Part shown: positions 1 through 64,000 of the stretch, one piece after another | Layout of the letters: each line of letters starts with the position of its first letter | Numbering within the stretch: position 1 is the stretch's first letter | DNA from: an uncultured Rivularia sp. | GTDB taxonomy: Bacteria; Cyanobacteriota; Cyanobacteriia; Cyanobacteriales; Nostocaceae | Reading direction: 5' to 3' | DNA length: 64,000 nt | Assembly: GCA_963665115.1 (NCBI GenBank) | Contig: OY762007.1 | Span: 3,552,001 to 3,616,000 of the forward strand | Translations under genes and position numbers: made by a program | Notes under the pieces: generated by a model | Told to the model about the DNA's origin: nothing | The model's input: the letters and a program-made list of their open reading frames with translations, nothing else | Database searches by the model: none

Positions 1-169
1 TTATCTTGTAAAAGAATCGTTAAATAGGGCTTTTCGCTTGATTCCAAAACATCCAAAACCTCACTCTCGGTACTTTTCGGACAGGATGAGGTGGAATTTG
101 TACTGCTTAAAAGTAAAAAATCAGTATATTACGTATTTACCGCTGGTTATCCAATAATTTTTATTTATT

Positions 170-267
170 AGAACTTACGCACTCGAAGATTAAAAATCGC
201 TGTAATTGTCTGTTCCCCGTTCCCTGTAGCCCGAAACCTTGATTTTTGGTTTTACTGCGTAAGTCCT
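170..267. mobile_element. MITE family A (AGGACTTACGCA...TGCGTAAGTCCT termini)
   Basis: Inverted termini AGAACTTACGCA / TGCGTAAGTCCT; flanks ATTTATT/ATCTATT (6/7 direct repeat); internal sequence similar to copies at 43809-43913 and 40527-40740. Confidence 0.75.
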
Positions 268-504
268 ATCTATTCTAAATTCTAACTTAAAGCAAATATA
301 AATTAAGGGAAAAACCGATTTTGTCTAAATATAATTTTATATTCAATTGTGTAATTACTCTGATGCCAACAGATATATTTTTTTTTATTGTTAGAGAATA
401 ATAAATTTAATTAAATTCTCCGGATTTAATAACAGGAAAATATTGTACAAAAAGAGACGTTTTTTTTATTCATTTTTTAGTTAATTTTTTAATATCAGGG
501 ACAC

Positions 505-1608
505 ATGGGCAAATTAAATATTCTTATGCTGGGTGCTAGCCTGGAACAAAATGGAGGGATAGCAACTGTTGAAAAACTCATACTCCAACACGCTACTAAG
601 GATGTTGAGTTTCAGCATATAACCAGCCATGACGAAGGTACAATTCTTCATAGAATAAAGGTTTTCATCAAAGCTTTTGCCGTACTTTTATGGAATTTAG
701 TAAGTAGCAAATCCGATCTAATACACGTCCATATTTCAGACGGTGGTAGCTTGGTAAGAAAAGCAATCATTGTAATAATCGCTTTTCTTTTTAATAAACC
801 CGTATTGATACACGCACACGGGGCTGAATTTCAAGTAACTTACTCTAAACTTCCTAAACTAGCGCAGCTTTTTTTCAGTAAAATATTTCGTTGCTGCGAT
901 GATTTTATTGTTCTTTCCAAAACCTGGCAAGAATATTATATAAACAACTTAGGCTTAAACGAAAAACAAGTTGTTATTTTGCCGAATCCCACTGAATTAC
1001 CCGCTCAAATTCCCGATAGAACAAATACTTCATCTATTAAATTTGGCTTTTTTGGAAGAGTAGGTGCGCGTAAAGGAACATTTGATTTAATTAAAGCCTT
1101 CGCTCAAATTCCAGATACTTCAAAATCTGAATTAATTATCGCCGGAGATGGAGATATTGAAGAAGCGCGTAATTTAGCCAAAAGTCTCAACCTAGAAAAC
1201 AAAGTTCAATTTCTTGGTTGGATAGACTCTCAAACTAGAGATAAATTACTCGCTAATATCGACGTATTTGTTTTACCTTCTTACAACGAAGGTTTACCAA
1301 TGGCTCTTTTAGAAGCAATGGGTTGGGGCTTACCTGTTATAGTCACGCCAGTAGGTGGTATCCCTGAATTAATTACTTCCACAGAGAATGGTTTATTAGT
1401 GAATTCGGGAGATATCCAAAAGCTGTCTGAAGCAATGCAAGCATTGATTGAGAATGAGTCTTTAAGAATCTCTTTAGGAAACGCAGCCAGAGAAACTGTT
1501 ACTCCTTTCGATATCAAAGTTTATTCCTCTCAACTCCATCAAATTTATAACTCTGTATTGGAGTCTAGATCAAAAACTTCTCTTTCACCTGCTGGTGTGG
1601 GACAGTAA
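505..1608 (+). CDS. Glycosyltransferase family 4 (GT-B)
   Basis: HAHG motif, GRVGARKG, and DVFVLPSYNEGLPMALLEAM (E-x7-E) signature. Confidence 0.93.
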   Translation: MGKLNILMLGASLEQNGGIATVEKLILQHATKDVEFQHITSHDEGTILHRIKVFIKAFAVLLWNLVSSKSDLIHVHISDGGSLVRKAIIVIIAFLFNKPVLIHAHGAEFQVTYSKLPKLAQLFFSKIFRCCDDFIVLSKTWQEYYINNLGLNEKQVVILPNPTELPAQIPDRTNTSSIKFGFFGRVGARKGTFDLIKAFAQIPDTSKSELIIAGDGDIEEARNLAKSLNLENKVQFLGWIDSQTRDKLLANIDVFVLPSYNEGLPMALLEAMGWGLPVIVTPVGGIPELITSTENGLLVNSGDIQKLSEAMQALIENESLRISLGNAARETVTPFDIKVYSSQLHQIYNSVLESRSKTSLSPAGVGQ

Positions 1609-1836
1609 TTAAATTTTGGATTTTGCGGAAAGTTTAGCCTTCATAAGGTGCGCGGGATAAGCGCGTTGAGAGAACGTTGGGGTGTAGATGTTCTTCCCCC
1701 AAAACTTTCCTGCTCCAGATTTTGGATTTTGGATTAAATGTTTTATTTACCTAACACCCAAAGAAACCCGCGTTCTAAAACTAATGCAAGATATCGCATT
1801 AATAAACTCGCAAATTTATTAAATATCGGAGATTAA

Positions 1837-2598
1837 GTGATGAGAATAAATATCTGCGGAGTCAAAATTGACAATTACAGCTTTAATGATGCGGTAGAGC
1901 GCATTATAGATCGTGCTGTTACGGGAGTTATTCCTTCATATGTAGTAACTCCTAATGCACAACACGTTTTGAGTCTTCAGCGCGATGCTAATTTTCGCGA
2001 TATTTACGAAAAAGCTTTTCTAGCGGTACCTGATGGAGTTTCGTTGTTATGGTCTGCTAAATTCTTGCAAACACCCTTAAATGGTCGCGTAAATGGTACG
2101 GATTTGTTTGAAGAATTATCTGCTGTTGCCGAGCAAAAAGGACTGAAAATATTCTTACTGGGTGGTCGTTCTGGTGCTGCTGAAGAGGCTAAAAAAACTT
2201 TGCAAGCAAGACATTCCGACCTAAAAATAGTTGGAACTCACTGTCCACCCTATGGATTTGAATCTCAACCAGAAGAATTAGCGTTAATTAATTCCAAAAT
2301 TAAAGCAGCCGCACCAGATATTCTATTTGTAGGATTGGGCGCTCCCAAGCAGGAAAAATGGATATATGATAATTATCAAGAATTAGGAGTACCTGTTTCT
2401 TTAGGTATTGGAGTCAGTTTTGAATTAGTTGCCAATATGGTACAACGAGCGCCTTTATGGATGCAAAAATGGGGATTAGAATGGTTGTTCCGCTTGATTG
2501 TTGAACCAAAACGTTTATGGAAGCGTTACGTTATGGGAAATCCCCAGTTTATGTGGTTAGTACTCAAGCAACGACTTGGCTTTTACAAGCTTGCTTAG
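1837..2598 (+). CDS. WecB/TagA/CpsF family glycosyltransferase
   Basis: VVTPNAQH, PDGVS, RVNGTDL, FVGLGAPKQE, RAP..MQKWGLEWLFRL..EPKRLWKRY motifs. Confidence 0.93.
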   Translation: MMRINICGVKIDNYSFNDAVERIIDRAVTGVIPSYVVTPNAQHVLSLQRDANFRDIYEKAFLAVPDGVSLLWSAKFLQTPLNGRVNGTDLFEELSAVAEQKGLKIFLLGGRSGAAEEAKKTLQARHSDLKIVGTHCPPYGFESQPEELALINSKIKAAAPDILFVGLGAPKQEKWIYDNYQELGVPVSLGIGVSFELVANMVQRAPLWMQKWGLEWLFRLIVEPKRLWKRYVMGNPQFMWLVLKQRLGFYKLA

Positions 2599-2611
2599 GA
2601 ATTAATTATCT

Positions 2612-3788
2612 ATGTCTAAAAAAATGTTGACTAGACGAAAATTTTTATTTAGTCTAGGTGCTTTAACAACTATGGGTGCAGTGCTATTAGGTAAAGATGA
2701 GTTAAAACGTCAGCAAATTCTGGCTTTAGACGATCCAAATTGTGAATGCATCAAATATCCTGGTGATGAATCTTTAAGAGAAACGTGCTGCTAAGAAAAA
2801 TATTCTTTTTGGAACAGCCATACGCCATCCATTGCTTTTAACTGACAAAGAATATACCCAAAGCTTAATTAAAGAATGCTCAATATTGGTTTCAGAATGG
2901 GGATTTAAATGGCACGTCAACCCGAAAGCCTTACGTCCGACAGTCGAATCTTTTGACTTTACTGCCGCAGACAAAATGTTTAATTTTGCCCGCAGTCACG
3001 GTATGGAAGTTAGGGGACATACCTTAGTCTGGTATATCTCCTTGCCCCCTTGGTTTGAAAGTACAGTCAACCAACAAAATGCTAAACATTTTCTAGAAAA
3101 ACATATTCAAACCGTTGTCGGACGTTACCAAGGAGAAATGCATTCTTGGGATGTAGTCAATGAAGCTATCGAACCAAGAGACGGACATCCTGACGGTTTA
3201 AGAAAAACGCCGTGGTTGGAATTTTTAGGAGAAGATTATATAGATATTGCTTTTCGTTTAGCACATGAAGCAGATCCGAAAGCGATGTTGGTTTATAACG
3301 ATTATGGTTTAGTTTACGACGCACCGGAAGATGAAGCAAAACGAAACGCCGTAATTAAACTTTTAAAACGGTTAAAATCTCAAGGAACTCCCATTCATGC
3401 TTTAGGTGTTCAAGCTCATTTAGATGGCAGCGAAAGCAATTTTAATCCGAAGATATTAAAAGATTTTTTTGCTCAAGTTGCCGATATGGGTTTGAAAATC
3501 ATGATTACCGAACTCGACGTTAAAGACAAAGATTTACCAAGGAATGTACAAGTACGCGACAGAATAGTTGCTAAAGCCTACAGTGACTATCTAAAAGTTG
3601 CTTTGGAACAGCCAGCAGTTATTGCCGTTTTGACTTGGGGATTAAATGACCAACATAGTTGGCTGAATGAGTTTCAACCCCGAGATGACGGCGCACCTGT
3701 TCGTCCTCTACCGCTGGATATGGATGGCAAACGCAAATTTGCTTGGAATGCGATCGCGCGTGCTTTTGATGCAGCACCAAGTCGCTAA
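2612..3788 (+). pseudogene. Tat-exported GH10 endo-glycanase (xylanase family), split by a +1 frameshift near 2781 (probably a sequencing error)
   Basis: TRRKFL twin-arginine leader in 2612-2794; removing one A from GAGAAACG gives ESLRERAAKKNILFGTA, in frame with 2832-3788; GH10 motifs RGHTLVW, WDVVNE, YNDY, ITELDV. Confidence 0.88.
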
Positions 3789-4181
3789 ATTAAATTTGGC
3801 TTTGATTGCATTTCTTCAACACTTAAGGCGATCGCCAAGTAAGCTAATTAATGTTCTTATAGTATTTTTTTAATTATGATTATTTTAATTCTGTGATGCG
3901 AGTATTTTATCCGCCTTTTTTGTGAGTTAAAATATCATGATTAAATAGTAATATATCATGCAAATATCTTAGTATTCACTACTTATTACTTATTTTCGTT
4001 ATTGTCTGTTTTGCTACGAGAATACTTAAATCCTTTGTAGTTGATATTAAGTTATAAATATATTTATTTTATTACTGTAAAAAAATATTTTTATACGATT
4101 TTAAACAATTATCAGTGTCACAATGATGTCACATAATTTAATTATAGTTTAAGTAGAAATAACCAAGAAGTTATCAAAAAT

Positions 4182-5627
4182 ATGTCTTTTGTTAGTGAGT
4201 TATCAGGGAACAGCAACCTTCTCGATTTAAGGGCACCATCTTTAACACAATTACGCAAGAGAGTCGGTGCAATATGGCTTCGCATAATAACCCTTGTTGT
4301 AGTAGATGGAATAGGTTTGGGATTAGCCTGGAAGATGGCAGAAACCTACAGCAGAAAGTCTAATATTGAATGGGTTGAGCAAGACAATTTATTTTTTATT
4401 TTGTCAACTATCGTGATTCAAATTTGTCTGATTGCAACTCAAGGATTATACGAAGCTGGAGAAAAGCGGCGCGACTATTTTAACTTGAGCAAAACTATAA
4501 CATTCTCCTACTTTTTACTATTGCTTTTTGGATATCTGTATTTACAAAACGATTTCTTTCCTAGAGCAACCTTTATTACAGTATGGCTGTCGAGCATCGC
4601 CATTATTTGTTCGGGAAGATTTATGATGAATGCTGTTATTATGCGGCTTCGTAAACAAAACTTAATCACCTGCCCCACATATTTAATATGTTTGCCAGAA
4701 GATAAAAGTAAAGCAGTCAAGCTATTAGATAAAGAAAACTGTTACAATCTTGTAGGTTGGAAAAACGTTAATTCAATCTCTTCATCTAAAGGTCATTTAG
4801 CTGCCACCGTAGAAGAAATTATCCGTCAAGGAGTAGCAGAAGTATTTGTCTGTTCTTGGCAGTCTATAGAAAGTAGAATGTATCTTTACTGGAAGTTACG
4901 AAATGCTGGCGTTATCTTGCACATTTTGCCGATTGAACTACAGGCTATGGAGCAAAGATTGGAATTAAAAATGCTTGGTGGTATCCCAATCTTGAATTTT
5001 TTGCCACCAACTATTACTGGGAGTGATTTCCGGGTAAAACGGTACTTTGATTTTTGTAGTTCGGCACTGTTTATTTTATTTGCTTCACCAATTTATCTTT
5101 TGATTGCGTTACTAATCAAATTTGATTCTTCAGGCCCAATTTTTTACAAACAAACTCGCATTGGTTTGCATGGAAAACCCTTCAAAGTGTGGAAATTCCG
5201 CACAATGGTAACGAATGCAGATGAATTACAAAAACAGTTAGAAGCACGTAACGAAAATAAAGATGGAATTCTCTTTAAAATAAAAGACGATCCACGCATT
5301 ACCAAAGTAGGAAAGTTTCTCCGCCAGTATAGTTTGGATGAATTACCTCAATTATTTAACGTTCTTTTTAGAGAAATGAGTTTAGTTGGTCCTCGTCCTT
5401 TGCCTGTAAGAGATGTGGAGAAGTTTTCGAGCCACCACTTCATCCGTCAAGAAGTTCTCCCCGGAATTACAGGTTTATGGCAAATCTCCGGCCGCTCAGA
5501 TATTATTGATTTTGAGAAAGTGATTGACTTAGATAAAACCTACATGGAAAACTGGTCACTTTCATTGGATTTGCAGATTATTCTTCAAACAGTCAAAGTT
5601 ATTTTGGATAAAAAAGGAGCTTATTAA
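4182..5627 (+). CDS. Priming sugar transferase (WcaJ/WbaP-like polyprenyl-phosphate glycosylphosphotransferase)
   Basis: N-terminal TM helices; C-terminal KRYFD, KFRTM, DPRITKVGKFLR, SLDELPQL, PGITGLWQISGR. Confidence 0.93.
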   Translation: MSFVSELSGNSNLLDLRAPSLTQLRKRVGAIWLRIITLVVVDGIGLGLAWKMAETYSRKSNIEWVEQDNLFFILSTIVIQICLIATQGLYEAGEKRRDYFNLSKTITFSYFLLLLFGYLYLQNDFFPRATFITVWLSSIAIICSGRFMMNAVIMRLRKQNLITCPTYLICLPEDKSKAVKLLDKENCYNLVGWKNVNSISSSKGHLAATVEEIIRQGVAEVFVCSWQSIESRMYLYWKLRNAGVILHILPIELQAMEQRLELKMLGGIPILNFLPPTITGSDFRVKRYFDFCSSALFILFASPIYLLIALLIKFDSSGPIFYKQTRIGLHGKPFKVWKFRTMVTNADELQKQLEARNENKDGILFKIKDDPRITKVGKFLRQYSLDELPQLFNVLFREMSLVGPRPLPVRDVEKFSSHHFIRQEVLPGITGLWQISGRSDIIDFEKVIDLDKTYMENWSLSLDLQIILQTVKVILDKKGAY

Positions 5628-5774
5628 AGAAAGTGTTGTTGCACGAATTCCTTTATAAAAGCGGGTTATTTGACTATCAAAAGAATCATTAATTTTTAAA
5701 TAATGTAGAGATGGATGTAAACAACCTCTCTATATTTTTTTATTAACTAAAATAATCAGTAATCAGTATAAAAA

Positions 5775-5833
5775 GGTTCGTAATAGCGCTTCAGCGCTTC
5801 TTGTGCGGAGGCGCTGAAGCGCTACTACGAGCC
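5775..5833. repeat. REP-like palindrome (GGTTCGTAATAGCGCTTCAGCGC...GCGCTGAAGCGCTACTACGAGCC)
   Basis: Long inverted repeat between convergent genes; related sequences near 16445-16505 and 28493-28548. Confidence 0.65.
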
Positions 5834-5877
5834 GATGAATTATTTATTTCCAATTTACTAAAATTTTCATCTTACAA

Positions 5878-6609
5878 CTAATCTCCCTGGGGATACTCAT
5901 CCCATAAAGATGTTATTTCGCGTAAACTTTCAAAATCCCCGTCACCGAGTATTAAATGGTCTATCAAAGGAATTTGCAAAAATTGCGCTCCTCCCAATAG
6001 TTGACGAGTTAGTTCAATATCTTCTGGGCTGGGTTCGAGGTTTGCTGAAGGGTGGTTGTGTGCCACTATTAAACGAGTTGCACCTTGACGTATCACTTCC
6101 CTAAATATCTCGCGAGGGGGTGCTAAAGTTTCTGTTGCGGTTCCAATCGTAATTACTTGAGTTCCTAATAGACGATTTTTGACATCTAATAGCACTACTG
6201 CAAACCTTTCTTGCTGCTGCCACATCAAATCTTGACTCAATGCAGCCGCCGCAGCTGCCGGACTATCAATTACTGTACCTTCTCCCGGACGAGCTTGGAA
6301 AGTACGCTTACCTAGTTCTATAGCTGCTAAAATCGCTGTTGCCTTAGCCGGGCCAATTCCGGGAATTTTGATTAGCTCCGCAGCATTAATATCTCGTAAA
6401 ACTACCAAAGGCTCACGTTGATGTTTGCCTAATTCCTGCAAGATATATTGTCCCAAACCTACAGCAGACAATTTACCAGCACCTTGCCCCGTACCAAGTA
6501 GAATTGCAATTAACTCAGCAGTAGCTAGAACTTTTGCACCATGAGTTAACAAACGTTCTCGCGGACGCTCGTTTTCAGCCATGTCGGCAATTCTGAGGCA
6601 GTAGGTCAT
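5878..6609 (-). CDS. radC: DNA repair protein RadC (JAB domain)
   Basis: ERPRERL, HhH GIGPAKA, AHNHPS..EPSPED, DHLILG; start placed at ATG of MTYCLRI. Confidence 0.95.
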
Positions 6610-6870
6610 AGATAAACTAGGGAATAACAATCATAGGTGTACCTACTTTTAGTTATCCCAGTTTGACCCGGAAAAGTTATCAATAGATCGGTAAATGTTT
6701 AAAATTTTTTAGATAGGGGAGAGGGGGAAGAGGGGGGAGATGGGGAGAGTGAGGAAATGAAGAAGATAAGTAAGAGGCGAATAGCTAACTTATCATTAGG
6801 GAGCAAGATGCTCCCACTACGGAAATAATTGGAAAAGAGATACTATCTTTCCCTATGTGCAATCTATTAT

Positions 6871-7830
6871 CTAAACCTTGGCTGGCAAACCTTCTTGAGA
6901 CATTTGTGTTGCTTTGAGCATATGGTAGGTGATTAACAATTGGGTAAGAGCTAATGGGTAGCTTTGGATACTTTCGCCAGTGGTTCCGGCGACTTTACCT
7001 AACTCTGGATTACTTTCGCGATCGCAAACATTCTTCAAGTTAGGCATATCAGAACAAATAACTTGCTCTAATCTATTCACCTGTTCTAATGTAGCGTGTC
7101 CATCAACTTCTAAAACGTCAACGGGTTTGCTCATATCTCTATCTAAATCTAAGCGAATTGCTGACATGGAACTACCATTCCCAGAACTGACAATTTGCGT
7201 AAAATCTGGGTGGGGAATTGTTGGACGTAATACCAAACGTACATTTAAATGCCCATTGCTTTCCTTTGAATCATCCTTTGGAGGATAAAAACTTACCACG
7301 ATATCAGACCATTGACGTTGGGGACGGATAAACTTTTCTGAATCTGGTTCGCGCCCTTGGAGTGCCTTTAAAACCTGTTCTTCTGTATAACCGCGCTTTT
7401 GAGTATCCCGTTTAACTTTCCAACTTGCACGTAAGGATTCTGGGGGAGCTAGATAAACTTTGACATCGTAACATTCTCTTGCTTTACGAGTCGAATAACC
7501 CAGCAATCCTTCTACTATCACGAATTTGTTGGGCTTTATATATTCAGGTGCATCTAAACTACCAGTTGTATGATTGTAAATTGGCTTGAGAATTGGTAGC
7601 CCATTCCGCAACTGTGAAAGGTGTTGCTGCATAATATCTAAATAATTGCAGTCAGGATCTAAAGCAGTAATCCCAATTTCCGCACGCTGCTTGCGATCGT
7701 ACCGATGATAATCGTCCGTACAAATAACGGTAACATTTTCCGGACCTAATACTTGTGCGATGCCTTTAGTTAAAGTTGTTTTACCCGCAGCACTGTCACC
7801 TACAATACCCAATATAATCGGACGAGTCAT
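6871..7830 (-). CDS. prk: Phosphoribulokinase family protein (second, non-canonical paralogue)
   Basis: P-loop GDSAAGKTT, CTDDYHRYDR, KPIYNHTTG, VEGL, WKVKRD, FIRPQR; start at MTRPIILG with upstream GAAGGTGG. Confidence 0.85.
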   Translation of the reverse strand: MTRPIILGIVGDSAAGKTTLTKGIAQVLGPENVTVICTDDYHRYDRKQRAEIGITALDPDCNYLDIMQQHLSQLRNGLPILKPIYNHTTGSLDAPEYIKPNKFVIVEGLLGYSTRKARECYDVKVYLAPPESLRASWKVKRDTQKRGYTEEQVLKALQGREPDSEKFIRPQRQWSDIVVSFYPPKDDSKESNGHLNVRLVLRPTIPHPDFTQIVSSGNGSSMSAIRLDLDRDMSKPVDVLEVDGHATLEQVNRLEQVICSDMPNLKNVCDRESNPELGKVAGTTGESIQSYPLALTQLLITYHMLKATQMSQEGLPAKV

Positions 7831-8065
7831 TTTACCACCTTCACTTAGCAGAGAACGTAATTTAAAATTGTGTACTAATTTACTAATTGTAGGGATTAAT
7901 GAGAAACAACTCAATAAGTATTAAGAGATGCTTCGGTAGATAGAAGCACGTAAGTGACAATTAGATCGGTTAACATCAAGCTTATTTATGCTATGCAAAG
8001 ATTTTTATCTAATTGTGTCAATTGATTAATGCACAAGAAATTAAGCAGAATAATCATGACATTCA

Positions 8066-8112
8066 CCTCTAACCTTTAACCTTTAACCTTTGACCTTTGA
8101 CCTCTAACCTTT
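8066..8112. repeat. STRR heptamer tandem repeat (AACCTTT)n
   Basis: Seen directly; same unit at 23677-23722 (reverse) and ~29923-29962. Confidence 0.85.
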
Positions 8113-9998
8113 AACCTGATTTCCTATATCCCCTCGGTGTAATCATCCATTCCCCATAACTACGAGTGCTTTGATTCCCAATCAAAACGGTAGTTAACAT
8201 ATCAACTGGTACATCCAATAATTTCTCTAAAGTAGTTATAGTAATTTGTTCGTCTTCGCGGTAAACCGATCGCACTACAGCTACTGGGGTATCGGGATTG
8301 CGATGCTTAAGAAAGATTTCTCTAGCTTCAGCTAACTGCTGAGTACGAGTTTTAGATTTGGGATTATACAAAGCAGTAACAAAATCCGCTGCTGCGGCTG
8401 CTTCTAAACGCTTAACAATTACCTCCCAAGGAGTAAGTAAATCGCTTAAACTGACAGCACAAAAATCGTGCATTAGCGGAGTACCAACTCTTGCAGCAGC
8501 CGATTGAAAAGCGCTAACTCCTGGAAATACCTCAACGCTGGGACATTTACCATCCCAACCGCTAGCCTGTAAGTCTTCCATCACTAAACCAGCCATACCG
8601 TAAATACCACTATCCCCAGAAGATATAACCGCTACAGTCAAACCCCAAGATGCTAACTCAATTGCACGAGTCGCGCGATCGCGTTCTTTTGTAATCGGCA
8701 AAGCTTCTACGATTTGGTGCTTTCCGAGGATAGGGGCAATCAAATCGATATACAAACCATAACCAATAACTGCATCGGCGCTAGCTACCGCTGTTTGTGC
8801 CGCTGGGGTCATTTGTTCGAGGTTTCCCGGCCCGGTTCCCACTAGCAGTAATTTACCAACTTTACCGATGTATTCTTTTTTTGATTGAGCTATAGCAACT
8901 GTGACTGCACCCTTCTGATTTTGGTTTGAAGGGCGATAAATTTGTTTGGGTACTTGTAGAGACGCGAGATTTTGGCACGTTTGGTTGGCAGCGATAATTG
9001 CAGCAGCTTCGGCAACGCTGGGGGTTTCCTACTTCTTTTTCCACAACTTGGGAAGGATTGGGTACCGTTACCGTACTGAGAATTTCAGATGGGAAGGTTT
9101 TTAAAGGTAAATTCCGCTCGTGACAAAGTTCTAATAAACCAACTTCATCAGCTTTTATGTCAATTGTGGCAATACCCGCGATAGCAGCAAGTGCAAGTTG
9201 ATTTTCTTGAAATACTTTATCGATCGCGTCGGCAATTACCTGTTTTGATGTATTTCTTTCACAACCAATTCCCACCCATAAGACTCGGGGATGCCAAGTG
9301 ATGAAAGGGAGAGGGGGGGAGGGGGAGAGGGGGAGAGAGGGGGAAGATTTATGAGTTATATAGATTTTAGCTTTTGTGGTTGGCGATTCGTTGAATTTGA
9401 AGGGATGCAATTTAGGTAGATGATTTTGCCATAAGGTTGAACCAACTTCTTGAATTACTTCTACATCTTCACCTTTTGCAACTGCTGCACTCACGGCATT
9501 CCAATCACCTTCGCCGCGACACCATCCGAAAGGAACACCCAACATATCTACCGCAGGTAATCCCAAACCGTTGGAAGCGCCGGTTAAAACGGGTGTTGCA
9601 CCAAGTTGCAGAGCAATCAATTGCGTCAATTTATCGGCACCACCTTGATGTCCACCACATAAACTAATTACAAATTTTCCAGTTTCATCTACTACTACGA
9701 CTGCTGGATCTGTTGACTTGCTTTTTAATAAATCTGAAATGAGTCGAACTACAGCACCAGTAGCTAAACAGAAAACAAAAGCTTGATGATTATTCCATAA
9801 ATTAGCTACGTGGTTTTTCAGGGAATCTTTGTATGTTTTTGAGTTACTTGTTTCAGATAAAGATTCTGGAACCCACAAAGTATTATCTTGGTTTTGGCAA
9901 AGGGTTTGAAGTTTCTTTGCACCAGTGGGAGTAGTGGCAATAAAGGCAATGGGAGAGAATTCGGTGAAGAGCAATTTGAGTTTCCTGTTAGCTGACAA
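8111..9998 (-). pseudogene. cobJ: CbiG-CobJ(CbiH) fusion, precorrin-3B C17-methyltransferase, split by a +1 frameshift at 9025-9027 (probably a sequencing error)
   Basis: CbiG motifs (DPAVVVVDE, GGHQGGA, WVGIGCER); removing one base gives EKEVGTPSVAEAAA...GAVTVAIAQ...LLLVGTGPG, in frame with the methyltransferase ORF (SSGDSGIYG, DFCAVSLSDLLTPW, TPRGY). Confidence 0.9.
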
Positions 9999-10170
9999 GA
10001 TTATTTAAATATTTTCTCATGCCAATTATCTATATTTAAATTAATAAAGTTATCAATATGTTCTTTGAGAAGCCAGTTCATTACATTCATAAAATACAAT
10101 TTTCCCAAATTTGATTGTGCAAAAAAATAATGGTGCGTCGCCTTCCGCGACAACACACCCTCGCTAACTA

Positions 10171-11772
10171 TTAACTCATCTCAGATTTTCGACGCGGGGG
10201 ATTATTTTCTCTAGGTGTTTCTGGAGTAAGTGTTTGAGGAGTTACAGCAATATCTCGAATTGCACCTCTATAAATCAACGCACCTAAAGTATTTAACTTA
10301 AATCCCCAACCTTGAGGCAAGTTACCATCATTATCATTTTGTCCCAAGTCTACATAAATACGCGGTGGAACAAAATATTTTGCATCAGAAACACCTATTA
10401 ATTCATCCACTTGTTCCATAATTTTATCGACTACAGAATCAAATTCGGCATAGCTATCGTAATTCTGTTGCAATCTATCTAGCGTAAAGTTGATAAATTC
10501 CCGCACCGCTTTAACTTTCTCGTCTCTTTCTGCGGTTGCTTCTTCCGAAAATCCCCGAGCATAAGGATTATCAAGCCCTAATTGTTGAATAATTAATGGT
10601 TCTAAATATTCAAAAAGCTTAACTTGTGCTTTGATAATTTTAGCGTTGTTAACGTCGTTGTGACGTGGTAACAAGGTGCGGAAAGCGCGACGCAATATTT
10701 GAGAAAGCGTGAAAGGTGGAAAAGGAATGCTGTTATTATCTATGGTGATTCCATTTTCTAACATGAGTACGTCTAGAGGTGCTAAATCCTGCGGCACAAC
10801 TGGCATCTGAATATTAAAAGTCTGAAATTCTGGGTTTGCGCTGCGATTGCTGAGAATATTTTCTTGTCTGCTATTTTGTTTTTCTTGAATTGCTAAAATT
10901 TCTTTTGCCGACTGCTCATTATTTAATAATGAAGTCAAACCTTTAAGATTGAAAGGATAAACGGAAGTATTGATGCTGATATAAACAAACTCTGAGCAAT
11001 AAGCTTTATTATTTGGATTGTTGAGAAAGGCGATCGCACTTTCATCACCAAGACTAGCTAAAGCGCAATTTTTGAGAAATTCTTTAAGACTAGCTTTATC
11101 AATAACCCGAGTTGGATCTCCTCCATTAAAATCGTTTTGGGAAAATTTTACAAACGGATTCATCAAAGCCATCCAACAGATAACGCTGTCGGTGTAACCT
11201 TTTTGCTGCTGCTCGGTTACGAATTCGGGAAAAACTAAATTTTGAGCTACCGCAATAAATCCATTTTCACCATATAAACCATTATGGTATGTATCTGGTT
11301 CGTTAAAAGTAGCAAAAGCTTTTGTTCCATCTTCTCTAATTGCCGGTACAGTTGCCCCAGAATGATGCCCTTCATTTTTGATAAAAACTTCCATCAACTG
11401 ATTGATTTCGTAATTACTTTGGGGACTCCAACGTAAGTCGATGACTTTACCGTAACGGTCTTTATTGTACTGATAAGTACAAATGAGCAAACCGTATTGT
11501 TCGAGAAACTCAACAATATCTTCATGCCCCGAAACGGTTTTTCCTTGAGAGTTTGTAACTATTTCTTCATCTGCAATACCGATAAAACCAGGAACTTTAA
11601 TTGTTTGGATATCTAACAAAGTTTGATCGTCAACGATTACCTGTTTGTGAAATAATCGTTTCATATCCTTTACAGGTTTTCCTTCTTTATAATCGGGACC
11701 TTGGATAGAGTTAAAAGTTTCTAAATCTACATCTTCAGCAGGATGCAAAGGTAAACCTGTATTTGAGTTCAT
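10171..11772 (-). CDS. Hypothetical protein, possible circularly permuted NlpC/P60 (papain-like) domain
   Basis: 533-aa ORF; GHHSG precedes YCSEFV, the order seen in permuted papain-like enzymes; the family call is inference. Confidence 0.75.
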   Translation of the reverse strand: MNSNTGLPLHPAEDVDLETFNSIQGPDYKEGKPVKDMKRLFHKQVIVDDQTLLDIQTIKVPGFIGIADEEIVTNSQGKTVSGHEDIVEFLEQYGLLICTYQYNKDRYGKVIDLRWSPQSNYEINQLMEVFIKNEGHHSGATVPAIREDGTKAFATFNEPDTYHNGLYGENGFIAVAQNLVFPEFVTEQQQKGYTDSVICWMALMNPFVKFSQNDFNGGDPTRVIDKASLKEFLKNCALASLGDESAIAFLNNPNNKAYCSEFVYISINTSVYPFNLKGLTSLLNNEQSAKEILAIQEKQNSRQENILSNRSANPEFQTFNIQMPVVPQDLAPLDVLMLENGITIDNNSIPFPPFTLSQILRRAFRTLLPRHNDVNNAKIIKAQVKLFEYLEPLIIQQLGLDNPYARGFSEEATAERDEKVKAVREFINFTLDRLQQNYDSYAEFDSVVDKIMEQVDELIGVSDAKYFVPPRIYVDLGQNDNDGNLPQGWGFKLNTLGALIYRGAIRDIAVTPQTLTPETPRENNPPRRKSEMS

Positions 11773-11921
11773 CTAATAATTCGTAGTATAAAATCTTTCG
11801 TATTATGTAATACTTTTGTGTCCGATACCACTAAATCCAGAAGAATTTTACATATAATTTTTAGCCAGTTTGTAGTAAGGACTTTAGATTGAGAGCTAGA
11901 GCTACTTACTACATACCTTTG

Positions 11922-13202
11922 CTACTCGTCGGCTCCAGCAGCTTTCAACATTTTTACAATGCTGGGATAACCGTTGAATTTTGCAAGCATTAAGGCAGTG
12001 TAACCACCTCGATTTTTAAAATTGATATCCGCACCAGCCTCTATTAACACTTCCACCACTTTCATATAACCCAGCGATGTTGCCCACATCAATGCTGTAG
12101 CACTGTTTCCATCTTTAAAGTTGATATCGGCACCGTGCGCTAATAATTCTTGAGTTATAGTTTTAAAATTGCGTTTTGTAGCTTCTATTAATAAAGTTTT
12201 TCCATCTTGTAATTGAGTATTCGCGTCAGCACCATTTTCTAGCAACACTTTTACAGTTTCTGTGTTCCCCTGCATTGTCGCTAATGTTAACGGTGTTTCA
12301 GCCAAATTAGTTATTTCTACATCGGCACCTTGTTTTAAAAGTGCTTGCAAAATAGTGCTGTATCCCTGCAAAGCTGCGACAAGTAAAGGTGTATCGCCTA
12401 AATTATTCCTTTTATTAACATCCGCACCACTTTTAAGAAGCACTTCTACAACGTCGGTAAAACCTTCGACAACTGCAATATGTAGAGGTGTTTCTCCATC
12501 TTTATCTTGAGAGTTTACATCAGCGCCTTTATTCACCAAAGTCGCCACTACAGGAGTATGCCCGCCCGCAACGGCAACAGATAATGCCGTTTCTCCATCA
12601 GTATTTTTTTCATTTAGATCAATTTTTGCAGTTAATAGCGCCTCAATGACTCCTAAACATCCTTTTTCTGCGGCTAACATTAACAATGTTTCACCTTCTT
12701 TATCTCGGATATTTACATCAGCACCTGCTTCGATTAAAATTTCGACTACGCCAGTATGCCCTTGTTTTACAGCTAGTTGTAAAGCTGTATCATTATCTTT
12801 ATCTTGAAGATTTACATTAGCCCCAGCATCTATTAAAGCTTGGATTATGGAACTATAACCTTTGAGAGCAGCTATCATCAAAGCCGTGCTGCCATCTTCA
12901 TTTAAAGCATTTATATCGGCACCTTTTGATATTAATATACGTACAATATCAGCTTGTTTTGCAGCACAAGCTAACATCAAAGCCGTCAAACCATAAAGTT
13001 TTCTTTTACAATCAATATTTGCACCCGAATCGAGGAGTATTCTGACAATTTCCGTATAGCCAGAATTCGCTGCAAACATTAGCGCTGTAGTGCCATCTTT
13101 ATCGTTCACACTGGCGGAAGCACCCGTACTTAAAAAAATTTGCACCCTTTTTATATCACCACTTCTAGCCGCTTCTAGCAGCGAAGCATTGTTTTTGCTC
13201 AT
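11922..13202 (-). CDS. Ankyrin repeat protein (~12 repeats)
   Basis: Repeated G-x-TAL/TPL...G..IV..LI..GADVN units with 33-aa period. Confidence 0.95.
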   Translation of the reverse strand: MSKNNASLLEAARSGDIKRVQIFLSTGASASVNDKDGTTALMFAANSGYTEIVRILLDSGANIDCKRKLYGLTALMLACAAKQADIVRILISKGADINALNEDGSTALMIAALKGYSSIIQALIDAGANVNLQDKDNDTALQLAVKQGHTGVVEILIEAGADVNIRDKEGETLLMLAAEKGCLGVIEALLTAKIDLNEKNTDGETALSVAVAGGHTPVVATLVNKGADVNSQDKDGETPLHIAVVEGFTDVVEVLLKSGADVNKRNNLGDTPLLVAALQGYSTILQALLKQGADVEITNLAETPLTLATMQGNTETVKVLLENGADANTQLQDGKTLLIEATKRNFKTITQELLAHGADINFKDGNSATALMWATSLGYMKVVEVLIEAGADINFKNRGGYTALMLAKFNGYPSIVKMLKAAGADE

Positions 13203-13262
13203 TGTTAGTTGTTAGTTGTTAGTTGTTAGTTGTTAGTTGTTGGTTGTTAGTTGTTAGTTGTT
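13202..13262. repeat. STRR heptamer tandem repeat (TTGTTAG)n
   Basis: About 8 near-perfect units directly upstream of the ankyrin gene. Confidence 0.9.
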
Positions 13263-13406
13263 GAAAAATTCCTAACTATTAACTCCTCACTCCTCACTCC
13301 TAACTATTCATCCAATTCCCAATTCTTATTTTCCCATCCCCTACTCCCTATTCCCGCGACGCGCTATGCTAATTTTTATGAAGATTTAAGTATTGGGGAG
13401 AACACG

Positions 13407-13871
13407 ATGGAGCTTTCACCGGAAGTTAAATACTGGATGCAATTTTTTCATCCCGTGCTAATGTGGGCGCTACTACTAGGTACGCTTTATGCAGCTTATT
13501 TAGGTTTACAGGTACAGCGTACTAGAAATGCTAGCGGTGAAGAGAAGAAAGAACTTATTAAAGGTAAGTACAATATCAAACACTTTCAAATAGGCTCTTT
13601 ATTATTAGCATTAATGGTATCGGGTTCTATTGGTGGGATGGCTGTTACCTATATTAATAATGGTAAATTATTTGTTGGTCCCCATCTATTAGCTGGGCTT
13701 GGGATGACAGCTTTGATTGGTTTTTCTGCTTCTCTATCTCCGTTTATGCAAAAAGGAGCAAATTGGGCGCGGATGACTCATATTCTTTTGAATTTTACTA
13801 TTTTAGGGTTGTTTACCTGGCAGGCTATCAGTGGCGTGCAGATTGTGCAAAAAATTCTTAGTAAAGCCTAA
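13407..13871 (+). CDS. DUF4079 family membrane protein
   Basis: FFHPVLMW, KHFQIGS, LFVGPHLLAGL, ARMTHILLN; ATG after GGGGAG RBS. Confidence 0.85.
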   Translation: MELSPEVKYWMQFFHPVLMWALLLGTLYAAYLGLQVQRTRNASGEEKKELIKGKYNIKHFQIGSLLLALMVSGSIGGMAVTYINNGKLFVGPHLLAGLGMTALIGFSASLSPFMQKGANWARMTHILLNFTILGLFTWQAISGVQIVQKILSKA

Positions 13872-13930
13872 ATAAGGTGTGAAGTATGAAGGTAGATTTA
13901 TTTCATCCTTCATGCTTCATCCTTCGTCTC

Positions 13931-14611
13931 TCATGCTTTTTTAGATTTATGTGAAAAAGGTATGCCCAAAGATTGATGAAAATCTTCTTGAACTTTGCGT
14001 GTTAAACGGCGAGATACCTGACGAACAATTTGATTGAGTAGGCGATCGCCAGTTGTTTGAATTAAAGATTTTGGTAAGCGTTTAATAAAGTTAGGAAATT
14101 CAACGTAAACATTTAGATGTAATTCCCATTCAACATTTGTTGTTGGGGTTGATTGAGCGGTATCATCTTCGTTTTGGTTTTCAACTAGCTGTAGTGATGC
14201 GCGATAATCTACATCGTAACCAGCAGGCTGATAGTCGGGAATAGGTATAGTGCGAATACAGTAAATACCTTCTTGGGCAGGTAAAAGTTCTAAACCGATT
14301 TTTGGCTCTACCTCGTAACCAAAAGAGCCAAAACGACCGATTGTTAATTCATAGCCATTTTCTCCTAAAGGTTGCACTTTCATCGGGTGAGCGCAACGAA
14401 CAAACCATTCGGAATGATTGTTCAGATATTCTGCAACAATTAAAGCCGATGCGGATAATGCCATGCAGTCGCGAAACGTGCAAGAAAATTTCGTTTCTTC
14501 CTGTAAATCTACTTCTAAGGGTAAATCTTGGGTATCAGATACAGTTGATGCCACAGATATAATTATTTCCTTTGTTTCATCAGGTTTATACTTTCGATTA
14601 ATTGAAACCAT
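13931..14611 (-). CDS. DUF1997 family protein
   Basis: YLNNHSEWFVRCAHPM, GRFGSFGYEVEPKIGL, GDRLLNQIVRQVSRRLT. Confidence 0.85.
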   Translation of the reverse strand: MVSINRKYKPDETKEIIISVASTVSDTQDLPLEVDLQEETKFSCTFRDCMALSASALIVAEYLNNHSEWFVRCAHPMKVQPLGENGYELTIGRFGSFGYEVEPKIGLELLPAQEGIYCIRTIPIPDYQPAGYDVDYRASLQLVENQNEDDTAQSTPTTNVEWELHLNVYVEFPNFIKRLPKSLIQTTGDRLLNQIVRQVSRRLTRKVQEDFHQSLGIPFSHKSKKA

Positions 14612-14789
14612 AAGTGCATTCCTGTATACTTTTAAGTTTTGATAAAATAATAATTCCCATCCTAGATGAAATGTTTCGCATCAATAAGGCAAATTCATCA
14701 AAATATTAACAATGTGCAATAAAGTTCACTGAATCTCTACAATAGAGAACGAAAGATAGTGATATAAGTTTCCCAATCCGGGGGTAGAC

Positions 14790-15449
14790 ATGAAAGCTTT
14801 TGTAGCAGGGGCAACAGGTGAAACGGGAAGACGCATCGTGCAAGAATTGGTAGCGCGTAATATTCCGGTTCGTGCATTAGTAAGAGATTTAGAAAAAGCT
14901 AGAAGCATTTTGCCTGAAACAGTGGACTTAGTGCAAGGTGATGTCTTGAAACCAGAAGATTTGTCTGCTGCTTTAGGAGACAGCACGGTGTTGTTGTGTG
15001 CGACTGGTGCGGCACCAAGTTTCGATCCTACAGGGCCTTATAAAGTAGATTATGAAGGTACAAAAAATTTGGTGGATGCTGCCAAAGCTAAAGGAATCGA
15101 ACATTTTGCCTTTGTTTCTTCGTTATGCACTTCCAAGCTGTTGCATCCGCTAAATTTATTTTGGTTGATTTTAGTTTGGAAAAAACAAGCAGAAGAATAT
15201 ATTCAAAAAAGCGGTTTAACTTATACAATAGTGCGTCCTGGGGGCTTGAAAAACGAAGACAACAGCAATCCCATTGTTATGCAATCGGCAGATACAATGT
15301 TTGACGGCAGTATTCCTCGTCAAAAAGTCGCGGCTGTTTGTGTAGAATCACTCTTTGAACCAGCTTCCCGCAACAAGATTGTAGAAATTATTTCTAAAGA
15401 AGACGCTACTGTTAAAAGTTTTGCAGAATTATTTGCAGCAGTAGCCTAA
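14790..15449 (+). CDS. NAD(P)-binding atypical SDR oxidoreductase
   Basis: VAGATGETG Rossmann motif, VDYEGTKNL, TIVRPGGL. Confidence 0.9.
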   Translation: MKAFVAGATGETGRRIVQELVARNIPVRALVRDLEKARSILPETVDLVQGDVLKPEDLSAALGDSTVLLCATGAAPSFDPTGPYKVDYEGTKNLVDAAKAKGIEHFAFVSSLCTSKLLHPLNLFWLILVWKKQAEEYIQKSGLTYTIVRPGGLKNEDNSNPIVMQSADTMFDGSIPRQKVAAVCVESLFEPASRNKIVEIISKEDATVKSFAELFAAVA

Positions 15450-15674
15450 TTCAATTTTGGATTTTGGATTAAAAGAGTTAGGAGTTAGGAGTTAGGAGTT
15501 TTCATTTCTCCTCATCCCCTTGCCTCCCCTCTTTTTCCTGTTTTCTGTTAACAAAATAATCATTGCTAGAATTAAACTTGTTCGACAATCCGGTTTAGTT
15601 AGTTAAAAATTTTGCCGGAATCGTTGGATTTATTTTTGTTGTTATTTGTTATGTGGCTATTTTAATTAATATCG

Positions 15675-16361
15675 ATGAGTCAAACTCTTAAAGGTTTTCA
15701 CTTCAAAGGCATTGAAAAATTTATCGGACCTGTAGCTGCCCTTTTGGCTTTTGTCTGTATGTTTCAATGGTACATTCATGGTAGTTTGGAACCGAATAGC
15801 GACCCGGTATTTCAGAAGAGACAGCCGCCTTTAATGATGGAGGGGGGGGACCCTTATATTCGTGCTTTAATGCGGACTATCTCGGCTAGTGAAGCTAATA
15901 GCAAGCGTCCTTACTCGATTTTGTATGGTGGAGAACACGTTAGCGATTTAAGTCGCCATCCTGAAAAATGCGTCAGAATTCCTATTGGCCCAAATACAGG
16001 AAATTGTTCTACTGCTGCTGGTAGATATCAAGTTATTAATACCACTTGGTTTAAAATTGCCGAGCGCTATCATCCAGAGCAGCCAATGCCGATGATGTTT
16101 TGGGCTAGCTATAGTTTTGAAGCTGAATATCAAGATCGAGTGGTTCACAGTTGGTTGAATGATTCTAAAGAATGGGGAGTTAGTATTCCTCAATTATTGC
16201 GGCAGGGGAAAGTAAACAAAGTTTTAAAAGTGCTTTCCCCTACCTGGACAAGCTTGGGATATGGTATTGAAACTAATTCGGTAAGTAGTAGTTTGCCAAA
16301 GATTTATCAGAAAGTTTTGAAGGAAGAATTAAGTGCGGTGAATGTAAATAAAGTTGAATAA
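15675..16361 (+). CDS. Membrane-anchored lambda-lysozyme-like muramidase (GH104)
   Basis: N-terminal TM; RALMRTISASE, Y..LYGG, HP, STAAGRYQ...TW, QD, WTSL. Confidence 0.85.
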   Translation: MSQTLKGFHFKGIEKFIGPVAALLAFVCMFQWYIHGSLEPNSDPVFQKRQPPLMMEGGDPYIRALMRTISASEANSKRPYSILYGGEHVSDLSRHPEKCVRIPIGPNTGNCSTAAGRYQVINTTWFKIAERYHPEQPMPMMFWASYSFEAEYQDRVVHSWLNDSKEWGVSIPQLLRQGKVNKVLKVLSPTWTSLGYGIETNSVSSSLPKIYQKVLKEELSAVNVNKVE

Positions 16362-16602
16362 TTGCTGATATTCGTCACCTTGATTTTGATGTGTCGTGGG
16401 GTTTGTAGTAGTAGTTCGCCACATTAATTTTGATAGGTAAAAAAGGTTCGTAGTAAGCGCTTTAGCGCCTCCGGATTTAGGGAACCTAAGTCCTTACTAC
16501 AAACCCGTCAAAACAAATGAAAAGGACTAGTCGTGCCGTCTTTGCCTGATATTACAGAATTCGGAGGGGAAGACGGCCCAACTACAAACTCTTTAGAACT
16601 TT

Positions 16603-17409
16603 TTAATTAAAAAAACCTCGCATATTTTCGACAAATACAGGCGTATTCTCTAAATGAATATTGTGAGATGCATTTTCAATTATTTTTAATTCACATAACC
16701 GATCAACCTGAGCCATTTTTGTATTTATATCAACAAATTTTTTATCCTTTTCTCCCATCAGCAAAAGCAAAGGAACTTTATTCTCTGGCAATTTCTCCCA
16801 TAAAGATGGTTGAACTCCGGTACCCATCAGTCGCAGCGATTTAGCTAGTTCTATCGGATTATTTTGTAAGCGATTTTCTATCATCGACTTAAATTGTGGA
16901 TGATTTTTGATATTGCCAAAAATCGATTGACTATACCAGTTATTTAAAAATTCTTTAAAATCATCTTTTACAAAACTTCTTTCTAGTTTTCTGGCTATTT
17001 GTTCGTCTCGCTTTACTCTTTCTAATCTTTCTTCCTCAGTCGATAAACCTGGTGAAGCCGATTCCAAAATAACTTTATAAAAATATTGGGGAAAGTGAAG
17101 TGTCAAATACAAGGCTAATCTTCCACCCATTGAATATCCAACTAAGAAACACTGCTTAATTTTCAATTCATCTAATAAGTTAATTAATCCATCGGCAGTT
17201 TTTGCCATTGTATAACAATCATCATTTAAGACTTGAGTTTTTCCATGTCCGGGAAGATCGATTTTTAAACAATGAAAGTCATTAATTAATAAAGATGCGG
17301 CTTGGTTAAATTCATAACTATTACCCATGAAGCCGTGCAAAAAAAGAATCAGCGGCAGTTTTGAGTTACCACTGAAACAATAATGAAATCTATATTTTTT
17401 TAAACTCAT
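16603..17409 (-). CDS. menH: 2-succinyl-6-hydroxy-2,4-cyclohexadiene-1-carboxylate synthase
   Basis: FLHGFMG, GYSMGGRLAL, ESASPGL, WYSQSIF, GEKDKKF, HNIHLE. Confidence 0.88.
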   Translation of the reverse strand: MSLKKYRFHYCFSGNSKLPLILFLHGFMGNSYEFNQAASLLINDFHCLKIDLPGHGKTQVLNDDCYTMAKTADGLINLLDELKIKQCFLVGYSMGGRLALYLTLHFPQYFYKVILESASPGLSTEEERLERVKRDEQIARKLERSFVKDDFKEFLNNWYSQSIFGNIKNHPQFKSMIENRLQNNPIELAKSLRLMGTGVQPSLWEKLPENKVPLLLLMGEKDKKFVDINTKMAQVDRLCELKIIENASHNIHLENTPVFVENMRGFFN

Positions 17410-17482
17410 TGAGATTTATTTTAGCGATTAAAAATATACACACCCTATAAATGGCTTGCACAATTAACTGGAAAATTACTCT

Positions 17483-17854
17483 TTAAGGCAAAAACCTATC
17501 TAAAGCCGCTTTTAATTCTTCCATTTCAGCATCAATATTGCCATCTTTTGCCGCTCTAGCAACGCACTCCGTTAGATGCTCGTCTAATACAATCCGCGCT
17601 ACCTTGTCAATTGCACCTCTGACAGCAGCAATTTGTAGCAAAACATCAGGGCAAGGAGTGTTTTGCTGCACCATAGATTTAATTCCTCTAATATGCCCCT
17701 CAATACGTGATAGCCGATTAACTATTTTTCGTAAAGACTCTTCGCTGTGGACATGATTGTGAGTTGAGTGCTTATGATTATGGTTATGTTCTGGGATTTT
17801 ACTGTCTTTACTGTCACTCAGCATTGGTTCGTTTTCTTTTGAAGTTCCATTCAT
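17483..17854 (-). CDS. CsoR/RcnR family metal-sensing repressor (InrS-like)
   Basis: His-rich N-terminus HNHNHKHSTHNHVH; RLSRIEGHIRGI, CPDVLLQIAAV, HLTEC. Confidence 0.9.
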   Translation of the reverse strand: MNGTSKENEPMLSDSKDSKIPEHNHNHKHSTHNHVHSEESLRKIVNRLSRIEGHIRGIKSMVQQNTPCPDVLLQIAAVRGAIDKVARIVLDEHLTECVARAAKDGNIDAEMEELKAALDRFLP

Positions 17855-18151
17855 TGGCTATTTTCGGGGTTGAGGCAGTACTTACAATCCTAGCGCAAAC
17901 GGCAAACAGTCACGATAGTCTTTTGCAATCCCAAGGCTACGTTATACAAGCGGATTAGCTTTTTCGGTAGAGAAAACATAAACCCAATTTTTGCTAATAT
18001 GATTAATAAATTCAACGGTACTTAAGGTTCGTTAAATGCCTTTTAACTAAGGATTAGGGCTTAAAAGAACGAAACTTAAATTTCTGGTGATGCAATTGAA
18101 AATGTATCACTTTTGAAAATAACCTGCTTCTCAATAGCTGCAAATAAAATT

Positions 18152-19360
18152 ATGAAATTCACATATTCTAAGTCTATAAGACAACTAAGTATGCACTTAT
18201 TAGCAATTATTATCGGGGTTTTGTTGAGTACTAATAGTATTTATATATTACCTGCTCAAGCAGAACCCGCATCTGTGATGTCGGTTGATTCGCATTTGAT
18301 TGCTCAAAAGCCTTCAAGTGCTTCTGCTGCAATCGGAAGCAGTAGTTTTGTAACGGCGGCAGTTAATCAAGTCGGCAATGCAGTAGTTCGTATTGATACC
18401 GAACGCACGATAAGCCGTCGTCTTCCCGAACCTTTTACAGAAGATCCATTTTTTCGGAGATTTTTTGGCGATTCTTTGCCTAGAAATTTGCCTCCTGAAG
18501 AATTACGCGGTTTAGGTTCTGGTTTTATTATTGATAAGAGCGGGTTAGTTTTAACCAATGCTCATGTAGTTGATAAAGCCGATAAAGTAACGGTAAGTCT
18601 CAAAGATGGACGCAAATTTGAAGCTAAAGTCCAAGGCGCTGATGAAGTCACCGATTTAGCTGTTGTAAAAATTAATGCTGGAAGCGATTTACCAGTTGCC
18701 ACCTTGGGTTCATCCAGTAACGTTCAAGTTGGAGATTGGGCGATCGCCGTAGGTAATCCTTTGGGTTTCGACAATACGGTAACGTTGGGAATTGTCAGTA
18801 CTTTGAAACGCCCCAGCGCTCAAGTTGGCATTTCCTCGAAGCGTTTAGAATTTATTCAAACCGATGCGGCAATTAATCCCGGAAACTCTGGTGGTCCTTT
18901 ATTAAACGATAGAGGCGAAGTTATCGGTATAAATACGGCAATTCGTGCCGATGCAATGGGTATTGGTTTCGCCATTCCAATCGACAAAGCCAAACAAATC
19001 ACCAGCGAATTAGAGCGCAACGGCAGAGTTGCTCATCCATTTATAGGGATAGGAATGGATGATTTAACCCCCGATAAAGCGCGACAAATCAATGCCAATC
19101 CAAATTCTCCTATTCAAGTACCCGAAGTAAAAGGTATTTTGATAGGAAGAGTTATTCCCGATTCCCCGGCGGCTAACGCGGGTATTCGTATCGGAGACGT
19201 AATTGTTGCTATTGATGGAAAACCCATTAGTAAAGGTGAAGAATTGCTAAATATCGTAGAAAACAGCGGTGTAGGTCAAAATTTACAGCTAAAAGTCCGA
19301 AGAGGTAATCGCATCCAGAAAATATCATTACGTACCGCTGATATGAAAGATTTTTCGTAA
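18152..19360 (+). CDS. HhoA/HtrA/DegP serine protease with PDZ domain
   Basis: GSGFI, LTNAHVV, DLAVV, QTDAAINPGNSGGPL, C-terminal PDZ; signal-like N-terminus. Confidence 0.93.
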   Translation: MKFTYSKSIRQLSMHLLAIIIGVLLSTNSIYILPAQAEPASVMSVDSHLIAQKPSSASAAIGSSSFVTAAVNQVGNAVVRIDTERTISRRLPEPFTEDPFFRRFFGDSLPRNLPPEELRGLGSGFIIDKSGLVLTNAHVVDKADKVTVSLKDGRKFEAKVQGADEVTDLAVVKINAGSDLPVATLGSSSNVQVGDWAIAVGNPLGFDNTVTLGIVSTLKRPSAQVGISSKRLEFIQTDAAINPGNSGGPLLNDRGEVIGINTAIRADAMGIGFAIPIDKAKQITSELERNGRVAHPFIGIGMDDLTPDKARQINANPNSPIQVPEVKGILIGRVIPDSPAANAGIRIGDVIVAIDGKPISKGEELLNIVENSGVGQNLQLKVRRGNRIQKISLRTADMKDFS

Positions 19361-19417
19361 GGGAGTAGGGAGTAGGCAATGGGGAATTGAGGATTGAGGA
19401 TTATCTATACCCTTCTT

Positions 19418-19470
19418 ACCCTCACTCTGGAAGAGTGGGGCTATAGAAACAAAGCCCACCTGCGTGGGCT
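19418..19470. repeat. REP-like element AGCCCACGCAGGTGGGCT family (reverse orientation)
   Basis: Reverse complement nearly matches 34802-34853; further copies at ~63615-63695. Confidence 0.8.
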
Positions 19471-19476
19471 AAATTA

Positions 19477-19527
19477 ACTTCTAACTCCTAACTCCTAACT
19501 TCTAACTCCTAACTCCTAACTCCTAAC
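19477..19527. repeat. STRR heptamer tandem repeat (CCTAACT)n
   Basis: Seen directly; same unit at ~15475-15500, ~29875-29920, ~57465-57503. Confidence 0.85.
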
Positions 19528-19545
19528 TTTTTCTCCTCATCCTTT

Positions 19546-20388
19546 TTAACTTCGTCGCACAAAGGGCTTCATGTCTTGCAAAATCACTTCATGATGATGC
19601 TCTTGAGCATAATGCGCTACGTCGTTGATTTTAACTATTTGAGCATCGTGTACGGAATCAGCAAATTTTTCTGCCATTTCTACGTTTAACCAGGGATCTG
19701 TTTTTCCCCATTGAATTAAAATCGGTTTTTCCCATTGTTTAAACCCAGATTCTATTTCTTCCATTGCAGTATTAAGCTGCAAATTCCGAATTGTTGCTAA
19801 TAAACTCCTTCCGGTTGCGGAAGCTTTTAAAAACGGTTTGCGATAAGTATCTAAATCTTTATCTTTATAGACGTAACGGCTACCACCTTCTAAGGTTCTG
19901 TCAACTAATAAAGGGTCTTGTGTCATCATTTCACCTGCTAAAGGTAGACCCATTTGTTTGATTTTCCAAGGTAGTTTAGCTGTAGATGAAATTGGCGTGT
20001 TGAGTATAATTATGCTGGCTATCTTTTCAGGATTTCTTAGAGCATATTGTAAGCCTACAGAACCCAAAAAACCTTGAACTACTAAAGAAAAACGTTCAAG
20101 TTCTAATGTTTCAATAAAACCATCTAAAGCTGTAATATATGCTTCTGGAGTGTAAGCAAAATCTCTTTTTTCTGGTTTGGCTGAAAAACCTGAACCAATC
20201 CAATCTGGGGCAATTACTTTGTTACCTTGTTGCGCTAATCCCGGCATGATATTGCGCCAGCTATAACTTTGGGATACTAAACCGTGTAGCAATAAAACTG
20301 GGAATAAATCGCTTCTACCTACTGGTTCTACTTGTCGATAAAACCATTCTAGTGAATCTACTGTTATTTTGTGTTCTGTTATAGACAT
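19546..20388 (-). CDS. Alpha/beta hydrolase (haloalkane dehalogenase-like)
   Basis: LLLHG..SQSYSWR, APDWIGSGFSAKP, WGKTDPW, HYAQE. Confidence 0.88.
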   Translation of the reverse strand: MSITEHKITVDSLEWFYRQVEPVGRSDLFPVLLLHGLVSQSYSWRNIMPGLAQQGNKVIAPDWIGSGFSAKPEKRDFAYTPEAYITALDGFIETLELERFSLVVQGFLGSVGLQYALRNPEKIASIIILNTPISSTAKLPWKIKQMGLPLAGEMMTQDPLLVDRTLEGGSRYVYKDKDLDTYRKPFLKASATGRSLLATIRNLQLNTAMEEIESGFKQWEKPILIQWGKTDPWLNVEMAEKFADSVHDAQIVKINDVAHYAQEHHHEVILQDMKPFVRRS

Positions 20389-20522
20389 TATAAAAAAACC
20401 TTACGCAAAGATTTTTGTTATTAATTCTTGATATGAATTAGAAACAAAGATGGTAGAAGCTGTAAAAAATCAACTCCTTCCATAACTAGCATAGGCTTTT
20501 CGATGCTTTTAACAAAATTATT

Positions 20523-20975
20523 TTACTTAAGAAGCGTTGTACCTAATAGAGAACCATCTGCTTTCCTTAGAATAACGTAAGCTTTCGTAAAAGTCCTAGA
20601 AGACCTTGTTTCTCCTGCCCGAAGACGGCGATTCTTGCCTTGAAAAGTACCCGAAATTTCTATTAATCGAACTTGAGTTTTAGCAAGTGGGTGGTCTTCT
20701 CCTACAGGTTCTGGTAATTCTTGTAGGGCTTCTTTATAGCTTACTAAACTAGACTTTATAACTTTTGAGTTAATTGCTTTGAAACGTTTTATTACTGTGT
20801 CTAAAGCTATTTGTACTGCAAGCTCACCAATATCACCAGTTGGATTTGCTGGAGATGGAAGACTTGGTAACGGATCGGTGTTTAGAAGAGGTAGTTGCTG
20901 TTTTATTTCTTCAGAATTTTGTGCAGAATCTTTAGGAGAACCATTCATAGGAGAAAGCTGAGAATCTGATATCAA
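20523..20975 (-). CDS. Hypothetical protein (third gene of the amidase cassette)
   Basis: 150-aa ORF co-oriented ~30 bp downstream of the lipoprotein gene; start uncertain (ATG at 20948 possible). Confidence 0.6.
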   Translation of the reverse strand: MISDSQLSPMNGSPKDSAQNSEEIKQQLPLLNTDPLPSLPSPANPTGDIGELAVQIALDTVIKRFKAINSKVIKSSLVSYKEALQELPEPVGEDHPLAKTQVRLIEISGTFQGKNRRLRAGETRSSRTFTKAYVILRKADGSLLGTTLLK

Positions 20976-21004
20976 TTCTGTATGAGGTAGTCTCTACAAG
21001 CAAA

Positions 21005-21418
21005 TTAATGGTCTGGTTTACGAGGCTTCCAACAGTCATTAGTTTCGGAAGTTTCACCACTTTTGTACGAAGTGCGTGCAACGCTACAAGCAATAATTTT
21101 GTTATCCCTCAAATTACGCTGATACCAATAAATACTAAAACTAGTTTTTTGCTTTCGGGTTACAGGTGTAGCTCTGTATTGAAAATCGTTTCCATCAGCC
21201 GTAGTTGGTAACTTAGTGATATATTTGGGAACCAACGAAGATAGTTGTTCGGGATAAGTTTTATAATCAGCGAAATATTGCTCTAAAGGAGCATATAGTT
21301 TTCTTGCAATTGCTTCATTAGAACTACGATTACTAGCTGCTTCAGTTGGATAGTGGGTACAGCCAGCAGTCGTAGTAGCTATTAATAAAATAGCTGCTAG
21401 GTACTGCTTGATTCTCAT
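21005..21418 (-). CDS. Predicted lipoprotein with GspG/pseudopilin-like segment
   Basis: MRIKQ + hydrophobic stretch + TAGC lipobox; LEQYFADYKTYPEQLSSLVPKY...DGNDFQY; ATG 1 nt after the amidase stop. Confidence 0.75.
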   Translation of the reverse strand: MRIKQYLAAILLIATTTAGCTHYPTEAASNRSSNEAIARKLYAPLEQYFADYKTYPEQLSSLVPKYITKLPTTADGNDFQYRATPVTRKQKTSFSIYWYQRNLRDNKIIACSVARTSYKSGETSETNDCWKPRKPDH

Positions 21419-21419
21419 G

Positions 21420-22034
21420 TTACGCAAATTGACCTGATGTTGGGTTCTGTTCCACTATAGCGTTCAGTTGAGGGATAAAAGGTTCTAGTAGAGAACCGGG
21501 ACATTCTGTATCAGTAACAACATCGTTATGTCCTTTGACTGCTTCAATACCGTAATTGATATCTAATGTTTCTACCAATATTTCTACTGCATCAATTTGA
21601 GCCTGAGTTGGGGGATTATCATCACTTGAGTCAACATCAAACCAAGGACCAGGCTCAAAATCTCTTAAGAAAACAATACCAACTTTTCCTGTATTTGCTC
21701 CTTCAACATGTGCCCCACGGGCTCCAAGCCGTCTGCCTTCGTATATGTTGCCATTATTGTCTATGGCGTAGTGGTATGCAATATCAGAATATTTTTTACT
21801 CGCAATTTGCTCGTTTTGAATATCGCCAACACTTGGAAACGGACTTTTATTAACTCTATTTCCAACATGATGTATCGTAATTTCGTCGAGTACAGACGCT
21901 AATGATTCTCCAGGACGAAGTTCAGAGTAAAGTGCATAGCCATTGGGATTGGTTACTGGATCATATCTTCCTTCTTGATTGCTACTGGAGAAATCAGGTG
22001 CTTGAGCTCCCCACTGTGAACGAGTAATAACCAT
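21420..22034 (-). CDS. PGRP/Amidase_2 N-acetylmuramoyl-L-alanine amidase
   Basis: ITRSQWGA, ITIHH, DIAYHYAIDNNGNIYEGR, GAHV, GHND..T.CPG (Zn ligands His/His/Cys present); AGAGGG RBS. Confidence 0.9.
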   Translation of the reverse strand: MVITRSQWGAQAPDFSSSNQEGRYDPVTNPNGYALYSELRPGESLASVLDEITIHHVGNRVNKSPFPSVGDIQNEQIASKKYSDIAYHYAIDNNGNIYEGRRLGARGAHVEGANTGKVGIVFLRDFEPGPWFDVDSSDDNPPTQAQIDAVEILVETLDINYGIEAVKGHNDVVTDTECPGSLLEPFIPQLNAIVEQNPTSGQFA

Positions 22035-22175
22035 ATATTTGACCCTCTTTTTTAAAAGCTGTTGTTGCAGTGTTTAGTATTATGCAACACAGTTTCATGC
22101 TATCAAAAAAGCTCAAGATTGAATTAAGGGGTGATACCCTTACTTACTGTGCGATATTTTTCCCTACTCCTAAAA

Positions 22176-22949
22176 TTACGCTGCTTTAAAAAATCTGATA
22201 ATTTCGCGCACGTGTTCTAGAAATTGCCCGTCGGTGGAAAGTTGAGCGATCGCCTGTTTCGATTCTTGCGATAAACGTTCGTGTTCAATTTTGTTTGTTG
22301 CTCGTAATTCTTCTATAGTTGCTTTGATAGTTGCCAAATCCTTGCGAGTTTCATTTGTATTCACTTGTTGCTTTGCTGCTAAAGAATCGGGATTTTCTGG
22401 GTTAAGCTGTTCTTCCATGCGTCTAACTGTTTCTTCAACACTGGTAAAGCGATGGCGTAATTCTACAATGTCTTCGCGAGGATATTTTAATTCTCTGCCA
22501 ATGGTTGTCAATCGTTTGTACAAATATTCGTAAGCGCTAATAGCTGGACGCAAACCTGTTAATAATAATGCTGCACCAGAACTAATATAACCAACAGCAC
22601 TGATACCAGTCGCAGCTAATGAGTAAAGACCGATTGTAGATAATATGTGTAAAAAAATCGCAATTATTAAGGAACGTCTAACTAATACTTTGACGTATTT
22701 TAATTGTTTTTCATCTACCGGAATTTCTTTTTCAATAGATTGTTCTGCATCGTATAGGGTTTCTTTAGCTTTGAAATGAACGTTCCAAGGTACGGTAACA
22801 ATTACCAAAAGCCACCAAAAACTTGCACCACCAATTACCCAATCAAGAAAGTTACCAGCAGGAACATGAAACCATTGCAGTACGCCAAATGCTAAAAGTG
22901 TCACAGTCACTATACCGATAGTGCTACTAAGAAATAAATTAAAATACAT
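22176..22949 (-). CDS. Hypothetical membrane protein with C-terminal coiled coil
   Basis: Several TM segments followed by heptad-rich tail. Confidence 0.8.
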   Translation of the reverse strand: MYFNLFLSSTIGIVTVTLLAFGVLQWFHVPAGNFLDWVIGGASFWWLLVIVTVPWNVHFKAKETLYDAEQSIEKEIPVDEKQLKYVKVLVRRSLIIAIFLHILSTIGLYSLAATGISAVGYISSGAALLLTGLRPAISAYEYLYKRLTTIGRELKYPREDIVELRHRFTSVEETVRRMEEQLNPENPDSLAAKQQVNTNETRKDLATIKATIEELRATNKIEHERLSQESKQAIAQLSTDGQFLEHVREIIRFFKAA

Positions 22950-23378
22950 TTAAATACCAACTATTAAGCGTAAAAGTTATTATTTAGATAGTGATTGAGT
23001 ATTAAAAAATAAGCTTAAATGCTTGTGATAGTTTGTAGATTTACACAAGAATATTTGTATAATTTATTATCAAAATAGTAGTTTGAGAAAGTTTACTTCC
23101 GATCGTCGTGTGATAGTTTTCTAACTTGCACGTGAATTTGGGAAAATTGCAAAATACTTATTAAAAATCTGAGCTTCATACTTTATTTAAACTATTGCAA
23201 AGTATTGATAAAGGTAAATGTAATAACATCTGAACATTAGACAATTTGGTATGACTAAATAATTGCTTAGGATATATAATGACCGTCTACCGACTTCTAC
23301 GTTTATGTTTCATTAATTATAAAAACAGGGAAAATCCCAATTTTGGTAAAGCGAATTATTTAAGTATAAAAAATTAGC

Positions 23379-23672
23379 ATGGAAAAACAGTTCGAGCGAT
23401 TAGAACGTAACGAAGTTATATCTGTTAGCGCAGAAAATTCCGGAAATCTGGAAATTTCTTCCACTTTTAAAGTTTTAGAATTGCTAGAAGTTATACAGAA
23501 ATATATTAGTTTTCAGATGCCAGAAGCATCTTTATTTGATGAAGGTATTGATTGTGAAATTTTAAAATTAGGTGCCAGAGGTTGGAAAAAGGGAAAGGTG
23601 AGAATCTGTGTTGAATTCTCTCCCGAAGAACCCGAATATCCGTTGGAAGACCTTGCTGAATTATTGGAATGA
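23379..23672 (+). CDS. KGK domain protein
   Basis: EGIDCEILKLGARGWKKGKVRICVEF.PEEPE.PLED signature. Confidence 0.88.
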   Translation: MEKQFERLERNEVISVSAENSGNLEISSTFKVLELLEVIQKYISFQMPEASLFDEGIDCEILKLGARGWKKGKVRICVEFSPEEPEYPLEDLAELLE

Positions 23673-23676
23673 ATTT

Positions 23677-23722
23677 GAGGTCAAAGGTTAAAGGTTAAAG
23701 GTTAAAGGTTAAAGGTTAAAGG
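23677..23722. repeat. STRR heptamer tandem repeat (AAAGGTT)n
   Basis: Seen directly. Confidence 0.85.
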
Positions 23723-23767
23723 CTTATTTTAAATTAATAACTCTTAACTCCTAACTCTTAACTCGTT

Positions 23768-24632
23768 CTACCATTCGTCTTCTTCATCGTAAATAGGTCT
23801 TCTTTCTATTTCCCTGCCTCTTTGTCTGGGTGAACGTTCCCGCTCGTCATCATCGTAATATCTTTCAATTTCCCTGCTTCTTTCTCTGGGGGAGGGTTCC
23901 GGTTCGTCGTAATCATCGTAGTATCTATCAATTTCTCTACTTCTTTCTCTGGGTGGACGACGGCGACGGTTACGGGGTCTTTCTTCTCTATCATCGTAAA
24001 TGCGGCGACTTACTTCTTTGAAATTATCTTGCCGTAAAAAAGGATAATCGCTAACCCATAAGTTGCGATTGGGAATATATATTTCAGTTATTTCTTCAAT
24101 TCGACTCAAATCGGGAGTGCTGGACATTACCAACATTTCTGCTACCTGACCCCCGATTTATTATCTTGTGAGAAACCTGTAATGGTGCTTTGAGTAAAGC
24201 GGTAAATCCAGTTTCGTCTCCTACTTCCAAGTTAATCCGTTTTTCTCGGTTTTCTACAATTACTAAATCGCCTTTATTATTTACTGTTTCTTGTGTACCG
24301 ATTAATTCTTCTGTAATCCACCAGTCCAAGACTCGGCCGCGAAAAAAACCTGCGTATTTGTAACGACGGAATTTAGCATTTCGCAAACTGGCCCACAATA
24401 CTGGTCCCCATAACCAGTAAAGCGCCCCTACAAGTCCAAAGCAAAATATAACTGGGCCTAAAGGAAGCCGTAAGATTACTTCTATAAGTAAAATTACAGT
24501 AGCAATAATTACAGATATTAATAAACGCTGTAAAAAATCAGAAAATTTCCCCCAATAGTGTTTGTACTGCGAACCAGTCGCAATTAGGGGAATCAATTGT
24601 TCAAGCTTCTCGCGTGTCAATGGGACAAGCAT
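23768..24632 (-). pseudogene. Conserved cyanobacterial membrane protein, split by a +1 frameshift in the C5 run at 24150-24154 (probably a sequencing error)
   Basis: MLVPLTREKLEQLIP..ATG.QY start; removing one base gives INRGQVAEMLVMSSTPDLSRI, in frame with ORF 23768-24136. Confidence 0.8.
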
Positions 24633-24738
24633 TATGGATTTTAGATTTTCGCTAACAGGATTTTGGATTTTGAATTATCGAGGCACTGCTTAACAACAGT
24701 TTCTTGTGTCGCAAGTGTCAGATATTATGGATTACAGA

Positions 24739-25569
24739 TTAAAGAATCTTTTCTAATCCATATACTAACGACTTTAGCTGAAGAACTTTGCGAATTGCTA
24801 ATAATACTCCCGGCATATAGCAAGTTCTGTCGCTGGTATCGTGTCGTAAAGTATAAATTTGACCGGATGCGCCAAAAATCACTTCTTGATGGGCAATCAA
24901 TCCCGGTAAGCGAACGCTATGAATTCTGATTCCTTCATCGGCTTGACTTCCCCGCGCCCCTGCTATATGTTCGGTTTCATTTACTATAGCTTGGTTATAA
25001 GTTTTACCCAATTCTCCCAACATTTGAGCGGTTTTAATGGCGGTACCGCTTGGTGCATCTGCTTTTTGATTGTGATGCAGTTCAATAATTTCCACATGAT
25101 CGAAATATTGTGATGCTGTGACTGCTGCTTGTTGAAGCAATACCATGCCGATAGAGAAATTAGGAATAATTAGGCATCCAGTAGAAGCTTTATCAGCAAA
25201 ATTCGCCAAATCTTTCAGCTTTTCCGGACTTAAGCCAGTAGTTCCAACAACAGGACGTACCCCATAGGCGATCGCACTGCGGATGTTATCGTATACGCAA
25301 TCTGGATGAGTAAAATCAACCACAACACCGGGCTGTTTCCCTTGTGAAGCAAACGCCAGCATCCCTTCCATTTGATCGGTAATAGGAACTTCCAGAGGTT
25401 CGCTCAAACCAGCCAACTCTCCCGCATCCTTGTCCTGATGTTCGGGGCTTGTATCAATCGCACCCACCAAATCCATATCCGGTGCTTCCGACACAGCCTT
25501 TATCACCTCCCTGCCCATCTTTCCCGCAGCACCATTAACAACAACTGGTATAAGTCCTTGATTAGTCAT
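24739..25569 (-). CDS. dapB: 4-hydroxy-tetrahydrodipicolinate reductase
   Basis: [45 protein letters not shown]; start at MTNQGLIP. Confidence 0.96.
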
Positions 25570-26127
25570 ATTTCTACTTTTAAATCCACAAGGGAATTGT
25601 AGACCCTGTAGGCTTTTTGGGGAAGATGGGGAGAGTGGGAGATGGGGAAGATGGGGAGACAAGGGGACATGGGGAATAATAACTCAGGAGTCAGTAGCAG
25701 GGGAGTTATAAATACTGATAATGGATAATTGATAATTGATAACTGTTCACTGTTCACTGATAGGGAACTTGGTCAATATGAAGGCAGTCAATGCTCTAAA
25801 CTTGCGATAAAATTAATTTTCGTCTTGATTGGTTGTGCGATGTGTCGTTAAACTGTTTCCACTTCCAACTTTAATTCTGACGAGTACAAAAAATCTTTGG
25901 GGTGGAGCATTTATAAAGGTTGAAGGTGATGACGTATTTTTAATTTGTCTTCCTTCTCTACCTTACCTAACTTAACTTTCGTTATCCAAAAACGGCTATT
26001 TTCCGTCATCTGGTAGATACGGTCGATATTGTATAAAATTTACTGAGCAACTACCAGTTAACGTGAAAAAATAAGAACCGTAAAGGTTCGCTAGTTATAA
26101 CGCTTCTTAGATTAATTTAGATTAATA

Positions 26128-26490
26128 ATGAACAAAAAATTCTTTCTCACATTACTTTCCAGCCCTGTATTGTTTTCGTCTATGGTGTCAATGGCGGTTT
26201 TTACTCAACCAGCCAGTGCTAACGAAACAGCTAGGCCTACTCCCAGCCAATTTTCTTGCGGACGAAAAGCTACTGTAGCTGTCGCGACTCCTAGTGTGGG
26301 TTGTACTCGTCTACGTGGAAACTCTGCTGTGCCAAGTATAAATAGAGAAAAAGGTTTACGTCCTGACGAATTACCTGAATTACAATTCACCGATGAAGAA
26401 AGTGACGCTTCTGTTACTTTGTTCGGTTGCGATTGTCCCGCTTGCTTAAATGCTTTGCGTCAAATTCGCGGTTTGCCTCCAATGACTTAA
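26128..26490 (+). CDS. Small exported hypothetical protein with C-terminal GCDCPAC motif
   Basis: Signal-like N-terminus ending PASA; DEESDASVTLFGCDCPACLN; followed by a terminator-like hairpin. Confidence 0.75.
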   Translation: MNKKFFLTLLSSPVLFSSMVSMAVFTQPASANETARPTPSQFSCGRKATVAVATPSVGCTRLRGNSAVPSINREKGLRPDELPELQFTDEESDASVTLFGCDCPACLNALRQIRGLPPMT

Positions 26491-26522
26491 TTAGTCGTTT
26501 TAGGTAATCAAATAAAATTTCA

Positions 26523-26558
26523 GGCAGAAGTTATCTCATCGGTTGCTTCTGCTTTTTT
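26523..26558 (+). terminator. Putative intrinsic terminator
   Basis: GGCAGAAG...CTTCTGCT stem followed by a T-tract. Confidence 0.55.
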
Positions 26559-26583
26559 GTTTGGGAGTTGGAAGTTTATAGTA

Positions 26584-26871
26584 CTGATATCTTGCACCAT
26601 TTTCAATAATCGCCTTGGAATAAATTCCCAGGCTGATATACCAAGTCTGAGAAATCTTACATCTTGCACCTTTCTCAGTTAGCTTTCATAATCGCCTTGG
26701 AATAAATTCCCAGGCTGATATACCAAGTCTTCTAAAGAAGACTGAGCAAGGGTTATAGTACGTTAAAACGTACTTTGTATATGCAGCCCTGAAATTGTTT
26801 TCTCTGCGAGAAAGCCTCCGGCTTACAAGGTGGTTGTGAAGGAAAAACGGAAGAATGGTGCAACATATAAG
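26584..26871. mobile_element. MITE family B (CTGATATCTTGCACC termini): a partial copy followed by a full copy
   Basis: Left termini at 26584 and 26656, right terminus GGTGCAACATATAAG ending 26871; duplicated ATAATCGCCTTGGAATAAATTCCCAGGCTGATATACCAAGTCT; reverse-complement homologue at 63349-63764. Confidence 0.78.
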
Positions 26872-27039
26872 ATTTATAGAAAGATAAGTTGAAAAATGTA
26901 GCGGGAGCGTCTCGCTCCCTTTAAGAAAAAAGACGCTCTCACTCTGCCGACTCCACACTTTCTCAAATCGGTAATTGATAATTGCCCTAATTGCTTCGAG
27001 ATATTCTAAACTCAAGTTAATAGGCTTTTATAATTCTCT

Positions 27040-27471
27040 ATGAACGATTCTTTACCACCGGCTCTCGCGAAAATTGTCAAACGCTTTCAACGTGCTTCTG
27101 AACCTAAGCGTCGCTACGAACAGCTAATTTGGTACGCACAAAAGCTTCCTGAATTTCCAGAATCTGATAAAACACCTGAAAATAAGGTTCCCGGTTGCGT
27201 TTCTCAAGTTTTCGTTACTGCTTCTTTAGATGAAGAGAAAGTGAGTTATCAAGGTGATTCGGATTCACAATTAACTAAAGGCTTATTAGCGCTTTTAATT
27301 GAAGGCTTGAATGGATCGACACCTGCCGAGATTGTTCAACTCACCCCAGATTTTATCCAAGAAACTGGTTTGAATGTCAGCTTAACTCCTTCTCGTGCTA
27401 ATGGTTTTTATAATATTTTTAAAACTATGCAAAAAAAGGCTCTTGAATCCCAAAAATCTGTGTCAAATTAA
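27040..27471 (+). CDS. sufE: SufE cysteine desulfuration protein
   Basis: KVPGCVSQV, GDSDSQLTKGL, LTPSRANGF. Confidence 0.93.
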   Translation: MNDSLPPALAKIVKRFQRASEPKRRYEQLIWYAQKLPEFPESDKTPENKVPGCVSQVFVTASLDEEKVSYQGDSDSQLTKGLLALLIEGLNGSTPAEIVQLTPDFIQETGLNVSLTPSRANGFYNIFKTMQKKALESQKSVSN

Positions 27472-27572
27472 ACATGACCGCATATTTAGAAAAAATGATA
27501 CATTAAGGCTGAAGATTACAGCATGAAAACTTTAACCTTTGACCTTTAAATTCATCAGGGAATAATCGCAGA

Positions 27573-28492
27573 ATGACGACAGTCTCATCTACTTCTACTT
27601 CTGCTCGGATTGGCGGAGTGGTAGAACAATTTGTATGGCATAGGGAAGACCAAGATTTTCGCATAGTTTATGAATCTTTAGGTCAAGGTTCCCCGGTATT
27701 ACTTTTTCCTGCATTTAGTACTGTTTCTATGCGTTCGGAAATGAGCGGAATTGCGAAGCGGCTCTCTTCTGAATATAAAGCAGTCGCGGTTGATTTTCCG
27801 GGTTTTGGAGATTCTGGTCGTCCTAAAGCCGATTATGGTCCCGCTTTATACAGAGATTTTATAGAAGATTTTGTATTAACTACTTTTGAAAAAAAGCCGA
27901 TTTCTGTAATAGCCGCAGGTCATAGTGCGCCTTATGTTTTGTGGTTGGCTAGCAAATACCCTAACGTATTTTCTCGGATTGTTTTGGTAGCACCAACTTG
28001 GCGCGGGCCCCCTTCGCTGTGATGGGGGTTAATGGAATATTAAGAAATTTGATTAAGCAGCTAGTAAGATTACCAATTATCGGTCAAATCCTTTATAAGC
28101 TGAATACTTTACCATCGTTTTTAAAGTTCATGTATCGTCGTCACGTTTACGTTGATGCTGAAAAATTAACTCCTGACTTTATTCAGGATAAATGGGAAAG
28201 TACGCAGCAATCTGGAGGAAGATTTGCTCCCGCAGCGTTTGTAACTGGCTGTCTCGATCTTGTAAAAAGAAGAAGCGATTTATTAGGATTGGTGAGGAAT
28301 GTATCGGTACCAATTATGGTAGCGATTAGCAAATCTTGCCCTAGATCGTCGCGGCAAGAAATGGAGGCGATCGCCAATTTGCCAAGAGTTGAAAGCGTGT
28401 TACTTGAAGGTTCCTTGGGAATGCATGAGGAATATCCAGACAGAATAGTGGAAGCAATATTGCCTTTTTTGGAAGCTACCGTGACTTCTTAA
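27573..28492 (+). pseudogene. Alpha/beta hydrolase, frameshifted in GGGCCCCC at ~28005-28012 (probably a sequencing error)
   Basis: PAFSTVSMRSEM, DFPGFGDS, AAGH, APTWRGP continuing as PFAVMG...GRFAPAAFVTG...GSLGMHEE in the overlapping ORF. Confidence 0.82.
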
Positions 28493-28611
28493 GGTTCGTG
28501 GTAAGCGATTTATCGCTCATGTAAGAGAAGGCAGCATTTACTACGAACTTTATATTTTTTTATTTTTGTACTGATTTAATTCTTTGATAAATGACTATTT
28601 ATTAAAGCAAT

Positions 28612-28638
28612 GGAGACGTAGCACTGCTACGTCTCTAC
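28612..28638. repeat. REP-like palindrome GTAGAGACGTAGCA-N-TGCTACGTCTCTAC family
   Basis: Copies at 28612-28638, 36409-36434, 36546-36570, 53758-53783 and a variant at 57546-57572. Confidence 0.85.
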
Positions 28639-28752
28639 AGCATTTTGGTTATGTAGCTAGCAAATTTTATACATTGGTTAAAGTAGCATCGATTTTTTTT
28701 GTATATTATTTGTGTCTGTAAAACATTTATTCAATAAGCATCTGAGATATAT

Positions 28753-29721
28753 ATGGTTAGTACAGCAACAAGCGTAATTCCTGTAACAGTTTTGACTGGA
28801 TACTTAGGAGCAGGTAAGACAACTTTGTTAAATCGCATTCTTACTTACGAGCATGGTAAGAAGGTGGCGGTGATAGTTAATGAGTTTGGGGAAGTAGGTA
28901 TTGATAATCAGTTGGTTATCGATACTGATGAAGAAATTTTTGAGATGAATAACGGCTGCATTTGCTGCACCGTGCGTGGAGACTTGATGCGGATTATCGG
29001 TAATTTGATGAAGCGCCGCGACAAATTTGACCATTTAGTTATTGAAACTACTGGTTTAGCCGATCCAGCGCCAGTGATTCAAACGTTCTTCGTCGATGAA
29101 GATATGCGCGAACAATTGCTACTTGATGCTGTTGTTACCGTCGTTGATGCCAAGCATATTTGGCAACATTGGGATGCAGAAGAAGCCCAAGAACAAATTG
29201 CATTCGCTGACGTAATTTTGATTAATAAAACAGATTTGGTTACGAAAGAGCAGTTGGAAGAATTAGAAAATCGGATTCGGGGAATGAACGCGATCGCAAA
29301 AATTCATCATACCCAAGATGCGAAGTTGGAAATGGATGCTTTGCTTGGCGTAAAAGCGTTTGACTTAAATCGTGCGTTGGAAATCGATCCAGAATTTTTG
29401 GGTGAAGACGCTCACGAACATGATGAAAGCGTTTATTCGGTTGCCTTGGTAGAAGAAAATGCCCTTGATGGTGATAAGTTGGACAAATGGTTAGGCAATT
29501 TATTGCAAACTCAAGGCCCCGATATTTTCCGCACCAAAGGAATTTTAAACATCGCAGGTGATGAAAACCGCTTTGTTTTTCAAGGCGTGCATATGTTATT
29601 AGATGGTAGAGCAGATCGACCTTGGAAGGAAAACGAAACCCGTAAAAATGAACTTGTGTTTATTGGGCGTAATCTTGATGAAGTGAAGTTGAGAGAAGAG
29701 TTTAAGGCTTGTGTAGCTTAG
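28753..29721 (+). CDS. COG0523/CobW family G3E GTPase (metallochaperone)
   Basis: GYLGAGKTT, NEFGEVGID, GCICC, ETTGLADP, NKTD, CobW_C domain. Confidence 0.95.
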   Translation: MVSTATSVIPVTVLTGYLGAGKTTLLNRILTYEHGKKVAVIVNEFGEVGIDNQLVIDTDEEIFEMNNGCICCTVRGDLMRIIGNLMKRRDKFDHLVIETTGLADPAPVIQTFFVDEDMREQLLLDAVVTVVDAKHIWQHWDAEEAQEQIAFADVILINKTDLVTKEQLEELENRIRGMNAIAKIHHTQDAKLEMDALLGVKAFDLNRALEIDPEFLGEDAHEHDESVYSVALVEENALDGDKLDKWLGNLLQTQGPDIFRTKGILNIAGDENRFVFQGVHMLLDGRADRPWKENETRKNELVFIGRNLDEVKLREEFKACVA

Positions 29722-29733
29722 AGGGGGAAGAGT

Positions 29734-29857
29734 GGGAAGAGGAGCCAGTGCGTTGCGGGGGTTCCCCCCGTTGTAGCAACTGGCGTGGGGTAGAGGGGGA
29801 AGAGGAGCCAGTGCGTTGCGGGGGTTCCCCCCGTTGTAGCAACTGGCGTGGGGTAGA
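29734..29857. repeat. Tandem duplication (63-bp period) of an SDR-like palindromic element
   Basis: GAGCCAGTGCGTTGCGGGGGTTCCCCCCGTTGTAGCAACTGGCGTGGGGTAGA starts at 29742 and again at 29805. Confidence 0.9.
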
Positions 29858-29970
29858 TGGGGTAGATAATTATTAACTCTTAACTCTTCACTCCTAACTC
29901 TTAACTCCTAACTCCTAACTACCAACTTTTAACCTTTAACCTTTGACCTTTAACCTTTAACCTGTTTCCC

Positions 29971-31048
29971 ATGAGCCAATCTACCGTCAACTCACAAGAA
30001 TTTTCACTGTTATCATCGCAAACTCTTTCAGATTACGTTACCGCTGTTGCTTTCTCGCCTGAAGGGGATATTTTAGCTGCGTCTTCTGCTGCTGGAGAAG
30101 TTGTATTTCTGCAAAATGACGAAGAATTAAAAATTTTGCAATCTGGCAATGGTGAGTCTGTAGATTGCGTTACTTTTTCCTCTGATGGTCAATTTTTAGC
30201 TGCTGCCGGACAAAATGGACAAGTTAAAATCTGGCAGGGAAAAGAGTTAATTGCAACTTTGGAAAATTCTGCTTGGGTTGATAAATTGGCTTGGAGTCCC
30301 TAAATGCAATCATTTGGCTTTTAGTTTAGGGCGTAAGGTACAAGTTTGGGATGCTGATTCTCGTAATTTCATTGTTAGTTTAGATTTTGATAATTCTTCC
30401 GCTTTGGGTATCGATTGGCGAAACGATGGCAATTATCTTGCTGTAGGGGGACATCGTGGAGTTAAAGTTTGGCATACTCAAAATTGGAATGACGAACCAT
30501 ATATTTTAGATATTCCTTCCACAAGTTTAGCAATGGCTTGGTCTGCTGATGGAAGATATCTTGCTTCCGGTAACATGGACAAAACTATTGCGGTTGTAGA
30601 AAGTGAATTATTACTTTCGGGAGATGATCCGCAACCGTGGATTATGCATGGTTTTCCTGGTAAAATTCGTCAAGTTGCATGGTCAGAAATAAATTCCGAT
30701 ACAGGTGCGCCTTTGCTTGCTTGTTCTAGCATTGACGGTATTGTGCTATGGGAAAAGCAAGCTGGTGAAGATTCCGATTGGGAAGGGGCTGTTTTAACAA
30801 ATCACGCAGGTATTATTCAAGCGATCGGTTTTGCACCTAATAGTTTTTTACTCGCTTCTGCTGCTAGCGACGGTTGGTTATGTTTGTGGCAAGATGCTCA
30901 AGAAGTCTCGCAAATTATTACAGGTGTTTCCGATGGTTTTACCTGCATGAATTGGCATCCTCAAGCTAATAAAATTGCTGCTGGTGGGGAGAATGGTGAA
31001 TTGTTGATTTGGGGAAAGGTTTTACAAAAGAGGGAACAAAATCATTAA
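29971..31048 (+). pseudogene. WD40 repeat protein, split by a +1 frameshift at 30298-30300 (probably a sequencing error)
   Basis: Repeated V..VAFSP.G..LA...G.VKIW units; removing one C gives WSPKCNHLAFS. Confidence 0.88.
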
Positions 31049-31174
31049 CTTTTAATTCCTCACTTTTAACTGCTTAATCTTTGAATCCAAAATTGCATTA
31101 CCTGCCAAGTCAGCATTTATCAAGATATCATGGGTTTAAGTGACTCAATCTACACCATATAAACTATATAAATT

Positions 31175-31432
31175 ATGATAATCACGAAACTTGCTTTATT
31201 TGCATTACCAGTACTTGTTGCTTCGATGTTGTTTGTAGCAAATCCCGCAGCAGCATTTCCGGTTGATTCTGCATCTACAACACATATCAATTCAACATCG
31301 GTACAAGCAGTTGAAGGGTTGGCAACATTAAATCAGGTGGATAATTCTAATCCTATTATTGACCATCTTGGTTGCAATTGTGCTTATTGTGCTGGGGCTG
31401 AGTCGCCACTACAAGGTAAATTACCATTTTGA
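31175..31432 (+). CDS. Small exported hypothetical protein with C-terminal GCNCAYC motif
   Basis: Signal-like N-terminus ending PAAA; NPIIDHLGCNCAYC; followed by a terminator. Confidence 0.72.
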   Translation: MIITKLALFALPVLVASMLFVANPAAAFPVDSASTTHINSTSVQAVEGLATLNQVDNSNPIIDHLGCNCAYCAGAESPLQGKLPF

Positions 31433-31471
31433 AATATTTTGTAATATAGCATATACATTTTAATACTTTTT

Positions 31472-31498
31472 AAAGCTCGTGCAGACGGGCTTTTTTTT
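31472..31498 (+). terminator. Putative intrinsic terminator
   Basis: AAAGCTCGT-GCAG-ACGGGCTTT hairpin plus T8. Confidence 0.7.
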
Positions 31499-31617
31499 GT
31501 GTTTGTATAATTTTATAATTTGAATTTTAAGCGTAATACTTTTTTATTTTATTCTTACTGCCTTCCCGCTCTATAATTATCTATCTCTCTTTATCTCTTT
31601 CCTCTGCGCTCTCTGCG

Positions 31618-31719
31618 CGCCACTTGCCTGACTGTCGGGGAACCCCTCCGGGTTCAACACTTTGATGGCAGCCGGGGAACCCTTCCACCGCAAGTGTTTC
31701 ACCGCCCAACGCAGTGGCT
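31618..31719. repeat. Nested SDR-like element related to the 29742 repeat (reverse orientation)
   Basis: CGCCACTTGC...GGGGAACCC...CAACGCAGTGGCT resembles the reverse complement of the 29742 unit, with a second GGGGAACCC unit inside. Confidence 0.55.
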
Positions 31720-32093
31720 TGTCAAGCATCGGTTTTTTATCTCCGTAATCTTCTGCCGGGAAGAAAGTTTATAAATGTATTACAGATCATTTAGGATTGC
31801 GATCTTATATTCTATTCTTCTATTCTAACTATTCTCAAAAACTATATTATATACAGCTAAAGTTAATCGATAAACACAAACAAATAAGACATTTTGTCAT
31901 ACATCAATAAAAATAATTGATACACTTGATGTCATGATTTACAACCAAGAAAAATAAATTTTATTACCAAAAATAATTAGAATATTTGTTGCAATATTAC
32001 TTTTAATTAACGTAACGATAAATACCTTCTTAATGATATGATTGTTTGCGGCAATCATTTGTAAACTATTTGACTCAAGAGAGAAAAGCCTGC

Positions 32094-32918
32094 ATGACAC
32101 CACAAGCTATTGCAAATCCTCCACAGCAAGATTTTGCTACTAATTCTAATAAATCATTATCTGTTGTAATTGAAGGGGAAAAAGCTACATCTGTTAATCA
32201 ACTTCCTCAATCTTGGCAAGATATTTTTACGGGTAAATCTAATACGAAACTTTCTAACGCTGAAGATTATGTGAAAATGGCGCAGCTATTTCTTCACAAG
32301 ATGTCTCGTGGTGATGTAGATTTATTCAATGAATCGGAACATTTACAGCACTTAAAGCCTGCTTTTTGTGAAATCTTTGGTAGTTTAGCTTGGCAAGCTC
32401 TTGAGTTTTACGGCAAAGATTTTGATGTAGATAGATATCCTAATTTTGACTCAGTTGAAAAAGAACTTTCTCCAGAAGATGAAGAGTATACCGAGCGCAA
32501 ACAAATTGTAGAAATTGGTAAAGCTTTGTTTGCAGAGTTTGGTTACGATTTACCAGCTTCTTTTTATCACGTACATTTAGCCCCGGCTTATAGAGAAGAA
32601 GTTTCGGAAATTCGTCCCTTAAGATTTTCTGAAGAAGATAAAAATAATGCTCGTGCTTGGGATGCTTCTTTACACGGACAAAAAGTATTTCCGATTCAGT
32701 TGATGGTACAAAGTATTTCTTCTAAACACGGGTTTTTTCAAGAACATGGTTGTGGTTGTAATCACGCTATGGCTAGAGTAGGTTCTACCGATACTTCTTT
32801 TAATTATCAAATCCGTCCAGAAATGCGTAATACCTGGATTCGCGACTTTATTTGGACTGTTTGGTATGAGTATGCTTTCTTTAAGTTTACGCCAGTAACT
32901 CGTTTTTTAGTTGATTAA
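32094..32918 (+). CDS. Hypothetical protein with HGCGCNH motif
   Basis: 274-aa ORF; no family recognised. Confidence 0.78.
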   Translation: MTPQAIANPPQQDFATNSNKSLSVVIEGEKATSVNQLPQSWQDIFTGKSNTKLSNAEDYVKMAQLFLHKMSRGDVDLFNESEHLQHLKPAFCEIFGSLAWQALEFYGKDFDVDRYPNFDSVEKELSPEDEEYTERKQIVEIGKALFAEFGYDLPASFYHVHLAPAYREEVSEIRPLRFSEEDKNNARAWDASLHGQKVFPIQLMVQSISSKHGFFQEHGCGCNHAMARVGSTDTSFNYQIRPEMRNTWIRDFIWTVWYEYAFFKFTPVTRFLVD

Positions 32919-33159
32919 AAAGATACGTAGATATCTAATTTGGAATTGTTATTAGTTGGTTAAGATGTTTAAGCTTTCTTAACCGGCTTTTATCTTTGAA
33001 AAAAAGAATCAGGTTTAAGTTAAAGGGCTAAAGCCCTTACTACGAACGAACCTATTTTTTATCTATTTATTTAGTTAATTAACTGCTAATTCCATGCATT
33101 AATATTTTGAGATGTTATGATTTGTTGGAAATTAGTTTTCAAATGGTAGGAGTCTTAGT

Positions 33160-33420
33160 ATGGGTAATCCGTCACCACCAAGTTATCCGAGTAAACCGAA
33201 AATGCTGCAAAGTCTGTTTTCGGAAGCATATAAAACCGCGAAACAGGGATTATGTGGAGATAGAGTTCTCGCTGAAGATAGTAAAGTAAAAAAAAGATTA
33301 GAAATTTGTGCCAATTGTGAAAAATATGATGCTGAAGCCAAGCGTTGTACTTTATGCGGATGTTTTATGTTGGTAAAGGCAAATATTGAAACTTCCGAAT
33401 GTCCGGATGGTAAGTGGTAG
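33160..33420 (+). CDS. Small Cys-rich protein (DUF6171-like)
   Basis: AGGAG RBS; RLEICANC...RCTLCGCF..VKA.....CPDGKW. Confidence 0.8.
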   Translation: MGNPSPPSYPSKPKMLQSLFSEAYKTAKQGLCGDRVLAEDSKVKKRLEICANCEKYDAEAKRCTLCGCFMLVKANIETSECPDGKW

Positions 33421-33444
33421 GCTCGTATTATTGGCGATAATTTT

Positions 33445-33912
33445 ATGGTTGTTAAATCTCTCGTTGAGTATCCCAATCCTTTGTTAAGAGAAGTATCAAC
33501 TAAAGTTGATGTTTTTGATTCAGATTTGCAAGTTTTGGTTAAAGATTTAATTGATACAATGCTTGCTGAAGATTCGATGGGATTAGCTGCACCTCAGATT
33601 GGCAAGTTGAAACGAGTATTTGTTTTAAATCAGAAACGTGTTGCAGGTGACAAAAGTAAAAATTATCAATCTGAAGATATATTGTGTATTGTTAATCCTG
33701 AAATAGAATTGCAAGAGAATTTAATTGATTCAAGTGAAGGATGTTTGAGCTTTCCAGGAAGAAGAGAAACTGTAAAACGTTTTAATAAAATAAGCATAAA
33801 AGCTTTTGATCGAGAAAATCAAGCTTTTACTCTTGCTGGTGACGGGATGTTATCGATTCTTATTCAGCATGAAATCGATCATTTGAATGGGATTCTTTTT
33901 ATTGATAATTGA
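33445..33912 (+). CDS. def: Peptide deformylase (short form)
   Basis: Motifs GLAAPQIG, EGCLS, QHEIDHLNG. Confidence 0.93.
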   Translation: MVVKSLVEYPNPLLREVSTKVDVFDSDLQVLVKDLIDTMLAEDSMGLAAPQIGKLKRVFVLNQKRVAGDKSKNYQSEDILCIVNPEIELQENLIDSSEGCLSFPGRRETVKRFNKISIKAFDRENQAFTLAGDGMLSILIQHEIDHLNGILFIDN

Positions 33913-33929
33913 TAATTGATAATTGATAA

Positions 33930-34730
33930 TTACTTAATTAATTGGTCGTTTTTGTTGAAAAACTGATGGGAAAGGGCTTTAGTCAGCAATATTGTTGTTA
34001 ATAGGTTGCTAAGTGCCACCATAAACATAAGTAGAATTTGATAGGATGCTGCTTCTGATGCGGTTTGGAAGGGATTTTTGTCGTAATCAACACCGCTTAT
34101 TATTAATCCACTCATAAATCCGGGTATTGTTATCATTCCGATTATCATCATTTGATTGATGGTGGGAATTAAGCCAGCACGGATGGAATCTTTTTTATAC
34201 TGCTGAATTGCTTGTTGCGGAGTTGCACCCAAACTCAGGTGAGTTTCTATTTCTGTATGACTTGCATTGATTGTGCTAACAAAACGTTCTCCTGCGATCG
34301 CGGCGGCGTTCATGGCACTACCTAATACAAATCCGGCTAGGGGAATTACGTATTGTGCCTGGAATAATCTATCGGGTTGAATTATCAGAAAATTTGCATA
34401 AATCAAGGTGAATGCCGTACTCAAAAACATTGAAACCCACACCAAAGGAAAAATTCCGGGCATTTTCTGAGTAATCCGATTTTTGGCGACAATCGCTGCA
34501 AGAGTTAGCATTACTGCTAAAATCGCTAAAACTGCCCAAAAATTATCTAAAGCGAGAATGAAGTCTAAAATATATCCCAACACCACCAACTGTAAGATTG
34601 TTCTGACGGTGGCGAGAGCTAAATTTAATTCCAGTCCGATTTTCTGCCAAAAAGATAAACCGATGGCTATAACCATTAATCCCGAAGCAATACCCAAGTC
34701 TAAGAAATCTAGTTCTATCAGTTCTGACAT
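33930..34730 (-). CDS. fetB: FetB/UPF0014 family ABC permease
   Basis: RTILQL..LGYIL, YVIPLAG, IETHLSLGATP, PTINQM..GMITIPGFMSG..ISG. Confidence 0.88.
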   Translation of the reverse strand: MSELIELDFLDLGIASGLMVIAIGLSFWQKIGLELNLALATVRTILQLVVLGYILDFILALDNFWAVLAILAVMLTLAAIVAKNRITQKMPGIFPLVWVSMFLSTAFTLIYANFLIIQPDRLFQAQYVIPLAGFVLGSAMNAAAIAGERFVSTINASHTEIETHLSLGATPQQAIQQYKKDSIRAGLIPTINQMMIIGMITIPGFMSGLIISGVDYDKNPFQTASEAASYQILLMFMVALSNLLTTILLTKALSHQFFNKNDQLIK

Positions 34731-34770
34731 CTGAATTTTTGATTAAAATTACTATTTATTTTGCTACTAA

Positions 34771-34989
34771 TACCATTTCTTTATAAAGATGCGCTTAATT
34801 TAGCCCACGCAGGTGGGCTTTGTTCGAGTAGCCCTACTCTTCCAGAGTGAGGGCGATTTAGCGCAGCCTCATACAAAATTGCGACTAAGCTGTTACGCAC
34901 TTAATTTGTATAGTACTAGCGGGCTGTTCGGCCAGCACTACAATAATTCCAAATTTTTTTTAAATACAACTTAGCTGCACATCAGCTTA
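34771..34989. repeat. Cluster of two degenerate MITE-like elements, the first carrying a REP-like core
   Basis: REP AGCCCACGCAGGTGGGCT at 34802; TAAGCTG...CAGCTTA inverted ends at ~34886-34989. Confidence 0.55.
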
Positions 34990-35278
34990 TCTATAGACTT
35001 TTAGACTCTACTAAGCAGAAGTAAATTAAGACAGGCTGCTACTTGACGAAATTAAAATCTAAGTATTTTTTCTCGGATTAAGCCAGTTACCTGGCGTATC
35101 AATATACGAAGTCAAACATTTTAGACAATAGCAAAACCTAGATGTTATATTGCCGATAATTAAGTGAAACTCTTGTTAATTGAGTATTATGGGCGACAGT
35201 CCTAAGCGGCAAATACGATTAAAAATTTAACAAGTCCCGAAGGCACTATCATCTACATTCATATAACAAAAAAAGCTC

Positions 35279-36403
35279 ATGATACAAAGTGTAAGTTCTA
35301 TTCCTGCTTTTGATAATAAACAGCAATATTCTACTATCGCCACAGAGGTGAGTGAAGCTGTTTTAGAAGTTCTATCTTCGGGACGTTATATTGGTGGCCC
35401 TTTAGTGGAACAGTTGGAGCAAAAGCTTGCTGCTTATACAAATGTCAATGAATGCGTAGCTTGTAATTCAGGTACGGATGCACTTTACTTAGCTTTAAGA
35501 GCCTACGATATTGGTGGGGGAGATGAGGTAATTACGACACCTTTTACTTTCGTGGCTACCTGTGAAACGATCAGCGCAGTAGGTGCAAAGCCGGTATTCG
35601 TCGATATTGATGCTTCTACTTACAATTTGGATTTGCAGCAAGTTGCAGCAGCCATAACACCTAATACCAAAGCTATTATTCCAGTTCATTTATTTGGACA
35701 ACCCGTTAACATGACAGCGTTGATGGAATTAGCTTCAGCCAAAAATTTAATAGTAATAGAAGATTGCGCTCAGTCTACAGGAGCGGTTTGGGATAAACAA
35801 AAAGTAGGAAGCATCGGAGATATTGGTTGCTTCAGCTTTTACCCCACCAAGAATTTAGGTGGATGTGGCGATGGTGGTGCAATTACCATCAATGATGCAG
35901 AAATTGCTCAAAAAATCCGAGTATTAAAAGATCACGGGCAGAAAACTAAATATCACTACGAAGAAATTGGTGTAAATAGCAGATTAGATTCGATTCAAGC
36001 AGCTATCTTGCTAATTAAATTACGTTATTTAGATTCTTGGAATACTTTAAGACAGAAAATAGCCGCTCGCTATCACCAATCACTCAAGCACATTCCCAGC
36101 ATTATGGTTCCTCAACAATTATCTGGAGGAGCGGGAGTATGGAATCAATACACCATTAGCGTATTGGATGGGAAAAGAGATTTATTACAAAATCGCTTAA
36201 AAGAAATGGGTGTAAATACATCAATTTACTATCCTCGCCCCCTACATTTACAGCCAGTTTATCAAAGCTTGGGTTATCATCCCGGACAATTACCAGTAGC
36301 AGAGCAAGCTTGCAACCAAGTTTTATCTTTACCCATGTTCCCAGAGCTTAGTGAAGAACAGCAAGATCGGGTGGTTTATAGTATTAAAGAAATTATGGGT
36401 TAA
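35279..36403 (+). CDS. DegT/DnrJ/EryC1/StrS PLP-dependent aminotransferase
   Basis: NSGTDAL, PVHLFG, EDCAQS, SFYPTKNLGGCGDGG, NSRLD. Confidence 0.94.
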   Translation: MIQSVSSIPAFDNKQQYSTIATEVSEAVLEVLSSGRYIGGPLVEQLEQKLAAYTNVNECVACNSGTDALYLALRAYDIGGGDEVITTPFTFVATCETISAVGAKPVFVDIDASTYNLDLQQVAAAITPNTKAIIPVHLFGQPVNMTALMELASAKNLIVIEDCAQSTGAVWDKQKVGSIGDIGCFSFYPTKNLGGCGDGGAITINDAEIAQKIRVLKDHGQKTKYHYEEIGVNSRLDSIQAAILLIKLRYLDSWNTLRQKIAARYHQSLKHIPSIMVPQQLSGGAGVWNQYTISVLDGKRDLLQNRLKEMGVNTSIYYPRPLHLQPVYQSLGYHPGQLPVAEQACNQVLSLPMFPELSEEQQDRVVYSIKEIMG

Positions 36404-36457
36404 ACAATGTAGAGACGTAGCATTGCTACGTCTCCCCGTGTTTTGAATTGTGACGAA

Positions 36458-36537
36458 AATTCCTAATTCCTAATTCCTAATTCCTAATTCTAAATTCTAA
36501 ATTCTAAATTATTAATTCCTAACTCCTAATTCCTAAC
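36458..36537. repeat. STRR heptamer tandem repeat (ATTCCTA/ATTCTAA)n between two REP palindromes
   Basis: Seen directly between convergent genes. Confidence 0.85.
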
Positions 36538-36575
36538 TGAATAAAAGACGTAGCAATGCTACGTCTCTACACCTT

Positions 36576-37319
36576 TTAATTCCTAACTTTCTCTGCCGTT
36601 GTAATCGCTTCAACCAAACCGCGTACAGCAGCAATCATCGCTACTTCACTATTAAGCTGGTTAATTGCCGAACCTACTCCGACACCAGCAGCACCACTGG
36701 CGATCGCTAAGGGTGCGGTGACGTTGGAAATTCCGGAAGCGCAAAGTACGGGAACGGATACAGCGCGAGAGATTTCGTAAGCTGCTGCTAAGGTGGGAGA
36801 TGCTTTTTCGATTAATCCTAAAGTACCTGCATTTTGAGGTTTGCTGCTGGTACCGCCTTCGGTTTGAATAATATCTGCACCCGATGCTACTAATTCTTCT
36901 GCTAACTGTACCTGTTTGTCTAAAGTAAGGATATGGGGAACGGTAACAGAAAGGGTGATTCGGGGAAGTAAAGCGCGGGTTTGTTTTGTTAATGCTAAAA
37001 CTTCTTCGGCTTCAAATCTGATTCCTTGAGTGTAGAAACTATCAAAGTTACCTATTTCAATTAAATCGGCACCAGCTGCAACAGCTTTAAGAAACTTTTC
37101 GGGTTCTACTGCCGAAACACAAATCGGTAAATCGGTCAATTCTTTCGCCATTTTTACCAAATCGGCATCGGCAGCGATATCAAGAAAAGTTGCACCACCG
37201 TGATGTGCTGCTTTGACGGTTGCAGCAACGCGGTTGGTATCAAAATTGTTCAAGCCACTGATGACTTTAAGGACGCGGCGATCGGTAAATGCACGTTCTA
37301 ACGTAGAGTTCATAATCAT
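36576..37319 (-). CDS. DUF561/Ycf23 family protein
   Basis: LKVISGLNNFD, DIAAD, EIGNFDSFY, LSVTVPH, IQTEGG, GVGVGSAIN. Confidence 0.9.
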   Translation of the reverse strand: MIMNSTLERAFTDRRVLKVISGLNNFDTNRVAATVKAAHHGGATFLDIAADADLVKMAKELTDLPICVSAVEPEKFLKAVAAGADLIEIGNFDSFYTQGIRFEAEEVLALTKQTRALLPRITLSVTVPHILTLDKQVQLAEELVASGADIIQTEGGTSSKPQNAGTLGLIEKASPTLAAAYEISRAVSVPVLCASGISNVTAPLAIASGAAGVGVGSAINQLNSEVAMIAAVRGLVEAITTAEKVRN

Positions 37320-37416
37320 AAAAAAATGTGTGATGCTGGGCAAATATGAATTATTTTACCTTCACTGCGTTATTTTAGACCTAAAGAACAAATTTTCCTA
37401 TACCCAAATTTTAAAA

Positions 37417-38008
37417 TTATTCTTCTTGATTCGTAAAATCAACTTGTTCGTAAAGCTCGCTAAGTTGAATTTGCAAGTCAATTGTTTGCAGCGATAAAGT
37501 TTTTTCTTTTCCTTCTAATTCTGTTAATAACCATTTATTTTCGGCAGTTTTAACGTACTGCATAACATAATAGTTATACTGGTCTATTAAAATATATTCT
37601 TTAAATTCTGGAATCGAGCGATAATATAAAAATTTATCTCCTTGGTCATAATTCTTAGTAGATTTTGATAATACTTCAGCTATTAAAGAAGGATTCATCA
37701 CCGTGGTTGTATTAGTTCCTGTATAAACAGGTTCTCCCTCAATTAGCATTACCTATTTGATAAGTATGTTGACGATATCTTGGTATCCATAATCTCACAT
37801 CTGACATATAAACATCATATTTTTGACCTCTAAGGGTAATTTTTAATGATGCTGCAAGATTTAATGTAATTTTATTATGATTGGTGGTGCCACCTATAAT
37901 TGGGACAATTTCCCCGTCGCGATATTCGCCTCTAAATTCGGTATTTTCTTCAAGTTCTAAATATTGTTCGGGTGTATAAAAATTTTTTTTAATTTCTAAC
38001 TGCATCAC
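37417..38008 (-). pseudogene. Uma2 family endonuclease, frameshifted at ~37752-37760
   Basis: YTPEQYLELE, EYRDGEI, GGTTNHN, DVRLWIP then IAEVLSKST..YD.GDKF.YYRSIP..EYILIDQ in another frame; the YPD motif is disrupted. Confidence 0.85.
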
Positions 38009-38072
38009 GGTACTATTTGTTTGTTATCTACTAAACTATTATGGCGTATGCGATTTTTCAAAGCAAAGGATA

Positions 38073-40364
38073 TCAAACCGGAATCTTAATGACAAATTTA
38101 GCGCCATTTCCCGGTGAAGAAATACATTCTAAAGTTCCCCCGTGTTTTTCTGTCACGATTTGATAACTAATTGATAATCCCAAACCAGTACCTTTGCCTT
38201 CTATCTTAGTAGTGAAGAAAGCATCAAATAACTTCGGTTTTGCTTGTAAAGGAATTCCCGTTCCATTATCTGCAATGATTACAATTGCCCAGTTATCATC
38301 GGCTGCGGTTGTAATTATAATTGTGTTGGGATTTTGCTCTATTTCTTCATATATTTTATCTTGATTTGATTCTTCTAAAGCATCGATAGCGTTAGAAATT
38401 AAATTCATAAATACTTGATTTATTTGACCGTAATAGCATTCAACTAAAGGTAAATCGGCGTAGTTTTTGACTATTTTTATTTCTGGACGTTCGGGTTTTG
38501 CTTTGAGACGATGAGATAAAATCATCAAGGTAGTATCGATACCTTCATGTAAGTTTACTGCTTTCTTTTCATCGGAGTTTGTACGCGAATAATTACGTAA
38601 TGAAAGCATAATATCCTTGATGCGATCTGTTCCTAACTTCATCGAAGAAATCATTTTAGGCAAATCTTCGAGTAAGTATTCTAAGTCAATCGCTTCAATT
38701 TCTTCTTCGATGACATCTCCAGGGGAAGGAAATTCTTTTCGATATAAATTTAGTAAGTAAATCAGGTCTTTTAAATATTCTTTTGCATGGGATAAATTAC
38801 CAGCAATGAAACCAACGGGATTGTTTACTTCATGTGCTACACCAGCAACCAATTGTCCGAGTTGGGAAATTTTTTCAGTTTGTATAAGTTGCGATTGAGT
38901 CGATTGTAATTTAATTAAAGTTTGCTCTAATTCTTGCGTGCGCTGTTTTAAAATGTTTTCAGTTTGTTTCCTTCGGCTAATATCTCGCACAATTGTCAAT
39001 GCATGAGGTTTGCCATTATAAATATAAGATGTGGCTTTGATCTCAATATCAAATAAAGTACCATTTTTCTGAATACAAGTAGCTTGGCAATAAAATTCTT
39101 TACCAGCTTGCACGGTTGAAAGAAACTCGCTAAATAAATGAAGAGAGTTAGCATGAATATAATCAGAGGAACTTAAATTCATGAATTCTTCACTGGAATA
39201 ACCATACATCTGACACAATGTCGGATTTACAGCAATAGGTTTACCAGTTTCTAAATCAAATATCGATAGTCCATCATTTACAGTTTCAAAAATGCTGCGG
39301 TATTGTTCTTCTTTTTGCTGTAAAGCTTTTTCTATGCTTTTACGTTTAATCGCAACAGCAATTTCTCCCGCAATGAAACTTAATACATTAAGGGCACTTT
39401 GATTTAATGGCTGTTTAGAAAACATTGCGACTACACCCATAAGTTCCGAATCAGCAATCAAAGGATATCCAGCAAAAGCTACCATTCCTTCACGAATAGC
39501 CCATTCTTTATTGCTTACTCTTTCATCGGTTTGAACAGTATTAGTAATATGAGGTTTACGCTCTTGAGCTATTAAGCCAATTTTGAATTTACCTACAGGA
39601 ATGCTGCCGTGTGCGCCATCAATATGCGTATAGATTCCAGCACTGGATTCTAAATGTAATAATTTTTCTTGGGGATTATGAGTCCAAATTCTTGCAAATT
39701 CTACATTTAAGTAAGACGTTATTATTTCCGTGCATTTTTGCAGCATTTCTTGCAAATTTCTGGTTTTAGCTAGGGTTGAATCAATTTCACTTCTAAACTT
39801 AAGAATTCGTGATTTTTCTTCTTCGCTAGCAAATAAACGAGCATTTCTAATTGCAATAGCAACTTGAGAAGCAAGTATTTTGATAATTTCTAATTTGAAC
39901 AGCGTAAATGCGTTTGTTTTTAGATTATTCTCTAAATAAACAATACCGATAAATTTGTGTTTAAAATTAACTGGAATGCATACAATAGATTTACACTTAT
40001 GTTGCTTAATGTAAATATCATCATTGTAAATGGAATCTATTGCATTCGGAATTATGAGACTTTCTTGAAAATTGATAACATAGTTAATGATTTCTTGCGG
40101 TATATTAGAACACTCAGCTACTGGAATTGATTTGACTATTTCATTTTTCTCTTCGCTATTCTCAATCGCTTCTACAATCGCCTCTACAAAAAAAAATTTC
40201 TTCTTTTTCAGAATTAAACAACCTTTTTGAGCGCCAGCATTTTCTACAATAATATTTAGCACCCTGCAAGGTAAATTTTCTATATTAATTTCGCTTTGTA
40301 TCGCTTCTGAAGCTTTTACGACTGTAGTTAAGTCAAAAAGTTGACTAGCGCTGTAGGAAAGCAT
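38073..40364 (-). CDS. GAF-GAF-PAS sensor histidine kinase
   Basis: Two GAF domains, a PAS domain, H-box AGVAHEVNNP, NQVFMNLISNAIDA, DNGTGI, FFTTK..GKGTGLGLSIS. Confidence 0.93.
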   Translation of the reverse strand: MLSYSASQLFDLTTVVKASEAIQSEINIENLPCRVLNIIVENAGAQKGCLILKKKKFFFVEAIVEAIENSEEKNEIVKSIPVAECSNIPQEIINYVINFQESLIIPNAIDSIYNDDIYIKQHKCKSIVCIPVNFKHKFIGIVYLENNLKTNAFTLFKLEIIKILASQVAIAIRNARLFASEEEKSRILKFRSEIDSTLAKTRNLQEMLQKCTEIITSYLNVEFARIWTHNPQEKLLHLESSAGIYTHIDGAHGSIPVGKFKIGLIAQERKPHITNTVQTDERVSNKEWAIREGMVAFAGYPLIADSELMGVVAMFSKQPLNQSALNVLSFIAGEIAVAIKRKSIEKALQQKEEQYRSIFETVNDGLSIFDLETGKPIAVNPTLCQMYGYSSEEFMNLSSSDYIHANSLHLFSEFLSTVQAGKEFYCQATCIQKNGTLFDIEIKATSYIYNGKPHALTIVRDISRRKQTENILKQRTQELEQTLIKLQSTQSQLIQTEKISQLGQLVAGVAHEVNNPVGFIAGNLSHAKEYLKDLIYLLNLYRKEFPSPGDVIEEEIEAIDLEYLLEDLPKMISSMKLGTDRIKDIMLSLRNYSRTNSDEKKAVNLHEGIDTTLMILSHRLKAKPERPEIKIVKNYADLPLVECYYGQINQVFMNLISNAIDALEESNQDKIYEEIEQNPNTIIITTAADDNWAIVIIADNGTGIPLQAKPKLFDAFFTTKIEGKGTGLGLSISYQIVTEKHGGTLECISSPGNGAKFVIKIPV

Positions 40365-40526
40365 CGATCCACCCCTTCAAATAGTATTGCCCATTATTTA
40401 TAGTTCCCAGAATCAAAGCAGGAATCGACATCATTTTATTTAGATCGGTATTTTCAGTAATGTTTAAATACTTATAAATTCGATGATAATCTAAAATATC
40501 GAATTAATAATTTTAATAACATTCTT

Positions 40527-40740
40527 AGATCTTACGCAGTGAAACCAAAAATTAAGGTTTTAGGCTATAAGGAAAAGGGAACGGGGAACTCAACTCTTAC
40601 AGCAGATTTCATTTAAGTGAGGTACACATCGTTTCTAGAGGAAGTAGTGAGTAGGGAGTAGGGAGTAGGGAAATGTACCTCATATACCTGCAAAGTGCTG
40701 TAACTACAGCGATTTTAAATATCTAAGTGCGGCGATTCCT
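40527..40740. mobile_element. MITE family A (reverse) interrupted by a second MITE (40598-40702)
   Basis: Outer ends AGATCTTACGCA / TGCGGCGATTCCT; inner TACAGCAG...GAGGTACA / TGTACCTC...TGCTGTA with STRR inside. Confidence 0.72.
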
Positions 40741-40912
40741 AATTTTGATACAACTTTTTCTCTCAGAAGTGCCAGCTATTTGTTATTAGGCGATGAGTCG
40801 CGCTTAACAGCGTTCGCCTAATAGCGCGGTTCATTGCCACTTGTCCTATAGTTGCCTGTAGACTCGTATCATAAAAATAGATATAAAGTGTGATTTAGGA
40901 TTACGGCATAAT

Positions 40913-41767
40913 ATGGGCAGTGTTTGGGAATTAGATTACTACTCGCGTCCGATTTTGGATGAGAATAAGAAGAAAGTTTGGGAAGTCTTGATTTGTGAAA
41001 CTCATAAAGATATAAGCAGCAAGACTGATTCCTTGTTTCGCTATGCTAAATACTGCTCCAGCGCAACGGTAAACTCTGTATGGTTGCAAACGGCTTTGCA
41101 GGAAGCCATAGATAAAGCAGGAGAAACACCAGTCAAAATCCGCTTTTTCCGCCGTCAAATGAACAATATGATTACCAAAGCTTGCGAAGATATTGGTATT
41201 CCAGCGCAAGCGAGCCGTCGGACATTAGTGCTTAATCAATGGCTGGAACAGCGGATGGAAGAAGTTTATCCCCAAGAAGCTGGTTTTCAAGAAGGTTCAA
41301 GTCCCTCGGTACGATTGGATTCTCCTTTACCTCAGCGCTTACCCGATGCTTTAGAAGGAGAGCAATTACAATTTGTGACCTTGAGAGGTGCGGATTTTGC
41401 TGATATGCCAGAGTGGAATATTGATTTTGGTGAAGCTTTTCCCCTGGATTTAGTAGGAATTTCTGCTGAAACTAAGATACCTGGAGTTTTGATTTTTTCA
41501 AATCGAGCATTACCCATAGCTGCTTGGATGTCGGGTTTAGAATTAGCTTGGTTAAAGTTTGATACTTCCAAACAAGCAAGATTACTTCTAGAAACAGGTG
41601 CAACTGAAAGTTGGATTTTAGCAAATATCAAAAATCCTCAAATGCAAACAGAAGCAAAAAATTTTGAACAAGCCAAACAACAAGCTAACGGTGTTCATTT
41701 TATTGGAGTACAGTCAGATTCTAATTCGGAATCCTTTGCTGGGTTTTGGTTGCTAAGAGAGATTTGA
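40913..41767 (+). CDS. Tab2/Atab2 family RNA-binding protein
   Basis: WELDYYSRPILDE.KKKVWE, VNSVWL, RFFRRQM, P.RLPDAL.GE, LAAWMSGLE-like, FAGFWLL. Confidence 0.9.
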   Translation: MGSVWELDYYSRPILDENKKKVWEVLICETHKDISSKTDSLFRYAKYCSSATVNSVWLQTALQEAIDKAGETPVKIRFFRRQMNNMITKACEDIGIPAQASRRTLVLNQWLEQRMEEVYPQEAGFQEGSSPSVRLDSPLPQRLPDALEGEQLQFVTLRGADFADMPEWNIDFGEAFPLDLVGISAETKIPGVLIFSNRALPIAAWMSGLELAWLKFDTSKQARLLLETGATESWILANIKNPQMQTEAKNFEQAKQQANGVHFIGVQSDSNSESFAGFWLLREI

Positions 41768-41774
41768 GAAAATT

Positions 41775-41942
41775 GGGGGAGGGGAGAGGGGGGAGAGGGG
41801 GAAGAGGGGGAAGAGGGGGAAGAGGGGGAAGAGGGGGGAGAGGGGGAGAAATTAGTTCCTAACTCGCTACTTGCTACTTGCTACTCGCTACTCGCTACTT
41901 GCTACTCCTAACTCCCAACTCTCAACTCCTAATTCCTAACTG
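41775..41942. repeat. Compound tandem repeat: (GAGGGGGAA)n followed by (CTACTCG/CTACTTG)n and (CCTAACT)n
   Basis: Seen directly. Confidence 0.85.
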
Positions 41943-42038
41943 ATCGCTGTTCACTGGTGACTGTTCACTGATATCCTTATTTCCTGTTGGCTAATAACTT
42001 AGCAACTAATCACTAACCACTAACCACTATCAACCGAA

Positions 42039-43339
42039 ATGACTAATGATTTAGCGGAGCAACTGTTGGAAGTCGCTATGAAGGCTGGTGCGACTGAAGC
42101 AGAGGTTTATCAATCGCGATCGCTTTCTAAGCCGGTGTTTTTTGAAGCAAATCGTCTTAAACAACTTGAAAGCAATCAGAGTACGGGAACTGCATTACGG
42201 TTATGGTATCAAGGTCGTCCGGGACTTACTGTAGCAAATGGGGCCCTGCGGAAGCTGGGACAATGGTTGAACGGGCTATTGCTTTGAGTCAGTTAAATCA
42301 GCCCGAAGAAGCTAAATTAACTGGGTTATCTCAACTTGTTTATCCGAATTTGGGTGAAGATGTACCACCACAAAAGTTGGTGGAGTGGGGCAAGCAAACT
42401 ATCGCTTTGATTCGCGATGTCTACCCCGATGCGATTTGTAATGGTGATTGGGAATGCGATGTTGAAACTACTCGATTGGTGAATACGAAAGGCTTGGATT
42501 CTCACTATACCGATACTACCCTTAGCTGTTATACTTCCGCAGAATGGGTACGGGGTGATGATTTTCTGAGCGTTGCTGACGGACAAACCGAAAGGGGAAA
42601 ACTCAATCCAGATACATTAGCTCAGCAAATTTTACAGCGCTTGCATTGGGCACAATCAAATGTAGAAGCACCATCAAATAAAATTCCGGTTTTGTTCACT
42701 TCTAAAGCTGCTGATATGCTTTGGGGTACTTTGCAAGCTGCACTCAACGGTAAACGGGTGTTGGAAGGATCTTCCCCTTGGGCAGAACGTATTGATAAAC
42801 CAGTGATTTCACCCGAACTTACACTTTATCAAGATCCTACCGCAGGGCCTTACAGTTGTCCCTTCGATGATGAAGGTACGCCCACCACAGATTTAGTTTT
42901 TATTGAAGACGGAATATTGCAAAATTTTTATTGCGATCGCGCTACGGGAAATCAGTTGGGAATGAATACTACGGGTAATGGTTTTCGCCCTAGTTTAAGT
43001 AGTTATCCGACTCCTGGCTTATTTAATTTTTTGATTAAACCAGGAAGTGGCAGCTTGCAAGAATTGATCGAAGGAATGAATGACGGTTTGATTGTAGACC
43101 AGATGCTCGGCGGGGGTGGAGAAATTTCTGGCGATTTTTCTATCAACATCGATTTGGGCTATCGCGTCCAAAATGGTCAAGTTACCGGACGCATCAAAGA
43201 TACTATGGTATCGGGCAATATTTATACCGCACTAAAACAGTTAATTAAACTTGGTGGTGATGCTGATTGGAATGGCTCTTGCTATACTCCGTCTTTGATA
43301 GTTGATGGATTATCTAGTACTGGGAAAAGTAGTTCGTAG
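42039..43339 (+). pseudogene. TldD/PmbA family metalloprotease, frameshifted in GGGGCCC at ~42240-42246 (probably a sequencing error)
   Basis: AEVYQSRS..PVFFEANRLKQLE, ALRLW..GRPG; then PFDDEG.PT, TTGNGFR, SGDFS, KDTMVSGN. Confidence 0.88.
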
Positions 43340-43808
43340 TAGCAGCCAAGGAGATTAAAGGGAGGGCAGGAAGTAGATTATTGGGGGTAAACATAGTTCT
43401 TAGTCGTGAAGCTGCTTTTTGAACAAAAAAATCTACAAATTATTCAAAGTTACAAATTATTAATCATTAGTCATTTACTGACTATTTCTATTTACAAAAT
43501 AAGACAATGTTAAGTAGGTTGGCGTTGAAAATTGTAATTAGGACAAGGGAATGGGGAATAGGAATAAGGGTTTTTACTCAATTTACTTTTTGTTATATAG
43601 CTGAGTTTATTTGTGCCGACTTACTTAGTTTATATTGCTATTGTGAAAATGTATAAAGAGCGTCTTTATTCATAGTTTTATTTGATAAATTTTTATTTAT
43701 TGCCCGATAATTGATGATTGTTATAACTTATTATAGATAATACTTCTTGTTTTACCGATAAATAAGAAAAAACAAGCAACAATAGCTATATAAACTTAAT
43801 AAATATAT

Positions 43809-43913
43809 AGGACTTACGCACTTAAATATTTAAAATTGCTGTAATTCGCTGTTCCCCGTTCCCTTTTTCCTGTAGCCCAAAACCTCGATTCTTGGTTTCA
43901 CTGCGTAAGTCCT
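43809..43913. mobile_element. MITE family A, intact copy with 7-bp target-site duplication
   Basis: Perfect AGGACTTACGCA / TGCGTAAGTCCT termini; AATATAT at 43802-43808 and 43914-43920. Confidence 0.88.
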
Positions 43914-43996
43914 AATATATTTCTTTGAAAATTGTGAATTAGCAATGCCCAATTCCCAATGCTCAATTCCCAATTTCTAATCTACTATTTCGCAAT

Positions 43997-46594
43997 ATGT
44001 TTCTCAATAAATACTTTCGTAATTTTTGGCAGCCTAGAAAAGGTTTAGCAATTGCAGAAGCTTGCGTTATAGGAGTAGTTGCGGCTTTATCGGCGATATT
44101 CCTGAGAGCTAGTTCGGGATGGTTAGGAACGTTTCGAGTCAGCACTTCCTACGCAATACCGGCGTTTTTAGCTTTACCTTTGATTGGTGCTAGCTTTGGT
44201 TTTGTCGCTGGTTTTTTGGTCGATAGGTTTGCACCAGAGGCTTCTGGTAGCGGTGTTCCTCAAGTAAAGGCATCTCTGGCTAATATTCCCATCAGATTAT
44301 CTTGGCGGGTAGCGGCTGTAAAATTAGTTAGCGCTGTTTTGACATTGGGTTCGGGTATGACTTTGGGAAGACAGGGACCTACCGTTCATGTCGGTGCAGC
44401 TTTAGCCGCAGGAATGAGTCGGGTATTTCCAACTTCCCCAGACCACCGAAGACAAATGATCGCTGCGGGTGCCGGTGCGGGATTGGCAGCGGCTTTCAAT
44501 GCTCCAATTACGGGTATATTATTCGTTGTAGAAGAATTACTCCAAGATTTATCGGGATTGACTTTAGGAACTGCTATTATCGCTTCATTTATTGGTGGGG
44601 TAGTTTCGCGACTGTTAGGTGGTAGAAGTTTACAACTAAATTTAGAATTAATTGAATCAAAAAGCAGTTTTATAATTACAGAACTTCCTTTTTACCTGTT
44701 TTTAGGTATTTCAGCAGGTTTGCTCGCTGCATTATTCAGAAAAGGGTTACTTTTAAGCCTTAGCTATTATCGGAAACTGGGGGTAGGTTTACCCTTAAGA
44801 TTGGCTTTAGCTGGCTTGATTTCTGGTATTGCGATCGCGATGCTACCTGAAGAATTTCGCAATAATACTGGTTTGCGACTATTTATTATTGATGGTACAC
44901 CAAGCGTTTACCGAGTTGCGCTAATATTTGTAGCTCAATTTATTCTTACATTAGTAGCATTCGGATCGGGAGCGCCGGGAGGGTTATTCGCTCCCAGTCT
45001 TATTTTAGGTTCTTGTTTAGGATACTTGGTTGGCGTTGTCGAATTTAATATTTTGGGTGAAAGTTCGCCTAATACATACGCCTTGGTGGGAATGGGAGCA
45101 TTTTTTAGTGGTGTTTCTAAAGTACCCATCACCGCAATTATGATTATTTTTGAGATCACTACAGATTTCAATCTGGTGTTACCATTAATGATTGGTTCTG
45201 TAACGTCTTATCTAGTTGCCGATAAATTGATACCGGGTTCGCTGTATGCCAAACTTTTACAACTCAACGGTATTGATATTGATACTCAAACTTCTATCGA
45301 TGGCAGAATCACTCAATTAACCGCCAATGAAGTCATGCAGCGTCGAGTAGAAACCCTGCAATCTCAAATGACTGTAGATGAAGCTATACAAGCATTTTCT
45401 CACTCTACCCAAGGCGGTTTTCCTGTATTAGAAGATAATAAGCTAGTGGGAATTGTTACCCAAAGCGATTTGATGAAAATACGGGAAGGCAAGTTATCTA
45501 GAGATGCACCTGTAAAGGAAATTATGACATTGCATCCCGTAACTATTACTACCAAATATAATTTAAGCAACGTACTGTACTTATTAGATAGACATCAAAT
45601 TAGCCGCCTACCAGTTTTAGAAGGGCGTAGAGTCGTAGGAATGATTAGTCGGGGAGATATTATTCGAGCCGAAGCCAACTATCTTAATTGCAAAAGCTTT
45701 CCAAACCAGCCGAAAATCAAACCTTCCTACACCGTATATCAAACTCAGTCACCGAGTGTTGGGCGAGGAAGATTATTAGTTTTAGTAGCCAATCCCGAAA
45801 CCGCAGACACGCTGTTGCAGATGGCAGCACTAATCGCGAAATACAACCGCTACGAAATTGAATGTTTGCAGGTAATTACCATTTCTCGTCATAATAATCC
45901 AGTAGAAACTCCCGTGAAAACTTCACCAAGTCGGCAGCTGCTGTTATCTGCGGAAATTATGGGTAAAAAATGGAAAATCCCGGTGCATACGCAAATTAAA
46001 GTTGCTCATGAGGTCGCAAGTGCAACATTAGATGTAATCAAAGAGCGGCATATAGATACAGTTTTAATGGGGTGGAAAGGTAGTACAAATACTCCCGGCC
46101 GCATTTTTGGTCATGCTGTAGATACTATAATTCGTCAAGCTACCTGTGAGTTGCTGCTGGTAAGGCTGGGAAATTCTCCTAACCCCGTCAATTTTCACCG
46201 TTGTTTAGTCCCAATGGCTGGTGGCCCCAACTCAAAAATTGCCCTGAAATTACTACCACCTTTAGTTACTTTTAACAAAAAATTAGAAATTCGTCTGACA
46301 CAAGTTTTTTCTCCATCGAAAAGCCAAACGGATACCAAAGGATTGGAAGCAGCCAAGCGTCTGCTTGTTAATCGATACAAGCTATCTAATAAAGTAGAAG
46401 CGATTCCAATTGAAGCTGCTTCCGTATCTGAAGGAGTGATTAATTTAGTCAAAAGCGAAGGTTTCGATCTAGTCGTTCTGGGTGCTTCTCGTGAAGGAAT
46501 GTTACAGCAAGCTATTAACGGCAATATTCCAGAAGCAATTGCATCCGGCGTTGATTGTACTGTGATTTTAGTTCGGGGGATGAGTAGTGAGTAG
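43997..46594 (+). CDS. ClC chloride channel/transporter with CBS pair and two USP-like domains
   Basis: GSGVP, GRQGP, AAAFNAP, GLFAP, CBS repeats, C-terminal USP-type segments (LMGWKG, VLGASREG). Confidence 0.93.
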   Translation: MFLNKYFRNFWQPRKGLAIAEACVIGVVAALSAIFLRASSGWLGTFRVSTSYAIPAFLALPLIGASFGFVAGFLVDRFAPEASGSGVPQVKASLANIPIRLSWRVAAVKLVSAVLTLGSGMTLGRQGPTVHVGAALAAGMSRVFPTSPDHRRQMIAAGAGAGLAAAFNAPITGILFVVEELLQDLSGLTLGTAIIASFIGGVVSRLLGGRSLQLNLELIESKSSFIITELPFYLFLGISAGLLAALFRKGLLLSLSYYRKLGVGLPLRLALAGLISGIAIAMLPEEFRNNTGLRLFIIDGTPSVYRVALIFVAQFILTLVAFGSGAPGGLFAPSLILGSCLGYLVGVVEFNILGESSPNTYALVGMGAFFSGVSKVPITAIMIIFEITTDFNLVLPLMIGSVTSYLVADKLIPGSLYAKLLQLNGIDIDTQTSIDGRITQLTANEVMQRRVETLQSQMTVDEAIQAFSHSTQGGFPVLEDNKLVGIVTQSDLMKIREGKLSRDAPVKEIMTLHPVTITTKYNLSNVLYLLDRHQISRLPVLEGRRVVGMISRGDIIRAEANYLNCKSFPNQPKIKPSYTVYQTQSPSVGRGRLLVLVANPETADTLLQMAALIAKYNRYEIECLQVITISRHNNPVETPVKTSPSRQLLLSAEIMGKKWKIPVHTQIKVAHEVASATLDVIKERHIDTVLMGWKGSTNTPGRIFGHAVDTIIRQATCELLLVRLGNSPNPVNFHRCLVPMAGGPNSKIALKLLPPLVTFNKKLEIRLTQVFSPSKSQTDTKGLEAAKRLLVNRYKLSNKVEAIPIEAASVSEGVINLVKSEGFDLVVLGASREGMLQQAINGNIPEAIASGVDCTVILVRGMSSE

Positions 46595-46827
46595 GGAACA
46601 GCAATCAGTTAGCAATTATCAATTTAAGAGTTTGCCCTCTAGTTGCCTATGTGACAGAGCTTTCGGATTTCGAGATGATATTCTGATAGGAAATTATTTA
46701 AAATAAGTATTAAAACTTGCATTTGTGCATAAGTTAAAATTGGAATTCACTATTCTAATATGGTAGCTAAATAATACTGCTATTCTGGAAACATTAAGCA
46801 GATTTAAACCTGTTGTCGCGAATCCGC

Positions 46828-47802
46828 ATGAACAAACGTGAAGAATTGCAAAAACTCGTCGATTTTCTAGAGGAGAAGATATTGCACTTACGGATGGCTA
46901 AGGTTACTGAAACCGATGCTTTAGCTATATTTAAAGCGGAAAAGCAGATTGAGGAAGCAGAAGCGGAACGGGATAGCATTAAACAAGAGATTGAAAATCA
47001 AAACACTTCAGCGAATAGTCGCAATTTATACAATGCTTTATTAAAACTTGGCTATCGCGAACAAGTACTGTTGTTCATAAAATTTCTCAAAAAACAATCC
47101 ATAGCAACATTTCTGCTCCACGGCTCACCAGATTATGGACAGCGTTGGTTACTGAATCGATTAATTACTCAACATATTCACCATGGTGCTACGGGTAAGT
47201 TGGTGCGAGTTCAACTCAACCGCATCGCACGCAGAAGCGATATTACTGCTTTATGGCGAGAATTAGGAGGTAGAGTGGGTTCAATTGGAACAAAACCTAC
47301 ACCCTCAGAGGTTGTTGAGCAAGTTTATAGGTGGTGGCAAACTCAAAATGTGATTTTGGTGTTTCACGATGTCGATTGTATGCCGCAGGAGTATTTACAG
47401 GAATTAATTCAGGAGTTTTGGCTACCATTGGCAAATCAAGCACGAAAGGTTGTTTCTGAATACCAGCTACTGATGTTTTTGGTAGATTATGAAGGTTTTA
47501 TTGGTACCCAGAACACCTTGTTTGTGGAAAAATTAGAACCTACTTGGGAACCGAAAATTCCGATTAAATTACCATCGATTACTCAATTTTGCGATCGCAC
47601 TTTAAATGAGTGGATTGAGACGGTAGAAATTGAATTTGATACCTTGCCTCTTATAGAAGCGATCAATAATACTGAAGATCAATTAGTCAAGGAAATATTA
47701 GACAATAGTGAAAATGGTGTTCCAGAACTAGCAATGTTAGAAATTTGTCACCTATGTGGCTGTAATTGGTATGAAGAGAAAGACAGATGGCTCAAACACT
47801 GA
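46828..47802 (+). CDS. Effector-associated-domain (EAD) + inactive STAND NTPase (iSTAND) component of a ternary conflict system
   Basis: N-terminal helical adaptor; degenerate P-loop LLHGSPDYGQRWLLNRL, VILVFHDV, LLMFLVD; overlaps the moxR start. Confidence 0.8.
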   Translation: MNKREELQKLVDFLEEKILHLRMAKVTETDALAIFKAEKQIEEAEAERDSIKQEIENQNTSANSRNLYNALLKLGYREQVLLFIKFLKKQSIATFLLHGSPDYGQRWLLNRLITQHIHHGATGKLVRVQLNRIARRSDITALWRELGGRVGSIGTKPTPSEVVEQVYRWWQTQNVILVFHDVDCMPQEYLQELIQEFWLPLANQARKVVSEYQLLMFLVDYEGFIGTQNTLFVEKLEPTWEPKIPIKLPSITQFCDRTLNEWIETVEIEFDTLPLIEAINNTEDQLVKEILDNSENGVPELAMLEICHLCGCNWYEEKDRWLKH

Positions 47803-48713
47803 GTAACAATCAACTTGAATATACAGGCAAAGTGCAGCCCCAGTGGGGTGAACGAGATGGCAACGGACAATTATTATATCCTTATTTACCTTATGAGGAA
47901 CTCGTAGAAGCTGTAAACTTGGCTATCTATTTAGAAAGACCACTTTTACTCAAAGGGGAACCCGGATGTGGTAAAACTCGTTTGGCTACTGCTGTGGCTT
48001 ATGAATTGGGTTTACCACTTGAGGCTTGGTATATCAAATCTACCACTCAAGCAAAAGATGGTTTGTATAACTATGATGCGGTGACTCGCTTGCGAGATGC
48101 CCAACTTGCTGCCGCAGGTAGAATAATTAAAGATGAGGATATTCCCCGGATTAGCGATTCCGCTACATACGTGAAATGGGGGCCATTAGGACGTGCTTTT
48201 CAGAACAGCCAGCGCACGGTGGTATTGATTGATGAAATTGATAAGGCTGACATTGACTTTCCGAATGATTTGTTATTGGAACTCGATCAACAAAAGTTTA
48301 TTGTTGATGAAACAGGAGAAGAAATTACAGCTAAGGCAGCACCAATAGTTTTTATTACCAGTAACGATGAAAAAGATTTACCAGATGCTTTTTTAAGAAG
48401 GTGTTTGTTTCACTACGTAGAATTTCCCACTCCCGAACGGTTAATAGAAATTATTAATTCTCATTTTCCCAATTCTCAGCAGCAGTTAGTAGCTAAAGCC
48501 GTAATTCGGTTTTTGAAGTTGCGGGATGAAATGGGGAAAGATAAGGGGGAAGCGGGGAAGAAGGTTAGTACCAGTGAATTAATTGATTGGTTTCGGGTTT
48601 TAAAACGGTATCCAGAAGACGAGGTTTTGAAGAAACTTGAAGGGAAATTACCTTATGCTGGGGTGTTGTTGAAGAGTTGGCAAGACCATGTACGGTATTT
48701 GAGGAAATCTTAA
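47787..48713 (+). CDS. MoxR family AAA+ ATPase
   Basis: Walker A GEPGCGKT, YDAVTRLRDAQ, Walker B VLIDEIDKADIDFPNDLL, ITSNDEKDLPDAFLRRC. Confidence 0.95.
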   Translation: MAQTLSNNQLEYTGKVQPQWGERDGNGQLLYPYLPYEELVEAVNLAIYLERPLLLKGEPGCGKTRLATAVAYELGLPLEAWYIKSTTQAKDGLYNYDAVTRLRDAQLAAAGRIIKDEDIPRISDSATYVKWGPLGRAFQNSQRTVVLIDEIDKADIDFPNDLLLELDQQKFIVDETGEEITAKAAPIVFITSNDEKDLPDAFLRRCLFHYVEFPTPERLIEIINSHFPNSQQQLVAKAVIRFLKLRDEMGKDKGEAGKKVSTSELIDWFRVLKRYPEDEVLKKLEGKLPYAGVLLKSWQDHVRYLRKS

Positions 48714-48727
48714 ATGATGCCTTGTTC

Positions 48728-48799
48728 GTCATTGCGAGTAGAACGAAGTGAAACGAAGCAATCCCAGCCCTTGCGATTGCTTCGCACAGCGAACAATGA
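48728..48799. repeat. REP-like palindrome between moxR and vWA
   Basis: GTCATTGCGAG...CAATGA outer arms; perfect stem CGAAGCAATC (48754-48763) / GATTGCTTCG (48775-48784). Confidence 0.75.
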
Positions 48800-48874
48800 A
48801 ATATACATATTGTGTGTAATTTACCAGATGCCATATGAGTGGCTGTGGAAATTGGTGGAGGAAGTGTAAGAGTT

Positions 48875-50230
48875 ATGAACACAAACGAACTGCCCCTCCA
48901 AGAACTCTTCACCAAATTAAGGGAAGCAGGTTTACCGCTCGGGATTGATGAGTATCAGTTAGTTTTGCGATCTTTGCAAGCAGGGTTTGGTGTTGCTGAC
49001 AAAGCTGCTTTGAAACGTTTGTGTCAAACTTTATGGGCTAAATCTGCTGAGGAAAAGTCTATCTTGGATTATCACTTTGAACAAGTGATGGTTAACGATG
49101 CAGCTGGGGTTGCATCAGAAACAGATAATCAAACTATTAATAAATTTCGTATTGTTCCTCTGGTAATTTTGGGAATATTAGCAGGTGGAATTATTTTTGG
49201 TGTTAGAGTCAGCCACAAACCACGAACTACACAAACAATCTCAACACCAACCCCAATAGCAACGGCAACTCCGGAACCACAACCACCCCAACAACCAGCA
49301 ACCGAGCCAGATCTAGCGAACACACAGCCAGAACAACCAACTCAGCCGGTAGAACCTATTCCTCGCACAATGCAGCCAAATTTTGCGATTTGGATGATTC
49401 TATTCCTTACAGCTACAACTTGTGAATATTTAGTTTATCGCTGGATAACTCATTGGTTGTCTAAACGCAAGCCTAAACCAAATTCTTCTGCTTCTGCTCC
49501 ACCAGAAACCAGTAAAGATGAGGTACAAGTAGTAAAATCAGTATTGCAAGGTAGCAGTAAACATTGGAGTAGTGAATTCTTTCCTGTTACCCAACGGCAA
49601 ATGAAACAGATGTGGCGTTATTTACGCCGTCCTGTACGTGAGGGGAAAGCTACGGAGTTGGATGTGGAGGCAACGGTTAACCACATTGGACATGAGGGTA
49701 TGTTGCTCGAACCTGTGTTGATTCCACCCAGGGTAAACCGGGCAGAATTACTGTTACTAATTGACCAAGACGGTTCTATGGTACCTTTCCATGCTTTATC
49801 ACAAAGATTAGCAGAAACTGCCTTACGAGGAGGTCGTTTGGGCAGAACTGGTATTTATTACTTTCACAATTGCCCTGTTGAATATCTGTACCGCGATTCC
49901 TATCATCAGCAAGGGGAATTAGTCAGCTATATTCTTAATCATGTTTGCTCTGGACGCACGGCTGTGTTAATTTTTAGCGATGCTGGTGCTGCTCGCGGTG
50001 ACAATAGCCAGGAGCGTTACCAATTAACTCAAGAATTTCTTACCAATTTAAAACAACGGGTACGTTACATTGCTTGGCTCAATCCCCTGCCAAAAAACCG
50101 TTGGTTTGGCACTACAGCAGGTGAAATATCTAGCCTTGTCCCGATGTTTGAAGTCAGTCGAACGGGTTTGCAGGATGCTATTAGTATACTCAGCGGACGC
50201 TCTACAAATTTTGAGGGGCACAGGAAATGA
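48875..50230 (+). CDS. vWA-domain protein of a MoxR ternary system, with a two-TM / Pro-Gln-Thr insert
   Basis: LFTKLREAGLPLGIDEY N-terminus, ELDVEATV, MIDAS-like LIDQDGSM, IFSDAGAARG, WLNP. Confidence 0.88.
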   Translation: MNTNELPLQELFTKLREAGLPLGIDEYQLVLRSLQAGFGVADKAALKRLCQTLWAKSAEEKSILDYHFEQVMVNDAAGVASETDNQTINKFRIVPLVILGILAGGIIFGVRVSHKPRTTQTISTPTPIATATPEPQPPQQPATEPDLANTQPEQPTQPVEPIPRTMQPNFAIWMILFLTATTCEYLVYRWITHWLSKRKPKPNSSASAPPETSKDEVQVVKSVLQGSSKHWSSEFFPVTQRQMKQMWRYLRRPVREGKATELDVEATVNHIGHEGMLLEPVLIPPRVNRAELLLLIDQDGSMVPFHALSQRLAETALRGGRLGRTGIYYFHNCPVEYLYRDSYHQQGELVSYILNHVCSGRTAVLIFSDAGAARGDNSQERYQLTQEFLTNLKQRVRYIAWLNPLPKNRWFGTTAGEISSLVPMFEVSRTGLQDAISILSGRSTNFEGHRK

Positions 50231-51930
50231 GCAGAATCAAACCCGAAGTTGCCCAACGACGCATCAAATCTTTTACCAAGCGCTTTGGAGAAGCACATCT
50301 GTATTTGGCTTATCATGCTGCTTTTCCTTTAGCACTAACACCGGATTTGTTATATGGTTTGTGGATTAATTCCCAAAAAGATATCCACGGAGAAGTTTTG
50401 GATATTCCTTGGATAGCTGTAGCGGATTTGTTACTTTCTGGTTTGTGCGATGAAGTGGGACATGAACTTTATGAGATGGATTTAGCTGTACGAAATCAAT
50501 TGCTAAAGCAATTACACTCAGATGCACGCTTCGGCAAACAGCGAATCGATCAACTTTCAGATTTCTTGCTCAAATATGTCCACCATCAGCTTCAGAGTCA
50601 CGATCCAGATATTCGAGATTTTGCCAAAACTCAGCAGTGGATAGCTTTAGCATATACCCAACCCAGTCAAGCCGCTCGCGAACTAGCATTGGCATTCTCG
50701 CAATTAGATGAGCAGGATAAAGCGGAATTGCTGCGAATGGCTTCATTAACAGAAACATTTGCCGAACCATTGAGTGATTTTCAACCGCTATTAATTTACG
50801 CTCGCGGTATGGGTAAGTTTGCTCGCGGTGATTTGTCAGCGGCAAAAGCTGAGATTAGACAAGCTCTCAAAAAAAGCAACAACATACAGATTGCCGATAT
50901 CAATTTACCTATCCCCGAACCAATAAAGCCCCCCTTTTTAAGGGGGATATCTCGCAGACAACTTCTCAAATGGACTGGCTTTGGAGGAGTCGGTTTGGTG
51001 ACAGCATTAGTCACCCGCGAATTATCTCAAACTTTACAATTACAAACCTTTGATTTTGTAACCGTTACCGTAAATGCCCAAGGAAATATCATCAACCGTC
51101 GCAACGGTGAAGCGAAATATTTTGTGGAAGACTTAGGGAACAATCTACCTTTGGAAATGGTACGGATTCCGGGGGGAACTTTCAAAATGGGTTCCCCAGC
51201 AGATGAAGCCCAGAGAGTTGACAGTGAAAGCCCGCAGCATCAAGTTACGGTTCCAGAGTTTTTTATGGGAAAGTATGCAGTTACTCAAGCTCAGTATCAA
51301 GCAATTATGGGTGAAAATCCTTCAAGATTCAAAGGCGAAAATCGACCTGTGGAAACAGTATCTTGGAATCAAGCAGTGGAATTTTGCAAAAAGCTGAGCG
51401 AACAAACCGGACGTATTTATCGTTTACCCAGCGAAGCTGAATGGGAATATGCCTGTCGGGCTGGGACTACTACACCTTTCCATTTTGGTGAGACTATTAC
51501 GACTGAGTTAGTTAATTACAACGGGAATTATACATATGCTTCTGCACCAAAAGGTGAATATCGCCAACAAACAACAGATGTCGAAAGTTTTTTTCCTAAT
51601 TTGTTTGGTTTATATCAAATGCATGGTAATATATTGGAGTGGTGTTTAGACACCTGGCATGACAACTATCAAGATGCGCCCTCAGATGGCAGTGCTTGGA
51701 TCGGTAGCAATAAAGAGAACCGTTCTTTAAATTGGAAAGAACTTGAGCGGTTATATATTAATTTAGATAATAATGGTAATTTTCCGATGCTGCGCGGTGG
51801 TTCTTGGTTCTACGGTCCGAGGGGTTGCCGGTCGGCGTTTCGTTTAGGGGACGAGCCGGTCAACCGCGACGGCGACTCCGGGTTTCGGGTTGTGGTTTCG
51901 GGTGCGAGGACTCTTTTCTCTTCACTTTAG
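50227..51930 (+). CDS. Split-vWA partner domain + TM + FGE-sulfatase (FGS/CLec-fold) domain; candidate DGR target
   Basis: YHAAFPLALTPDLLY N-terminus; MVRIPGGTFKMGS, VTQAQY, RLPSEAEWEYACRAG, GLYQMHGN..EW, LRGGSW, GFRVV; ATGA overlap with the vWA gene. Confidence 0.9.
   Translation: MSRIKPEVAQRRIKSFTKRFGEAHLYLAYHAAFPLALTPDLLYGLWINSQKDIHGEVLDIPWIAVADLLLSGLCDEVGHELYEMDLAVRNQLLKQLHSDARFGKQRIDQLSDFLLKYVHHQLQSHDPDIRDFAKTQQWIALAYTQPSQAARELALAFSQLDEQDKAELLRMASLTETFAEPLSDFQPLLIYARGMGKFARGDLSAAKAEIRQALKKSNNIQIADINLPIPEPIKPPFLRGISRRQLLKWTGFGGVGLVTALVTRELSQTLQLQTFDFVTVTVNAQGNIINRRNGEAKYFVEDLGNNLPLEMVRIPGGTFKMGSPADEAQRVDSESPQHQVTVPEFFMGKYAVTQAQYQAIMGENPSRFKGENRPVETVSWNQAVEFCKKLSEQTGRIYRLPSEAEWEYACRAGTTTPFHFGETITTELVNYNGNYTYASAPKGEYRQQTTDVESFFPNLFGLYQMHGNILEWCLDTWHDNYQDAPSDGSAWIGSNKENRSLNWKELERLYINLDNNGNFPMLRGGSWFYGPRGCRSAFRLGDEPVNRDGDSGFRVVVSGARTLFSSL
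51787..51915 (+). other. Putative DGR variable region (VR)
   Basis: 78/120 G+C and 11/120 A over 51791-51910 (hand count), versus 14/60 G+C in 51721-51780; A-free scaffold codons with NNC/NNT codons at variable positions. Confidence 0.72.
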
Positions 51931-51970
51931 CCCTTTTGCACTTTTCACTCTTTTTTCTTTATCCTAATCC

Positions 51971-51983
51971 CCGCCGAAGGCGG
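51971..51983 (+). promoter_or_regulatory. CCGCC-GAA-GGCGG hairpin (DGR cis-acting stem-loop and/or terminator)
   Basis: Perfect 5-bp GC stem with GAA triloop ~40 nt after the stop codon, followed by a T-tract. Confidence 0.6.
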
Positions 51984-52119
51984 TAATTTTTTTAGGTATT
52001 TAATTTTTTAATTTTTAGTTAGTCTTAAATCTGGCATGACTTAGTATTTTTATTATTTCAGTAAGTCTGGTGTTTTGTAGACGCTACAATAAATCCATAA
52101 AACCTTCCCAGCCTTAACC

Positions 52120-52779
52120 ATGTCCCTCGCCAAAGAAGTAGAAACAACCCAATTGTGCCCAGAAGATGATATTTTTCCTATAGGCGATCTATACAGCGAC
52201 GAACCTCCCTTGGAAACTGAACTGCATCTAGAGCAAATAATGCTCTTAATTAAATGTCTAAAATGGTTGTGGCGAGACAGAAACGATTTTTACGCTGCGG
52301 GAAATTTAACAATTTATTATAGCCAGAATAAACGTAAAACCGAAGACTTCCGGGGACCAGATTTTTTTGTGGTGCGAGATACAGAACGCAAACTCCGTAA
52401 AAGCTGGGTAGTGTGGGAAGAAGATGGTAAATATCCCCATGTAATTGTAGAAATTCTTTCCGAATCAACAGCGAATACAGATAAAGAAGCAAAGAAAAAA
52501 CTTTACCAAAATACCTTCCGCACACCCGACTATTTTTGGTTCGATCCATATACTCTAGAATTCGCAGGATTTCATTTAGTAGATGGTGAATACGAACCAT
52601 TAGAACCTAACGAACAAGGACATTTGTGGAGTAAACAGTTAGGGCTGTATCTAGGTATTCATGAAGGGCTATTGCGATATTTTACTCAAGAAGGAAAATT
52701 GGTTCCCACACCAGAAGAACAAGCAGAAAAATTAGCTGCAAAGTTGCGAGAATTAAATATTGACCCTGATAGTATTTAG
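52120..52779 (+). CDS. Uma2 family endonuclease
   Basis: SDEPPLET.LH, FRGPDFFVV, RKSWVVWEE.GKYP.VIVEILSEST, YFWFDP. Confidence 0.92.
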   Translation: MSLAKEVETTQLCPEDDIFPIGDLYSDEPPLETELHLEQIMLLIKCLKWLWRDRNDFYAAGNLTIYYSQNKRKTEDFRGPDFFVVRDTERKLRKSWVVWEEDGKYPHVIVEILSESTANTDKEAKKKLYQNTFRTPDYFWFDPYTLEFAGFHLVDGEYEPLEPNEQGHLWSKQLGLYLGIHEGLLRYFTQEGKLVPTPEEQAEKLAAKLRELNIDPDSI

Positions 52780-52803
52780 AGATTGGCAATAAAAAATTAA
52801 CCG

Positions 52804-53598
52804 ATGTTCCCACAACACCAATTTAACGAACTGCAAAACCTCTACGAATTACTAGAAGAGAAAATAATTCGCTTGCGAACAGCTAAAGCTATCGAAACAA
52901 GTGCAGCAGTTATTTTCCAATTAGAAAAGCAGATTCAAGAAGCCGAAGCGGAACGAGATAAAGTAGCTCAAGAAATTGCCCAATTCAATCAACAACAACC
53001 TACCTTTATTACAAGCAACAACAGTAATCAAACTGATATCAAAACAATTTTAATTCTCGCTGCAAATCCCAAAAATACCTCAAGATTGCGATTAGAAGAA
53101 GAAATCAGAGAAATTGATGAAGGGTTGCGACGGGCTAACAAGCGAGAGCAATTCAAACTAGAGATGAAATTAGCGGTGCGTCAACGAGACTTCTACCGAG
53201 CAATTTTAGATACTCAGCCCCAGATTGTTCATTTCTGCGGACATGGTGCGGGAGAAGATGGCATCATTTTGGAAGATGAAATGGGAATAACAGCTTTTGT
53301 ACAAGCAGATACTTTGGCGAGTTTGTTTAAGCTATTCGCCAACAAGGGAGTAGAGTGTGTTGTGCTAAACGCTTGTTATTCAGAAGTTCAAGCCAACGCT
53401 ATCAGCCAACATATTAACCATGTAATTGGGATGAATCGAGCAATTGGGGATAAAGCAGCGATTAATTTTGCCGTAGCTTTTTACGATGCTTTAGCTGCTG
53501 GGGAAGATGTAGAATTTGCTTTTGAGTTAGGTTGTTCTCAACTAGTTGGTTTAAAAGAAAATCAAACCCCTACACTTAGAATAAAAAATACGCAATAA
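52804..53598 (+). CDS. EAD + CHAT (caspase-like) peptidase
   Basis: ILILAANP..TSRLRLEEE, PQIVHFCGHG (His), VVLNACYS (Cys), AVAFYDAL; N-terminal 50 aa homologous to the iSTAND N-terminus. Confidence 0.9.
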   Translation: MFPQHQFNELQNLYELLEEKIIRLRTAKAIETSAAVIFQLEKQIQEAEAERDKVAQEIAQFNQQQPTFITSNNSNQTDIKTILILAANPKNTSRLRLEEEIREIDEGLRRANKREQFKLEMKLAVRQRDFYRAILDTQPQIVHFCGHGAGEDGIILEDEMGITAFVQADTLASLFKLFANKGVECVVLNACYSEVQANAISQHINHVIGMNRAIGDKAAINFAVAFYDALAAGEDVEFAFELGCSQLVGLKENQTPTLRIKNTQ

Positions 53599-53809
53599 AA
53601 CGATTTTTCTTACGTGAAAAACGCTGGATTATTTTATCGACTACTAGTTTAATAATTCCCAATATCTTCATTGCTTGGTTTAATCATCGCGGCTACCATA
53701 CCTGAATTAAACAGTGAATTATATTTATTCAGATTTTGTCTTAAACACGAAACCCATGTAGAGACGTAGCACTGCTACGTCTCAAACAGCTACGTCTCAA
53801 ACTCAAATC

Positions 53810-55774
53810 CTAAAAAGTAAAAGTAGTACGCAACAAACCTACCGTAGTTGTATCGTTGTTGTCATCTCCCTCTGGATTAAATAAGACAAATGCACCAGGG
53901 GTAATACTGAGATTATCGTTTACCTTAAATTTGTAATAAGCTTCCAAATGGTAGGGAGTTGTGCGATCGACACCCGCAGCAGCTAAGTTCCCATCACCAC
54001 TAGCTTCTGTACGGTATAAAGGTTGACCAAAAAGTATTCCGGCGGTATTACCCTTTTTGATGATATCCCGGAGGTGTAAACCCACCATCCAACTGGTAAA
54101 GGTAGTGGAAGCATCTACCCTACCGGAGGAATCATCGACGAAAATTGCTGCACCGTAACCCGATAGGGCAATATTCGGAGAAAAGCGCCAATTTACCGTA
54201 CCACCGAGGGAGTTGAGTTTCACAGGAATTCCCAAATCACCATTTGCCAAGCCTAAAGCATTGGTATCGGCACTCACCAATCCCGTACCCAAAATATTGA
54301 TTTCGTGGTAACTGTTGGCATAATTCAGACCTATATCAATCGATTTGCTGGGTTTAAATGTAAGTTGGGCTGCCGCAACAGTACTACCACCAAATAAACC
54401 CGAACCTAAAGGTGTACCAGAAACTCCGGGAAGAATATCTGGAGCAGTGCTGGGAATATTAGCATTAACGCTACCGTAAAGAGCGCGAAAATCAAGGCTT
54501 TTGGATGGAGTAAGGATAAAACCTGCTGCCGATGCTAAACCGGAGCCGGAAGTACCACCGGAAACCCGCAGTACCGGATTTAAACCAGCAAATCTCGAAA
54601 TTGCTTCTTGCCCTTCTCCTGCGAAGGGAGTAATGGCAGGGAAAGCATCAGAAACTTCGGCAGCAGTACCAGCAAATAGAGTTAATTTATTGGCTACGGG
54701 GAAGATGTACAGAAGTTTGTACAGTTCTATATCATTAGCACCTTTAGAAGATAAATCTTTGGGAGTGAAGCTGGGAAATTGAGGCTCAATTCCGGTGCGA
54801 GCGCTACTTGCTGCCAAATTGACTCCCGGTGCTGTCAATCCCAATGCCTGCTGTAGGCTACCACTACCATCCGCACCACCGAGGAAATTATGGGCTTGTA
54901 AACCAGTAATTAACAAGTCTTTGCCGGTAAAACTGGTATTCAAGTTCAACCGTACCCGATTCGTCAGAATGATATTAGGATCGTCACTACCGGGAACACC
55001 ACCAGTTGCACCAATCGCCGCAAAAATTGCCTCTCCTTGCAGTTTGGTGGTAGTGGAAAATTGATTTGCTTCTAATTCGGCACTGCGAGCTTCTAGAGTA
55101 TCTACCCTTCCCCGCAAGGTTGCTAATTCTGCTTGAAACTCTTCTTGCAAACGCTGTAAAGTTACTAAATCTTCTCTACTAACAATATTTGCTGTGGCTG
55201 AGGCAATCAACTCATTAACACGATTGAGACAGGCATTTAATCCCGCCGCAAATTCATATCTAGTCATTGCCCGATTGCCCCGATAGGTACCATTCGGATA
55301 TCCTGCAATACAACCATACCGTTCTACGAGGGATTGCAACGCTTGAAAAGCCCAGTCTGTCGGTTGTACGTCGGATAGTTGGGAAACCGATGTGACTTGT
55401 CCCTTGGCTGATGTTGAATTTTGTTGGGTTTGGGGAATCTGGGTAACTAAAGTCGGGTTTTGATTTTTATTTAACTGTTTATTTAGCTGTTTATTTGGTT
55501 GGGCGGCTGCTATTTCTGTGATTGTAAAAATACGATGTTCTTCCAGAGAGTAGCTATCAATATCAAACGGAAGTTGATGATTTATTTCGGGGATAGTTGT
55601 GTTGGCAGATACAAAATTTTCTTGGGATAATATTTTTGAAGCTGATAGTAATTCATTGGTATTGATTGCTTGGCTGCTGCTAATTTTTTCGACAGCAAAT
55701 GCTTTTACCGGCAAGAATCCGGCGAGTAAGTACAGTAAACTTACCCTACTAGCGCAAACTAGTAGATTTCTCAT
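53810..55774 (-). CDS. SLH-domain outer-membrane porin (OprB / iron-uptake porin family)
   Basis: QVTSVSQLSDVQPTDWAFQALQSLVERYGCIAGYP, QFSTTTKL.GE, C-terminal LRTTFTF. Confidence 0.94.
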   Translation of the reverse strand: MRNLLVCASRVSLLYLLAGFLPVKAFAVEKISSSQAINTNELLSASKILSQENFVSANTTIPEINHQLPFDIDSYSLEEHRIFTITEIAAAQPNKQLNKQLNKNQNPTLVTQIPQTQQNSTSAKGQVTSVSQLSDVQPTDWAFQALQSLVERYGCIAGYPNGTYRGNRAMTRYEFAAGLNACLNRVNELIASATANIVSREDLVTLQRLQEEFQAELATLRGRVDTLEARSAELEANQFSTTTKLQGEAIFAAIGATGGVPGSDDPNIILTNRVRLNLNTSFTGKDLLITGLQAHNFLGGADGSGSLQQALGLTAPGVNLAASSARTGIEPQFPSFTPKDLSSKGANDIELYKLLYIFPVANKLTLFAGTAAEVSDAFPAITPFAGEGQEAISRFAGLNPVLRVSGGTSGSGLASAAGFILTPSKSLDFRALYGSVNANIPSTAPDILPGVSGTPLGSGLFGGSTVAAAQLTFKPSKSIDIGLNYANSYHEINILGTGLVSADTNALGLANGDLGIPVKLNSLGGTVNWRFSPNIALSGYGAAIFVDDSSGRVDASTTFTSWMVGLHLRDIIKKGNTAGILFGQPLYRTEASGDGNLAAAGVDRTTPYHLEAYYKFKVNDNLSITPGAFVLFNPEGDDNNDTTTVGLLRTTFTF

Positions 55775-55885
55775 TAGAACTCCTTACAACTCCTTACAAC
55801 TGTTATTTTAAAATGAAAAGATCGATTAGGGCTTAATGGTTTACCAATTTTAAGAATTCCATTAAAACTTGATATTTTGATTTAT

Positions 55886-56009
55886 CTAACATCTTGTACC
55901 AGTATCAGAAAACCAGTTTGTTGTTGATTTTACAACGAGATAGTTATGTTTTACGAAGAGAAACCAGGTTTCTTTAGGCTCATTGAAAATAGTGTATGCA
56001 AGATATCAT
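55886..56009. mobile_element. MITE family B variant with ATTTAT target duplication
   Basis: CTAACATCTTGTACC ... TGCAAGATATCAT; ATTTAT at 55880-55885 and 56010-56015. Confidence 0.7.
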
Positions 56010-56248
56010 ATTTATTAGACTTGATTTTATGGCACCCAATACCTGATTTCATCAGACCTATTTAATTAGATTTAATTGGCACTAATCAAATGATCTGAGC
56101 TATAAATTCTAGTAAATACTATTTCCAGCCATTTTTATCAAAGACAATTATTTCTAGTTCTTATGGTAGTCATATATTAAACCCGCAGCTTTTTCTATGG
56201 TGCGACTGCGTTAAATTGAAAAATCAGACAGAAGGCAAGTTGATTTAA

Positions 56249-56363
56249 CTCACATTTTGCACCAGTTTCAGAAACCCGGTTTTTTTGTGAAAGCACTATT
56301 ATCTGTGTAATCAACAAAAAACCGGGTTTCTCAAGGCTCGTTAAGAATGGTGCAAGATATCAG
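56249..56363. mobile_element. MITE family B variant with AGAAACCCGGTTT palindromic core
   Basis: CTCACATTTTGCACC ... GGTGCAAGATATCAG; TTTAA on both flanks; similar to 55886-56009. Confidence 0.72.
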
Positions 56364-56653
56364 TTTAAAAGAAGTAGCAAAACCTTAGCTTCGCTATACA
56401 TTACTTAAGTGAGAATCACTATAAAATCAAAATCTTGTCAGTACATAATCCTGAAAAGCCCGACCTCGCTAGACTTTAGCACTAAGTGAATAATTCCCGC
56501 AGGCAGTTTTACAGTATTATCAACAAAAATCATGCTGAGAAGAATGTAAAATAAATTAGAATAAGGTTACAAAATGTAAAGGAATATCATATTTGTTCTT
56601 ACCTTTTGAAACAATTTGCTTAATTTTAGAGTTGAGATTTATATAAAAAGCCC

Positions 56654-57460
56654 ATGCATAATAGTTTTTGGCGAAGATTTTTCACCTTTTTGACGGTATT
56701 ATTTTTAGCTGGCTCGATTTGGACGATAGATTCGAGTCCTGCTTATGCTTACAACAATCCTGAATTGCTGCCCGACGAAGTTACACCAGTTGTAGATTTA
56801 GGCAAAGCTCTTAATGTTGTTCAAAAAGAAAATTTAGTTAAAGAGCTTAATCAATTTGAAGAGGAAACTGGTTGGCAGTTGCGAGTACTGACTCAATACG
56901 ATCGAACTCCAGGTAGAGCGGTAATCAAGTTTTGGGGTTTGAACGACCACAGCATCTTACTTGTAGCTGATTCTCGTGGTGGTAATATTCTCAGTTTTGC
57001 GGTTGGGGATGATGTTTATGAATTACTACCCCGTACTTTTTGGATAGAATTACAAACTCGTTTTGGTAACTTATATTTTGTACGCGAAAAAGGTGAAGAT
57101 GGAGCTATTATTGAAGCTTTGCAAACTGTAGAAAGTTGTTTGCGTCGAGGTGGCTGTAATGTTGTTCCGGGATTACCACGGGAACAGTGGATTCTGACTT
57201 TAATAACTTCGGTTCTCGGTGGGCTTATTTGCGGTTTTGCAGCTCAACCTAGAGAAGAAGGGCAAGTTGTTGCTTGGCAATGGGCATTAATATTTTCTCC
57301 TTTGTGGGGAATTTTGTTTATTGCTTTCGGAATTGGGCCAGTAGTAACTCGTACTTCTGAATGGCTTCCTTTGGTTCGCAATATTTCCGGCTTTCTAATA
57401 GGAGTTTTGGTTGCTTATTTAACTCCCGTTCTTAATCGTTCTAACCCTTCTGAAACATAA
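56654..57460 (+). CDS. TPM domain-containing membrane protein
   Basis: Signal/TM, PVVDLG, FEEETGWQLRVLTQ, FWIELQTRFGN, GC.VVPGL, three C-terminal TMs. Confidence 0.88.
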   Translation: MHNSFWRRFFTFLTVLFLAGSIWTIDSSPAYAYNNPELLPDEVTPVVDLGKALNVVQKENLVKELNQFEEETGWQLRVLTQYDRTPGRAVIKFWGLNDHSILLVADSRGGNILSFAVGDDVYELLPRTFWIELQTRFGNLYFVREKGEDGAIIEALQTVESCLRRGGCNVVPGLPREQWILTLITSVLGGLICGFAAQPREEGQVVAWQWALIFSPLWGILFIAFGIGPVVTRTSEWLPLVRNISGFLIGVLVAYLTPVLNRSNPSET

Positions 57461-57766
57461 ATTAGTTAGGAGTCAAGAGTTAGGAGTTAGGAGTTAGGAG
57501 TTAGTGATTAAAAATTAATAATCCAAACTTTCTAATATATATATTGTAGAGACGTTGCACACTGTAACGTCTTTGCGTAATAGGGTTTGTTTGAATAATA
57601 GTAGTGAAAAATTGCGTTAGCGAAGCCATGCCGTTCGCGCAGCGTCTCGAAGAGAAAGCTTATCGCCCTTTGTATTTGCATTTTTATTTTTCTACACCTT
57701 GGGATGAAGATTGATAATTGATAATTGGTAATTGGTAATTGATAATTAATATCAAGGAAGCAGAAA

Positions 57767-58423
57767 ATGGAATGGCACGTAACTGATGCCCAAAGTTTAG
57801 CCAGCATAGATAAAGAAGTTGGTGGTTTTTTAGCTTTGACGCACTTGGATGAAGATAGCTCTCAACGCGCGTATCGTCATTTTTCACCAGCAGAGTACGA
57901 AATTGTTAGAAGAGTTATTTACGCAACAGGTGACTTTGAGTATAAATCTTTAATTAAATTTTCCGAACGTGCTTTGCAAGCTTCAGCAGCTGCATTAGCA
58001 TCGCGGAGTACTGTTATTGTAGATGATGCAAAAGTTCAAGCCGGTATTGCACGAGAAGTACGTTGGACTTTTGCTAATCCAGTCTATTGTGCTGTAGAAG
58101 CTCAAACTCGCCCCCAAAAAGATAAAACTCTTGCTGCTTGGGGAATGGAAACTTTAGCTAAACGTTATCCAGAAGGTATATTTGTTATAGGGCAAGCACC
58201 AACAGCCTTAACAACGTTACTGGATTTAGTTAAAACCGATCGAGTTAGACCTGTTTTAGTAATTGCAACACCGCCACAGTTAATTAATCTGGATTCAATA
58301 AAAGAAAACTTAAAAGAATTTTCAATACCCAATATTACAATCAAAAGCCGTAAAGGTGGCGCGAATGTAGCAGCAGCAATTTTAGATGCACTGATAGATT
58401 TATCTTGGGAAGCTTATGGTTAG
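57767..58423 (+). CDS. cobH: Precorrin-8X methylmutase family protein with a 16-aa in-frame insert
   Basis: SLA.ID.E, EIVRRVIYATGDF, VIGQAPTAL, SRKGGANVAAAI. Confidence 0.82.
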   Translation: MEWHVTDAQSLASIDKEVGGFLALTHLDEDSSQRAYRHFSPAEYEIVRRVIYATGDFEYKSLIKFSERALQASAAALASRSTVIVDDAKVQAGIAREVRWTFANPVYCAVEAQTRPQKDKTLAAWGMETLAKRYPEGIFVIGQAPTALTTLLDLVKTDRVRPVLVIATPPQLINLDSIKENLKEFSIPNITIKSRKGGANVAAAILDALIDLSWEAYG

Positions 58424-58581
58424 AAAGTAGGAAGTAGGGAGTAGGGAGTGGAGAAGGATAGCGCAATATATTCAAATATTTTTCTTCCTTCTTCTGCTTG
58501 CTCCCTATTTTCTACTTCTTATTCCCTAGATTTGATAATCTTGCAGGAAATAGGAGTAGTTGAAATTCTAAAGTTGAAGTT

Positions 58582-59295
58582 TCAAATTGGTAAACGGTCT
58601 ATATCTTTATTATGACCAATTACGACCATTGTGGAACCTTTTTCAAAGCGCTTATGGGGATCTGGATTAATGATAAATGTTTCATCATCAATACCATCAT
58701 GTTTATTGCTTATTGCTAAAACATTTAATCCGTAGCGGTTACGAAGCTGTAGTTCGGCAACTGTTTTACCATCAAATTCATCGGGTATAGCTATTTCAAC
58801 AATACTGTTATCGGGATCTAGATCGAATGTATCTAATATCGCTGGTTTTGTGAGTGTTTGGGCTAAAGCACAACCGGCTTCATGCTCGGGAAAAACAACT
58901 CTGTCTGCGCCAACTTTTCGTAATAATTTGCAGTGAACTTCGCTGGAAGCTTTGGCTACTACGTTTTTTACACCACCTTCTTTAACATTTAAAGTTGTGA
59001 TAATACTTTCTTGAATATAATTACCAATCGCGATGATTACGGTGTCAAACTCAAAAAGACCTGCTTCTTTGAGTGCGGCTGGTTCTGTTGAGTCTAGCTG
59101 TAAAGCATGACCAGTTATTTCTTCTGTCAAAGCTTGTGATACACGCTTTTCATCAATATCTGTTGCTAGAACTTCATAACCTAATCTATGTAAAGTTGAA
59201 CAAACAGAACGACCAAAACGTCCTAAACCAATCACCGCGAATTGCTGATTAGTTTTATTTAAAGAACGAAAAAACCCTAACGAGGACAGATTCAC
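58582..59295 (-). CDS. ktrA: TrkA/KtrA potassium-uptake RCK subunit
   Basis: FAVIGLGRFG, DTVIIAIG, VAKA, GADRVVFPE, TrkA_C. Confidence 0.92.
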   Translation of the reverse strand: MNLSSLGFFRSLNKTNQQFAVIGLGRFGRSVCSTLHRLGYEVLATDIDEKRVSQALTEEITGHALQLDSTEPAALKEAGLFEFDTVIIAIGNYIQESIITTLNVKEGGVKNVVAKASSEVHCKLLRKVGADRVVFPEHEAGCALAQTLTKPAILDTFDLDPDNSIVEIAIPDEFDGKTVAELQLRNRYGLNVLAISNKHDGIDDETFIINPDPHKRFEKGSTMVVIGHNKDIDRLPI

Positions 59296-59629
59296 TGTTT
59301 TGATCCTTAATTATTACAGCTTTTGTATAGTTTAAAAAATCGGTCATAACGGATAAATTATAAATAATAAGTTATACTCTTTTTGCCCGATCTTACTTAT
59401 TTTATCATTTCAGCTTAATTGAATCCATATTGAATATTTTTAGCAATACGGCACTTGTTTTCTCTGGATCGATAGTTTACATTTTTGCAATAGGCAAGGC
59501 TGGAATTGTGAAGAGATTATATTAATAAATAATTCTCATTCGGTGAGCATGATTAGGAATTTTTTAGTTTACAGTTAAAAATGCCTACTAATAGAGAAAC
59601 AACTGTAAACTCATAATCGCTTGTTACAA

Positions 59630-60964
59630 TTATCCCACAAGTAAATCTTCTTCGGGGTAATGAATATTGGTGGGTTTGGGGTCGCCAAGTACGGCGGACA
59701 TTAACAGTAAAACACCAACTCTTCCCATATACATAGTCAGGATTAAAACTAATTTACCCCAAAGAGAAAAGTCGCTGGTTATTCCTGTAGACAGTCCTAC
59801 GGTTGCATAAGCTGAAACGACTTCAAATAATATTTGGATAAAGTCAAATGTTGGGTCTGTCAGTGATATTAAAATAGTACACATGATTACAGCAGTTACA
59901 GAACCAACTATCACACCAACAGCTTTTAATATTAAAGATACGGCTATACGACGTTCGTAAAGTAAAACTTCTTGTTTACCTTGAAGAATTGATTTAGTAC
60001 AACTAGTAAGTACTCGGATAGTGGTAGTTTTCATCCCTCCTCCCGTACCTCCAGGGCTTGCTCCTACAAACATAAGAGCAATAGTAATAAATAGTCCTGC
60101 ATTTGTCATACCGCCAATATCTATACTGTTAAAACCGGCAGTTCTGGTAGTCATGGATTGAAACCAAGCTGCTAAAAATTGACTGCGAAAACTGAGATTT
60201 CTTATAGTTTCTGTATTTCTGATCTCTACGCAAAAGAAGGCTAAGGTTCCTAAAAATAATAAAAATATTGTTGTGCTGACAGCGACTTTGTAATCAAGAG
60301 ATAACACAACACTGCGCGGTCTTCTACGTAGGCGATCGCGCAATCCAAAAAAGATTTCTAAAATTACTTGATATCCAATTCCACCGAAGATGACTAAGCC
60401 GGAAATAGTAAATACTAGTAATGCTGAAGAGTTGTAATCAACTAAACTATTTGAGAATAAGCTAAAGCCTGCATTATTCCAAGCACTAACGCTGTGAAAA
60501 ATTGCTAGCCAGATTCCTTGATCCCATCCAAAATCGGGAACAAATACTGGAAGTAATAAAAATATTCCCGTAATTTCAAAAAATAGCGTTACCGCGATGA
60601 TGGAGCCAATAATGTTGCCGCTACCTTCCATTTCTCGCCGATCTAAAGCTTGTTTAATTGCCATTTTATGCCTTAGATCGAATCTACGACCAGTCAACAT
60701 AATTAGAAAGGTTGTAAATGTCATGTAGCCCAAACCGCCAACTTGTGCTAGCAACAGGATAAACAACTGACCCCAGAAGGAAAAATCCGTAGCAGTATCA
60801 ACGACTGCCAAACCCGTGACGCAAACGGCTGAAGTTGCCGTAAATAAAGCCACAATTGGGCTATTCCACGTACCTGTAGCCGTAGAAAAAGGCATCATTA
60901 ATAGGAAAGTTCCTACCGCGATTACTGCGAAAAAGCCAAAGCAAATTTTTTGAGAAGCGGTCAT
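59630..60964 (-). CDS. ktrB: TrkH/KtrB potassium-uptake membrane subunit
   Basis: TSAVCVTGL, SAWNNAGFS, TTRTAGF, SAYATVGLS pore loops; GASPGGTGGGMK. Confidence 0.93.
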   Translation of the reverse strand: MTASQKICFGFFAVIAVGTFLLMMPFSTATGTWNSPIVALFTATSAVCVTGLAVVDTATDFSFWGQLFILLLAQVGGLGYMTFTTFLIMLTGRRFDLRHKMAIKQALDRREMEGSGNIIGSIIAVTLFFEITGIFLLLPVFVPDFGWDQGIWLAIFHSVSAWNNAGFSLFSNSLVDYNSSALLVFTISGLVIFGGIGYQVILEIFFGLRDRLRRRPRSVVLSLDYKVAVSTTIFLLFLGTLAFFCVEIRNTETIRNLSFRSQFLAAWFQSMTTRTAGFNSIDIGGMTNAGLFITIALMFVGASPGGTGGGMKTTTIRVLTSCTKSILQGKQEVLLYERRIAVSLILKAVGVIVGSVTAVIMCTILISLTDPTFDFIQILFEVVSAYATVGLSTGITSDFSLWGKLVLILTMYMGRVGVLLLMSAVLGDPKPTNIHYPEEDLLVG

Positions 60965-61292
60965 GTTAATTTTGGATTTTAGATTTTAGATTTTAACAAC
61001 GGATGTTTTGAATTTTAGATTATCCCTTATTTGAAAGCGCATAACGGGCAGCCTGCTTACCGCTGGTTATGAATGAAATCAAAAAAATTTTATTATTTTC
61101 TATTCGCTGTCTCCTATTCCCTACTTCCTACTCCCTTAAAAAAAGCTTCAACTACAAATTATTCCATCTTATTGCCGTACCCGTATTTTTATTTCAGAAC
61201 ACAAAACACCCCGCTCTAATTAAAAATACTCATGGTAGCCTACCAATATATGTTTTTTAATTCTGCGATAGTCTTAACACATTGGTTGATTC

Positions 61293-62135
61293 ATGAGTGC
61301 AACACTAAGCCAGCAAATTCAAGAGTTTTACGATGCTTCTTCCTCACTTTGGGAAGATATATGGGGGGAGCATATGCACCACGGTTATTATGGTGCGGAT
61401 GGTAGGCAAGAGAAAAACCGCCGTCAGGCTCAAATTGATTTAATTGAGGAGTTGCTGCAATGGGCAGAGGTGCAGCAAGCGGAGAAAATTTTAGATGTAG
61501 GTTGCGGTATCGGTGGAAGTTCTTTGTATTTAGCCGAGAAATTTAACGCTGCGGCTACTGGTATCACTTTGAGTCCGGTACAGGCACAAAGAGCTTCTGA
61601 GCGGGCTGCTGAATTTGGTTTACAGGAGAGAACCAATTTTCAAGTAGCAGATGCTTTAAATATGCCCTTCGAGGACAACAGTTTTGATTTAGTTTGGTCT
61701 TTGGAAAGCGGCGAGCATATGCCGGATAAAAACAGATTTATGCAAGAATGCTACCGAGTACTGAAGCCCGGTGGAAAGTTGATTTTGGTGACATGGTGTC
61801 ATCGTGCTACCGATAGCTCGCCTTTAACCGCAGAAGAGAAAAAGCATTTAGAACAGATTTACGAGGTTTATTGCTTACCATACGTAATTTCTTTGGCAGA
61901 TTATGAGGCGATCGCCCGTCTACTACCTTTACAGAATATTCGCACGGCGGATTGGTCGCAAGCTGTCGCCCCTTTTTGGAATGTGGTAATTGATTCTGCT
62001 TTCACTCCCCAGGCATTATTTGGTTTGTTGCGTGCTGGCTGGAAAACCATTCAAGGTGCAATGTCTTTGGGTTTAATGCGTAAAGGTTATGAAAGTGGTT
62101 TGATTAAATTTGGTTTGTTAACTGGAAGTAAGTAG
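61293..62135 (+). CDS. Gamma-tocopherol methyltransferase (VTE4-like)
   Basis: FYDASSSLWE.IWGEHMHHGYY, LDVGCGIGGS, WSLESGEHMPDK, TWCHR; adjacent to HPT. Confidence 0.9.
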   Translation: MSATLSQQIQEFYDASSSLWEDIWGEHMHHGYYGADGRQEKNRRQAQIDLIEELLQWAEVQQAEKILDVGCGIGGSSLYLAEKFNAAATGITLSPVQAQRASERAAEFGLQERTNFQVADALNMPFEDNSFDLVWSLESGEHMPDKNRFMQECYRVLKPGGKLILVTWCHRATDSSPLTAEEKKHLEQIYEVYCLPYVISLADYEAIARLLPLQNIRTADWSQAVAPFWNVVIDSAFTPQALFGLLRAGWKTIQGAMSLGLMRKGYESGLIKFGLLTGSK

Positions 62136-62337
62136 TGATTGGGCATGGGGCATGGGGCATGGGAAGATGCAAGGGGACAGAGGGGGAAAAGAGGAAGAGA
62201 CAGGAGCAAAATTTTTACTAGGGAGCGAGACGCTCCCACTACATTCTTTTTATTTTTAACTTCTAATTTTCCCCAATTACCAATCCCCAATCCCCAATTA
62301 CCAATCTAAAATCTAAAATCTAAAATCCAAAATTATC

Positions 62338-63279
62338 ATGAGTCAAGTTTCACAAACAGGGTTGCAAAGTAATTGGCTTTACGCTTTTTGGAAGTTTTCT
62401 CGTCCTCATACTATTTATGGTACGAGTTTGAGCGTGTTGGGATTGTATGTAATTGCTGTTGCTTTAACTAATCGCGAATTTCCATTCCCGAATTATTATT
62501 CCTTGTTGTCTGTTGTAGGTGCTTGGATTGCTTGTTTGTTGGGAAATGTTTATATTGTCGGACTTAATCAACTCCAAGATGTAGAAATCGACAAAATTAA
62601 TAAACCTCATTTACCTGTTGCTTCTGGAGAGTTTACGCAACGCACGGGAGAAATTATTGTAATTCTTACGGGTGTTTTTGCGCTTTCTTTGTCTTGGTTG
62701 CTCGGACCTTTTTTATTCGGGATGGTGGCTATTAGTTTAGCTATCGGTACGGCTTATTCTTTACCACCAATTCGTTTAAAACGGTTTCCTTTTTTTGCCG
62801 CAATTTGTATTTTTTCAGTTAGAGGGGCAATTGTTAATTTAGGATTGTTTTTGCATTTTTCTTGGGTACTGCAAGCTAAACAATCAATTCCACTTGTTGT
62901 ATATGCTCTAACCTGGTTTATTTTAGTATTTACAATCGCGATCGCAATCTTTAAAGATATCCCCGACATGGAAGGCGATCGCCAGTACAACATCACCACT
63001 TTCACTATCAAGTTAGGCAAGGAAAAGGTTTTTAATCTCTCTCGCTGGCTATTAACTGCTTGTTACGCTGGTATGATTTTGTTAGGACTGCTGAACTTTG
63101 CAGGGGTGAACTCAATATTTATCGTATCAGTTCATTTTCTGATTTTAGGTTTTATGTGGTGGCGCACTCAGCAAACCGATTTACAAGATAAAAGTTCTAT
63201 CGCAAGTGCTTACAAATTTATTTGGAAGTTGTTTTATCTTGAATATCTACTTTTTCCTATTTCTTGTTTGTTGAGTTAA
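62338..63279 (+). CDS. hpt: Homogentisate phytyltransferase (UbiA family)
   Basis: KFSRPHT, NVYIVGLNQL.DVEIDKINKP.LP.ASG, AYSLPPIRLKR, FKDIPDMEGD, FIWKLFY.EY. Confidence 0.92.
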   Translation: MSQVSQTGLQSNWLYAFWKFSRPHTIYGTSLSVLGLYVIAVALTNREFPFPNYYSLLSVVGAWIACLLGNVYIVGLNQLQDVEIDKINKPHLPVASGEFTQRTGEIIVILTGVFALSLSWLLGPFLFGMVAISLAIGTAYSLPPIRLKRFPFFAAICIFSVRGAIVNLGLFLHFSWVLQAKQSIPLVVYALTWFILVFTIAIAIFKDIPDMEGDRQYNITTFTIKLGKEKVFNLSRWLLTACYAGMILLGLLNFAGVNSIFIVSVHFLILGFMWWRTQQTDLQDKSSIASAYKFIWKLFYLEYLLFPISCLLS

Positions 63280-63348
63280 AGCAGCTAATATTTACCCACA
63301 TCCATCGAGTAATGAAATTAAGAGTCTAATAGCGAAAGTCCTATAAAT

Positions 63349-63764
63349 CTGATATCTTGCATCAATGTCGTTAAGCCCTTCACAACCACCTTGTAAGCCG
63401 GAGGCTTTCTAGCCCGCACGCGACCCGGGAACGCAGAGAAATAAATTTCAAGGCTAATATACAAAGTACGTTAAAACGCACTAAAATCCTTTCCCAGTCT
63501 GATTTATCAGACTTAGTATATAAGCATGATAATTTATTCTAAGGCGATTGTGAAAGGGAGCATCCCAATTTTGCACAAAGCCCGCAGGCTATAAGCCTGG
63601 GGCTACTACTACTAAGCCCACCTGCGTGGGCTGGTAATTCTCATAGCCCACGCAGGTGGGCTTCGTTTGCGTAGCCGCACCCTTCCAGGGTGTAGGATAA
63701 AGTATTTATTCAAATTTGGGATGCTCCCTTGTGAAAGCTAATTGATAAAGGTGCAAGATATCAG
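63349..63764. mobile_element. MITE family B containing a nested MITE (63556-63728) that itself carries REP-like repeats
   Basis: Outer CTGATATCTTGCA/TGCAAGATATCAG with ATAAAT duplication; inner GGGAGCATCCCAA/TTGGGATGCTCCC with TTGTGAAA duplication. Confidence 0.88.
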
Positions 63765-63831
63765 ATAAATAGGAATACAATCTTTTTTGTAATAATCTAT
63801 TATTGTGTAACTCATAACTATACCAAATATT

Positions 63832-64000
63832 ATGTTAGAAAATTTGCAATTCAATACTATTATTCCTGCTCTTATAGTTATTTCGAGTATTTCCCTTTTG
63901 ATCTATTTTGCTGTAAAAACTTTAAGAACTTCTAATTTATTTCAAAAAGGACTAGATTTATATCAACAAAAAGACTATGAAAATGCAGAAGCTGTTTTTC
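63832..64000 (+). CDS. 5' part of a membrane-anchored TPR protein (runs off the window)
   Basis: MLENLQFNTIIPALIVISSISLLIYFAVKTLRTSNLFQKGLDLYQQKDYENAEAVF: TM then TPR-like helix, no stop before the window end. Confidence 0.7.
   Translation, partial: MLENLQFNTIIPALIVISSISLLIYFAVKTLRTSNLFQKGLDLYQQKDYENAEAVF

Follow-up and report, generated by a model that had tools for sequence, protein, structure and literature searches.

Ternary systems that pair MoxR and vWA proteins with an inactive STAND third component are a described class of putative immune systems; the literature searched yielded no counter-invader phenotype for them. In the accessible parts of the papers by Kaur et al., the vWA protein carries TM segments in 28% of cases and FGS domains occur in 22% (PMC7159879, PMC8195603). 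Dore et al. 2024 described DGR-diversified putative antigen sensors in which a CLec target lies near MoxR, vWA and CHAT genes, and argued for a sensor-first direction (PMC10907252). For Npun_F4885-F4892 of Nostoc punctiforme, co-expression of CHAT, MoxR, vWA and DGR-target genes, and adenine mutagenesis, have been shown (bioRxiv 10.1101/2024.09.03.611090). According to the available part of its description, Esr of Schaalia odontolytica uses MoxR and vWA to connect a surface sensor with its output in the cytoplasm and was tested against an epibiont (bioRxiv 10.64898/2026.09.08.750141). FecR, a class V Tat substrate, has a folded cytoplasmic N-domain, an internal uncleaved twin-arginine anchor and a folded, exported C-domain, and signals across the membrane (PMC13673990; PMC12036975). 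Two published models of ternary systems, both proposals, conflict as to which end is the sensor and which the effector.

We analysed a 64,000-nucleotide stretch of DNA, here called the window, from the genome of a filamentous cyanobacterium, represented by one contig (99.93% complete; plasmids may fall outside it). Six co-oriented ORFs occupy positions 46828-53598 of the plus strand, and Pfam domain calls were recovered for each. Its sequence places the locus among the iSTAND/MoxR/vWA ternary systems, as an ordinary member of the described class. A first-pass annotation had named this class, with an EAD-coupled caspase and a split vWA, and was right to do so. Its domain calls are real, Pfam finding iSTAND, AAA_5, VWA_CoxE, FGE-sulfatase, Uma2 and CHAT, and its gene overlaps, at 47787-47802 and at the ATGA of 50227-50230, are as stated. 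The parts of its proposed wiring are real, but that wiring is largely published already (Kaur 2020/2021; Nostoc punctiforme). As far as the accessible parts of the Kaur papers describe them, iSTAND systems likewise have an inactive STAND with an N-terminal EAD, MoxR, a CoxE-type vWA with TM segments, FGS, a copy of the EAD on an adjacent peptidase and, in a minority of cases, a separate vWA-L gene. Rfam gave no match to the locus, and PADLOC returned only generic ATPase, PDC-S03 and CHAT matches.

ORF1 (46828-47802) encodes 324 amino acids if the ATG at 46828 is the start; TTG at 46813 is the alternative. The product comprises an EAD9-like hairpin (amino acids ~4-62), an inactive STAND NBD and a helical domain. 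The iSTAND match is strong (PF19995, E 3e-31; 109 bits against a Pfam cut-off of 24). The P-loop had been called degenerate, and it is: GxxxxGK[ST], the active P-loop of STAND/NLR NTPases, is absent from iSTAND, occurring in 0 of 37 aligned homologs. In the helical domain, G297 and P299 of the GxP motif are invariant (37/37). All 37 homologs end 23-26 residues past GxP, and ORF1 ends 25 amino acids past G297-x-P299. This is the point where a WHD would begin. The NBD, helical domain and WHD are not on one polypeptide, since ORF1 stops here and the WHD-like part is in ORF4. Searching the iSTAND profile against PDB sequences gave nothing significant. We predict that ORF1 is the N-terminal half of a split STAND/NLR.

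The hairpin is N-terminal in both ORF1 and ORF6, the third component and its neighbouring effector, with 32 of 50 residues identical (64%). These are the only two copies of the EAD in the genome. Scored against EAD9 (PF19962, cut-off 25), the ORF6 hairpin reached 18.2 bits (E 0.002), under the cut-off, and ORF1 gave no match. One distant iSTAND homolog scored 25.4 bits and the others 14.6-23.4. We rejected a new EAD family and call the hairpin EAD9-like. Across homologs, the slot before iSTAND holds an EAD, trypsin or caspase.

ORF4 (50227-51930) encodes 567 amino acids. Its vWA-L domain (amino acids 1-233; 50227-50925) is predicted, by structure search, to be a winged helix followed by an arm and TPR-like helices. 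STAND/NLR or Cdc6/Orc1 chains make up the four best structure matches to the vWA-L model. They also make up all 13 of the 50 matches listed that start in the first 10 residues, and all 6 such matches in a repeat search. A language-model search placed MalT-WHD clusters at ranks 2-3 (0.76-0.78), which we treat as a lead only. Other approaches gave no such signal. Foldseek returned no match at E<=0.001, and a WHD was supported neither by Pfam across 32 members nor against PDB sequences. Comparisons by hhalign (32, then 131 sequences) with five sets of STAND paralogues were not significant. A WHD HMM run on the genome's own 3,849 ORFs placed no STANDs in the best 20 and 9 in the best 200, mostly aligned at unrelated places. 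Unsplit fusions were not among the best matches listed, which cover close relatives only. In 85 of 85 new longer homologs vWA-L begins inside the first 30 residues. The slot behind it holds WD40, TPR, MORN, CHASE2, periplasmic-binding, FHA, REC or CLec domains and resembles the sensor slot of STANDs. Together, the modelled fold of vWA-L and the gene boundaries of ORF1 and ORF4 suggest a split STAND, with vWA-L as its predicted C-terminal, winged-helix/arm half. Neither this STAND-half nature nor the Tat-like anchor described below featured in the first-pass annotation.

Between the two predicted halves lie the MoxR and vWA genes. ORF2 (47787-48713; 308 amino acids; AAA_5, E 2e-13) retains Walker A (GEPGCGKT), Walker B (LIDEIDK), sensor-1 (ITSN) and the arginine finger (FLRRC), and is indeed an intact MoxR AAA+ ATPase. 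ORF3 (48875-50230; 451 amino acids; VWA_CoxE, E 2e-12) is a CoxE-type vWA with a DQDGSM motif. Inserted between its N-terminal helical part and the vWA are TM1 (amino acids 92-110), a 54-residue Pro/Thr/Gln loop and TM2 (amino acids ~170-190); hydropathies of TM1 and TM2 are 2.3 and 1.5, respectively. Relatives have WD40 or other domains at the loop position. The dispersed short intergenic repeat between ORF2 and ORF3 (48728-48799) has copies 83-90% identical at several other genome sites and is not part of the system.

The system is widespread, with iSTAND in 83 of 151 family genomes. EAD-iSTAND, MoxR, vWA and a separate vWA-L gene recur in order at 20 of 20 picked family loci; vWA, vWA-L and a variable domain are fused in L038, L039 and L072. 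At 17 of the 20, in three layouts, a neighbouring caspase/CHAT gene shares the adaptor. Where the vWA bears TM segments, 9 of 10 loci have an anchored partner; where it is soluble, 0 of 9 have an extracytoplasmic module.

ORF4 contains an internal twin-arginine motif, S242-R-R-Q-L-L-K, with a weakly hydrophobic, Gly-rich stretch (50950-51030). This resembles the class V Tat motif (S/T-R-R-x-F-L-K type), with L for F. The segment is a candidate uncleaved Tat signal-anchor that would likely export the lectin tip across the membrane. The genome encodes TatC (E 9e-67). Another topology, which could be combined with any reading of the locus, makes the segment an amphipathic or positive-inside tether and leaves the lectin in the cytoplasm. 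It would account for the low anchor hydropathy (17-residue mean 1.45) and for a model in which two folded domains flank an anchor segment with pLDDT <50. It also agrees with earlier work that predicts the cytosol for most cyanobacterial DGR targets, and with the short linker, free of a twin-arginine anchor, in 46 of 90 homologs. However, Tat signals typically have low hydrophobicity, and the family consensus is S/T-R-R-[QRK]-[FVL]-[LI]-[QK]. RR accounts for 34 of 38 dibasic motifs and KK for none. RR is present in 34 of 43 long-linker CLec fusions, against 0/41 and 1/62 of anchored non-CLec fusions, and in P0015, P0023 and P0028 it is lost together with the hydrophobic stretch. We regard a cytoplasmic lectin as somewhat unlikely. 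The sensor had been described as extracytoplasmic; this suits the homologs with a twin-arginine anchor but not those with the short linker. Our literature search found no split-STAND or winged-helix reading of vWA-L and, for cyanobacterial DGR targets, no report of a Tat signal; the supplements and source data of Kaur et al. may bear on the novelty of both.

The C-terminal part of ORF4 (51040-51930) is an FGS/C-type-lectin-fold domain of the DGR-target kind (PF03781, E 2e-50). Its CLec fold matches Treponema TvpA (2y3c; rmsd 2.2 A, E 6e-16). Formylglycine-generating enzymes have two catalytic cysteines five residues apart. The only cysteines of ORF4 are at 74, 387, 410, 473 and 534; no two are five residues apart, and we rejected this enzymatic role. 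On the plus strand at 51787-51915 is an orphaned DGR variable repeat (VR), a frozen allele. Its mismatches to the template repeat (TR) of G018 are at 23 of 33 adenines versus 8 of 96 other positions (p 2e-11), and 21 of the 23 fall on codon positions 1-2. The TR of a second relative gave 21/31 versus 9/98. No adenine bias was seen in the gene ends of G007 and G011. A GC stem-loop with a T-run follows (51971-51983, plus strand), likely a DGR target hairpin and possibly a terminator. The same hairpin follows the VR in G015, G018 and G025 and occurs in the intact DGR of L093. However, its folding z is only -1.7 and it has a 5-bp stem with a 3-nt GAA loop, versus the phage consensus of 7-10 bp and 4 nt (PMC3240598).

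The rest of the DGR has been deleted. Alignment to L061 places the junction at 52078-52082: window positions 51788-52078 equate to L061 4780-4486, and 52082-52199 to 897-780. The 3.6 kb between these blocks of L061 encodes Avd, an IS-split RT and the TR. In this genome we found no Avd, no trans-acting DGR and no DGR RT at E<=1e-60 (0/1, versus 7/26 congeners). Seven RVT_1 matches are not DGR-like (best match to a DGR RT, 29%); the three inspected are group II intron-type, CRISPR-linked and short retron-like RTs. We looked for a TR by blastn, with motif scans, with the TRs of relatives and by scanning both strands with tolerance at adenines; all of these recovered only the VR itself. The sensor had been called hypervariable and diversifiable. 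Hypervariability holds historically, as the adenine scars of the VR record, but not in this genome, where the sensor, with its DGR deleted, can no longer be diversified. In this strain binding specificity is probably locked to a single allele written by the DGR. For all3226, it was suggested earlier that the machinery was lost after selection (PMC7517822). Over 50000-53800 the contigs of X1-X3 match the window exactly, and none carries an alternative VR; as these contigs may be the source of the window, and contigs drop rare variants, we give this no weight.

ORF5 (52120-52779; 219 amino acids; PF05685) is a Uma2 protein of the PD-(D/E)xK family. The genome has 13 other tblastn matches to it, and Uma2 stands beside only 1 of 20 picked family loci. 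We rejected it as a core part; it is probably a lineage-specific passenger. ORF6 (52804-53598; 264 amino acids) carries the EAD9-like hairpin and a CHAT caspase-fold protease (PF12770, E 5e-13), whose H147/C191 dyad is invariant in 22/22. A single six-gene unit is doubtful, because a 189-nt gap with the stem-loop and T-run follows ORF4 and Uma2 is not conserved. A promoter scan found 18 matches against 17.6 expected, the chance level.

How might the parts work together? We give roughly even chances to a split, membrane-tethered NLR-like receptor in which ORF1 supplies the adaptor and dead NBD, ORF4 the winged helix, arm and sensor, and CHAT the output. Briefly, the Tat-exported lectin would bind a foreign or envelope ligand outside the cytoplasm, in the periplasm or possibly the thylakoid lumen. 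The single-pass anchor would pass the signal to the cytoplasmic WHD/arm. A MoxR hexamer on the membrane-bound vWA would then provide an ATP-driven rearrangement, replacing the STAND's own P-loop, and let the WHD/arm and iSTAND switch or oligomerise. Clustered EAD9-like hairpins would recruit and activate the CHAT protease. Within the filament, that cell might then die, become dormant or send a proteolytic signal. More tentatively, with the chances somewhat against it, iSTAND ternary systems in general may be split NLRs. An ancestral STAND would have been cut between helical domain and winged helix, losing its own ATPase and gaining a MoxR-vWA motor between the halves. In this subfamily, a 30-residue internal Tat anchor would carry a hypermutable lectin across the membrane, so that a trans-membrane NLR switches on a caspase-fold protease; strains could fix a successful allele through deletion of the DGR.

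The flow proposed by Kaur et al. runs the other way: iSTAND senses an invader, perhaps its nucleic acid, MoxR-vWA remodel the complex, and the protease brought in by the EAD cleaves the vWA-L protein to free the lectin as effector, vWA-L being a linker or WHD relic. Enzymes (caspase, CHAT, TIR, histidine kinase) are among the vWA-L partners, which suits an effector slot. CHASE2, periplasmic-binding domains and a DGR-diversified lectin behind a membrane anchor would nevertheless be odd things to release, and the STAND-like order, effector-NBD then WHD-arm-sensor, fits the reverse direction; Dore et al. had made that case on grounds other than structure. We think the flow of Kaur et al. unlikely. 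The same architecture could instead be an envelope or developmental signalling device whose protease relays a non-lethal signal; Vallota-Eastman 2020 favoured signalling. Many vWA-L partners are ordinary signalling domains (CHASE2, PstS, REC, GUN4), and Esr, the one tested MoxR-vWA sensing pathway found, ends, in the available part of its account, in phosphorylation and transcription rather than death. Yet Esr is itself a threat response by the same account, and DGR diversification, rapid tip swapping and frequent breakage in close relatives are typical of conflict genes; we judge a signalling device rather improbable. Such breakage also raises the prospect of a relic no longer under selection in this strain since DGR loss: in G007, G008, G009, G013, G018 and G025 the orthologous site is broken by frameshifts, deletions or IS insertions. 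All six frames and the catalytic motifs are intact here, however, and the frozen VR is open where that of G018 has a stop. We place very little weight on decay.

The split, membrane-tethered receptor can be set against known systems. STAND/NLR receptors have the order effector-NBD-HD(GxP)-WHD-arm-sensor. Read together, ORF1 and ORF4 would have this order, as in MalT, Apaf-1, CED-4, plant NLRs and Avs3, and recruitment of a caspase-fold protease through an adaptor recalls the apoptosome. Unlike those receptors, the predicted switch has two polypeptides, a dead P-loop, MoxR-vWA encoded between its halves and a sensor across the membrane. Should vWA-L prove to be the winged-helix half that iSTAND lacks, signals would run as in an NLR. 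Such a reading, if true, would cover a domain for which clustering at 50% identity gives 1,948 clusters, and a system present in more than half of the sampled genomes of the family. Compared with published work, the mechanistic reading (split STAND, Tat-anchored lectin) is new; the kind of system is known. The accessible parts of the Kaur papers treat vWA-L as an alpha-helical linker and mention neither a winged helix nor a Tat signal; here, fold and boundaries suggest a split STAND. The locus shares with the systems of Dore et al. and N. punctiforme a CLec target near MoxR, vWA and CHAT but, unlike them, has lost Avd, RT and TR. This strain offers a natural fixed lectin allele, with matched templates in relatives, useful for ligand hunting. 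Esr is alike in its path from surface sensor through MoxR and vWA to cytoplasmic output; it differs in its beta-propeller sensor and kinase/FHA output, and the available part of its description mentions neither iSTAND nor a caspase. The predicted plan of ORF4, a folded N-domain, an internal twin-arginine anchor and a folded C-domain, is that of FecR, except that its N-domain has ~240 rather than ~80 amino acids and the predicted exported part is a DGR-type lectin. If true, the Tat-anchored version would be a second kind of FecR-like substrate and an NLR-like switch that senses across a membrane.

The first-pass annotation described six ORFs, two overlaps and a set of domain identities, all of which match our analysis. 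The host genome (G000) is a single contig (C1) of 8.69 Mb, 99.93% complete, with one copy of each core gene. ORF1 (46828-47802) joins a hairpin to an iSTAND domain; its P-loop is degenerate and GK[ST] occurs in 0/37 homologs. All motifs of MoxR (47787-48713) are intact. The vWA gene (48875-50230) precedes ORF4 (50227-51930), which encodes a vWA-L domain and a lectin (CLec/FGS). The closest named ORF4 homologs, as labelled by their sources, are from Rivularia, Mastigocoleus and Calothrix, which makes the host a filamentous cyanobacterium of the Nostocales type. Uma2 (52120-52779) is followed by ORF6 (52804-53598), a CHAT protein with the dyad H147/C191 conserved in 22/22 sequences. The hairpin common to ORF1 and ORF6 (32/50 identical) is weakly EAD9-like. 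Within this genome, our own EAD HMM matched these two proteins only, and our vWA-L HMM only ORF4. After ORF4 there is a 189-nt gap containing a stem-loop and T-run. Hence, Uma2 and CHAT may be transcribed apart from the upstream genes. Short dispersed repeats of two kinds, each with many genomic copies, lie at 48728-48799 and 53700-53790. Elsewhere, G000:C1:1706078-1711592 (-) holds a CRISPR adaptation-like module with genes read from sequence as WYL-type, HD protein, stand-alone RT, Cas1-like, four-helix-bundle and Cas2-like.

The locus is an iSTAND subtype of the MoxR-vWA ternary systems, a known and common class of putative function, and is not new as a class. Kaur 2020 (PMC7159879) found TM segments (28%) and FGS (22%) among its cases and set out an EAD coupling rule. 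PF19995 matched 83/151 family genomes versus 0/14 controls. Twenty loci were chosen by hand from the top PF19995 rows, favouring 320-345-aa frames, and are not a random sample. EAD-iSTAND, MoxR, vWA and a separate vWA-L gene were found in 20/20, the vWA of locus L103 being cut by a deletion. An adjacent CHAT or caspase gene that shares the adaptor, scored with our own HMM of the coiled hairpin, was found in 17/20; the caspase label at L100 and L109 reflects likeness to three Pfam-tested proteins. In these 17 loci the adaptor was N- or C-terminal and the gene upstream or downstream. At other loci, iSTAND is fused directly to trypsin or caspase. The separate vWA-L gene is already described (Kaur 2021, PMC8195603). 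For an N. punctiforme CHAT/MoxR/vWA/DGR-target locus, co-expression and adenine mutations are reported (bioRxiv 10.1101/2024.09.03.611090). Hence, the wiring of sensor, remodeller and protease proposed earlier is the common layout, largely in print. The earlier interpretation is supported in part.

Uma2 was present in 1/20 loci. A DUF2887 (Rpn-like) gene, so labelled from a Pfam test on L105 alone, adjoins the locus at L031:11052-11840, L097:7783-8589, L101:10897-11721, L103:8464-9279 and L105:1398-2186. This position, taken by DUF2887 in several genera and by Uma2 in the present one, may be a loose slot for a PD-(D/E)xK-type protein. L096, L111 and L112 combine a CHAT-EAD gene with a fusion of vWA-L and two or three CHAT domains in tandem.

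The modelled ORF4 C-terminal domain has a CLec fold (rmsd 2.2 A to Treponema TvpA). At the orthologous site of a related genome, G018, a target, Avd, IS-split RT and template repeat lie between vWA and Uma2, an adjacency inferred across three contigs that end at the joins. Against the G018 template, the window VR has changes at 23/33 adenines compared with 8/96 of the other bases (p 2e-11), and 21/23 adenine mismatches fall at codon positions 1-2. The hairpin 3' of the VR is still present. At 52078/52082, post-VR sequence joins post-template sequence directly. The rest of G000 yielded no DGR RT, Avd or template (one contig; plasmids possibly not included). Hence, barring machinery arriving in trans, the allele is fixed. 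The earlier label 'hypervariable' does not apply to the lectin in this genome, which is a frozen DGR target. DGR RT is present in 7/26 congeners, and loss of DGR machinery has been suggested before (PMC7517822).

Relatives show other states. A locus from another genus (L093) has a complete DGR on one contig, with mismatches at 18/31 A and 1/89 other positions; G009 keeps only the template at the orthologous site. The copies in G007, G008, G009, G013, G018 and G025 have been disrupted by differing lesions, while the window copy is intact. In G018 (L061), the VR at 4781 (- strand) contains a stop codon in frame, at a site where the template has adenine, and an IS splits the RT (L061:1227-3931), so a null allele may be frozen there. 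Template repeats remain beside targets at L101:9037 and L105:9389, with no RT or Avd match within either fetched locus; stepwise, repeated DGR loss thus appears to extend to other genera. At L028:9535 (G007) and L042:3095 (G011), the same site holds an anchorless CLec whose C-terminal end differs and shows no adenine bias against local templates, which suggests that close relatives have exchanged the whole lectin module. G000 has seven further FGS genes, including G000:C1:7259215-7260018 (-). The end of one paralogue is rich in GC and resembles a VR, with a stem-loop downstream, and is possibly a second orphan DGR target.

Between vWA-L and lectin, ORF4 carries S242-R-R-Q-L-L-K and then a Gly-rich, weakly hydrophobic stretch. 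The linker is short in 46 of 90 vWA-L/CLec homologs (hydrophobic in 1 of them), a single homolog has an insert of 166 residues, and in the other 43 the linker runs to 44-100 residues. These 43 have RR (34), RK (2), RH (2) or no motif (5), with consensus S/T-R-R-[QRK]-[FVL]-[LI]-[QK]; both RH cases and one motif-less relative also lack the hydrophobic stretch. For non-lectin fusions (45 hand-chosen of 85), 41 had a hydrophobic segment and 0 the RR motif, though such topology counts overstate independence because the sets are related by descent. Across 130 further representatives, the motif occurred in 1/62 anchored non-lectin proteins, an apparently truncated one of 327 residues. TatC is encoded in G000. 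The Legionella DGR target LdtA is reportedly exported by Tat. We consider Tat export of the ORF4 lectin probable, and its destination could be the periplasm or thylakoid lumen. Class V Tat substrates are defined by an internal uncleaved signal behind a folded cytoplasmic domain and are known from FecR (PMC13673990, PMC12036975). A kinase-like 459-aa protein (G000:C1:1565905 (+)), one of 3 internal matches in a crude genome scan, carries SRR and a hydrophobic stretch within the chain, at residue 276, and is a further class V candidate.

In the vWA protein, a 54-residue Pro/Thr loop separates TM1 from a weaker TM2, after which come basic residues. Hence, the vWA domain is predicted to be cytoplasmic. 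WD40 or other domains occupy the loop in relatives, and we interpret it as a second variable extracytoplasmic slot. One 1,784-aa vWA protein (L032:6031-11385) has ~1,350 residues of WD40 repeats between two TM segments. TM-bearing vWA loci had an anchored partner in 9/10 cases (4 RR-CLec, 3 CHASE2, 1 periplasmic-binding, 1 TPR); soluble-vWA loci had an extracytoplasmic module in 0/9.

Most likely, the exported lectin would bind ligand and its anchor pass the signal to the WHD/arm predicted in vWA-L. From its docking site on the membrane-bound vWA, MoxR would then drive an ATP-dependent rearrangement beyond the reach of the dead NBD. The STAND, reassembled or oligomerised, would cluster adaptors and activate CHAT, with death or signalling as the possible output. 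This mechanism supports a sensor-first direction, as in Dore 2024 (PMC10907252), over a model in which iSTAND itself senses. We did not find in print the internal Tat anchor or the reading of ORF1 and ORF4 vWA-L as halves of a split STAND; both are open to direct test. Esr, a tested pathway, shows that a threat signal from the surface can be passed on by MoxR-vWA (bioRxiv 10.64898/2026.09.08.750141). FecR, of class V, has an internal uncleaved Tat signal; the candidate signal of ORF4 is likewise internal, behind vWA-L.

Follow-up and report, generated by a model that had tools for sequence, protein, structure and literature searches.

The window, a 64,000-nt stretch of DNA (G000:C1:3552001-3616000), belongs to the genome of an uncultured Rivularia sp. 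(G000), which is available as a single contig of 8.69 Mb with 99.93% completeness and 37.9% GC content. Its right-hand part harbors an operon in which an iSTAND (inactive STAND NTPase), a MoxR-type AAA+ ATPase, and a CoxE-type vWA protein are encoded on three consecutive ORFs (PF19995, AAA_5, and PF05762), the gene set that defines iSTAND MoxR-vWA ternary systems. Matches under the cut-off link the ATPase to a MadB-family AAA (100 bits) and the vWA protein to the SAV_2336 N-terminal domain. An FGS domain is encoded on the next ORF, which overlaps the vWA stop codon and is not fused to vWA. The product is organized as an N-terminal domain of ~230 aa without a named family, followed by a C-terminal FGE-sulfatase/CLec domain, and homologs of this ORF display varied C-termini. 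The gene thus supplies the FGS/CLec part of a conflict-type operon of the iSTAND-MoxR-vWA kind. Its 3' end carries a variable region (VR) of a diversity-generating retroelement (DGR), discussed below together with the elements downstream (Table 1).

Table 1. Features of the operon, the DGR target gene, and the adjoining sequence (window coordinates)
Feature	Coordinates	Strand	Basis or remark
iSTAND gene, first of the ternary-system operon	46813..47802	+	PF19995, E=2.6e-31
MoxR-type AAA+ ATPase gene	47787..48713	+	AAA_5, E=1.7e-13; 'MoxR' label taken from context
vWA (CoxE-like) gene	48839..50230	+	PF05762, E=1.8e-12; stop overlaps target-gene start
DGR target gene, 567 aa	50227..51930	+	PF03781 at residues 310-556, E=2e-50; frame intact
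VR, homologous without gaps to the G018/G009 template repeat	51787..51915	+	Adenine-biased template match, codon view; rewritten codons 51808-51879 (residues 528-551)
Putative IMH	51903..51915	+	VR and template differ at two non-A bases (51909-51910) at the repeat 3' end
Pyrimidine tract	~51911..51969	+	Similar tract after relatives' DGR target genes, not after their template repeats
GC hairpin CCGCC-GAA-GGCGG, then T run	51971..51983	+	
Putative deletion junction	52079..52082	.	G018 has Avd, RT, template repeat, and spacer between matches to 52078 and 52082
Uma2-family gene, right-hand synteny anchor	52120..52779	+	PF05685; follows the template-spacer segment in G018 and G009
CHAT-domain gene	52804..53598	+	PF12770; cross-matches; N-terminal ~50 aa resemble the iSTAND N-terminus

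The locus shares the iSTAND, the MoxR-type ATPase, the CoxE-type vWA protein, and FGS with the ternary systems of Kaur et al. 2020 (PMC7159879), as well as a variable C-terminal effector among homologs. In that work, FGS is the commonest effector of these systems (~22%), anti-invader activity is predicted for them, and a DGR link is described for the sister VMAP systems. The effector described there is fused to vWA, whereas the window FGS occupies a separate ORF behind the unnamed 230-aa domain and its DGR is apparently gone. For this N-terminal domain (window 50227-50916), no Pfam family was matched and an Atlas search gave unnamed clusters only; matches occur in 74 of 150 family genomes, with homologs fusing varied C-terminal domains. 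A similar N-terminal segment of ~50 aa opens both the iSTAND gene (46813-46993) and the CHAT gene (52804-52978), possibly representing an effector-associated adaptor domain.

The fold predicted for the target is an FGE-type CLec. It is shared with TvpA from Treponema denticola (PDB 2y3c), a lipoprotein, which gave a profile match at E=2e-38 and ranked among the top Foldseek matches (E=7e-10, rmsd 3.1). The AlphaFold model of the target has a mean pLDDT of 68.8, with values below 50 at model residues 261-273, a part of the VR; this portion of the model is too weak for a binding pocket to be mapped. According to PMC6602519, TvpA is one target of a DGR that has remote targets, and the host genome has retained the reverse transcriptase (RT), whereas searches of the window genome assembly gave no DGR RT. 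An insertion of ~20 aa just before the VR (window ~51705-51780) is common to the orthologs of G018 and G015 and absent from the other 20 alignment rows.

An initial annotation of the window had proposed a DGR variable region at the 3' end of this gene on compositional grounds, and most of its observations were reproduced. Recounting 51791-51910 gives 78/120 G+C and 11/120 A, as quoted, and a composition as extreme is found in only 1.6e-5 (+ strand) and 2.2e-5 (- strand) of the 120-nt windows of the genome. The 14/60 G+C quoted for the upstream side applies to windows starting at 51722, 51725, and 51726, but the segment directly upstream (51731-51790) has 17/60, a trivial shift. The scaffold and variable codons were quoted correctly and fall within the 3' end of ORF 50227-51930, and the pyrimidine tract and the GC hairpin are likewise present.

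The VR was compared with the template repeats (TRs) of relatives. Against the TR of the orthologous locus in G018, aligned without gaps, 23 of 33 template adenines differ in the VR versus 9 of 96 non-A positions (Fisher p=6e-11); the TR of G009 yields 21/31 A versus 10/98 non-A. Both are relatives' templates and not from the window genome, whose own lost TR is invisible, and several of the non-A differences could reflect TR divergence or later drift. Among the nine found against G018, two are IMH-type and one falls in the first, flanking column. As background, the FGE core that precedes the VR differs between these two genes (window and G018) at 25/181 A and 64/379 non-A positions. The template start that the initial annotation had predicted from the window agrees with the G018/G009 TR at all but 1 of 30 bases. 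Template AAC/AAT codons correspond in the window to TTC, TAC, GGT, GGT, TTT, TTA, GAC, AAC, GAC, GGC, and GAC.

The match is also specific to this locus. TR comparisons relied on one set of 11 and one of 16 TRs, partly overlapping; among the 16, the VR fits well only the two from its own locus, with 8-9 non-A mismatches versus 17-26 for the other 14. The other seven FGE 3' ends of G000 that were tested each have 21 or more non-A mismatches when aligned over the full length. At the codon level, dN/dS is ~1.5 in the VR versus 0.12-0.18 in the rest of the gene when compared with two orthologs, and the low value outside the VR mostly reflects the time before cassette loss.

A different origin of this segment, as an ordinary GC-rich C-terminus followed by a plain intrinsic terminator, draws on properties of the hairpin, which passes a terminator scan, has a weak folding energy that is not significant alone (z -1.5 to -1.9), and fails the MyDGR rule (7-10-bp stem, GRNA loop, 4-34-bp distance). 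The divergence from a bona fide TR is nonetheless specific to adenines, and the upstream core of the gene shows no such bias. This alignment refutes a non-DGR origin, to which we assign an almost negligible probability. At the level of sequence comparison, 51787-51915 is a genuine DGR variable region, and the initial annotation was right to locate it in an FGE/CLec domain and to note the hairpin behind it.

The IMH/IMH* concept derives from PMC6602519, and intact VR/TR pairs of relatives display non-A differences at the repeat 3' end of the type seen at 51909-51910. The 13-mer that forms the hairpin occurs once in the G000 genome. A similar tract and hairpin lie 3' of the target in all five loci with full-length RT and Avd (four by pattern, one by eye); by pattern, the combination is present in 13 of 30 FGE rows overall and in 0 of 9 TR rows. 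The hairpin is likely a target-recognition element and/or an intrinsic terminator, with a likely role in targeting, and it may act in termination, perhaps as a second role.

Elsewhere in G000, a second orphan VR was observed at G000:C1:7259159-7259365 (- strand; L009/L022), in an FGE gene of 668 aa whose N-terminus looks kinase-like by eye. It is followed by a tract and a CCGCC-GTTA-GGCGG hairpin, with no cassette downstream. Its best fit is to a different TR family, represented in G002:C1 (20/34 A and 10/91 non-A differing, with a 3-nt gap).

A DNA search of 60 relatives located the cognate cassette in G018, a genome of the same genus (G018:C326, L054). The gene order there is vWA, the orthologous FGE, Avd (PF22296, 67 bits), RT, TR, spacer, and Uma2, the RT being split by an IS605-type transposase gene. 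The window aligns to this region over 50225-52078 (82%) and resumes at 52082 (89%), so that 3588 nt present in G018, including the IS605-type insertion, are absent at the window junction. Contigs from three of four runs (X1-X3) skip G018 positions 729-4498 at full depth; the gap is hence not peculiar to the window assembly, with the reservation that these contigs come from one study, which may be the source of the assembly. In X1-X3 and X6, the G018 Avd, RT, and TR received no full-depth cover beyond short repeat matches and the TR was represented by pieces at only 2.7-2.9x; this lack of cover was given no evidential weight. The DGR of G018 is itself broken (L054 1077-4783), having an interrupted RT and a premature stop codon inside the target VR. 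At the window junction, a short perfect inverted repeat with 6-bp arms and a 3-nt loop was seen by eye (52070-52084).

The remainder of the machinery was sought throughout G000. The initial annotation had reported no RT, Avd, or TR in the window, and this absence extends to the whole assembly in searches above cut-offs. No TR was recovered by blastn of the whole genome at word size 7, by an ungapped scan of both strands in which mismatches at subject adenines were forgiven, or by blastn with the G018 cassette; the TR motif has no occurrence in G000 and is present in 9 of 26 same-genus genomes. A non-coding near-copy beside an RT, which the initial annotation expected from whole-genome blastn, was not found in G000. 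FGE coding ends were the only matches across the TR searches, apart from one 55-nt spacer-like scrap among the significant matches of an nhmmer profile built from 18 TR-plus-spacer sequences. This scrap is intergenic (G000:C1:1277465-1277519, - strand) and matches the 3' end of the spacer profile (E=3e-7); no TR, RT, or FGE gene was seen within 7 kb of it.

Seven RVT_1 matches exist in G000, none exceeding 28% identity to the DGR RTs of relatives in full-length alignments. A DGR RT query at E<=1e-30 matched nothing in G000 and matched 7 of 26 same-genus genomes, whose DGR RTs share 60-88% identity with the query (100% being the query's own genome). Each of the seven was rejected as a DGR RT. 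L001 scores over the NCBIfam cut-off as a group II RT/maturase. L003 (G000:C1:1706851-1710471) is group-II-like by NCBIfam and encodes a stand-alone 320-aa RT beside a gene that we take to be cas1(-like). L006 (G000:C1:4968071-4971637) is retron-like, below the NCBIfam cut-off, and is preceded by what is presumably a small HTH-like gene. For L002, L004, L005, and L007, frame length and a tblastn identity of 22-28% were the sole grounds. No Avd was detected over the cut-off in G000; a four-helix-bundle match at G000:C1:274392 scored 28/40 and 32/80 bits, below both cut-offs, and the 3.3-kb locus around it contains no RT or FGE gene.

With the cassette missing downstream and not found elsewhere in the genome, the VR is likely a frozen relic, and we regard its frozen state as highly probable. 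The initial annotation had instead favored hypermutation in trans by a remote DGR. Such an RT, Avd, and TR, carried for instance by a plasmid or prophage missing from the assembly, would still mutate the VR, whose IMH-type end, tract, and hairpin are intact and whose frame is open; remote targets are moreover documented in cyanobacteria (PMC7517822), and an assembly of a single contig that lacks such a replicon keeps this a formal, if small, possibility. The evidence largely opposes it. The G000 assembly yielded no DGR RT, Avd, or TR, while relatives carry the matching TR in cis, at precisely the site that is deleted in the window, and two hidden DGRs would be needed, since the second VR of the genome fits a different TR family. 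The initial annotation had also tied its proposal to a TR and RT in this genome or its relatives; neither turned up in G000, and the relatives carry both, in cis behind the orthologous gene. We thus consider continued mutation in trans very unlikely. Over the VR, the X1-X3 contigs are identical to the window (0 differences) and no variant VR contig was present, in contigs that drop rare variants.

The frozen-relic reading gains a historical dimension from the genomes of relatives. In G009, most of the target, Avd, and RT have been lost, and the TR and spacer are kept. In G025, the VR, hairpin, and spacer survive, and Avd-RT-TR has disappeared at a short shared motif. G008 retains just the VR end and hairpin, and G013 just the last bases of the TR and the spacer; G015 presents an IS gene and then the contig end. 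A complete iSTAND-MoxR-vWA-FGE-hairpin-Avd-RT-TR array is found in G134, a member of another genus, as one of 20 family-level homolog regions. It encodes a 352-aa RT and an Avd over the cut-off, and its VR and TR differ at 18/32 A versus 1/92 non-A positions. In three of the 20 family-level regions, a TR lies close behind the target, leaving no room for an RT. The differing breakpoints of G009, G025, G008, and G013, combined with the intact array of G134, favor an ancestral cassette with repeated loss, the genomes that set this polarity being kin and not independent samples. In-place deletion of the cassette is the probable route to the frozen VR of the window.

The module as a whole is also unevenly distributed. 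In 11 of 20 same-genus regions, the two flanks occur with no detected part of the module, which thus behaves as an accessory island. Among the seven same-genus loci with VR/TR traces, the target appears open in three (the window, G015, and G025, the last across two overlapping contigs) and is truncated or deleted in four (G018, G009, G008, and G013). This tally does not establish selection for retention of the target. A strict target-plus-hairpin pattern occurs in 9 of 27 genomes of the genus. Six of these nine have no DGR RT match, and surveys anchored on the RT therefore likely undercount DGR history.

The sister genome G007 introduces a complication. Identity between the window and G007 is 96-98% across iSTAND/CHAT/TPM and 95% for Uma2, as opposed to 86/85/81% for vWA-3'/FGE-N/FGE-C, and G007 (L124, G007:C1 7485-9700) carries a divergent, frameshifted vWA-3'/FGE allele without a VR signature or hairpin. 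This mismatch between flank and module identity indicates that the module recombines between species, and the window could accordingly have imported an already orphaned copy. Under such a scenario, a vWA-3'/FGE/VR/hairpin block would have been diversified in another lineage and recombined in without its cassette, making 52079-52082 an import junction. The mosaic with G007 agrees with this, as do the trees, in which the window groups with G025 for vWA-3' (0.99) and FGE-N (0.98) and with G007 for the flanks. However, the identity between the window and G025 is about the same in the module (86-90%) as in the flanks (88%), and a recent transfer is therefore not evident. Furthermore, the FGE core of G007 is nearer to that of G011 (91%) than the flanks of these two genomes are (85-90%), which suggests that G007 may have been the recipient of an exchanged module. 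Import into the window is in our judgment unlikely, and in-place deletion remains the preferred route.

Parallels exist among described DGRs. The cyanobacterial DGRs described by Vallota-Eastman et al. 2020 (PMC7517822), which have CLec/FGE-sulfatase targets, share with the window a C-terminal CLec VR at the gene 3' end, the VWA-CoxE context, and IS200/IS605 elements near the loci. That study describes all3226, a target that retains traces of TR-VR homology and has no RT nearby, as well as a degraded cassette in Anabaena sp. 90, and suggests that the machinery is removed after selection of a variant. The genome of all3226 retains two DGRs, in contrast to the window genome, where no DGR RT or TR was found; unlike in all3226, an orthologous locus here places the deletion junction to within ~4 nt. 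Clade 5 DGRs of multicellular bacteria (bioRxiv 10.1101/2023.09.22.558884) offer a comparable MoxR/vWA context. According to that preprint, the clade 5E RTs of cyanobacteria are for the most part linked to MoxR and vWA, a sensor role is proposed for the CLec target, and RT-deleted strains are described at Thiohalocapsa DGR7. Those clade 5 loci were shown to diversify in nature, whereas the window locus has no machinery and showed no variation in assembled contigs. DGR loss in culture has been suggested as well (PMC3575424). Since searches of its genome gave no TR, RT, or Avd, the window locus qualifies neither as a complete DGR nor as a remote target.

A plausible history can be outlined from these data. 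In an ancestor, RT-Avd would have reverse-transcribed the TR RNA, making errors at adenines; with the IMH, tract, and hairpin as guides, this cDNA would have taken the place of the VR and rewritten residues 528-551. The Avd-RT-TR machinery would then have been removed by a deletion that left the last variant fixed. The product would now be a predicted ligand-binding sensor/effector of an iSTAND-MoxR-vWA conflict system with one fixed specificity, a sensor role that rests on published bioinformatic predictions.

No new mechanism is revealed by this locus, and orphaned DGR targets have already been described. The locus carries an orphaned, probably frozen VR beside an unusually clear, probable deletion scar. 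It illustrates that VR-plus-hairpin signatures can outlast the DGR machinery, and its interpretation changes: a frozen relic replaces the remotely hypermutated, active target first proposed. Its intact cis elements, together with a known cognate TR, provide a ready substrate for testing target recognition by cyanobacterial DGRs. A broader scheme can be formulated as 'diversify, discard, exchange', in which a DGR writes the binding tip of a conflict-system sensor, the machinery is shed repeatedly and with varying breakpoints, and finished vWA-FGE modules move between species through recombination. We advance it tentatively and consider it doubtful at present. If it were true, the window allele would be a selected, fixed receptor, and the frozen specificities across the genus would form a natural panel with which the ligand of cyanobacterial DGR targets could be sought.

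Follow-up and report, generated by a model that had tools for sequence, protein, structure and literature searches.

The window, by which we mean the whole 64,000-nucleotide stretch of an uncultured Rivularia sp. genome analysed here, holds a same-strand series of genes that runs from a hairpin–iSTAND gene (46828) through those for a MoxR-type ATPase (47787), a CoxE-type vWA protein (48875), an FGS protein and a Uma2 protein to a hairpin–CHAT gene (Table 1), with the CHAT-borne hairpin copy lying ~6 kb downstream of the iSTAND-borne one. Both hairpin-bearing genes begin where the preliminary description placed them, with an ATG at 46828 and at 52804. The iSTAND domain itself occupies 47038-47481 (residues 71-218), C-terminal to hairpin residues 1-59; the gene is the sole iSTAND match in its genome, the MoxR and vWA genes of the cluster are the only close matches to each, and five other CHAT paralogues occur in the genome, all of them without a hairpin. 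The order iSTAND, MoxR, vWA is conserved in a Rivularia assembly (L124) and in Calothrix rhizosoleniae (L126), which has the same cluster. Among the matches listed, at least four loci from a pattern scan with the two-copy alignment (the 16-row alignment being too diverse for a pattern), the Rivularia assembly is the closest named one; its genes come in the order seen in the window, and its hairpin is 92% identical.

Table 1. Features of the hairpin–iSTAND/hairpin–CHAT locus, in window positions
Feature	Position	Strand	Evidence and remarks
Predicted hairpin adaptor, copy 1	46828..47004	+	residues 1-59 of iSTAND protein; 65 bits with 45-row clade profile
Hairpin + iSTAND protein, 324 aa	46828..47802	+	PF19995 109 bits, cut-off 24
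MoxR-type AAA+ ATPase, 308 aa	47787..48713	+	AAA_5 51 bits; start overlaps iSTAND gene end by 16 nt
CoxE-type vWA protein, 451 aa from ATG	48875..50230	+	VWA_CoxE 47.7 bits
Conserved N-terminal region + C-terminal FGS (FGE-sulfatase fold), 567 aa	50227..51930	+	FGE-sulfatase 172 bits
Uma2 restriction-endonuclease-fold protein, 219 aa	52120..52779	+	PF05685 86 bits; between cluster and protease gene
Predicted hairpin adaptor, copy 2	52810..52989	+	residues 3-62 of CHAT protein; IET turn between predicted helices; Pfam EAD9 18.2 bits
Hairpin + linker (residues 65-76) + CHAT caspase-like protease, 264 aa	52804..53598	+	CHAT PF12770 49.6 bits

The MoxR-type ATPase, whose relatives come after the iSTAND gene in related loci as well, scores 100 bits with the MadB-family ATPase model, which is under that model's cut-off, and the vWA protein has one strong and one weaker hydrophobic segment (hydropathy peaks of 2.28 at residue 93 and 1.53 at residue 170). 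In the 50227 ORF, residues 1-235 match the gene 3' of vWA in related loci, and from passages of Kaur 2021 (PMC8195603) we infer the label vWA-L for this N-terminal region; the FGS domain spans residues 310-556, and the part behind the conserved region varies in length and content among loci, with three CHAT domains in L084, for example. A DGR template repeat that could serve the variable tip of the FGS protein was sought in the genome and none was found. The Uma2 gene, which occupies the same position in L124 and persists as a remnant in L126, may be taken as a candidate member only of the system, inserted between the cluster and the CHAT gene. A terminator-like stem lies at 51971, 5' of the Uma2 and CHAT genes, in a scan whose counts stayed at shuffle level (9 terminator sites vs 7.2 expected, 18 promoters vs 16.4). 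NCBIfam and PADLOC hold no family name for the iSTAND protein, and PADLOC has no model for the vWA or FGS proteins either; a role of the cluster against invaders is predicted.

In Calothrix rhizosoleniae, a ~130 bp insert (L126:10120-10250) with imperfect terminal inverted repeats and a MITE-like look splits the hairpin of the orthologous CHAT gene, while the iSTAND copy and the remaining cluster seem intact. In the Rivularia assembly, the FGS gene (L124:7550-9108) and the downstream porin gene (L124:10829-12788) each extend over two frames, which could be real breaks or assembly errors. Elsewhere in the window, a gene at 42039-43339, which we take to be TldD/PmbA-like, seems split into overlapping ORFs of 82 and 378 aa, suggesting a frameshift, and adjacent short ORFs on the minus strand at 37417-38008 (89 and 110 aa) resemble halves of one Uma2-type gene.

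The shared N-terminal module

Residues 6-55 of the 46828 ORF and residues 9-58 of the 52804 ORF (codons 46843-46992 and 52828-52977) align without gaps at 32/50 identical and 37/50 similar positions (BLASTP, E 1e-15), as expected from the preliminary description of a ~50-aa N-terminal segment common to the iSTAND and CHAT proteins; its statement that the remainder of the two proteins is unrelated holds as well, with no second segment aligned better than E 0.5 in the same search. Across the 8.69 Mb genome, tblastn and an HMM of the two copies run on 71,447 six-frame ORFs return these two copies only, at ~114 bits vs 14.6 bits (E 0.11) for the next match, and a 45-row clade profile gives them 76 and 65 bits with the next at 12, so that three genome-wide searches yielded no further copy of the module. 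The pair as a whole is absent from the repeat finder's 20 largest families. Between the copies, 106/150 nt are identical, and a dN of 0.26 against a dS of 1.12 (dN/dS ~0.23) means that the protein is conserved beyond the DNA; the ratio against orthologues is 0.24-0.25, computed on just 3 to 7 changes per class and with one comparison lacking any synonymous change. A recent DNA duplication as the source of the two copies is ruled out by the dS of 1.12. As judged from these comparisons, the duplication that gave the two hairpin copies is an old one, with the protein retained under purifying selection.

For the 60-residue CHAT copy, AlphaFold2 with a 16-row alignment predicts an antiparallel alpha-hairpin of helices 2-28 and 32-57 with a three-residue turn between them (mean pLDDT 97), in keeping with the two-helix module first proposed; in the full CHAT protein the linker that follows, residues 65-76, has a pLDDT below 50. 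The shared module is thus predicted to be an alpha-helical hairpin of 55-60 residues and, from the model, probably non-enzymatic. Foldseek retrieved many generic hairpins from the PDB and no match at E<=0.001, and three unnamed clusters of the ESM Atlas at 0.85 provide a lead only. In the 45-row alignment, conservation at non-heptad positions (CHAT numbering) marks K20 (42/45), R25 (36), I30 (36), E31 (36), F38 (37) and Q43 (39), residues that may form a binding surface near the turn. Membership of the Death-like superfamily (Death, DED, CARD, Pyrin, bDLD1-3) is rejected, since the model has two helices and not six and neither copy has a Death-like profile match. Because EAD9, the related family discussed below, matches itself alone and no Death-like family in Supplementary file 1 of Kaur 2021 (PMC8195603), the earlier comparison with Death domains survives as an analogy but not as homology.

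The two-copy profile matched 57 longer proteins, comprising 26 iSTAND, 26 CHAT, 1 LRR and 1 metallophosphoesterase protein and 3 without a family. With the 16-row profile, 25/401 genomes of a phylum sample were matched, as were 1063 cluster representatives at E<=0.001 (260 at 1e-10). From the best 150 of these 1063, the 102 of at least 150 aa were scanned (48 shorter ones omitted) with Pfam at E<=1e-5, giving overlapping partner classes of 12 TIR, 10 CHAT, 10 STAND/NACHT/AAA, 6 iSTAND, 1 VMAP, 3 SIR2, 3 GUN4 and 2 FGS; another adaptor (EAD1, EAD7, EAD8 or bDLD1) is present in 14/102, and 28/102 have no family. The hairpin stands at a protein terminus in 97/102 representatives, a share inflated by truncated metagenome proteins.

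An effector-associated domain (EAD), as defined in passages of Kaur 2020 (PMC7159879), lies at the terminus of a VMAP, iSTAND, Ubl or GAP1 core, with further copies on effectors, greater likeness between neighbours and a correlation with the cognate core. With 60 residues and two helices, the module is as small and as largely alpha-helical as an EAD should be; it precedes PF19995 in the core protein (residues 1-59), and further copies sit on effector or signalling domains, on CHAT nearby and on TIR, CHAT, SIR2 and STAND partners. These features support, at the level of sequence, an effector-associated domain common to the iSTAND core protein and the CHAT protease, and the immune-type partner domains and terminal position bear out the EAD assignment of the preliminary description.

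Hairpin–iSTAND proteins occur in 11 loci (10 of 40 fetched neighbourhoods and the window), in 10 of which MoxR and vWA adjoin them, one MoxR being a fragment; the eleventh locus is a remnant. A second hairpin ORF lies within ~7 kb in 8/11, on CHAT in 4 (including the window), on TIR in 1, on trypsin in 1 and as a short ORF in 2. Among the sampled genomes, iSTAND is present in 18/25 that bear the clade vs 26/376 that do not, a difference confounded by lineage, and inside the window's own family in 11/14 clade genomes vs 15/32 (p 0.06). The hairpin is fused to iSTAND in 11/25 clade genomes, and 7/25 have no iSTAND match; the anticipated enrichment near MoxR and vWA genes therefore describes the hairpin–iSTAND loci but not every genome with the clade. 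Strong copies also occur in four genomes of 99-100% completeness (G149, G430, G508, G106) that gave no match to iSTAND and none to MoxR at 1e-20 with the window query; the proteins that carry them there are of STAND-TPR, NACHT-HEAT, AAA-like, CHAT, caspase and SNF2 type. VMAP-C as an alternative core was found in 0/5 genomes, by a search that matched nowhere and had no positive control.

Other arrangements of the hairpin were seen as well. In two genomes (L089:8483-11581 and L123:8002-11637), a CHAT+hairpin gene is followed by one for a hairpin+FHA protein of ~740 aa; the stretch fetched around them contains neither MoxR nor vWA, and the pair may be an EAD-coupled system in its own right. A caspase+hairpin gene adjoins one for an SNF2 helicase+hairpin protein in L119:8405-11502 and L019 (G106, a genome without an iSTAND match or close MoxR). 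One protein (P0102) consists of a ParA/MinD-like NTPase and then three to four tandem hairpins, and a CobW-family GTPase, of housekeeping type and not obviously immune, is the fusion partner of the hairpin in L023:469-1716 and P0181.

Relation to EAD9

Against Pfam EAD9 (PF19962, cut-off 25), the CHAT copy scores 18.2 bits and the iSTAND copy gives no hit at E<=1, and strict membership of the window copies is rejected on these scores. The HMM of the two copies, which the preliminary description proposed as a check, located only two genome copies and mostly iSTAND and CHAT partners. At the level of the clade, EAD9 is matched by 30/45 members at E<=0.1, with the next family at 4/45; some members pass the cut-off (L020 27.3, L014 28.8, L087 26.8 and L089 30.4 bits), of which L020 and L014 are matches of the two-copy profile, and 9/102 representatives pass it on the hairpin-bearing stretch. 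Homology to EAD9 is found by profile together with transitive links. Comparison by hhalign with 13 and 27 EAD9 members gave probabilities of 54% and 78% (E 1e-4 and 2e-5), figures obtained without a coiled-coil control; HMMs built from the same 13 and 27 members did not place the window copies among their top genome ORFs, and the EAD9 model at E<=1 also matched in 9/14 control genomes. In a 92-row tree, 65 clade rows stand apart from 27 Pfam-scored EAD9 rows at 99/97, in an alignment of 60 columns with a midpoint root, groups chosen by profile and bootstrap unsettled; the split speaks against nesting inside the EAD9 clade. The genomes with the strongest EAD9 matches (G114, G182, G214, G284) showed no clade match.

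Clade and canonical EAD9 share a length of ~60 residues, the same register with at most one gap, and an arrangement in which the N-terminus of iSTAND or VMAP carries one copy and a neighbouring protease or TIR gene another. Among the 15 scanned of 22 canonical two-copy loci, the fusions are 13 iSTAND and 2 VMAP, and the 12 scanned neighbours comprise 8 trypsin, 1 TIR, 1 CHAT, 1 nucleoside phosphorylase and 1 unnamed protein. The signatures differ (K-x3-LR-x4-IET-x6-F-x-L-E-x-Q-I in the clade vs Y-x5-Q-L-x2-T in EAD9), as do the preferred partners, which are CHAT, caspase and TIR in the clade vs trypsin in canonical EAD9; unlike in canonical EAD9, the protease copy of the window is N-terminal, in a gene downstream of the cluster. 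We therefore hold with high confidence that the module is an EAD-type adaptor related to EAD9 and, because the window copies fall under the Pfam cut-off, that the clade is likely a divergent sister of EAD9. The earlier alternative of 'EAD9-like or an unnamed EAD' is accordingly settled in part, with the relation to EAD9 upheld by the 30/45 matches and the shared wiring while both copies remain under the Pfam cut-off. The 2021 tables (PMC8195603) list EAD9+CASPASE+bDLD3 and TIR+EAD9 proteins for cyanobacteria, and the authors' own EAD9 may already include the clade. Since the clade profile recovers many proteins unlabelled by Pfam, EAD9-like wiring in cyanobacteria is undercounted.

A bolder and rather doubtful possibility is that the clade constitutes a separate adaptor channel. 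It would then be an alpha-hairpin EAD that has neither a name nor a Death fold, that is orthogonal to canonical EAD9 and that Pfam mostly overlooks. Such a channel would connect proteases, TIR and SIR2 enzymes with iSTAND, VMAP and STAND cores, and also with gene pairs that lack MoxR (CHAT+hairpin and hairpin+FHA; caspase+hairpin and SNF2+hairpin). Were this so, proteins that combine the hairpin with EAD9, EAD1, EAD7, EAD8 or bDLD1 would link one channel to another as converters. Candidate converters are P0082 and P0214, in each of which a single chain has a clade hairpin as well as canonical EAD9 (50 and 62 bits).

The CHAT protease and its proposed coupling to the iSTAND core

The CHAT protein contains the motifs HFCGHG and NACYS, with the second His of the former, H147 (53242-53244), as the catalytic His and Cys191 (53374-53376) as the Cys of the dyad; aligned CHAT relatives keep H147 in 29/30 and C191 in 30/30, and the dyad is thus as intact as first reported. 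By sequence profile, 8TL0 alone in the PDB is a significant relative (E 8e-24), and it also ranks first by fold (E 7e-12, 27% identity); this entry is SAVED-CHAT (PMC11417357). H147 and C191 map onto H375 and C422 of SAVED-CHAT, with a constant numbering offset of 20, counted by hand. From a His-Cys dyad on a caspase fold, as the PF12770 and 8TL0 matches indicate, the protein is predicted to be proteolytic. A dedicated substrate gene was not evident at the locus.

The copy closest to that of the core protein is the one on its own locus partner in 20/28 loci with two copies (17/22 for canonical EAD9, 3/6 for this clade), and the window pair ranks first of 28. A permutation test on means gives p 0.016, with kin not independent. 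Such partner matching fits co-adapted pairs but also local duplication, and shared ancestry would by itself produce it. In the tree, the iSTAND copies of the Rivularia-like lineage and its CHAT copies fall into separate supported groups (7 rows at 100/94 and 6 rows at 100/87), which indicates that the pair has been co-inherited since before the strains split. Six CHAT-borne copies (P0034, P0039, P0040, P0041, P0043, P0045) have an iSTAND-type turn, by retention, convergence or gene conversion.

We propose that the two hairpins pair, probably as a four-helix bundle, and that their pairing would tether the CHAT protease to the iSTAND–MoxR–vWA assembly. The complex would sense an invader through the iSTAND or FGS domain and be remodelled by MoxR; the tethered CHAT domains could then cluster and switch on, like SAVED-CHAT on filament formation, and the active protease would cleave one particular target, for which the vWA or FGS components are the most plausible candidates, and so release or arm it. 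We infer the hairpin–hairpin binding, the trigger, the sign of control and the substrate, and we attach different weight to the steps: direct binding of the copies to each other seems probable, and for the whole reading, in which CHAT is activated by clustering rather than repressed, we see a slight balance in favour. Tethering is supported by the two conserved copies, the sole iSTAND core, the intact dyad, a terminal family on immune-type domains and the same pairing in canonical EAD9 loci. Against the tethering and activation reading stand the scores of the window copies under the EAD9 cut-off, the own partner being first in only 3/6 clade loci, the co-occurrence with iSTAND inside the window's own family (p 0.06), the four genomes without iSTAND, the lack of an evident substrate gene and the terminator-like stem that precedes the Uma2 and CHAT genes.

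The same architecture is compatible with either sign of control, and the hairpins could instead bind but hold the protease off, with iSTAND sequestering CHAT until the protease is released through MoxR remodelling or by a phage protein. Deletion of the sensor CARD-like domain in a Lysobacter system led to toxicity (PMC10312443), and passages of Kaur 2020 (PMC7159879) expect such systems to be off by default, both of which would suit a repressive hairpin. We nevertheless consider repression unlikely: the nearest CHAT that has been characterised stays inactive until it oligomerises, so that an inhibitor is not needed, and genes for hairpin-bearing effectors are retained where a genome has no iSTAND match, which is awkward for a lethal protease restrained by the core.

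The copies may also not be mutual binders at all, each homodimerising its own protein or docking on a third partner such as MoxR or vWA. The separate groups of iSTAND and CHAT copies in the Rivularia-like lineage imply constraints of their own on each, and the conserved surface-type residues K20, R25, I30, E31, F38 and Q43 could suit any partner, but partner-specific similarity in 20/28 loci and adjacent-gene copies with no MoxR or vWA nearby (the CHAT/FHA pairs of two genomes and the caspase/SNF2 pair) make such independence of the copies improbable to us. The view that the module is a generic coiled coil, or else a relic left without function by local duplication, draws on the commonness of the fold, for which Foldseek returned many hairpins and none at E<=0.001, and on weak EAD9 scores that may partly reflect composition, as the matches in control genomes suggest. 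The module, however, keeps to one register over its 60 residues and is conserved at positions outside the heptads, no other coiled coil of the genome rises above 15 bits, the dN/dS values between the copies and, on few changes, against orthologues argue against a relic, and immune-type partners recur among the 1063 clusters. Because this family pattern is the published EAD pattern, we exclude a generic coiled coil, which the preliminary description had named as its refuter, to the point of regarding it and the relic as very improbable.

Comparison with known systems

For a specialist the locus is expected rather than surprising, a clean test case and not a new system. The system type, the EAD principle and the pairing of an EAD-protease with iSTAND have all been published as predictions; what is new here is a divergent adaptor clade undercounted by Pfam and a minimal two-copy test case. 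Within open-access text, our search found no paper that puts EAD9 or an iSTAND system to an experimental test. The genome is unusually clean in this respect, with one iSTAND–MoxR–vWA cluster, two adaptor copies and five CHAT paralogues without an adaptor, and the protease belongs to a group whose best-studied member switches on by clustering.

The locus resembles the iSTAND–MoxR–vWA systems in passages of two papers (PMC7159879, PMC8195603) in its order of iSTAND, MoxR and CoxE-type vWA genes, the EAD at the iSTAND N-terminus, the FGS effector as the variable part behind the vWA region, the hydrophobic segments of the vWA protein and the second EAD on a caspase-like peptidase. In these sources, FGS is the commonest effector of iSTAND ternary systems and four EADs are found on iSTAND N-termini (Kaur 2020, PMC7159879), where coupling of effectors to cores by homotypic EAD interaction was also proposed in 2020; a linker-plus-effector on a separate gene, as in the window, characterises a minority of the published systems. 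In structure, the locus differs in the adaptor subtype and the inserted Uma2 gene only, within a class that is itself a computational prediction.

SAVED-CHAT, encoded at a type III-B CRISPR locus of Haliangium ochraceum (8TL0), likewise has a control module at its N-terminus, connected to the CHAT domain by a flexible linker; the module is the nucleotide-binding SAVED domain there and a bare hairpin here. Filament formation activates that CHAT, which then cuts one specific partner (10.1101/2023.06.23.546230); no PCaspase-like substrate was identified beside the window CHAT gene. Similarly, in the bacterial CARD-like system of Wein et al. (PMC10312443), one small helical adaptor type is found on both sensor and protease, and passages of that work report that the CARD-like domains are needed for defence in the NLR-like sensor/protease pair. 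The CARD-like domains have a Death fold, in contrast to the predicted two-helix hairpin of the window, and the two are not homologous; on the proposed reading, a plain hairpin would here take over the role that Death-fold domains have in animals.
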